DNA of 45,912 bases, the filler included, from Catajapyx aquilonaris (taxonomy: Eukaryota), in NCBI GenBank assembly GCA_000934665.2. It is 2 parts of 2 records of this genome, joined end to end, with 100 filler letters (N's around TTAATTAATTAA, not from the genome) between each part and the next. Parts side by side here need not be neighbours in the genome. Positions count along the whole stretch, not along the records: positions 1 to 23,058 come from KZ539422.1; 1 more part is not named here. One strand, written 5' to 3'. The notes beneath the pieces are model-generated. The model made no database searches. It was not told where the DNA came from and saw nothing but the letters and a program-made list of their open reading frames with translations. The stretch's first letter is position 1, and each line of letters opens with the position of its first letter. The position numbers and the translations under genes were made by a program. Positions 1 to 45,912 of the stretch are shown here, one piece after another.

Positions 1-302
1 AGGTAACTTCTTCTTACGGAAGTGAAAAAAAAAAGTTATTGTGAATACTTGTTATGGGAGTGAAATTGTGAAAGGTCTGTTTGTAATACATAATATGCGG
101 TAGTTTATGTGATACTTGTGTCACCTACATCAAACCATATGTTTTTACCAATGGAATATGTTGTTTTTACTAACTTATACTTATACTGAATAAACTATAG
201 CATTCCATGTGTCATTGTCTTCCTTGTGATATCCCTAATTTGTTAATGCATCTCTGGAGATAAGTACCGTACAGTTCGTATTTTCGGAGCTACAGCGACT
301 TG

Positions 303-794
303 AAAAAGACTTTTCACTCGCTGAAGGGTGGCCAATCCGCAATTACGGGCCTCCGGGGCCAAAACGGGAGTGGCGCCATATCAGCATTATTTGAAGAGTA
401 TGGTCTCAAGGACATTCGTACCTAATTTCATGCTTTTATCACCAAGTGCACTGATGACCCTTATTGTTTCGTCCCTTAACTCCATGACAATGTATGTGTC
501 GCGGTAGCTTCGAAAATATGGACTGTACGTGGAAAAGGTACTGTAAACTTTTTGTAGCATACATGTTTCTCTACAACTTTCGTTTGGAACATATCAGCCC
601 GAGAAGCATAGTTCGCTCATAAAAAGACTTTTTCACTCGCTGCAGGGTAGCCAACCCGCAAAGACGGGGCCTCCTGGTCGAAAACGGGCGTGGCACCATA
701 TTTGGATTTGAAGAGTAGGGTCGCAAGGACATTTGTACCAAATTTCATACTTTCATCACCAAACGCACGGTTGACCCTTTTTTTCGTACCTTAA
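303..794. repeat. Diverged ~175-bp direct repeat pair (303-479 and 621-794), probably ends of an old non-autonomous DNA transposon
   Basis: Both copies read AAAAAGACTTTT(T)CACTCGCTG.AGGGT.GCCAA.CCGCAA...AAAACGGG.GTGGC.CCATAT...ATTTGAAGAGTA.GGTC.CAAGGACATT.GTACC.AATTTCAT.CTTT.ATCACCAA...TGACCCTT...TTTCGT.CCTTAA. The transposon origin is inference. Confidence 0.8.
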
Positions 795-955
795 CCCTTT
801 AATTGGCAATGTACCTCCTGGGGCACAGCGAAAAACAGGGAAGGCGACAATTAAAAAAAAAGAGCGATTGCAGCATATCGTACGAATTATTTTAGTAGAG
901 AAATACAACTGACATAATTTTACTAATGTCCTTTCTATCTTTGCCAATTAAAGGG
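795..955. mobile_element. piggyBac-type MITE (161 bp)
   Basis: TTAA on both sides (791-794 and 956-959). Termini CCCTTTTAATTGGCAA ... TTGCCAATTAAAGGG form a TIR with one indel. CCC...GGG ends plus a TTAA TSD are piggyBac hallmarks. Confidence 0.8.
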
Positions 956-1909
956 TTAAAGTGGTTGGCGATTTTCGGCACTAACTGCTTATTTTTAATG
1001 GAACAACTTTGAGAAATTACTAAAAATATTTACTAATAATATTCGACTCGTAGTTAAAATTTGTTGCCTCCCACATGCCTATTACAACAACTCCACCACT
1101 AGCCGATACTGCTGATACCATACTATCACTGGCACTACCCATATAACCCCGGGTGATTTTTCCAGTATCCGCTCCATTTGAACGTGCTTCAAACGCGAAG
1201 TGGACATGAGCCCCACAAAACCGCGTCTCTAAACAGGGCAGTATTTTGGCGATAGCTCTGACGGGGACATGGGCCCGGGGGGGGGGGGGGTAATGGGCGT
1301 GGGGTGCAGGTCTGCACATGCACGCGATCTCCTCTTGACATCGCAGGTGTTGCCTCTGGTTTCCTTACGCAAACGGCCCCGAGAATCCAAGGTGCCAGCA
1401 TACATGGTGTAGATCGTGGTGTAGATGAGTCCAGGAAGAGGCATGCCCCAGAGTGGACCAGGTCAACCCTACTGAGTCTCACAAATGCGACGGGGTCAGC
1501 CTTGGACTACATTATACAGGTTGGTGTTTTTAGATCGATAGGCTGGCTTCATGGAGGGGGTGGGGAGTGGCGGGGTAGGTCGGTGATTTATCCGGAAACT
1601 TGTGTCAGGACTCAGGACAGGGGGAGGGGGAGGGGGGAGACTCAAATGACATTGATGGTGCTGGGTCTTGGATTACTGTATTGACTCGGAGACTGTCGGA
1701 AGGGTGTAATTTAAGAAGTATATCTAGGACAGTCCCATGATATTATGGAGAGTTGATGGTGACTTTGTTTACAAGGATATTGGGTATTTTGTGTCACGAA
1801 GTGCCTTCACAGCGTTGAATATGAGAACCTTTGTGGTCACGGGAATGATCCGGATGTAAACAGCAAATACTCGTATACAATATTTATAGTGTTCGTATAA
1901 GAGAACGAC

Positions 1910-1910
<1 letters not shown>

Positions 1911-1967
<57 letters not shown>
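1911..1967. repeat. (TAA)n microsatellite
   Basis: Direct reading; it explains the poly-Ile run in ORF 1837..2298. Confidence 0.98.
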
Positions 1968-1969
<2 letters not shown>

Positions 1970-2050
1970 TTCCTACCCTGTCCTCTCATGATAAGAATAA
2001 ATACGATATCTTGCACAACAACATGCAGTATCGTCCTGCTACAGTATGCG

Positions 2051-3113
2051 AATTGAAGAGTTTGGTGGAAAAATCGGATAAGTCCACTTTTGGTCGAAAA
2101 TGAGTTATGGCTGCCATCTTGTGGCCATTCTGCATCTTTTGGTACAAAAATCAGACCTGCCATGTGGTCCACTGAGGAAATATAGCCCTCCCAAGTGACC
2201 AGTGTACTGTCCAGAGTGCTCACCGGCCGCGTTTTCGCCCTCTCGCGGGTGAAATTCCAAAAGTCACCTCCTAGACTTTTCGAAAACATGAAGCACACAT
2301 TTCACGCTTCATTTACAGGTCTATTCAAAAAATCCCAAAAGTAGCGAACTTTGAGTTATATTAAAATCACAATTTCGCCGCAATCTTGAAATTGAAAGAT
2401 TTTAAAAGATTTTAAAGATTTCAATGCGATATTATTAAAGGCCTTTAAAATAGCTTCCAAAATCACTTATCACATCTGGATTCACTTTAGGGGTTCAGAG
2501 GTTATGGGCCTCCATCACAAGCCCTGACAGCGTCAAATGAGTGAAAAATCACAATTCCACACCCTGTAGTTTCGCAACTACGTGTCACAGAGAGACGCAA
2601 TCTCGGTTCCTTACTTAACAACGACGACTACTACAAACCCATCAATTTTGGTCGAAATCGGAAAATACTTGTCGGAAAAGTGGTCCTAGTTGACGTGGAA
2701 TGCCCCATTAATATAAGTCACTAAAGCGTGCAGTATGGCTGAACAGAGTGATGAGGAGTCTGAATCGTCTCATGATGAATTAGGTGATGAGTTTGTAACA
2801 CTATGTATGCCTATAATGGAGAAAAAAGATTGCCCATGCTCATAACATACACACAAAAATAATTTATTTGGACATGTCTGGTTCTCATTCGGTGCAAAAA
2901 CAAGACTTATCCACATTACACTCTACTGTAGAATGTGTAATATGCATTGTACAAACTTCATATTCTGGTGCATGTTGACTTTGGTATCATCCTATTCAAC
3001 AAAAAATTATCATTTTAAACATTTTTGAAATTTTCGAGGAATTCAGTTTTTCTTTGTTTTCTCGAAAGTATCAAAAGTGGACTTATCCTGTTTTTCCACC
3101 AAACCCGTCAATT
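2051..3113. repeat. Dispersed inverted repeat pair (2051-2092 and 3072-3113), likely subterminal repeats of a decayed DNA transposon
   Basis: AATTGAAGAGTTTGGTGGAAAAATCGGATAAGTCCACTTTTG is closely mirrored by CAAAAGTGGACTTATCCTGTTTTTCCACCAAACCCGTCAATT. Element boundaries are not resolved. Confidence 0.6.
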
Positions 3114-4050
3114 GTAATTTTGTAGAGTTGTATACTAGTGGCGTAGGCCTACCAAATAATTCGCATGCACATTTAAGACAACCAATGTAACATTCATTAC
3201 ATCGTATCATTAAGTGGACGCACTGACTTGATTATGCTACCGAATAATATGCCTAGCTCCTCTCAACGTCAGGTCGCGACATCCAAATTACATATCATTA
3301 AAAAATCACTTGCATAAACATTTTAAACACAACACGATGTTGCGTGTAGAAATAAAATGATGTGATCATTAGGCTACGCTTAGGTTTGAAGCTGTGGAAA
3401 CACGAAAGGAGAGACAGAAAAAAGCGTAATTGTTCAAATGACCTTGAGGTTATCCTACATGCGCAGAAAATGGGGAGGTAACCAGTACCGTTCATAAAGA
3501 ATGGTTCGACTCTACATGGACGAAATGTTTATTCTGTTCCCATCCCCTGGGTCGCCAGCATGTTTTTAGGGGTCATGAGGATGAGGAAGTCCGGGAAAAG
3601 GGAATCAAAATGAAATAAAAAAGAGAAGAAAAAAACAAAGAAAAGTAGGAAAATTTTAGGACGGAAATTCACATCAAATCTACGTAAGCATTGCACCTGG
3701 TTGAACATTTTGGTAATTAAAATTTGTATTTAAAAATCGGGATAAGCCATACGAGTCACCAGAGATCCAGAAACGGTTGTCTGTAGGGTTTTTCGAAATA
3801 AGGTTGGGAATAATGCTTGATAATCAGGATAAACATTTCGTCCAAGAGTCGTACCATTCTTTATGAACGAGACTGTACCACTTGCACTTCGGATAGTATG
3901 TCGCGACAGCATAATAGCCTATACTGTAGCCTAATACGTAATACCAGAGAGACTGCCGGAAAACATGATACCAACTTCATACCATAGGTACTGCACACAG
4001 GACACCATTCTGAGTCATCCTCTGATTAAAAATTACGGCCGATGCGCCAC

Positions 4051-4234
4051 ACTGTCGTCCCCCCAAAAAAGCCATATCTACAAAACCGGTAATACGAAGG
4101 TAGCCTGCAGGCGATGCACTCGTCCCTCCTGGCTCACCCCCTGAGTATACAGGCTATTGGGTGCAGGACATGCACGCGACTTTCGTCCTTACAAATTTGG
4201 TAGATATGGGTTTTTTCCGCCTTGGGATGGCAGT
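4051..4234. mobile_element. Degenerate small foldback/MITE
   Basis: The left arm ACTGTCGTCCC...AAAAAAGCCATATCTACAAAACCGGTAATACGAAGGTAGC pairs imperfectly with GCGACTTTCGTCCTTACAAATTTGGTAGATATGGGTTTTTT...GGGATGGCAGT. No clean TSD. Confidence 0.6.
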
Positions 4235-4319
4235 TAAGTCCTCCAAAGTTTGGGCAGTCAGCGATTCATCCAAATGCTACGTCCAGTAAGAACTCCGCCT
4301 CACTGGCTGAGTTTAACAC

Positions 4320-4613
4320 GTAGTTATGCAGATTAGTAAGCTATATTCGTACGAATAATGCAGATCAGAATGTTCAGTGCTTCTCGGTTCACACAAATTT
4401 AAAGACTGCAATAAAATTAAAACGGTCAAGTCACGCCGATTTGGTACGTGTCTACGTATTTTGAGTCACTAAGGTGACGTGATTGGGAAAAGTTCCAAAC
4501 CGTCATGACTTGGCTGTCTTAATTTTACTTCCTTTTAATTTGTACAGAGTGGCACTGAACATTCTGATAGTATACAAATTCGTACAAACAGGGCATACTG
4601 ATAGGTATGCTAC
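4320..4613. mobile_element. Degenerate foldback/MITE with ~125-bp arms
   Basis: Perfect 17-bp inverted match ATCAGAATGTTCAGTGC (4364-4380) / GCACTGAACATTCTGAT (4552-4568), with imperfect complementarity extending outward and inward. Confidence 0.7.
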
Positions 4614-4962
4614 TGTATTGTAGTGTAAGTTACTTCAAAAATGTTTTGGCCAGACCGACAGGGTCTCCCTGGATCTAAAAATCGCACAGAATACTATACG
4701 GTTTTTGGTTTTGCTACTTCTGGTTAATACGAACAGTCTACTGATTTAATCCGATACCGGTAATTTAAATCAGTGCAATAGTTATATTCCGATGTGCAAT
4801 TCAACACGATAGGTAGGGATAGAACATGAGTCTGAATTGAATTAAATGGGTCCTCTCGAATGGACGGTTGTAGCAGTATATATTGTCACTAATCTGTCGC
4901 CTATATTCACGGCATATCCCCTTCTACACATTTGACTAACCAGGATTTAAATGGGGCCAATC

Positions 4963-5300
4963 GGGGAGGTGTGGTGGCCGAGATGGTAACGTCTCGGCTT
5001 GCTGAGTGAAAGGCCCCAGGTTCGATCCCCGCCTGGGGAACTTTCCTTTCACCTGCGTCAGGAGGGTCTCTGACCTGCACCAAGGAGGTGTCTGGCAACC
5101 TAACCTCCTGGGGAACAGCACATGACCCCTTTACAGACATTGCACTTGCACCTATGTTCCCTCCCCAAAAATTCCTATCCTTACCCCATGTCCTTTCATC
5201 CTTGCACCGGAGTTAGAAGAAAAAGCAGAAAATTCAGGAAAAATGGTGGTATTCCACTCCCCTATAAGGGCCTATGGCCCCATCACGGGGTTACATTAAA
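4963..5300 (+). mobile_element. tRNA-derived SINE (possibly tRNA-Ala head), 338 bp, with 14-bp target-site duplication
   Basis: Pol III A box TGGCCGAGATGG (4975-4986) and B box GGTTCGATCCC (5019-5029). TGC lies at the anticodon-equivalent position. The identical flanking repeat AAATGGGGCCAATC occurs at 4949-4962 and 5301-5314. The 3' end is A-rich. Confidence 0.9.
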
Positions 5301-5403
5301 AAATGGGGCCAATCCAATACCCCCTTTTCACCCCCTTACCTTATTCCGCACATAATTTTTGAATAAAGGAGACACAGTCAATTCTTATTATTATCATCAA
5401 TAT

Positions 5404-5980
5404 TTAATAATGTCGCCAGCCTCCATTTCGCAGGACGACTTCTTCCTGTCTTCGCGGCATACTTGCCACCAGATTTTGAAATGTGAGCTTGTCCTGCTAC
5501 ACGACAGGCAATTCGTTCTGAAATACCTCCCAGATGGTGTCCTTGTTATGTTAGCGAAACTGATTCCCAATAATCGCATGTCAGAAGGTGCCAGATGTGT
5601 TCAATGGGACTTATGTTACGGCCCTTTGGGTGGGGGTGGGGGGTCCATAAACACCATACTGTGACTCTTCTGCATCTGCAAGACAGGACGGACGTCTCCT
5701 TCAAGAAACCCGACGTAATCTACTTTCATTCGGCCTGATCTTATAATTATTATTATGATAAAATGTCAAGATATTCTGTTCCTGTAATAAGCTGCGCTGG
5801 TATAGTATTTTCCGGACACCTTGTGCAAATCAGGTCCCTTTGTAACAGACGTGTCGACCATGTCCTCGACTTATAGAGTAAGGGCAGTACAAAGACACTG
5901 TCATAACCTTCAGAAAGTAATATGCTACTCTTATTTTCTGTTCCTTGCATGCATGGCATCTCACGGTCACAACACATGGA
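5404..5980 (-). mobile_element. Decayed Tc1-family transposase fragment (C-terminal part of the DDE domain)
   Basis: Frameshifted minus-strand peptides occur in the expected order: ITGTEYLDILS, PPKGRNISPIEHIWHLL (cf. WPxxSPDLNPIEHxW) and FQNLVASMPRRQEEVVLRNGGWRHY* (cf. LxxSMPRRxxAVIxxxGGxTxY). The upstream boundary is approximate. Confidence 0.8.
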
Positions 5981-6075
5981 GAGCTCGAGTTAATAGGATG
6001 TAGGACAATCTACAAAAAGAAATCATTGCACAACTATCCGCAGCTTTAATTACTGATATCGACACATTTGTATAC

Positions 6076-6127
<52 letters not shown>
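6076..6127. repeat. (TAA)n microsatellite
   Basis: Direct reading. Confidence 0.98.
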
Positions 6128-6128
<1 letters not shown>

Positions 6129-9039
6129 TGTAGTGATAAATAATTGTCGCCTTGAACTTAAAATGGGAAAATAACATAATCAGTTAATTTAAATGATAAA
6201 TGGATTATGCACTTTTTCATTGCCCCTTAGCGCCTTAGGTGCCAGTATTTAAAGCTACAGTCACAATAACTCAGCAGGTCCTACTGACCCACAACTGCAT
6301 GACCCAATTACAAAATATCTTCGCCTCAAAAATCATAGACGCCTACACTATCCTTCCGGATGGCAGCATTAGCTTGTTTTGATAACGCAATCCACAAAAA
6401 CGACGTCACCTATTACTGACCTACTTTGAAACTGCCAAGCACATTACTCGCCAGTATATATGTTTTATGAGACAACATCTGGCACGTTCCCGCCACTACC
6501 CCACCCAATGAAAAAAAAAAGTCGCTGCAAAGCTTGAATCCACCTTCATTACCTTCGTTACTCCCCAGAAATCATTTCTCCATCGGCCTTTCATTATATA
6601 GGAGAAATAATTTCAGGGCGGGAAATTATCAAAAGTCTCGAGAGCGGCTGGAATATTGGGATGTGATTGGCTGAGACAGGGAGGTGAAAAGGCTTGCTGA
6701 TTGGGGGACGTGGTGAGAGAAGAAGCGCATGGTAAATACTCTAGAAGGAATGAATTGGCATCATGGTGGAGGGCATCTACTCTCTCTTTGAGGGTCTGCT
6801 GGCTGTGAATGAACATGTGTTGGTGTTACAGTGAGCCGAGGAACATAGATCAGTTTGGGGAGAATATGGTTTAGGCTCATTTTGGGTTTCAAGGTAAGGT
6901 GCTGAAAATATATTCGGGACTAATTTTAACATGGATTGCTATTTTTTGCGGGAGGAATTTTTGATGTGTGCCCAAGAGGGTGTTCACCTCCTGGAGTGTG
7001 ACATTGGTGGACCTGCTTTTTGTGCAACATTTTAGAGCAGTATTGTTAGGTAATATTATATCTTGCATGTTATAATGGGCGCCAATCCGCACGAAAAGGT
7101 GGTAAGAGTGGCCCTGACCATGTTTGACATAAAACTTTAGTATTTTAAAATTGCCTATTGTCTTACTAGGGCCAGACGTAGAATTCATTTCACGTAGAAC
7201 TTCTTCCAGACCTATTACCTTTTGAAACTGTATATGTGCGACCGGAAATGTTAATTCTGAAAGATTATTCTAAAGCTAGATTTCAAGTTGCATTATTCAG
7301 ATTACAGCTTTTTGATCAAAATAATATTAGGCTTAGAAGTGGATGTAAAAATACTGCAAAATTCCGCAGGCAATTCATCGCTGATTTAGTCGATTATTTT
7401 AAAAAACGGGCTGAAATAGTTTTTGTACTCTGCAACATAACCTACCCCAAAAGACCATCAAACACATACCACAGTGCATTATGTGCCAGTGTCATTGTTT
7501 TCATAACACAGAAGAAAATTGGCGTGCATACGTATAAATGTTGCATGAGATTTATCAGATTTTCCCATAATATTAGTTTTAATGAGCCACTTTCGAGAGG
7601 CTTTCAAAATTTCTCCATTGTAAATAACTCCTACTTGAAAATAATTTTCGCCATTTCATCTCATTCTCTACCCTTCCCCAACCACCCACGTTGTACTGTA
7701 TTGCGAGGAAGAGTATGCCTTGTCATTCAACTCCCGTTCATACCTCCCGGGTATGGCTATTCAGCGAATTGTGGCTACTTAATTACACCTAAGTAAAAAC
7801 ACGTGCCGTATTATACAACGGTTATTTGCATTCGGTCTTGGAAATAACCCTGTTCCGTCATACTTCCCAGAATTTTGAGCAACACGCACCACCAAATGAA
7901 TTAGGACCTCCACTTGTTGAAGCACAGCAGGTTCTATATTAGTTTACACATATGAGTAATGACGGCAGCAGATGACTGTCATGTGTTTAACAGGAAAGCG
8001 TCTGAAAAGGATGTACACATCACCCAAGTGCTGTCCTATTGTTGCATCAGTGCAATAAAAACAGAAGGTACACGGTATTTCCGTGTCATTAATTACTCAG
8101 AAGATTGCATTATTGGTGAAGGTAATCACCTTGATTTTTAGCTTCGGTGATTTCGGCTTAATTTTCCTTTGTCAGAGAGCCTGACCAGCTTAAAAGTATA
8201 GCAGTAGCATTGAATTGATGAGATAATGAGCATGAAATTATGCTTGCATCCGGATCACCAAATTTCCGAGTGCGTGCAGTCACTGTAATATTTTCTGCAC
8301 GAAATACTGTTACTGGTAGCATACTGGACGATGTCGTGGTGGGTAATGTGGGATGGGCGCAAAATTCTACGTAGTTCATTCGAATCCTCACCCTGACGAA
8401 GATATAAGTCATATTCGAAGGCTCAAAAGGGAATGATCAATGACAATGGTTTAGATGACCTCAGAAGCAGAGGGTTTACATATCTTCCCTATATCCCTCA
8501 CCAGTTTCATTATTTTTTCCCTTAAAACAGACCTATTTTATTAGCATGCTGGGTTGACTAATACCGGAATGAAGGTGAAGTACTCATGCAGATATGTAGA
8601 CGGACACTGCGTATATACTAGGAGTGCGCGGTAAATGTAGGCCAAGGTGTTGATAACCAGTCGTAACCTTTCCGGGCTCTCCCAATAACTGATGACTTAG
8701 TTGTTCGCGATTCAAGTCCACTGAATGTTCAAGACAGACCTGGGTGACCCCGGACAAACTGGACCTACACACCTGCCTGGAATTTTATTTATCACGTTAA
8801 CTGAATGCAAGACAGTTCTATCACCCTGTCTGGATAACCACATTCCATCTTTGTCTCTATCCTGTAAGTTATGCTTTCCATAAAACTGGTCACTGAAAGT
8901 GTTCAATCTTTCTCATACCATCAAAACCCAGCCTGTCACCTGTTGTCAAGCACCTTGGCTTCTGAACCTCTATGTGGAACTCACACACTCTAATTTTTCC
9001 TCAATAGGAAGCGTTTTATTTGGCCGGACCTAAGTCGAG

Positions 9040-9318
9040 ATGGCGGTGGAAGACCTGGATGATATGCTGGTGCACGTAGGCGGATTTGGCCGCTTCCAAA
9101 AAATTCTCCTCGTGGCTTCCTTCCCATTCAACCTGTTGTTTCCTTACCTCCTTTATAACCAAGTATTTTTTGCCTTGACACCGAAACATTGGTGCCTTAT
9201 ACCAGAGCTGAGTGAACTGCCTCTAGAAACTAAGATGGAACTGGCCATTCCTCTAGAAATGCATCAAGAAGTTCAACGATATAGCCAGTGCCGGATGTAT
9301 GATCTCAACTACACCGAG
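9040..9318 (+). CDS. SLC22 transporter coding exon 1 (MAVEDLDD...YDLNYTE)
   Basis: ATG at 9040 and donor GAG|GTAAGT at 9319. An acceptor-like TTTTTCCTCAATAG ending at 9007 suggests an upstream non-coding exon. Confidence 0.93.
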
Positions 9319-12300
9319 GTAAGTTTACGACATATCTTCCACGTGTATTATCTGAAAGGTGGTGGCACTTTCCTTGTTGTTAACGACTTGCAGTTACTCT
9401 GTCCCCCTTTTTTATAGACCATTAGAATAGGTGTGCGCATTTCTAGCCATGCCATTTTCTCTTAGGAGATGCTAAAAACGTGACAATTATTGCCTCCTTC
9501 CTCGTCACGAAACTTACGTCGAAAAAATAGACAATTTTGTCAAAGTTTGACGAACGATTATATTGGTGCTGTTATTTTGTGTCTGGTTTTTAATGAGTAC
9601 ATATTATTTTGTCTTTTTATTTTATTAATGATATATATTCGAGGGAATTGTTGATGAATAATGAACTAGAATGATGTAGCACAATACGAGAGGTGAATAG
9701 TCATCTCCTTCTGACCACTTATATATGTCACACATTTTTTGTCAACTCAAGTGACGTTTAATCTAGATCAGTATGACTTTTCAAAACCTGGTACGGGAAC
9801 ACCAGAATGGGATATAGGAAGGTTGTGCATAGCCTGTGGTATTTTATTAGGAGTATGAACGTTCTCGGAATGCAGCTATGCTAGTTTTTATCCATCCTCT
9901 CTTTTTGCGGATAAAGGGGTAGTGCATTTCCTGTGGCAATGATATCATAAAAATGACATGGAACTTTCCATGGAATTGGCATTTTTCTCGATTGGGAGAG
10001 AGTAGGTGCAATCTACCTCTCTCACACATGTCTATAAAATTTCAGCAGCCATTAACTCAAGATTTTCCATCTCCTTCTCAGGTGCTACTGAATCCGCAAA
10101 CATTGACAAACCACACGTACATCCAAACTGTACCATGTCAACATGGATGGGAATACGACACCAGCAAGTACTATGTCACTGTTGTGTCAGAGGTAAATAT
10201 TTTTAAATGCTGACCTGCTGGCATATTCACCATGCACCGTTGGGAACGTTTGCATAAGTTGATACAAAACCCAATATCATATTGCTTTGCAAATATTGCT
10301 ACTCTAGCGTTGAAATGAGCTGCTGGAGATGTTCATAAATCGTCGTCTCCCTTACATCTTCCCTTTTCCCATCTGACATGATATGCCAATAATGTCCTTT
10401 GCTTCTAAGTACGACTGGGTGTGTGAGGAGAATTGGAGAGCAAGTGCGGCCCAAACTATCTGCTTCTTGGGCAGCATCATCGGCACGCTTATCTTCGGCT
10501 GGGCTGCAGACGCCTGGGGACGCCTTCCATGTTTGATCGCCTCCAATCTACTGGCATGTGCCTCCGGATTTGCCACTGCCTTTGTCACTGGATTCGCCAC
10601 CTTTGCAGCCTGTCGATTCTTATCGGGACTCACTCTTGGCACCTTTCACAGCATGGTTTATTTGATATGTGAGTCGATTTCTTTGTCTGTTCTAAATATA
10701 CGGTCAGTTTGGCCAATACAACTGAGTTTTTTAGATACTTACTAGATGGTCCGGTAACGATAATGGGCAGCCACGCGTAATATTATAAGAGGTTTAACAT
10801 TAACCCTTTTGAATATGTTGATTTTTTTGGTGGGGAGAAAGGGGATTGAACTCCAATCCACTCCCTCTGTGCTATTAGAGCTAGTCCTGGCCAATGGTGA
10901 TGAGAAACTCTACACTCATTTGTCAGTGACATGGTTAAACTTAACCTAACCATGCATTAAACGCCGTTGTCCGGTCCCACAAGGGAAGCAGTGTCACTAT
11001 CTTCTCTGGAACCATATTTATTTTAGCAGCCACTGAATAAATGAAATGCTTATATTTTTGCCGGGAGTTAGGAAGCACTAAGATTTATTATATAAAATGC
11101 TACAATTTAAGTCAGCGAAGGGTCAGTGCCCTATAACATAGACAGCATGTTATAAGAGAATTGAACACAGCTCTGCTAAATGTGGCACTATTTTGTTTGC
11201 TAGTTTCGCTCCAATGACTACGATCAGCTGGTTGTTGTCTATCGCAAATTTATTCAAATCACTAGTTTACCCTGGGTCAAGGTATCTAACGTCACAAACC
11301 GGCTTCTTCCGTCATAATTGGTTCAAGGGCATCCTTTCGTCTAGAAACATGTCGTGATGGGCAGGGCCAGTGATGTAAGGTTAGTGGTTCCGGCAAAAAG
11401 CGTATTGGTTGAAGTGAATAACTGACTTGTGCTGGCGCCAATGTTCAAGTTCAATCGCCCCTCCATATAGTGTATAAGGCAGGAAATTTTTTCCCCCATC
11501 CTGCACTCTTCTTCTTGGCTGCATAATTAGCATCCTATTGTACAGCCACGTTGATTAACATAGTCATTGTTCGTCATCCCTTTCAAAAGGCCCGTGGCGA
11601 ATGGCAAGCAGTGTCAGAAATATATGAATATAAGGCACCGTTAAACTTAACGTTAGAAAATGATGAGATAGCTTGATACCAGAGTTCTTCAAAATGACAT
11701 ATTGTGACAGCTTTGTGATGCTGCAACTGGCATTATGATACAAGTTCAAGTCAAAGTGTGCCAAGATAGACACTAGTGGCATATCTCCACATCATTCCAA
11801 CCCGCTTGGCAGGTACGGTTGCCAAATGCTTATTAGACCAGGTGTATAGGGTTGCAGAAACACACAAGCGATAAGAGTATGGGAATTCGGAACGGATGTT
11901 CAGTATGTAACTTTGGTGCAAATAGGTCGGTTTTGTAACAAAAATGTGAACTATTACGATACGATATGGACCACATTCCTCCTCGAGACCTTGTTCTATA
12001 GGGATTGGCTATAAATTCACGCGGAACAGCTGTTGTCGTTTTGTTTAGCATTCGGAATATATGAGTTACGTGCTGTTTGAAACACTGAGGTGTTTAGCGG
12101 TAGAGAACGCTGACACCAAGATGCATTGAATGTAAACAGAGCTTGGAATAAGGGGTCAGAGCTAAACTTAATTACACTAGTTGTATCTCTGGCTAGAAAC
12201 TGGAATTAAAAATACACTGTGGCATGAGGACTTCTTTTTTTAAGAACCTTTTTGTGAAAGGCGTTGCCAAGATCGTGAACATCTCTTGCCAACAACAGGC

Positions 12301-14784
12301 TAAAATTAGTGCTATTGAAATTGGGATGAGATAATTCTGGTTTACATTCAGTCGGAATAGGTTAAATAAAGCCGCAGCATCCTTTTTTATTCAGATGACC
12401 TCCATTTATATCGCTTATTCATCATTCTGTTGCACTCCCAGTCATAAGGAAACGAGCCGGTAAACCCGTACAAAAAGTGACATGGTGAAATATGATTAAC
12501 GCTCTAGGCCACTTGACTGCGGACCTACACAATTATCGTTGCACACCGTTACGTCACTGACACGTCACATCGCAGCTTCGTTGCTCAACACGTGCTACGT
12601 AATAAAAACTATATTCTTGCCACATGTGCAGAACAGAGTCCCGAAATGTCTTGCTCATTATGGACCCCATGCATAGAGTTTCCAAGGTGACCTAAGGGAC
12701 TCATTGATGTCTGATGCTCCTTAACGAAGTATTTGAAGAACGAGGCGACATGCGGGGTTGCATGAGACCTGAATGCTTTCTACAGACAGCCGCGACAAAA
12801 TTACTATTACCAGAGTGACAATCTGCAATGTGACGTGTATAGGGGAGTCGTCATTTGGAATATGTTTTCAGCTTGGTGGTTTTCAAACTGGGGTACGCGA
12901 ACACAATTTTGGGGGTACGCGAAAGATTTTTGGCAATGGCGTCCAGTCTCTACATTAGTGGTAACCATATAATATTCTGATTCAACCAGAAGGAACCAAC
13001 TTCTGAGAAAAACACAAAAAATGGTACTACTTATTCCCATCTTTCTTTTTGCTATTACAGTTGAATCCGGATATAGCAGACTTCAAGGGACCGAGGAAAT
13101 CAGTATGTTATAACCGAGCCGCAGCTGTTATATCCGGAGGCGACTGTATTATTTTAGGGAAGTTTTATTATATGCAGAGGCATTTTCTGACTGATGCCAT
13201 TTTCATTCAGCACACGATTTGAGACTCAAGAAGCAACATGGTAGTGTTAACAGTGTTAACTCGAAAATGCCAAAAGTAGAGTTAAGTCCTTTTCCTAATA
13301 TCTGGTTCAATTCTATCACTGCGCTATATGCAACGTTGTGAGGGATTTGAAAATAAACTCTGGCTGCACAGGCTGATCTACCTGGCCTTAAAAATTTCGA
13401 GTCTCAAAGAATGAAACAGAGGGCTTCAAGACATCACCGCCAATACAGCATTTCATGTGCAAAATACGTAATTATCGAAGGAATTACGAAGGAATTATCG
13501 AAAATTCCAGTTTTGGGAATGTTGAGTATGCTACAAGGTAGCAAATTTTCTTGCTTTCCAACACTCCAAGAATTTCAAAGCGGCAGTGGAGACCTAGTTG
13601 AGGTCAGCTTTCAAGTCAACATATTGGATCACAAGAATCAACTGGCGCAATAGTTTATAAAAAATATTAATTTCCAGAGCTGGACATGCCAATCATTTGC
13701 ATCAGGACTTGAGATTTCTTTATACCCCTCCCGAACATGTCAGAGCAGAATCAGGAAAAGTTCACCAAAATTTCTACGAATGAAGTTTGAAATTTAAAAT
13801 AACCCTTCTGAACTTTGGGCTGAAAAAATGGAAACCTATATCCGGGCCTGGCAACCAGTGGTCTGAAGTACTTAATACCATTTACTGACTGCCTAATAAT
13901 TATGTGAAGCTTGCAGTATTTTTGCGTTGACGTCCATGAAAACAAAGTACCGTCATCGACTCTACTTGTATGTTGAGAAAGACCTCAGGCTTAAATATAT
14001 TGACGCCATTTGTGAAAGAAAGAAATCACACCCATCGCACTAACTGATAAGACACAATTACAATATATTTTCAGGTTGAGTTGGGGGGGGGGGGGGNNNN
14101 NNNNNNNNNNNNNNNTGAAAAGGGGTACGCGTCACTGTGCTAGAGTAGATACGGGACAGAAGACACGCTGATCAGTGCGCCTCCACGCGTTGCTGGCGTG
14201 GACTACGTGCACACATCCTCACCTTGGGTAAAGATATTCCGTGTAGTATAGGATCAAGAGCGACAAGAAACGAGTTGAACGTGCAAGGAAACCGGTGTCA
14301 GTTTGAATAATTGAGTTTGAAATGTCAATGAAACTAGTTTCGCCTTCGTATTAAGGTGCAAGGAGATGTAGTGGGCAGAATGCGACAGAAAATGCTCACG
14401 CTTTTTGGTGTAGTAAATTAAGAAACCCTCAAGTATACAGGGTGGTCCAACATCAAGTGTCGTTTTATAATGGCGATTAATAGCAGTGATTTTGCGATGA
14501 CGTAGCAGCGACGCGTAAAATGTCCCACTTCGGCGCCATCGAAGTGGGCAATTTTACACGTCGCTGCTACGTCAATCGTAAAGCGCTTCTATTAATAGCC
14601 GTTATAAAACGACACTTGATGTTGGACCACCCTGTATAAACAGTAAGGTATATTATAGTGAATATGATTATTTTTATGAAATATTAAAGTGTTGTCGTAT
14701 CAAAAGTATGAAAAGTCAGCGATTCATCCTGCAGTAATGATTTTTCCATTACAAAATTAGCATTATTATGAGGTGCAGGTTGCC

Positions 14785-14864
<80 letters not shown>

Positions 14865-17816
14865 TCGAGTGAGAGTTCTGAATGCAAATAGATGGCACTC
14901 TCTAGAAATCTAGCTATAACTTACTCGACTACTCGTACTATACGTATTACTCAAACTTAGTGTTTTAGTAGGACAAGTAGTTTATGACGCTGCGCTGTCA
15001 TCTAACAAAGATACCAAAAATATTATGCCGGCTATTTATTTTGTCACCATGATAAGTTGCCATGTGCATGAACTGTACCAGAAATGAGCATGTTTTGGGC
15101 AGTAGCCTACATCATCAGGCCTAGCTATTACTTCCAAAATATCTCATAATTATATAGTACCGTATGTATGCGCTCATAATATTATATTGCCTTTTAATCT
15201 TTCAGATATTGCCTATACTCATATGGGTAACAAAACGAAAACTGGCTCGCGCTCATCTTCATAATGGTATGCCTAAACTGACAAAATAATATCTGAAAAA
15301 TATATCACCGGGCTTAAATGGCAAATGGCACTTCCAAAGAGTTAAACAAAGTATTTCTCTAAATTAATTAACTGGAAACCCCTGTATTGCATTGCAAGAA
15401 CGTCATTATACACTGTTGACTTTTATTAATTAAAGCATTGAAAAATACACTGGGGGGGATAAGGATAATCGGGACTTCTTCGAGTTCCAACTCTGGCCTA
15501 AAGAGGAGACAGTGGATCCCACCCTCGCTACACAAAAGAAAGGTCGTGTTTGCGGTTGACCATTCCCTCTAGGCACAATAAAAACCGTGAAAATTAGGGT
15601 TCCCCCAACTTCTAGTAGTTCTCAAATCAGTCAAATATTGACAAAATTATTATTTGCCGAAAGGTTATATAGCTAAATATAAAAATCGGCTTCACGGGTC
15701 CGGAGCACCTCATTTTTCCTCATTTTTGGGTGCTTGTTACACCACCACTTAAAATTTTACGACGGCGTAATTTACTCCCGAATGCAAATGACTTTAAAAT
15801 ACTACGTACATTAAGAATATGGGAAAAGTACATCACACATGTGTAAGAGAGAGGTCAGTTACACTTACACACAAAAAATCGGCTCTGCTGTTGTTAGTTA
15901 GCGAGAACTTTACTCCCAAATTCTCNNNNNNNNNNNNNNNNNCCTTAACAAGGTAGCAGACGCGTGTCCTTATTATAACAAACCGTACACATTGAGGCAC
16001 CAACAAACACAATTATCAATAAATATAATACTGTAGTTGTAACAACACAGCACTGTACTACGCTATATTTATATTAGTTTAAACCGTAGATAACTGAAAC
16101 CGCGGATAACGGGGAGCGGGGGAACACGTTGTTTTCTTGCCTGATACGAAATACTACATCATTTGCTATACTCCAAGCTGACTCCCAAGTCTCCAACTCA
16201 TCACAATTTGTGGCATTGCTCTTTTGCAGTGCAAGAATATGTGAGTGCAAAGAAAAGGTCATTGGCTGCCAATCTGCCCATCGCAACATTTCTGACCATT
16301 GGTTTGATGACCTTACCTTGGATTGCCTACGCCGTATGGAACTGGAGGCATCTGGCTCTAACGCTATCGGCTCCCTTCATATTTGTGGTCATTGCACCAT
16401 GGTAAAAGTTAACGCATATAATGTGCAATGCTAAAATTAACATTATCATTAACTTATTTCAGGGTAATTCCTGAGTCTGGAAGGTGGTTATTATCAAAAG
16501 GGAGGTCTAAAGAAGCAGAGAAAATCTTTAGACGCGTAGCCAAAACCAATGGAAAGCACGTTCCAGAAGGAGTGTTTGCAGAATTCCGAGTGAGTATATG
16601 ATAAGAAAATTGATTACTTGACAGGTATGTACTGTCATAGTGCAGAATCGCGATGTAGCTCATAAGATATGACAATGATATGCTCACTTTTTTCAAACAG
16701 GAGGCTGCACGGAAGATGGGCGAGAAGAATAATCGCAGGGAGTCGTCATATTTAGATTTATTTCGCACTCCGGTTCTCCGCAAAAGGGTTTTCATAATGT
16801 GTGGATACTGGTATGATAGCAATTTCTTATGTCCCATTAGACAATTTAAGGTTTTAGTGTGTACGTATAATTTAGTGTCTTATTTTAGGATGACAACACT
16901 GCTATGTTACGACGGACACTTACGAAACCTGGAGAACGTTGAATATAACATATACTGGACGTTCACTATTGCTGGAGCGCTGGAATTTCCTGCCGACATG
17001 TTAACTATTTTTACATTAGAATGGATTGGACGCAGATGGACGTCATCTCTATCACTTCTTCTCAGTGGCATCACCTATCTATCTGTTATATTTATTCCTA
17101 CTGGTCAGTATTATTACACGGCATCTCTAAACTCACTTGATTTGAGCATGTCATACGATAATAATAGTTCAATACAATATCTTTATAGGTCACACAATGA
17201 CCAGCACTTGCATGGCCATGGCAGGACGATTCTTTATCACCATGACTCTCAACGTGCTTACTCAGTATACATTAGAACTGCTACCCACACTACTCCGAGC
17301 ACAGGGTAACAGTCTGTTAATGGTCGTAGCTTCTATAGCGACCTCATTTTCCCCGTACGTGGTGTACTTGGTAAGTACAGCCGACCATGTCAATAGCTAC
17401 ACTGCCTTAAAACCATATTTCCACAGGGTACACGAAGCACCTTCCTTCCATTTCTTATATTGGGATTGGTTGCCATGTCTGGAGGAGTGATGTGCCTATT
17501 TCTTCCTGAGAGCATGAAAGAGCCTTTACCAAACACAGTAAAGGAGGCAGAAAACATGGGTGCATCGCAACCTTTCTGCCATTTTCCGTGCTGTGAAAAG
17601 GATCCAGAGGAGGATAGGATCTCATGTTCGTGTGAGTTGTGTGTGAAACAGTAAATAATTCTAAGACTGCGATTTGAGACTTCATGCGATAATTTGGTTG
17701 CAGACAAACCATCTGGGAATGGCGATCATAATGGAGACGTTACAGCAAAGGCAGAAGATGATGTCGAATCAACTCTACTTCCGTCCTCTAAGTATTTAGC
17801 CAATCAAATCAACTGA
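9040..17816 (+). CDS. SLC22-family organic cation transporter (MFS), carcinine transporter (CarT)-like; whole gene span, 10 coding exons, 1773 nt, ~590 aa
   Basis: join(9040-9318,10082-10192,10410-10668,16230-16401,16463-16589,16701-16810,16889-17103,17189-17370,17427-17631,17704-17816). All introns are GT..AG, with phases 0,0,1,2,0,2,1,0,1. SLC22 motifs: DDMLVHVGGFGRFQ, HWC, YSQCRMY, CQHGWEYD, VSEYDWVC, DAWGR, PESGRWL, LFRTPVLR, IGRR, ELLPTLLRAQG, LPES. The segment YDGHLRN...FTIAGALEFPAD resembles the arthropod CarT subfamily (from memory, not searched). Confidence 0.92.
10082..10192 (+). CDS. SLC22 transporter coding exon 2 (VLLNPQ...CQHGWEYD...VVSE)
   Basis: Acceptor CTCCTTCTCAG and donor GAG|GTAAAT; 111 nt, phase 0/0. 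Confidence 0.9.
10410..10668 (+). CDS. SLC22 transporter coding exon 3 (YDWVCEENW...MVYLI)
   Basis: Acceptor CTTTGCTTCTAAG (AAG type) and donor T|GTGAGT. Joining restores the conserved SE-x-D-W-V-C motif. Confidence 0.9.
12874..14137 (+). mobile_element. Decayed hAT (Buster/Charlie-type) transposon in intron 3
   Basis: The left end GGTGGTTTTCAAACTGGGGTACGCG carries a subterminal GGGGTACGCG motif that is repeated immediately and again at 14122-14131. Frameshifted transposase C-terminus: WLHRLIYLA, FSCFPTLQEF, YPGLATSGLKYLIPFT, LTSMKTKYRHRL, VEKDLRLK..IDAICERKKSHPSH* (stop 14041-14043). This matches the Buster/ZBED5-8-like hAT dimerisation region. Confidence 0.85.
13058..13146. mobile_element. 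Tiny pogo/Tigger-type MITE (89 bp) nested in the hAT remnant
   Basis: TA|CAGTTGAATCCGGATATAGCAG ... CTGTTATATCCGGAGGCGACTG|TA: 22-bp imperfect TIRs with a TA TSD. Confidence 0.85.
14438..14634. mobile_element. Tc1/mariner-type MITE forming a near full-length hairpin (197 bp)
   Basis: TA|CAGGGTGGTCCAACATCAAGTGTCGTTTTATAA ... TTATAAAACGACACTTGATGTTGGACCACCCTG|TA. Complementarity continues inward to CCCACTTCG-gcgccat-CGAAGTGGG. Confidence 0.95.
14786..14862. repeat. (TTA)n microsatellite
   Basis: Direct reading. Confidence 0.98.
16230..16401 (+). CDS. SLC22 transporter coding exon 4 (LQEYVSAKKRSL...VIAP)
   Basis: Acceptor CTCTTTTGCAG and donor TG|GTAAAA; phase 1/2. Confidence 0.92.
16463..16589 (+). 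CDS. SLC22 transporter coding exon 5 (WVIPESGRWLLSKGR...AEFR)
   Basis: Acceptor TTATTTCAG and donor CGA|GTGAGT; contains the PES-x-RWL motif. It is absent from the ORF track on the + strand. Confidence 0.93.
16701..16810 (+). CDS. SLC22 transporter coding exon 6 (EAARK...LDLFRTPVLRKR...CGY)
   Basis: Acceptor TTTTTTCAAACAG and donor TG|GTATGA. Confidence 0.92.
16889..17103 (+). CDS. SLC22 transporter coding exon 7 (WMTTLLCYDGH...IGRRW...FIPT)
   Basis: Acceptor TCTTATTTTAG and donor G|GTCAGT. Confidence 0.92.
17189..17370 (+). CDS. SLC22 transporter coding exon 8 (GHTMTS...ELLPTLLRAQG...SPYVVYL)
   Basis: Acceptor TCTTTATAG and donor TTG|GTAAGT. Confidence 0.92.
17427..17631 (+). CDS. SLC22 transporter coding exon 9 (GTRSTFLPFLILG...LPESMKEPLPNT...)
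   Basis: Acceptor ATTTCCACAG; contains the last TM helix and the LPE(S/T) motif. Probable donor T|GTGAGT at 17632; without splicing the frame stops at 17652-17654. Confidence 0.88.
17704..17816 (+). CDS. SLC22 transporter probable terminal coding exon 10 (YKPSGNGDHNG...LANQIN*)
   Basis: Acceptor TTTGGTTGCAG at 17703. The phase-1 join gives an open hydrophilic tail ending at TGA 17814-17816. No homology support is available by eye. Confidence 0.7.
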
Positions 17817-18695
17817 AATATAACCGTATGTGATCATCGAACTGTTATTCAGTAATTGAATAATTTGTTAAACATTTCTAAGGCGCAGCATCGAGTTACC
17901 TTGTGCATTTATAGAATGCATCGTGATATTAAAGGAGGATTGATAATAGACAATCCCATACCGGACATTTATATCTGTAGTGAGTATTTTATTAACATGG
18001 GGCATTTTTTGAGTGGAGATTAGCTGTAGGCATTGCCAAGCCATGTGTTCCAAATTCGTGTCTTCTGTACTGGTGGCCTATGCCAGAAACTTCGCCAGAA
18101 ACTCAAAACTCCCTATATTTAAAGGGTAACCTTTTTTACTATGCATAGCCTATTATTGCCGATTGTTGCACATGAATTCAAGGTCAGTACTTTTGTAGGT
18201 TAGATAATTTTATACCGGCAGTTATGATACTGAGGGCGTGTTGTATGCAAGTAAAATAGGGGAAAATCGCAAATATTCGCGACGACATCATCACGACATT
18301 ATCGGAGATTTTCTTTATAATTTTCATTCGTACAACCAGCCCTGATGTGTAATCAGTGATGATACCTTTTTTATTTTCTCGGCGTCACGAACATAAAAAA
18401 AATTCTGTAGTATTATATTTATCCGATAAGCTTGCTGCAGTACGAGTACTTCACCCTAATACCTTAATACTTTATCCCGATTGATATGTCTGATTGTCAA
18501 AAGATAAAAACTCCCTGCACCGCACCTTCCTCTTGGGTCTCAATAATACAATGTCAATGTGATATGTATATGCACGACTTAAAAGCCCAGTCTTAGATGT
18601 TATATTATTATATTATGTTTGGGTTACACCTAAGCTTATCTGACGCATACAAGTCACAAGGACCAAACCTATTTCTCAAAGTTACAATAATTATA

Positions 18696-19382
18696 TAGGG
18701 TCATCGAAAAAGAATATCCCAATTTTAAAACCTCTCGAAAACTTGAGACATATCTATATGATTTAAGTTTTGAAATGCTAAGAAAAGTCTTAAAATTTTG
18801 GTCTCGCCATAGTTTGTTTCGATATGAAGTCCGTTTGTCGCTCAGCAAATAAACAAGACTGCATTCGGTTTCGAGCCCACCCCGGTCAATCATATCTGGA
18901 GCTACCGTTGCAATCATATCCCGTAGGTTCTGGAGATGATAGGTCGTTGTACCACACACATTGTTCTTGATGATGCACATAAAAAAAGTCACATCATCCA
19001 TGAAATAATCCTGCCGTAGGAAAGTTTCATTTGTTCAGGCCCCCAGTGTGCGACATCTTGAATGAGAAGTTTCCCCATGCCTAGCCCAGGAGCCCAGATT
19101 TTACCCCGATGGGCTTTTTTGTGGAGATACATGTCTGGTGAAAAGATCCGGCATATCCAGCACCTATGGGATAGGATCACAATGGTGACTTCAGACACGT
19201 CTGATTGGGTTTGGCAAGACACTGTGAGTACCGTATTTACATTTTCGAGCCACAAATGGAGTTCATTTCGAAACAAATTTAGGTGAGACGAAAACTTTTG
19301 ACCTTTCTTAGGATTTAAATATGTCTACAAGTTTTCGAGCTATAAGGTTTTAAAATTGGGACATTCTTTTTCGATGACCCTG
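18696..19382. mobile_element. Tc1/mariner-derived foldback built from two inverted transposon 3' ends
   Basis: TA-flanked TIRs TAGGGTCATCGAAAAAGAATATCCCAATTTTAAAACCT / AGGTTTTAAAATTGGGACATTCTTTTTCGATGACCCTG. Transposase C-terminal remnants lie on both strands: minus, FFMCIIKNNV...LQNLRDMIATVAPDMIDR; plus, PRSPDFTPMGF...IQHLWDRITMVTSDT...RATNGVHFE. Confidence 0.85.
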
Positions 19383-19637
19383 TACTTGATATCTACAGTA
19401 TTACCGAGACCTTGAAACCTTAAATGTAGTACATTAATAATGCGAATGTAAGATATTGCAAGTGACAGCTATGCAGGCCATCCCTTCTACAACCATGTTT
19501 TAAAGATAATAATAATTATTTTATATTTCTATTCGTCTTAGATGGCCTCCATAAATTATTATTTTTCGACTAGAGCAAGATTGTCATACTGTATAGTACT
19601 TGCATAATGCAATCCATTTAGTATAAATGGTGAGGAA

Positions 19638-20319
19638 CTGACAAGGGAACGGTCAGGGTCGAGAACCTCCGATTTGGTTGAAACTGGCTTGGGGGGTCAT
19701 TCATGTGCGATAGACACAGTGGTGAAAGTGTTAGCTCTCACTGTCCAGCCGTTTCCGAGATATGAGTGACAGTAACATCCGAATTTTGGCCACGCGCATT
19801 TGCCGGGAGCCGCTATGCCAGCTCCAAATCCCTTCTACCTTGATTGCCCCGCTCCCCTTTCGATCGCATACAGTATCCCCCACTCCCCCACCAACATTTC
19901 CGTTTTCCATTGTTTCTTTGCTCCGGTATTTATTATGAGTTTTCCCCATTACCCAATTTTAGGTATAGAAGCTCTTTATTCGCAGTTGACAGAAGTGAAA
20001 GAAAGCAGCTTGATGGTCTCATAATAAATACCGGAGCAAAGAAACTATGGAAAACGAAGATGTTGGTGGGGGAGTGGGGGATGGTGGTGTGGGATCGAAA
20101 AAAGTGGGGGGAATCAAGGTAGAAGGGATTTGGAGCTGGCAGAGCGGCTCCCGGCAAATGCGCGCGGCCAAAATTCGGATGTTACTGTCACTCATATCTC
20201 GGAAACGGCTGGATAGTGCGAGCTAACACTTTCACCACTGTGTCTATTGCACATGAATGACCCCTCATGCCAGTTTCAACCAAATCGGAGGTTCTCGACC
20301 CTGACCGTTCCCTTGTGAG
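19638..20319. mobile_element. Long foldback element: ~302-bp inverted arms (19638-19939 and 20018-20319) with a 78-bp spacer
   Basis: CTGACAAGGGAACGGTCAGGGTCGAGAACCTCCGATTTGGTTGAAACTGGC... is mirrored by ...GCCAGTTTCAACCAAATCGGAGGTTCTCGACCCTGACCGTTCCCTTGTGAG. This explains the twin ORFs MPGAAMPAPNPFYLD (+) and MPGAALPAPNPFYLD (-). No clean TSD (AA on the left, TA on the right). Confidence 0.93.
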
Positions 20320-20684
20320 TATGATTCACCGTGTAGCATACTCGTATTATTATGTAAATTATATATCGAAGATGAGATAATCTCATCCCCATATAATATA
20401 TAATATAGATAAATGCCTTCCTTCTAGCACTTTTATTTTATCCTGACAATGTCCATCTGTTCTGTACTCGGGACTTTTATGTCAAATGATTGTACTGGTG
20501 CAGAAAAGTGCCTCGATCAGGCTCGATCCTTTAAGGGCTCAATATATACTGTATAATAAAGGTGTGAAGTAATAAAGATTAATTATATTATTTGTGTTTT
20601 GGTTGCTCACGGAATAGCATGAGAGGTGGAGTTGTATGGCGGATCAAATGAAACCCGAATAAATTATGGTGTCTGGACCAGATA

Positions 20685-21655
20685 CCGTATTACCCATGGG
20701 TTTAGATATTAAGAAGACTCGGGTTAGGTCACTCCCACCCACCCCCTGCCGCTGCCGGGGCGTTTTGCAGCGGGTGCTCACCTGAGAGCGCCATGAGACA
20801 TTTCTGAGCCCAGGTAAGTGGCAACCCTACCGGACTAGACTGAACTTTATAGGTACGAAAGGGAAGCGCTCAGAAGCGCTGCATGCGAGCCGCCGGCGGC
20901 CATGTTGGCCCCCCCAATGTAGCCCTCCCCTTTCGTACCTATAAAGTTCAGCCTAGTCCGGTAGGGTCGCCACTTACCTGGGCTCCTAAATGTCTCATGG
21001 AGCTCTCAGGTGAGCACCCGCTGCAAAATGCCTCGGCAGGCGAAAACGCCAGAATGTAGTACCGGTATAAGTGTCCGGGGGCTGGTATTACCTCTCATAT
21101 TGCGTCACTCCGGTATAAAACGAGGTCGACCAGCATGCCGGCATAACCCGGGGGTGGCCAGCATGCTGCAATAACCGATGTAGATTTCCGTAATTTTGAT
21201 CCATGCCAAATTTTTTGGAATGCTTCTGGTACCATACTAAAATAATGTTACAATGAAAATGGGCAAGTGTACAGGCTGTGAGAATATGTCAGTTCTGCTG
21301 CACAGTACATTTAAAAAATGTAGAGTGTATGACCAATCCCATCGTCAGCCTGCTTTGACAGGGGAACCGCCTGCTCTAACATAGCCTACTGTTTAAATAG
21401 AGATTGTTGCCAAACACTGCAATATTGAAAACAAGATAATTATGGTAGGGGTAGCCTATTTGGAAAATGTGCCTTTTCGATGGCCTTTACGTGAATTTCG
21501 ATTTTCAGGCAAATGTCAAGTTCAGAAAGGATAATGTAACTTATGTGAAAACCTCGCCCTATACCGGCATGCCGGTATAGCCACCATAACGTGCATTCCT
21601 AAAAACTGGCCGACCGCGCTTACACCGGCAGGCCGCAATATGAGAGGTAATACGG
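20685..21655. mobile_element. pogo/Tigger-like MITE (~573 bp once the nested insertion and one TSD copy are removed); left TIR interrupted
   Basis: The reconstructed left end TA|CCGTATTACC+TCTCATATTGCG (20685-20694 joined to 21093 onward) matches the right end CGCAATATGAGAGGTAATACGG|TA (21634-21655). A weaker inverted match continues inward. Confidence 0.85.
20695..21084. mobile_element. Palindrome-core insertion element, copy A (390 bp, 8-bp TSD GTATTACC)
   Basis: TSD at 20687-20694 and 21085-21092. Ends CATGGG...GGGGCTG. Internal palindrome 20752-21039 centred on GCC|GGC at 20894/20895. Confidence 0.92.
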
Positions 21656-21788
21656 TACTACTTAAGGCATGGATTTGAAACTGCCGGCACAGGAAGATGG
21701 TATCGATCCCTCCAATTGGCATGAGTTAGAATCTTCGCGCACATACCGCGGCCAGCATAATTTCCAAATACACATAGTTCGTCCAGGC

Positions 21789-22161
21789 CATGGCTGTAGA
21801 AGTCTCAGGTTAGGTCACTCCCCACCCACCCCCTGCCGAGGGGTTTTGCAGTGGGTGCTCACCTGAGACCGCCACGAGACATTTCCCAGAGCATTTATGT
21901 GGCGACCCTACCGGACTAAGGCTGAACTTTATAGGTACGAAAGGGGAGGGCTACATTGGGGGGCCCAACATGGCTGCCGGCGGCCATGTTGGGCCAGCAT
22001 GTAGCGCTTCCCTTTCGTACATGTAAAGTTCAGCCTTAGTCCGGTAGGGTCGCCACATAAATGCTCTGGGAAATGTCTCGTGGCGGTCTCAGGTGAGAAC
22101 CCGCTGGAAAACCCCTCGGCAGGTGATAAGCCCAGAAGATAGGGGTAGTGTCCGTGGGCTG
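21789..22161. mobile_element. Palindrome-core insertion element, copy B (373 bp, 8-bp TSD GTCCAGGC)
   Basis: TSD at 21781-21788 and 22162-22169. Ends CATGGC...TGGGCTG. Internal palindrome 21832-22123 centred on GCC|GGC at 21978/21979. Homologous to copy A from end to end. Confidence 0.92.
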
Positions 22162-22770
22162 GTCCAGGCCAGGGTCCCCTACATGGTTGCCTCCCCCACC
22201 CTAACCCGGGTAGCCGGTATCCTTTCTGTCGACAGCCGTGAAGTTAACTTTTCTTCCGCCTGGCGGCGCTGGAGGCCAAAGGGACCCCGCAAGGCGCGCT
22301 GCTCAAGTGGATGGTGACAATAGGCAGAGGGGCGACCACGGGTGGCCCACGCTGCTGGCACAGTGGGGGGCGGGGGGGGGGGGATTCTAGTATTTCACAT
22401 GACCAGGATGTCTGCTAGCCCAAAGGTCAGCATCCCAGAGGAATCAGACGTAATTCCAGGGTCAAAGTTTGCACTCCAGACGTTCACCTAGACTAGAGTC
22501 TTCCTTATTACTTATTACTTATTTTTAATTACTGGGTTCAGCCATGTTAAAAAGCAGGACCAACTCGAGTGCATACTTTGCATTCCAAGGCTCAGTTTGG
22601 AGTGCAGACTTCAAAGTAACAATAATAATAATAATATTTTGGGAGTGCAAATAGCACTTTGCATCCAAATATTTCGACCCCTGCATTATGAGCCCAATAA
22701 TAACTAGCATTTGGGCTGCTTCCAACACCCTTTTTACTATCTACAATATTAAAATGCTTGCGTTGCTTGA

Positions 22771-22908
22771 CCAATCCCTCTGATTGGTCCGCCCCCGTAT
22801 TGTTGCCGCCACCTCTTCCCATTGGCCCCCGTCCATTCTTGCCGCGACGTATCCATGGCGCACTGTTGCCACGACGCCTCCGATTGGCTCCCGTTCCGAG
22901 CATGCGCA
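22771..22908. promoter_or_regulatory. Promoter-like motif cluster (CCAAT/ATTGG x4, GC box, NRF1/Ewg-like GCATGCGCA)
   Basis: CCAAT at 22771; ATTGG at 22783, 22821 and 22883; CCGCCC at 22789; GCATGCGCA at 22900-22908, in CpG-rich sequence just before the assembly linker. Function is inferred only. Confidence 0.4.
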
Positions 22909-23058
22909 GTGGGGGTGTAACACGTCCAGTTACATGTTGACCTCCTTGGGAGAAGGTCGCTTTTTTTTTCGTCTCTCCCGCCGCCGTCATCGTCACGCCG
23001 GACCTTTTTCCCTTCCCCACCTACCATACCTGTCCCCCCTTCGCCGCGGGTCACTGGT

Positions 23059-23158
23059 NNNNNNNNNNNNNNNNNNNNNNNNNNNNNNNNNNNNNNNNNN
23101 NNTTAATTAATTAANNNNNNNNNNNNNNNNNNNNNNNNNNNNNNNNNNNNNNNNNNNN
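23059..23158. other. Artificial scaffolding linker (44 N + TTAATTAATTAA + 44 N)
   Basis: Exactly 100 nt, with a centred 12-mer that has stop codons in all six frames. Smaller N gaps lie at 14097-14115, 15927-15942 and 41331-41344. Confidence 0.95.
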
Positions 23159-26100
23159 CCCCCCCTCACTGAAACCTGGGTTGAATTGAAAACAACGGGT
23201 GTGTCATATCCACCTGCAACATTTTGCTCGAAATTTAATTATTTCCGCGGTGACATTATTATGGTATTCTTGGTACACATAGGCAACGGAGCATTACTGA
23301 GATTGGCCCCCACCTCTCTTCTGAAATCTGGCTTGTCGATGTCCCTGGTCAGCCATTTGGCCAAATCCCCTCGGAATGATCGCGTTTTACGCCCCCCTTC
23401 ACCTCCCGAGGCCCCCCGGAAAACTCCGGGAGCCCAGGATGAATGCAACGCGCCTGAAATGTGTTCTTGTTCGTATAAGCTGCCAGAAACAAAATTAGTT
23501 TTACGGTGAAGAGCCCGGCTGTGCAACGCCCAAAAAATGAAAGGAGAGAGGGGGGGGAAGGGGGAGAGACTTTAAAAACCGTCCCCCCCTTTTTATCCTT
23601 ACCATCCCTGCATCGTCTTGCCGGATACGGCCATCGTTTTTCACATGCTACATTCTCCAGACGTCGAGAGCGAGATCGCCTTTGCTGATTCAACGCTCTT
23701 GAGATCATGTCACGCACAGTCACACGGTTAATTCGGCTCATACGTTACAAATGCTGGTATGTCTCTCAAACGTTGCGCAAAAATTCGACATCGGGGTGTA
23801 AACACCGCAAACTTCCTCGGCCCTCTTTATTTAGCTTGATCAATACAAACTGGCGTTTTTTTTTTTTCTTCCATCCGGCCCTTCCCTGGCGGCGGGAAAT
23901 CTTTCTTCGGGTAGGCGAAAGGGACGGAAAGGCCTGTCTCGAGGCGCGAAAAAAAAAAAAACTGAAGAAGAAGAAAAAAAGAGTGAGGATCTGCTGGAAA
24001 TTGGCGGGCGCTATGGCGAATTCGGGCCGAGCTGGGCACACTATTCCAAGGCAAATTCGTTCCTGACAGCTTCACAGCCCTTCTTCGGGACGGGCCCCCC
24101 CTCTTTTTCCTTTTTGGCAGAGTTCTTTCTGGGGATTGCCCCGGGCCTGGGCGTCTCTTGGGGGCCCAGACGTGACAGTTGGGGCCACACAGGAAGAAAG
24201 GTGGAGGGGGCAGAGGGGGGGTTGGACTGGAAGGAACAGATTCGCCGATACGCACACTCCTCTCTCCTTTCCAGCAAACCCCTAAAACCCATCAAGGATA
24301 CAAGCAGGCTGCCTTACAGCTCGCTTGTAAGACAGAGTCAATAGCACCGAAATGCTGGGGCTTAATCTGGCACTGAGCCCAAACTACTGTAGTTAGGAAG
24401 AAAACCCACTTTGGGGAGGGGGGGAGGCCTGCAACAATCTGTCATTGCCTCCAATATGGGAGCCTGGCACAATTTCGACTGCCTTTTGCCTAAGGCAACA
24501 TTGCAATTCATTGCGTTTTTACAGCTGTAGGTGCATGTGCAACGTGGTGACGCAACCCCACTTTGTAAGGAGGACTGAATATTCCACATCCTGCCCCTCG
24601 CGCCAAGTAGGAAATGATTCGTCTGAAAATAAAACGGATTGCATGTCCTTCTGTGCTTCAGAACATGGCGAGGGGGGGGGGGGGGGGGCATGACCGGCGA
24701 GATAATTTTCGTGCCACTGTTGTTTTAAATTGCGAGCCCCAAAGTGAAGACGGGCCCACCCCTCCTCTCCTGCTGCCTCCAGTTCCCTTTCCAGAACGCA
24801 ACTTCTCTCTCCATTACTCTCTCCGTCCAATTAGCAGCATCCTGAACTGAACAATAGAGAAGTCTATACTTCTCCGTGATATACGCTGGCTGCACAGAAC
24901 TAACGAATTCCGATGGGGTTGCAAGAGGTGGGAATGAGAAGTGAGTTTGGGTGTGAATAATAACCCATTTTGCGGACCCCCTGCAGCTCCCCTATCATCC
25001 CTCCTTTAAAAAAAACTATATTATAATAGAAAAAAAATATGTAGTCGTCGAGGCGAGAGTTCAAAGACGGGCGAAGTTGCAACCGCGGTTTCTAAGTGGT
25101 CGGAAATCTTGTTGGGCGAGTCAAGGCTCTCCCCAGCATCCAGCAGAGAGGACCCCCACACAGGAACTCTCTCTTTAAGCTCAACTGCGTCGTCTCTATA
25201 TCATTTAAGCCCTTACATCATCGCTATACACATGCCTCCCCATCTCTTTTTCTTTGAAGCTATACAGAGGGATGACTTTCGCTCGTGAACTTAACCCACT
25301 TACGTCGCAGCTGGAGTGTACTTACGCTCTGCGAAAATATTGGGGCCATCTTTTTGGGCGGTGCGTTCATCAAGCCGGAAAAAAAACTGGTAGCCCCCTA
25401 CAAAATTACTGCATCCCGTCACGCGTTGCACATAAATCCATGAAATATTCATCACTGCAGATGTGCATGTTATCGACACACGCACATGTCCTGCGCTGCT
25501 TTTTTTATATATATTTCGAGCCTCACCCTTCATTCACGATCCCCCCAAAAAGCAAAACCTGACCTAAGAAATTCGTCTGATCCGAAAATAGAAATGTGGG
25601 CTCTAGAACCTGATCCGGTTATCCAAGACCTGGCTCTTGATCAGTGTAGCCGTGGCTGGTGTCTGAGAAATGGCGTCTAGCAGCCCGGATTGACAGTCAC
25701 TAGACCCACAGGTAAATCCTCCTCAGCCTCTTGAAGGATCATTTCCATTTGGAGGAGGAGCTGGGAAGAGCTCCCCCCCCCCCCCCCCCCTCTCTCTCCC
25801 CCAAAACTTCATCCCACGGACACCCTTCCAGAAAACCATCTTTCCTGCGAAACCAATTCGAGTTTCACAAGACCCCCGTAATACCTTTCCTAATTGGAAT
25901 CGATAGTGTGGCACATTATTCTTACGAGATAGCATAAATTATGGGAGCAGCAGCTTCTCGTACGGAAAAAAAAAAGAAGAGGAAGGCCCCCTGTTCCATT
26001 AGTACTTAGAGAGAGGTGGAGGAAGATTTTCTCAACACATTTGTCCTTAGTGAAAAGAGAGCGACTCCCGAGAAAAGGAGTGGATATTAATTCTGGCAGA

Positions 26101-28368
26101 TGTGCACAGAAAAGAGGCGGAAGAAGAAGAAGGAAAAAATGTTTATCCTCAAAATGTCCAGGTGTCAGTCTAGTAGGGGGTGCTTTTGCAGTGTAATGAA
26201 TGAGTGGGTCGAAAGAGAGGGGGGGACGGAGGAGGGAAGGGAGAGGGGAGGAAGAGAGGGGAGTAGATCAATGTGTGTGGATGGAGGCTGCGCGTGGCCA
26301 GGCTAGAAGGGGGGGGGTCGAAAAAGGAATCGCGTCATAGAAGAGAGAGACATGTTCGCTAAGCCATGTAAAGCATGCCGGTTGCTCCCATTCAACGGGC
26401 AGAGGTAGAGGCCAGTTGGCCTGTGGCCGTCTAATTGCCACCCTATACACCTCTATACTTTGCCATCCACCCGCCCCGCCCACTTCTCTTTGTCCCTATT
26501 ACACCTCTAAAACAAGCCTACCATCTGCAATCGGCAACCAGTTTTTTTTTCCAGCCCTTTCCACATTGTTTTCTCTTAACCTTTGTGGCTTCAAATGAGA
26601 TCAAAATTGGACCTAGCTAATTTTTGCACACACACAAAAAAAATATGCAGAGAGCCTCAAAGGATAGATAAAACACATGCGCTATGTAAATGTGCTGTCT
26701 TCCTGGGTGCACAGTATATATGCCGGGGCTTTTTCGCAATTTTGCGGCGTTTCATATTCTGTGCCGCAGTTTGAAGTGCGGGAGGGAGACTGTAATTTCA
26801 TCAAGAACTGCTGCCCTCCATATATCCTGCGGTTTATTATTACGACTCTTCTATAAAAAGAAGAGGGGTGTAACCAGGGTGGCCCATTCCTTTTCCACCT
26901 TTCTGGTATTTATTTTACCCGGAGAGAAGAAGGAAGGGGAGGAAAAAAAACACATTCCAAGCTCGGTTTCCGGAGCAAGGAGTGGCCTTCAGAATCGGCG
27001 AAATTCCCCGCAGAAAAGAGGCCGGGCAATCCTCATTTGTCACCCTGACGGCTTCCTTACACTATTTATACGGGAGCCATTTGATACTCCTGCTGCTAGT
27101 ACTACTACTTTATTTTTTTCTCCTGGACTTTAAGTTGGACCGCGCCCATTCCATCACCTTTACTTTTTCGTGGCCCGGATTGGCCGGGAGCGGTCATCAG
27201 TCAAAACTGGGTGGCTCCTTGTCCCTTTAATCCGCTTTTCTCCTATTAAAACCGGCTGCTAACCAAGTAATTCAGGCGCGTGATCTAACATTTTGCAATG
27301 CATTCGCGAAAGGGGAGGGAGGGGGTGGAGCTACTGCCCATTTCGGGATCAATTAAGATGAAACGGAAATCCTGGGGTAATACACACTGGTAACTGGCTA
27401 TCAGGATTCCACTTTGGGAGCCCGTGCGTTCAAAATTATCCTCCGGAACCCGGTTCCAAGGCTGAGTCTGAATTATTCAGCCGTGATGCTTCAGAGAGGT
27501 GAGGGGGAAACCATTTTTGCTCATTTTTTCACTAAAAAAAATGAGCCGGCACTTCAGGTAAGCAGGCACATTTTTGCACAACCTACAGTTGAAATCACTC
27601 AATTTTTACCTATTACGTATTACCCCTTTACAGTGGTATGCAAGGCCGCAACTATTTTCAAACCTGTTTGTCAACAGTTTAAAAATACTCCTCCCCATTT
27701 GATTTTTGTCTCTTGTTTAGATCCGCATCGTGGAGACTTTTCCGTACATGGCTTTACAGCTCCTGACGGGACTATGTGAATATAAGGTGGGTCATACCCT
27801 ATGCAAGCAGACGCACCGCACAAAAAAAAAGTAGCAGTGGGATGAGATGGATGTTAGGACGACGGATTTTTGCCTTCCCGAGTCCCCAGTCCGCAGTTGG
27901 CCCAACTTTTTCCACTCCCAGACCCTGTCACGTAGACTACGAACATTTCTGCTCCCCGAGCGAAACCCCCAAAAAACTGATGGTTATATACAGCCGTACA
28001 GCAGGATCTCACAGAGAGAGAGCGAAGGGACGTGGCTTCTTTCTCGTGTAAACATTGCCTGTGATGATGAACAGCGCTCGCGGTATTTTCCAGTTTGCAG
28101 ATATTTTCGTCCTGCCCGTCCTCTATTTTCTGGCTCGTAAATAAAACGAGCAATGTTTCGTTACTTTCAGCAGCACATACGCGCGGAAACGTGTGCCTGT
28201 ATAGATAAGGTTAGCAGCAGCACCCACAAGTATCCGTCCGGTTTTGATCCGGCCCCACCGTCTTATCGAGTAGTCACGTGGGGTGGGGAGCCTCCCTCCC
28301 CTACCAACCTAAATGACGAGCAGCAACAGGTCACTCACTCACTCACTTGTCACCAAGCACAGGCTTAC

Positions 28369-28996
28369 CATAATGGTGGATGCTGATGAGGACGAAGAGA
28401 AGTCCTCTTCTTCAGCAATGTCCAAAGGTGTTGCGTTGGGGAGCTCCACCGTCCCGGATGAAGCCCAAATTGGGACAGGATTTTCGGATAGAAATAATAT
28501 CTCAACAACACAGCAGCACAGCGCTAAACTAACAGCCGCAAACTAAAACCAGCAACAGCGATGATATGGTGTAGTGACGGGTAGGTGGCAGCCAGGGCGG
28601 GATAAAACCCAATTTTTTTTAAAAAAGAATAATAACGAAACGAGGATTTTTGGGATTTCGCTCCAAAAAATGCGAACACAAAACACAACACTCGCTGGGG
28701 TTGCTTCTTTTTTTGCACTGCAGAACTCAACCCAAATAGGACAACAGAAACTGCACACACACACAACACACGATATTTTTTTCTGGCTTTTTAAAAAGTT
28801 TTGTGGGGGGGGAGATTCGGTAGGTAAATGAAGAAAAAGGGGAAGGGCTGGTGTCGGTCGGGGTAGAGGGGATAAGGAGAAGGAAAAAGGGATAGAAAGA
28901 TAGAGAGAGGGAGAGGTTGTGTCCGACCGACAGCAGGCAGGCAGGCAGCGGATGGAATGAGCGGAGTGAGTCGGAGGCGATCTCAGAGTGGAATGA
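28369..28996 (-). other. Probable first exon (5' UTR plus start codon only) of an unidentified minus-strand gene
   Basis: The minus strand reads ...GCATCCACCATTATG|GTAAGCC, with ATG at 28371-28369 directly followed by a strong donor. A TG/T-rich leader precedes it. Two Inr-like TCATTC motifs (28996-28991 and 28960-28955) and GAGA tracts (about 29031-29061) lie upstream. The TSS is approximate. Confidence 0.5.
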
Positions 28997-31900
28997 GCTC
29001 CGGCTGCGCTGCTGGCAGAGGCAGGGCAGGCTCTCTCTCTCCCTCTCTCTCGCTCCCCTCTCCCGGTCCCGGCTGCCTGTTCCCCCCACCGACCGTGCGC
29101 CCCCTGGATGGCTGGGAATCGGCCACTCGGGGCCGGCCTCACCGCCTGGTTGGCCTGCCTCCACGAGAAGGCGCACTACACCAAAACCCCAGGCCTATAA
29201 CGCTTGCACACTCGCACAGCTGGATAACACCATACCAGATGGATGCGCCCTGGCTTGGGCTTTGCTGCCTCTGTCTGTGTCCCTACCTCTCTCTCTAGCC
29301 CAGGATACACAGGACCTGCCAAAAAACCCTGGCCCACCCCCACACCGCGCAGGCGACGATGCGGGCCAACATTTTCTAGCTGCACTGCTACTCCACTCCA
29401 CGGCCATGCCCACACACGCCTATAAGGAGGGACACTCGTCCATCGCCTTTAATTCAAGACGGCTTGGCTGCCAATACTCGTATTCAAGGCTCGATGGACG
29501 AGTTATTCTTCACTCTCGTGAATATTGGCACTGTTCAGGGACTAATAGGCAAATTCATTGAAATATGCAAAATTTCATTGCGCATGTAATGACTGAGTGT
29601 CGCCGTATAATAAGAAAACACGAATAATCGAGACAGCATAAAAGTGAGATGTTCGAAGGTTTTTAATATGGACTACTGTACACAATGTACGCTGTTTTTT
29701 AAATAAGGTTTAATCGAAATAATGAAACTTCCCAAACATTTTGAGGTTGTCTTCTGAAAAAAAGTCCTCTGTTTGTATAAGATATATCGACATTTTTTTC
29801 AGACTTTTCTTGATTTTAATTTGTTTAGGCGATGCACTAGTACAGTGTACTATTTATACACTGTATAATTTAGACACTTTCTATTCATTTTTGTCCATAC
29901 AAAATGAACCAAATGCGTGTCGGTATAGTCCCAAGAATGCATTTTCGCGCAATAAAATGCTTGGGAGAATTTCAGAGGCAAGTGCCTCAAATTTAGCCCA
30001 TCCCTCCCATGTCCTAAGCCTTCGTTTAATCCGTAGATAAAAGATAACCGAGATTATGGAAGCGGGTGATATGGGAAGATGTTTGGGCAATGACACGAAA
30101 CAAGGCAACTTCCCAGAAATCCGCACTAATACGCAGAGAACCTCTCATAATTATTTCTACACATCCTGGTTTTAAATAAGGAAAAGTAAATGGCTGCTGT
30201 CTTGACATTGCACAGTTATACTCTTTTCGTCCAAACACGATGACGGCCTTTTACTTGCAGTTGGGCCAATAAGGCAATACAACAACGGGCATGCGGTGTT
30301 TTCATTTTAATTGCACGTAAACTTTCATCGTTAGTGCGTATACCTTCTTTCCCCCCTTCAATTTGGGCTGTTCTGAAATGTTTCGCGACCTTTTCAGCTA
30401 CCTTCTCAAACTTAGCCTAAACTCCTAGGGGGGCTGCTGCTGGGTTCTGTCCCGCCAAAACCACCCAGACCGATACGTTATCCAGTGTTCTACAAATATG
30501 CCCATATTCCCAGGCAGCCCTTTAATAACTGGAACGCTGCGGCATGAATCGCGTCGCCTAATGTCATCCCCCGTTGCACCGAAATGGTCGGCGTTTCTCT
30601 TTGGAAGCACCCCCCTTCCACCAACTCTTTGTGATCCCGCGGTGAAGTATTAAATCACCAAGAGCAAGCGCAGGGTGGGGGGAGGGGGCAGGAAGAATTC
30701 TATGCCAATGCTTCCGGGTTCAGTTATGCTTTAATGGCGACTCTAAAGTCACGAAAGAAGGCCCTTTTGTCCGAAAAAAGAGCGGGACGGGGGCAGAGTA
30801 CGTTCTGTTAAGTACAAAGGGAATAAAAAGTTATTCCGCCGCAATAATAGGTCCCAAAAAAATGGAAGCTTTTCATATGCAGGGTGAGCTAGAATTCCAT
30901 CAAGCCAGTGGCTAATACAATGTTCACAATGTGACGGTGAGATATGTCGAGGTAGTGATGATGAACAGCCTCGATTGGCACCTTCACATTTCTCACCTTG
31001 TCTGTTACGACTTGAACCAACTGCTCTCACAAATGAAAATAACAATTAAAGGCTTTGTCAGAATTGTAGTGTAGTTCTGACTCACCCTGATCGCCCTACA
31101 CAGGCAATAACTATCGCCCTCAAAGACCTTGAGTGTCCCCCCTTTGCGAGGCTACTGATGCATTGATTGAACATATGGCGCCCCCACGCATATCCATATG
31201 GATCTCTAAGAGTTGGTGGAGGTGGTGTACGTGTGTGTGTATGGAGGGTTGGTGTGGGTGGGGGTGAGGATGACGTGCCGACCAAGGTGAAGCAAGCAGG
31301 TTGAGGCCTCGGGAAAGGTGGTCGTCCAGGTGGAATTACACGCCCGCTCCTCTATATTTAGACAATGTGCCACAATGTGAATCGGTAGCCAGCTACGTTG
31401 TCCAGCATTAATGGGCCTCTCAGGCGACGAATAGACGTGTCCCATCGTCGAAAAAAGGCTACTGACGTCTGCTAATTCTCTATTCGGATAGCTTATCTCT
31501 CTCGTCTGGGAGAGGAGAAGGTCGCGGCTACCGATGCATAAACGCACGGGTCATGAGCCTGGAGGTCACGCCTCTCTCTAAGGTAGGAGAAAATCCTCGC
31601 AATGAACTTGGCCGGCTAAAATAGTCGGGTTGCCAATGCTCGAAGGCCGCAGTTGCAAACGGGGGTGTTTACCAACCGCACCAAGGTAAGACCCGGGCTT
31701 GAATGAAGGCCGACCCTATAGTGGCGTGCCAATAATCGCAGCCTAGCTACTGCAATATAGCAATCATTATGTATACACGACTATATACATGGTCAGAACT
31801 TCCGTGCTGAGGGTAAATGAGAAGCACAGTGCAGAAAATAAACTGATATTGTCGAATGGACCCAACAGTTTAAAAATGACGACTTTTTTCCCCCACAGCA

Positions 31901-34900
31901 CCGCTAGATTGACCTTCTGGAGCTTCTGAAGCTTCTTGAGCCCCCCCCCATTTCCTTGGAGGGGGCCAAAACCGAGCCCTTCCGTTCACCAAATGGCACA
32001 AGTTGGGAGCATATGGCAGGCGCCCAGTTCCTAGGTTTCGCATCCGGTCTGCCCTCCTCTTCCTGTCCCCCCCCGTTGTTGTCACACTGTGCGGCACTGC
32101 TACCTGGCTAAACCTGCATAAAAGCACCTCTCCCAAACGTAATTTTCGAAGACCTAATCGATAAAATCTCCGTGCGTCATGTCCCTCCCTGCCTATAAAC
32201 CTCCCAGCCTGCAACATATCCCAAGCCTAAACGACAATGCAGCGCTGCAGTTTTGCAATTTTATTTATTCGCTTATTTGCGAGGCTTTCCAAGCCGGGGC
32301 CCCCTCATCACCTTGAATAAGGTTGCGTCCTTGTGCGGTCCAGCCAGCGTGACGGTCACGGCAGCAAACTCTTCCAAGGACTATTGTGTAGAAGAAGAAA
32401 CTAAACGCATGCCCCGGCGATACACTAGGCCGAACTTGGGGCCAACGAACAAACTCCCACGTATACTCTCTTCTCTCTCTCTCCTCCTAATTATCCTGCC
32501 CCCTTCTTTCCTTTTACATCGCACAAAACTGGCAATTTGGCCCAAAAGGAATCGCATGCTCACGTTGCCTCACTCATACACCCGGGCACTCAAAGGCACG
32601 AACCTCGAGAGTCATAGGCTATCAAATGCATGCCACATACACTCCCAGAAAAACAAAAGTCAGGCAACAAACCTAGCCATCAAATTGCTAATGAGTTACG
32701 GCCTTAAAACTATTCTGTTCTCGCATCTTCACGTCCCGAAACTATCGATTATCTTATATCTTGTTGCAAAATCAGCGAAATGATTGGAACCTGCGACGTT
32801 ATACAACAATGCAAGTGTGCAACACAATAATTTGATTTCCTTTGAACGAATCTTCATTTAGTTACATACTTTTTCGGGAGATATTCACCACCTGCGAAAG
32901 GAAGTGGCCATCTTCACTAGCGATAACACTAGTTCATGTATGTTCTAGGACACGTATAAACTTCATAGCTATAATTACAATGCTAAATACTGGAAATAGT
33001 TGCGGGTGTCAAAGTCTGGTCCAATGAGAAGCTGCCCTTAGGCGCCGCCATATTACACTGGCAATATACCGAATACAACATATAAACCAGATAACGGAGT
33101 CGATTTTGGCCTGCAGAGGTTCCAGACATGGTGGATTAAATTACAAATTAAACAGTTAGCTGTAATTTCCAGTGCTCCTGCGGCTCGAAACTTTCGCTTT
33201 CTCTCCTTTGTGTAGATGTGAGACTTGGGCAAAGGGTGCCACATTGGGAATTAAATTATCGCACTTTTTCGTCCTATTTTTATCAACCTAAAAAAGAGGG
33301 ATAGCTATAACTAGTCAACTAGATCCATCCTGTTCTTACAGGATGCCGACGGTCAAGCGACCCATTAAGTGAGAACTGGGAGCCATCATAGGACCATTAC
33401 CCGGGCCCAGGGATTGCAACAAGGAAGTGTAACGGCTATTATTGGGAGGGCCTATCTCATATCCTTTATAGGTCCGAGCAGAAACCGAAGCCGCAGTGCT
33501 GGGCTCCAGGCAGGGCATTTGCGTATACCTCCAGTCCAATAGAGCCTGACCACGTGACCAGTCAATCGCGCACAGTAACGCGAAACTTTTCGAGAAATTT
33601 GACTCGAGGACCCGATTTATTCCCCCCCTCTCTCTGCTGGGAACCCCAAGGCTATGCGCAAGTTATAGTTACCAGTGGTCATACTTAGGCCCTAACCCTG
33701 CTTCGTTGCAGGTCTATAAAATCGGATCTCCAGAAAACCCATTGTGCTATCTCAGTTATATAAAAACCTGGCCAAAAACCAGATGGTTTGAGGCCCCGGC
33801 TATAAAACCGAGCTCAAGTACACGACGGCGGGCAGTCCATAAAACGCACCCTGAAGGAGAAAAAAAATCACTTCCAATTTTAGTGTAAATGTCAAAATTC
33901 TACTGACGTGGACCTGGAGAGACCAGCTGCGCATCCGCTCTTTCAAAGATAAATGTGCATAACTTCTCTCAAGGTGTGACTGGCCTATTATATTCGACTC
34001 CAGTCACGCTTCTTCTTCTCCATCCCCCCCCAAAAAAGGTGGGCTTGGATGAGAGGGCGCGTTTCCTTTTGTGGTCCACGAGGGGAAGGTGAGCTTTTAC
34101 ACGCTCCGTTTCTTTTCAAACCCGATCCCTCATTGCTGGGCTCCAGGGAACCATTCCCAGCTTTATTATGATCGGTTCAAGTGCCCGGAGATAATTATGC
34201 CGGCTCGGGGAGGTCACCGCGATATTGTCTGTATCCCCAACACGCAAAAAAACAAAAAACAAAAAAAAAGGCCGAGTTGGAGCTCACCAAAAAAATTTGG
34301 CACACAAAAACCGCAGGAATCGACCGATCTTACACATACACGGCTTTTCATCCGCTCACACAAAAACAGTCCACAAACACACACTTATTTAATTAATCGC
34401 GGGCGACGGACCCCCATCCCCAGCCTGGGTCCTAAATAGGCGATCGCAGCTCAACAGCAATGTGGTCCAGCTCTGTTTATGGCGCCAATGGGATGATGAT
34501 GTCAGTGTGGCCATGCTGCGGCCACGCTTATCGTGCTCGGGCACATGTGTCTTACTACCGTACATTACACTGAAACTAACTGGCACACCGCTAGGTATCA
34601 GCATTTAACCACGCAATCACAACCTTGGCCTGCTGCTGTGAAGCTCAGCGCCACTTTATGCCAAAAAATGAAATTATTTAATAAAGAGAGCTACCGATAT
34701 AAAAATTTGTTGCAGCGAGCGTGTGCAACATTTTCCGAACTGATTTTGTAATTTTTTGCTGCTATAAGCCCGCAGCGAATTTTAATATGATGACGTACAG
34801 GTTAATCAATTTACACGTTGAAAAATTATAGTAACGCACACTGTATATATTCCTGAAACTCCCATTATCAATTTCCAGTCCCTCGGAAGCTCTTCTTCCT

Positions 34901-37900
34901 GATCGCAACTAACTCATTACTTAAGAATGAAAATTCAAATGTGGGAAAATACCCCAAGTCTCAGAAGCCTCTCTGGTTTTCTCAACCCTTGTTTGTCTTC
35001 GAAAGACGCCCTCTTTTTTTATTTCCCTTCTTCTTCTTCTCCAACATTCCTTACCCTCCTTCCCCCAGCACAACCCCGGGTCCCAATCTCATTCATTGCC
35101 ACCCTTCTCCATGCAGGATGCCAAGCAGAATTATTGATCGAAGAGCCGCAACCGATTCTGAATAATTAACGTCTCTTCTCCGGCCAAATTTGAAGACAAA
35201 CACAGGCGTACAAGTTTTAAAAGCCCTCTTCGTACTCATTAGACCACGGTTAGGAAAATCCCAGCTCTGCTTCTCTCTACCTTACCCTGCAGCCTTCTCT
35301 CGATTTTGCAGACACTCCATGAAGGTATGAGGTTTCATCCTGGCAAGTCCCAGCAAAAAGCGAAATTACTTTTTTTTTTAAGGTTGCCAATATGCGAGCT
35401 GGTCGTGAATTCCAATAATCAATTTTGCAATTTTCGTGTCACTTTTGGCACGCATGTTTCGCACCATGCCAATGTGAGTAAAATGCAATGAGACATGCCT
35501 GGAGGGGAAAAAAGACTCTTTGGTCCATCCTTCAGAATGAAAGGGGATTCGTATCGGCAACACCGAGACGGCCCATGGAATGCGGTTGCCTCGACCCCCA
35601 AACACAAATGAGCAGGTGCCAGGCCGCTTCTCTTTGTCTCTCGCATCCTTTTCTTTCGCTTCTTTTTTACCTCTGCATTTTTTCCTCCTTTCCCCCCTCC
35701 CCTTTTGGAGGAGGCCTTCCACTCCCAGCCGCCGCTCAAAAATTCCCAGCCAGTCAAGGCCAAGGGGGGGAAAGGATAAGGACACCATCCGGAAAAACAC
35801 TATCTGAGTACAAGTTCAAGGTAGGTCTGCTCGGCTGTGGGTAACCTGTTCCTGCAGAACAAATCACACGAGCACACGTGACCAAAGGGAAGGAGAGGCA
35901 ATAGGATGAATAGAGAGAGTTTTTTTTTAAAAAAAGGAGCATGGACTTGCTCAAAACTCGACGGACAACAGTGAGGAATTTTAAATCAACTGCATTCTCT
36001 TTTTTTCCTGCTGGCGATTGAGAAATGCAGAATATCACGGCGCACATGCTTGACATTTTACAACGCGGTCCGAGTCGGATCCGAAGGCTCTATTGTTGAA
36101 TATTTTGCCTTCCAGGCGTTAATGTGGTTAGCCTACCCAGAATGGCACGCCTTTCAGACAAGGACGGAATTTTTTCTCTCTTTTAAAGCGGGGCATGCCG
36201 CCATAGGCTGAAAATGGAAGCTGCATCCTCCAGCGTGTCCAAGCCAATTAACTCGCATCCTTAAAATTTACGAGTGGCTCCACTTCCCTCGACTGTTCAG
36301 GACTACTGCGTTATGCTGCCAAGGTTGTATCTTGGTTGGAATATTTATCCTAACAGTTATGAGCTTCCCTGCAGCGCATGCTTCTTCGCAGGGGTTGACT
36401 AACTGCCAGGATGTAAAAGGGACACACAGTCTAAGGCTTACAGACATTAGTCAAAAAATAATCCTATACGCAACAACATCTCTCGATATACTGTATGAAA
36501 CAGAAAGTTTGTCTGTACGTCCGGGCTACCTAACCCACTTGCAGACTACTATAAACTTATCAATTCCTGCTTCAAAGAACGGGTTTTCTGCTAGTTTAAA
36601 AATCGACTCATTCTAGCCACATTATGGCTGGCTCTTCAGGGTAACAGTTGTTTACTTCTATCCTTTTTAAATACATGTTTCTATAGGCTGTTACCCCGGA
36701 TAACGTCCTACAAATTACTGGCGCCATGAATCCACAGTTTGGTGGCTACTTTTAAACTGTTTTGGCCAAATAAATTTCGCGACTTTTGCGGTGAAGTAAC
36801 GCACTTTTTTTTTCCTGCGTATTTTATTTTCTTCCCTTCCGAACCCACACCTTCTCGTGCGCGGCCGGTTATGAAACCGCAATCCAAGTGCTCTTACCAT
36901 TAGTCTGCCAGAGTAAATGAGTAATTGGCCCAATCCCCAGCAGCCCCGTCCTAATTACCGGGCGCCTCAACTTTCAATAAATACTAATTGTAAGCGAAGG
37001 CGCGTCAACTGATACACGGGAAACAGTTAGTGGGTCCCAAATCGGGCGATTGCATTTTGAGTGACTGGTCCAGAATTGGGCCGCAAGCCTTCTCACAGTT
37101 AATCACTCGTGGCAAATTACAGCAGTAGGAAAAAGCCACAAATCTTCATCTGGGCGCTTCCCGGAGTCATCTTGGGATGGAAAACACGAGCCTTCCTCCT
37201 TCCCCCCNCCCCCCCCTCTCCCTTCCCACAATCGGAGAAACCTTCTTCCGGCCTTCTACTCCATTTGGCTCAAACCTCAAGGGTTCCGATCTGCTCACGG
37301 TTGCAGGCTCCAACTAACGATCTAAGTCAGGGCTTTTGGGAGGCTTTGGCCTGAAGGGAAAAAGGTATAGCAGCCAGTCCAAGAGAGGAAGGAAGGTACG
37401 GAGGAAGGGCTATAAATCCATAACACAATAGTGACAACCGAAACCAATTCCCTGCCGGAACAGTATTCATGCCACGGATCCAGTGTTTTGCGACTATCGC
37501 CGCCAAGGAAAAAAAAACCCTTGTCTCGCAGTCTCCTGGGGATAACGTGGGGGTACACCAATGACCGGACTTATCTCTCGGGCAAGCCTTATGTCGGCAG
37601 CAGTAAAGCCTCCATAAAAAATAAGAAGCGAGAGAAGTACGAGGGGATGATCCAGAATTTCCGCGTGACCAGCAATCCGTACGATGCACGTTGAAGAAAA
37701 CTACATAACCTTGTCCATGAGAAGATATAAATTACCGAGTGGGAGTAATTGCTACTCCAGGCTGCACTAGACCCTGCTTTCTTTGTGTCGAAAAAGAAAC
37801 TAATTGCACAGCAGCCTTATTAGCCACACACAAGTTCCACTCTTTTCTCAATATTGCATTTTCAGCTACTGTATACATTTATTCGCCGCATTTATTTCTC

Positions 37901-40900
37901 TAAAGTAATCACTTCCTCGTGCCTTGTCCGCCGTGGGCTTGGCATTTCGCTCGAGGCATGAAAGAGAGCTGAGCCAGATGGGCATTGTCTTGACTGCATG
38001 ACTCTCTGCCTACGCTGGCAGTTTTGTACTATCCGGTATTGTGCCAAGCTTGAAAGAGGGAAAGCTTATCCTTCCTGGCACATTTTTAAATTTCCTTGTG
38101 TCTCCTGTCGGAGAATTATGTCCTGGCCAAAGGCTTACAGCTTTTGAATCCACCCTTTTTGAAATGGCATCACACGTCGGAAAAAAGGCATGCACAGTAC
38201 GGATATTCTGCAATTAATTCACGCAAATGTTAATTAATGTAATGCTGGTCGATGATCATTAGCTACGTGGAAAAGCTGCAAAAATTTACTTCATACGACA
38301 ACAAATCGTATATTTACACTTCTTACACTCTCCGCGTGTCCTAACTGTCACTAATTTGTTATCTCATTTTCCATATTGAAATTTACCTAGCTGCTCGCAA
38401 TGTTTATTTATTTATTTTAAAGAGCAGTTGTAACCAGCTTATCACAAGTTTTAATGGGTGGCAGCAGGTATACCACTGTGTGACACTGCACTCTATTCAA
38501 TAAACATCATCATAACCACCAGACGTTGCAACGTGTTGTGGCCATTTCCCAGATGGTAAAACCAGGTTAAAATATTTGCACTAGGAGATAAAACCGGGGC
38601 CAAAGCAATCCCCATTTTATGTCAATGTGTAATCGACAACACCCTGCATAATGGTCGTGGCAGGTGAGCTGACAAAATAATTAATGCATCGAATGTGACA
38701 AATGTCCCTTTTTTTCCTCCAAGCTGACATACCCCGCAGTTTGCAAAATTATCCTTGTCCACTCCCCATCCTCTTTTTTTTAAAAAGTGGGGGCCAGGGA
38801 AGAAGTAGGCCAAGTGGGCATGTTGATGAAGATGGATTTAGCCACCCGCAGATGACCTGGCGTCGGAACAACCGCAGAACAAACCACGTGCCAACCTGAG
38901 AGAAGCCATTCGCAGTAGCTCAGGGGACTGGAAAAAGCCGAACTGGCCCCACCCTATACCACCTCATCTTGACCCATCCTTCAGGCAAGAAGCAAACAAA
39001 TGAGGCGGGGATCAATCAGCCGAATTGCAGACACTCACTCGCACACGGGCATTTCAGGAATCCGCCAATTTCCGCCCCCCCAGACAAAAAGCTCCCCAAC
39101 CCAATTCTTCTTTTCCTTATACCGCCCTTGCTGGTATAAACGCACCCCGCTTCCTCCAGTAAACAATTCTGCTGCCGAAAATATCGGGGCAATGGTTTTT
39201 TTTTTGGCCCACCCCCGTTGCGTAAACCGGCCTGTCACTCTTTTCTCCTGACCAGCTTCTCTCCCTGTGCAAAAAGGAGGGGTCTTTTACTGCTCACCCC
39301 AGCAGCCTCTCTCACAATGGGATTCGTGTTCAACGGCTATTTCAGCCCCGGAATGCGACTGCCTTCGCCCGGAAATAGATCCATCTCCCCTCGTTACAAG
39401 AACAGCCAGTCTGTCTTCCCAATACCCAGCGGCTGGCACTTGTAAGGTGAGAGAGAAGAGAGAGACAGAGGCTGCTGGGGCCAAACCACCACCATCCTGC
39501 CCTTTTTATATTCGATCAGTATATGTCGCCGTCTGGGGTTTCACTGCCTGGAAGAGTCTATAACTCCATAACGTCCAGGGTAACTGACGCGACCCCTGCG
39601 CATTATTTGGGTATAGAACGGGCCGTAGCAGGGCCTCTAAGGCATTGGTTATGGCATGAGGAGAGAGCTATTCATGTGGGCATTGCCTCTTCTTACTCTA
39701 AGTGTTAAGTGGTCTAAGTGGCCGGGGTTGAGCAGGTTGCGGTAAATTATTTCAAGAAATTACTATGATATGCTGCACAACTGTTCACGTGCACTGTTGC
39801 GACATATAATTCCTAGCATTTGACGCGTGGAGTGACACATGTCATAATTTTGCGGAGAACAGCAATAGATGCTCCGCATGTAATTACACCAACAGTCACG
39901 TCCACCAAAGTGAGTTACAATATCCGTGAGGGTGTGGATTTAAAAAAAATAGTACAGACAAAACTAATGCCGGTTTCTCTGAAGGCCTCGGCCTTTGAAT
40001 AATGAATAGCTCACGCAATAAGCGTTATAATAGGCGATTGTGTAACATACTAACTGCTAACAATCGCAACCTTGGGTTTTAATCTGGCGTGACCGCGCAA
40101 CAACGCGTGTCAACATTTTCAATTCGTTTTTACCTCGTGACATCACCAGGGGCATTCCGGACGTTGACATGCTCACATGATTACAGCAGGGTTCAATTAG
40201 ACGATTGCTCTCTCTGTACACCGGTCAGCTTCTCAAGGCAATTACATAGTGGCCGTGTATAATTCAGCCTTTCCTGCTCAAAAACGAGAAAGAAAACGTG
40301 CAGGCAACAATGTGGCACGGATATGCAGAAGCGGGGTTGAGACGTGCATTTGATTAAAACCGGGCAGAAAATCCCCTTCAATTAAGTTGTAAAACAGCGG
40401 AATCCGGGCGAATCCGGCGAGGAAAACCACCGAGTTTATTTCCCCAGACCGGTTCGGGACCGAGAGAAAATAGGTGCCAGGGATCCCATGCACAAGACGA
40501 GAAGCGGCTCATCCTACTTGACATGCAAAGTTTCACGCCCCTGCGATAGGCCCCAAAGAAGATGGAAAAGGACGGCCTAAAAAAAATAGACAGGAGGTGG
40601 GCGAATATGCCATTAACAGGTTGGGGAAAGGGGTGAAAAAAAGGAGTTCCTTTTGCCTTTTCTGTCTGGGCAAACTTTCAGGGTTCAAATCCCACTCTAT
40701 CTCATTCGTGCAGCGGGTACTATCATTAACCCAGGCAGGATCCCCCGGAGTCTATATTTTTGGCAAAGGGCCCGCTTCACGCCCGTGGTCAGACCTCAAG
40801 TGCTCCGTAATTGTTTGGCCACATTTGGTGCCCCATAAGCAGTATCCTGAAAGCGGCAACCAGACACGCTTAAAAGACTGATCCTGGCATGTAGGCATCC

Positions 40901-43900
40901 CATCACGTTGCAGAACTTTCAGGATGAAACCCTCTCGAAGCTGTAAGGGTAAACAATGCTGTGCATACCAACAACCACTGACTCATTAAGGGCCGGTGCA
41001 AAGTTTGACCAGGTAGCTAATTATAGCTCACGGCCGAATCATGATTGATGCAACACCAAGGGAGGGCTTGGTTGGTACAGTACAGGATAGGGGGGGCCCA
41101 GAAAAACATTCGACGCATTACACTACAGTTAAGTAATGAAGCCAACATAAATATTGAATTGGGCAAGTTGCGCAGGTTCGTATGCACTTGCTTTACGGTC
41201 CACCAAGCATCAGCCACACGCTTACTTAATCGATCTGGAACGGACCCGATCCCTGCCAAACACTTGCCCCAACTTTGCTCTCTCAGGTGCATAGAAGGAG
41301 GGGCAGGAGGGGGATCCTGACCCAAACCTCNNNNNNNNNNNNNNCCCCCCCCCCCCCCCCTTTTCCCTTCTCTGTACAGTGAAGCAGAAGCACAACTCGG
41401 GTCCGGACCAATCTCCGGGGCATCTCCAGAGACCAGGCCATAGATTAAGCGCTCCAAGTGCCCGTTTTCAAGCCCGACTACATTTTTAATGAAGACGGAT
41501 GGAGAGAGGGGTGGGAGGGACTCAAGACTCCGGAAAGAAAAGCCAAACAACAGCAGAAAATGTATCGCATCTTGCACTCCGCAATTCTACATTAATATTT
41601 ACGCCTTTTTTTTGGACGCAAGGATGGCGATGGTTCAGTATACAGTGTGTAGCTCACCCGGTACCAGCTTGCATGAAAAGGGGCCAAAGCCAAGTCCATC
41701 TCTGCCTGGTCCAGACCTGCATCGATATGCAGATATAATTCGTTTCATTTTACAGGCCACGGCTCTTTTTGAGTCCGCTGGAAATTTAAGCAAGCCGCAT
41801 CATCTGCTATTGATAGGTGGATTTTCCCGCTCGGGACCCTACCGATAGTCGGCTCTATAGCTATCCCTTTATAAAGTTGAACCCGCGGCGGACATTCGCC
41901 AAGTTCGGAAATAGACGCGCGAACCCGGTGCCAGGGGGGACGGATGCAGACTAATCATCCCGTGAATTACGCCATTACTTCCTGCCACCACTTCTTTTCC
42001 AGTGTGGACAGAGGGAAATAAATTGGGACGCATTATGGCACCCCAAAACGTCTCTGGCAATCCAAAATTCGCCAAAGCCGCACAGAAAAGGAGTGAGGTA
42101 AAGGGGAAAAAAGTAAAAGAAGAAGAAGAAGAAGAAGAAAAAAAATCATTCTCTCCCTCCACAGCATCACCCAAGCCCTTCTTACCCCAAGCAAGGTCCA
42201 AAATCCCTTCCAATCCCTTCTGCTTTGTTCCGTCCACAATTGGACCTCCCTTTTCGTCAAAGGTAACCCCCGACCCTAGGTGGGGGAGGATTTGGGCTTA
42301 ACGCTTTTTTTTTTCTCCCCCCTTCTTCCATCGCCAGGCAACCAGCGCCAGAAACTTGCAAGATCCTACTTTTCATCCGGCCCCAAATCTTCCAGGATCA
42401 AAAATGGTTGGCCGGACATTTTTTCCCCCCCAAAATGAAGGGGGCGAAACGGATCTTATCGCACACTGCAACTTCCTCCGACAGGATAGAATAAGGTTAC
42501 CTTCACGCTCAGCACACCTGAACCATGCACTTGCACCTGAAGGCTTGGTTTCTCAACCAAGCATAGTAGTTTAAAACAAAATTGCCAAAATATGTAGCTT
42601 AGAAGCTGGGCAAAGACCTTGGTCATAGTTGAAGAAGGACACTTGTTTATACTCCCACTCCAAATATTCTCCTAATATTAGATTTTTGTGAAAGTTGCCT
42701 GGAACAGCAAGGTGGATTTTTACTAATTAAATCGGGCAGCATTTTCCTGTATTCTGCAAGTCATATCTTCGGACAATGCTTTTTATCATCATCCAACATA
42801 TTTTTCATCCAGTACACTTTTTTTCCCCCGTTCCTTCCAGTCGGAACCACCGGCGCCTACGTGAATTTTGCGGGACCATGTTTTTCGACTGGATGTTCCC
42901 ACCACACAGCCTGTGTGTATGGTTGGGTCTGCATTGCCCACGGCAAATATACCTGCTACAATGCCGCTTGGTAAAACAAAGCAAGGGGCTCATGAGCTAC
43001 AATTTTGGTCCGGGTTTTTGTTCCGTTCCAGCCATCCCCCCCCCCAACCCTCGCTAAAAGCTGGTAACTTTGTACTGTCTGGTTGCAACATTGGCTGCGG
43101 GTAGTCTGAAGGAAAACTACATGTTTGATACAAGCCATGAGCGAATCAGAGCCAAATATGTGCACAGTACGCAGGATGGATCGCCATGGCTTTCTTGACA
43201 GTACTGGATGCTTAAACCCAAATGTTATGTGGCAAAAAAAAATTGCTAAAACACTCGCTTATTCATGTATGATGTACACATTATGTGCTGTTGAATTATA
43301 CACGGCAGAATATTAAAGTGACTTTACTGTACATTTTCTTTCATGAGTTAACTACCTTAACGAGAGCCGATTGCCAACTGTAAATCCCCTAGAGCCACGT
43401 ACTAAAATAATAACCTGTGTATATATACGTCGTGCAGCAGAACCATATACGCTATTAAAGTGTATAATTCAGTAATTGAAAACAACACCTGGCTTCAAAA
43501 TATTATTACCGGGCCATTTATTTTGCACCGGACCCAGTTCAGAACTGGTTGCTATACGTACTGTATTGCCAACCCACCCAATTTTATGAGCATGTTTCAA
43601 TATTAGAGAGCTTCTCTATTCAATATGCTGTACTGCAGAGGAATTATGTTGGCACCAACAGATTAATGCAATCATGTACCTAGCAACCAAATGGAGCACC
43701 GAGCCCAGTTTACACGGATGTTGTGCAAAGTATGTCCCGAGTTCATATTGCCTGCAGCTTGGAGCCTTCAGAGCTTACTAGATATTCCAGCAGATTTGAG
43801 TTGGACACCCTGTAAGAATTCATCTTTCCCCGGTTGCATTTTGCAAGCCCACCCCAAGGCTTCATCTCTAATTCGACATAGACTAACATTTTTTTCTCTC

Positions 43901-45470
43901 TCCCCCCATCCAGAATAAACTTCCTTTTTATTCCCCCAGCCTCTTCCTTTTTCTATCTCTCTCTTCTCTTTCTGTATATTCCCCGAGATGCTGATTAATT
44001 AGCAAGTTGGCTGGGCAAACAACTCGGGGGCACTCCTTTGAAAAGGTCGACACGTATTAGTGCCTACATGATCTTTTTTAATTAACTAGGGAAACACGAC
44101 AGCAGACTTGAGGGATCAATGTCTGTCGGGTCGAGGGAAGGGGGGGTTGGCTGGCGGGCTTTTCAACAAGCCTTGTCACTGAAAAGTCCGCCTGCATGAC
44201 ACGCAACAGACCGTCATGGTAACGCATTTAAGACAACTCCGCCGAAACTCGCTTTGACATTCCACAAAGAGGCAGCCTATCAAAAGGAGGGCACTACCAG
44301 GGCTAAACAGAAATGATTAAACTCATTTTCTCCTCTCCTTTGACATCGAACTCTTCCTGCTCCGATCGCCCACCATTTTTGCCCCCCCTCCCCATAGACT
44401 CAACCTGGGGGCGGCCCATGTATTCGACTAAGAAAGGACCTTTTTGCCTTTCAGTGCAATAGTCCTTCTTCCATGGCTCTGCTTCAATAAGAGCATTATC
44501 GCAAGAAATTGAACGTGCAGTTTCAATGTGTAAAACATATCAAAAGGTACCGTACAGGTCTTTCCTGGCATTATGCAAATCAGTGCCGGTTATTACTTAA
44601 ATGATAGCCGTACCATTCATCTATGCCTCACTACTCCCCAGTTACTCAGGTGAAAGAATGTAATTCCCCGAATATGACAATTTTTAGCTCATTATCATAC
44701 TTAACTTCGCAGTGAAGTTACATCAAAATGAAGCAGAGCGTACAAATTAACAATTGCAAGGTATCCTATTGTGAGAGGCGGGCTTGATCCTCCATTGCAA
44801 TACGGATTTCACGCACCGCTGCGATTTCGGGCAGGAATATGAATGCAACAATACAATTATATCACGTTGACTTATTTTCAGAGCTGATAAATTTAAACGA
44901 GCGTTAAAAACTTCCTAAAATAACACCACAGAGACATGGAAATGTTGGCTCATAAATATGCCCCGAATGTAATCGCGTGAAAAATATGTTATTTCGACCC
45001 ACCATTGCACTGCCGCATTTTTTTCCCTTAAAAAAAAATTGCTTTTCCTCTGACTATATGCAGAGCCGTATTTACCTAAGTAAAAAAAATATTTTCGCTC
45101 ATCCCAACACTATACATCCAGCAATACATTTGTCCGCAGCTCTGAAGGGGATGTAAAAATCCGCGGAATTATTTAAAAAGGTGGGACGTGTGAAGAGTTC
45201 CTTTTCTCTATCCATGCCTATAGCACCCCATTTCATTTAAATGCCACACTTTTCCCTTGCGGATTCTTTTCACTCCCACCAAATGGAAGGAAAGGTTTTG
45301 TTGGTTGAAGTGCTCTGCCACTAGGCTTTACTGTTACTCTCAAGTGAAGTTGGTGGATCTAATTGTCCCTTCAGGTGCGACATCCCAAATATTAAAAGTT
45401 CACTTTCCGATGCGAACACAAAAAGCTCACTCGGGACGCAGTCACTCCTTCTTCATTTTCTTCAACTTTT

Positions 45471-45474
<4 letters not shown>

Positions 45475-45516
<42 letters not shown>
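45475..45516. repeat. (TC)n microsatellite
   Basis: Direct reading. Confidence 0.97.
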
Positions 45517-45520
<4 letters not shown>

Positions 45521-45912
45521 CCCCGTCACTCTTAAAGGGAGAAGAGCACGGCTGAACAACGACTTTAAAAAAATAAAAAAAAGTCAGCGTGATACTAAAA
45601 TCCCATCCTGAAAAACGACGCCCAAGTTCTGACCTTCTCTACGTGACAAACACTTCTAGGAGAAAAAGTTTTTCAATAAGCCTCCCCCGAAACTCTCAGT
45701 CACTCAGGAAATCTTCGTTCACAAAGGTTTTCTACCAAAACTTTTTTTTTTCGACAATTTCTTTTTATATGAAGTGACATATCGATGACCAACTCCACAA
45801 CGCCGTCGAGTGTGGATAATTATTATTTAATTTCCATTAAATGGCTCCCAATATCCAACATATTCAAACTGCGCTTAGTCGTCCACATCCAGCGACCGTT
45901 TTATTCAAACTA

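Follow-up and report, generated by a model that had tools for sequence, protein, structure and literature searches.

A repeated non-autonomous DNA transposon in Catajapyx aquilonaris: unrelated tips and an invertible foldback core

The window analysed here, a stretch of 45,912 nt from the genome of Catajapyx aquilonaris, carries two copies (A and B) of a DNA transposon that is real, repeated and non-autonomous; its tips are unrelated, and its foldback core corrects itself and can be inverted. What is new here is that the arms of this core are homogenised within each copy and that the core is inverted between A and B. As for the way in which the element moves, we give about an even chance to a non-autonomous DDE element, likeliest of the P type, whose foldback core is kept symmetric by template switching or conversion.

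Two independent insertions

Realignment of A and B, which are 79% identical over 381 alignment columns, bore out what a sequence-only reading of the window had claimed of their coordinates, their duplications, their CATGG and GGGCTG ends and the sharing of CA alone by the two tips, without any terminal inverted repeat (TIR) (Table 1). The target-site duplications (TSDs) are each perfect and differ from one another, and the two copies lie in different hosts. A and B are thus independent insertions, as had also been proposed, and a tandem duplication giving rise to both is ruled out. The window contains no further copy. Within one copy, the unique left and right ends are unrelated (p 0.97 and 0.31, 2000 shuffles); like ends (left with left, right with right) do match between A and B. 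The 6-bp duplication seen in the left end of A is absent from most of the contig depth of the family. The claim that A and B share the same orientation holds for these unique ends but not for the inner core, which is inverted in A relative to B.

Table 1. Coordinates of the two copies, their parts and their hosts in the window
Feature	Position	Strand	Remarks
Copy A	20695..21084	+	390 bp, CATGG...GGGCTG, no TIR
Left TSD of A, GTATTACC	20687..20694	+	present singly in empty-site proxy
Right TSD of A, GTATTACC	21085..21092	+	
Unique left end of A	20695..20751	+	8-bp insertion relative to B; 6-bp duplication at ~20746
Unique right end of A	21040..21084	+	last 17 bases identical to consensus of right-tip family contigs
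Internal palindrome of A	20752..21039	.	outer arms 107/116 identical; left inner arm rearranged
Host element of A	20685..21655	.	TA-flanked repeated MITE, TIRs starting CCGTATT; right TIR is the empty-site proxy
Copy B	21789..22161	+	373 bp, CATGG...GGGCTG, no TIR
Left TSD of B, GTCCAGGC	21781..21788	+	
Right TSD of B, GTCCAGGC	22162..22169	+	
Internal palindrome of B	21832..22123	.	outer arms 111/118 identical
Inner left arm of B	21919..21984	+	97% complementary to inner right arm of A (20889-20954); core-inversion marker
Weak 11-bp inverted repeat candidate	21813..21823 (partner 22143-22153)	+	9/11, p 0.31, not significant alone
Repeat C, host of B	22170..22240	-	opens with a motif resembling the left tips of A and B

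The duplication is most likely 8 bp long. Perfect 8-mers flank both copies, as had been claimed; a length of 7 bp is also formally possible, the eighth base being C in both duplications, and A and B are also compatible with a duplication of 7 bp and an element that begins CCATGG. No length above 8 bp suits both A and B (the direct repeat at B reaches 10 bp by chance). The 8-bp length is favoured because it results in CA...TG symmetry at the tips, because the related repeat C starts T|CACGG, and because the consensus of the flank that follows the right tip, drawn from few contigs of one sample, carries AC at positions 7-8 in each of the four runs (and an initial G in three of the four).

Copy A interrupts the left TIR of its host MITE, within 10 bases of the MITE tip. 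From its TA flanks, we take this host to be of the Tc1/mariner type. When A and one 8-mer are removed, the sequence is identical to the other TIR of the host MITE at 24/24 positions. This empty-site proxy carries the 8-mer once, so the TSD of A is real. Among the contigs listed, 32-36 per run enter the host MITE uninterrupted at the insertion point of A. An artefact of assembly is ruled out, since a contig of single-copy depth (461 nt, depth 30.7) crosses the left junction of A, showing 0 differences up to 20751, and since the arms do not match perfectly; none of the contigs listed spans a whole copy. Other contigs skip the host MITE (joints 20661 to 21650-21667) and reveal the MITE's own empty site in a lower-copy repeat.

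Copy B is inserted in repeat C. The contig depth of this repeat is high over ~70 bases right of B but just ~200-330 to the left of B, a drop which indicates that the shared part of repeat C ends near the insertion site of B. Within the window, the left-tip signature occurs only at A, B and C (0/200 shuffles, with a pattern built post hoc from these three), and the pairwise left-tip likeness of C has p values of 0.01 and 0.08. The window holds no convincing partner end with duplication for repeat C, which is a possible sister element. Isolated 13/14 matches to the left and right tips of B were also seen at 19497 (minus strand) and 25810 (plus strand); they have no convincing partner end with duplication and are relics or chance.

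A much-repeated family

The evidence at the family level comes from assembled contigs of four runs of a single sample, possibly the source sample itself, and is therefore not independent of the assembly; full-length readings rest on the two copies A and B. In run X1, the summed contig depth over bins of the element is ~6,000-61,000, against 30.7 for the contig at the left junction of A. This sum is no copy number, since overlapping short contigs inflate it; single arm positions have a depth of ~2,300-4,600. We infer from contig depth a family of many tens to hundreds of copies, as an estimate. Among the loose ends listed, the right tip followed by a variable flank was found in 14, 9, 14 and 9 contigs of the four runs, and the left tip in none; the conservation of the left tip across the family is judged from A, B and the read depth at the left end of B. 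A and B belong to a much-repeated family with a conserved right tip. Like a classical MITE, the element is short, non-coding and repeated; terminal inverted repeats are absent.

Searches further afield gave 0 matches to the arm pattern in metagenomes, and 0 and 0 matches to the arm and repeat-C patterns in viral contigs. Matches to the right-end pattern at 10 metagenome and 10 GTDB loci were dropped as chance, 0/20 matching beyond seed-length words.

The internal palindrome

Both copies contain the internal palindrome of ~290 bp that had been described, which makes up ~75% of the element. The loop-less centre attributed to it is long in B but not in A. In B, the centre is spacerless (21978|21979) and symmetric over 18 bp on each side with one mismatch, whereas A, centred at 20894|20895, is symmetric over just 6 bp on each side (12 bp). 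The mismatch of B is corrected by the family contigs (21975 T>C, 44753/45441 of summed depth, 59 contigs, run X1), which render the centre a perfect spacerless palindrome. Folded as single-stranded DNA, A and B have z values of -20.6 and -28.9, and 0/100 shuffles are equally stable. The palindromes end 57/45 bp (A) and 43/38 bp (B) inside the tips, short of the terminal reach of foldback or Galileo-like repeats.

It could be supposed that A and B are ordinary MITEs whose TIRs have decayed in these two copies, or that a short host element encloses a palindromic MITE. In favour of this, the consensus of loose ends before 20752 mixes left-type and right-type letters (agreement 0.6), so that some subfamilies may be symmetric further out. 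However, A and B hold the same two different tips despite ~20% divergence, and among the loose ends listed, 9-14 contigs per run carry the right tip again. In addition, no direct repeat longer than 3 bp was found within 6 bp of the palindrome edges in A or B. The loose ends at these edges, among the contigs listed, are family-like and short, with a median of 14-16; at the true ends of the host MITE, in contrast, the median is 255 and the agreement ~0.4. Given these edges and loose ends, there is no sign that the palindrome is a separately nested MITE, an outcome that the sequence-only reading had named as one that would count against it; as far as can be told, it is not one. Decay or nesting thus appears the least probable of the explanations considered.

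Arm homogenisation and core inversion

Alignment of the four arms gives 10 copy-specific columns, in which both arms of one copy share a state absent from the other copy (one further concerted column was dropped as a boundary effect), and 0 columns that follow the side of the arm. Near the centre, four columns (three changes) pair the left arm of A with the right arm of B and the right arm of A with the left arm of B. In a simulation without exchange, the mean number of concerted columns is 0.1-0.4, with a maximum of 5 in 20000 runs at 8% divergence. These 10 concerted, 0 same-side and 4 flipped columns, set against the simulation, indicate that the arms within a copy copy each other and that, in one lineage, the core has turned round with respect to the unique ends.

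Where a palindrome is imperfect, template switching yields both homogenisation and inversion. Simple conversion alone does not explain the pattern, as the inner asymmetry persists in A and B though the outer arms are homogenised. Recombination and conversion were also proposed for the long inverted repeats of Galileo, in the part of that study consulted (PMC3573991). The upkeep of the palindrome is explained by ordinary arm-to-arm repair: its earlier description as maintained stands for the homogenisation of the arms within copies, but does not extend to selection for a cruciform or hairpin or to a use in transposition.

Such a use would make the palindrome a working part of the element, a hairpin or cruciform intermediate being nicked or resolved at the spacerless centre to give flip and flop isomers, as in hairpin-ended replicons. 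The inversion of the core between A and B, the inner asymmetry kept in both while the outer arms were homogenised, and the perfectly spacerless centre of the family contigs are all in keeping with this. However, A has a damaged centre and yet went in cleanly, or has persisted, and repeat C may have the left tip without the palindrome. Furthermore, symmetry is common in the window, where unrelated palindromic repeats, TA-flanked or other, have arms 87-96% identical, and any long inverted repeat is expected to invert and homogenise, according to the part of PMC3573991 consulted. We regard a working palindrome as very improbable.

Sequence setting of the insertions

The region between 9040 and 17650 contains exon-like pieces of a major-facilitator transporter gene, one of which matches the Pfam families Sugar_tr and MFS_1 at 10383-10745; the other pieces are presumably of the SLC22/organic-cation-transporter kind. 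A palindromic MITE of 205 bp with TA-flanked CAGGGTG ends lies at 14434-14638 and is assumed to be Tc1/mariner-like. The element at 18694-19384 has 40-bp TIRs (95%) and additional inverted segments in its interior; it is probably another mariner-type non-autonomous element, and a near-perfect palindrome of 684 bp (19637-20320, arms 95-96% complementary) is found 370 bp left of A. The window also carries microsatellites and several repeats, among them a two-copy direct repeat at 311-465 and 630-782 (spacing 317-319 bp, 78-86% identical). From ~20000 to 45912 the G+C content climbs from ~0.40 to 0.45-0.53, and the cumulative GC skew falls steadily from ~32000; no Pfam family in the scanned frames explains these shifts. 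An Rfam scan of 19000-24000 gave nothing over A or B, the matches being below gathering scores and mostly to miRNA models on another hairpin.

Mode of transposition and superfamily

Helitron and Helentron (HUH) elements are not known to make a target-site duplication. The short fixed duplication and the CA...TG tips of A and B point to a DDE transposase and not to HUH or Helitron-type movement, and the HUH/Rep mobiliser that the sequence-only reading had named among the candidates to look for is unlikely, the duplication being confirmed by the empty site. Its proposal of a non-autonomous element with asymmetric ends lacking TIRs is supported. In the window, 0/137 stop-free frames of 75 or more codons, N-containing frames excluded, match a transposase family (of 138 frames, one was omitted from this count, being scanned separately and matching Sugar_tr/MFS_1), a result that counts against the P-type explanation.

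The P-type explanation starts from two steps that the data show: each copy went in as one piece bounded by fixed tips, at a short staggered cut whose width was most probably 8 bp, and the family is repeated, its right tip being conserved at other loci. The unique ends of 38-57 bp would be what is left of the two ends of an autonomous element, and would bear its recognition signals. Taken jointly, these three steps are very likely. In the foldback core, the observed pattern would result from arms that copy each other by template switching or conversion, the centre being sometimes inverted. The most tentative step is the superfamily, which would be P rather than hAT or KDZ (Kyakuja-Dileera-Zisupton).

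The TSD lengths of P elements and the target motif of hAT used here are those in the consulted part of PMC3276498. The duplications of A and B agree with the 7-8-bp TSDs of the P superfamily; the tips, which share CA only, lack its TIRs, whose length is 13-31 bp, or 3 bp in the repleta lineage. Both duplications start with GT and end with C, which was counted in favour of P together with the flank consensuses. The P motif GTCCGGAC is matched at 6/8 positions by the duplication of B and 3/8 by that of A, the first seven bases of the latter being the Galileo consensus GTATTAC. The hobo (hAT) motif GTNCGNAC does about equally well, at 3/6 and 4/6. For three published THAP sites, A has 2 matches at no more than one mismatch against 0.5 expected (p 0.10) and B has 0, so that enrichment is not significant in A or B. 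No subterminal repeats of the length seen in BuT5 (16-17 bp) were found in A or B. The weak 11-bp candidate of B begins 24 bases inside the left tip and its partner 8 bases inside the right tip.

Alternatively, an element of this kind could owe its movement to a hAT transposase, its left and right TIRs having diverged beyond recognition. The 8-bp duplications are those of hAT, their GT......C form resembles the hobo motif, and on the minus strand the right tip gives CAGCC, which we take to be a hAT-like start. Like hAT MITEs and Hermes, A and B combine an 8-bp TSD with a target motif starting with GT and functionally asymmetric ends, Hermes binding its two ends asymmetrically in the published excerpts (PMC10368747, PMC3276498). 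However, these elements keep matching TIRs, which in Hermes are 17 bp long and differ by two pairs (PMC10368747, PMC3276498), against CA alone in A and B. Moreover, in relation to the hAT target nTnnnnAn, both duplications have T at position 2 but neither has A at position 7, and no short subterminal repeat array stood out in a cursory 5-mer count of A and B. A hAT origin is considered unlikely, while still the foremost of the alternatives.

A non-autonomous derivative of a KDZ transposon appears rather less likely. TSDs of 7-8 bp together with CA..TG ends without TIRs, as found in A and B, occur in this group: Zisupton and Dileera produce 8-bp TSDs, and Kyakuja, with CA..TG ends but no TIRs, makes TSDs of 7 bp (PMC12730594, in part), which matches the possible 7-bp reading. 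Homologues of Zisupton are present in several animal phyla, according to part of PMC9297572. In contrast, the KDZ elements described in the available part of PMC12730594 are autonomous fungal elements of 13-24 kb, those without TIRs being fungal and Zisupton having TIRs; no short palindromic derivative is described there, and the 5' ends among the supplement rows listed resemble A and B, by eye, in CA alone. The TIRs of KDZ1 from Cryptococcus are 236 bp long (PMC11343200, excerpt). The KDZ domain (PF18758) is absent from the scanned frames of the window.

It is improbable, though less so than a working palindrome, that A and B represent an undescribed DDE lineage without TIRs. Its unrelated tips would be paired by fixed spacing, with a signal 8 and 24 bases inside them (compare the 12/23 rule of V(D)J recombination), and its spacerless palindrome would exist in flip and flop isomers, perhaps through an amplification step with a hairpin or cruciform. 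The P-type explanation is preferred to these; the element works like a BuT5-type element. It is filed in none of P, hAT and KDZ, the test of matching TIRs failing for both P and hAT.

Comparison with known elements

The earlier statement that no standard class matches was overstated: the architecture is rare but has precedents in BuT5 and the P elements of the repleta group, in Kyakuja and in Dada (a list of superfamilies is given in the consulted part of PMC9587614). BuT5 and its P master from the Drosophila repleta group have 3-bp TIRs, 8-9-bp TSDs and sub-TIRs of 16-17 bp, which in BuT5 are almost symmetric and end 32 and 30 bp in; BuT5 was unclassifiable until its master was found (PMC3698922, in part). 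A and B are like BuT5 in being non-coding, in their 8-bp TSD (also 9 bp in BuT5), in a near-absent TIR and in dissimilar left and right ends, which are conserved in BuT5. They differ in that their tips share 2 bp instead of a 3-bp TIR and ~75% of the element is palindromic, whereas BuT5 is ~1 kb long, with near-symmetric sub-TIRs and matches to THAP sites, and with no long internal palindrome described in the part of PMC3698922 consulted. P transposase binds internal sites at unequal spacers of 9 and 21 bp (PMC7776569, excerpt). The P-MITEs of Anopheles belong to elements with TIRs of 27-31 bp in the part of PMC1562414 seen, and were counted against P.

Galileo and other foldback elements of the P superfamily have long inverted repeats, for which reshaping by recombination or conversion has been proposed, and Galileo occasionally has an 8-bp TSD, as stated in parts of PMC4168063 and PMC3573991. 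However, its inverted repeats are terminal and its TSD mostly 7 bp, whereas the repeats of A and B stop 38-57 bp short of unrelated tips. Dada, also a DDE element, has no TIRs but only short subterminal inverted repeats; unlike A and B, it has a TSD of 6-7 bp and strictly targets small-RNA genes (PMC3706591, excerpt). No small-RNA gene of Rfam was found at the insertion sites of A and B. Each feature thus has a precedent; an element that joins unrelated tips to an 8-bp TSD and a long palindrome in its interior is without a published match in the literature searched, a search that left most subscription journals outside.

Significance

Finders based on TIRs miss or mis-trim elements of this kind, which may therefore be under-counted. 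Without a transposase, the family stays an odd non-autonomous case with partial precedents. If a master with both tips exists, it would show the minimal end symmetry that a eukaryotic DDE transposase needs, and its discovery would open asymmetric end pairing to a natural test in a system other than P and RAG. Together with an orientation marker, the paired arms preserve a natural record, spread over many loci, of how template switching or conversion has acted.
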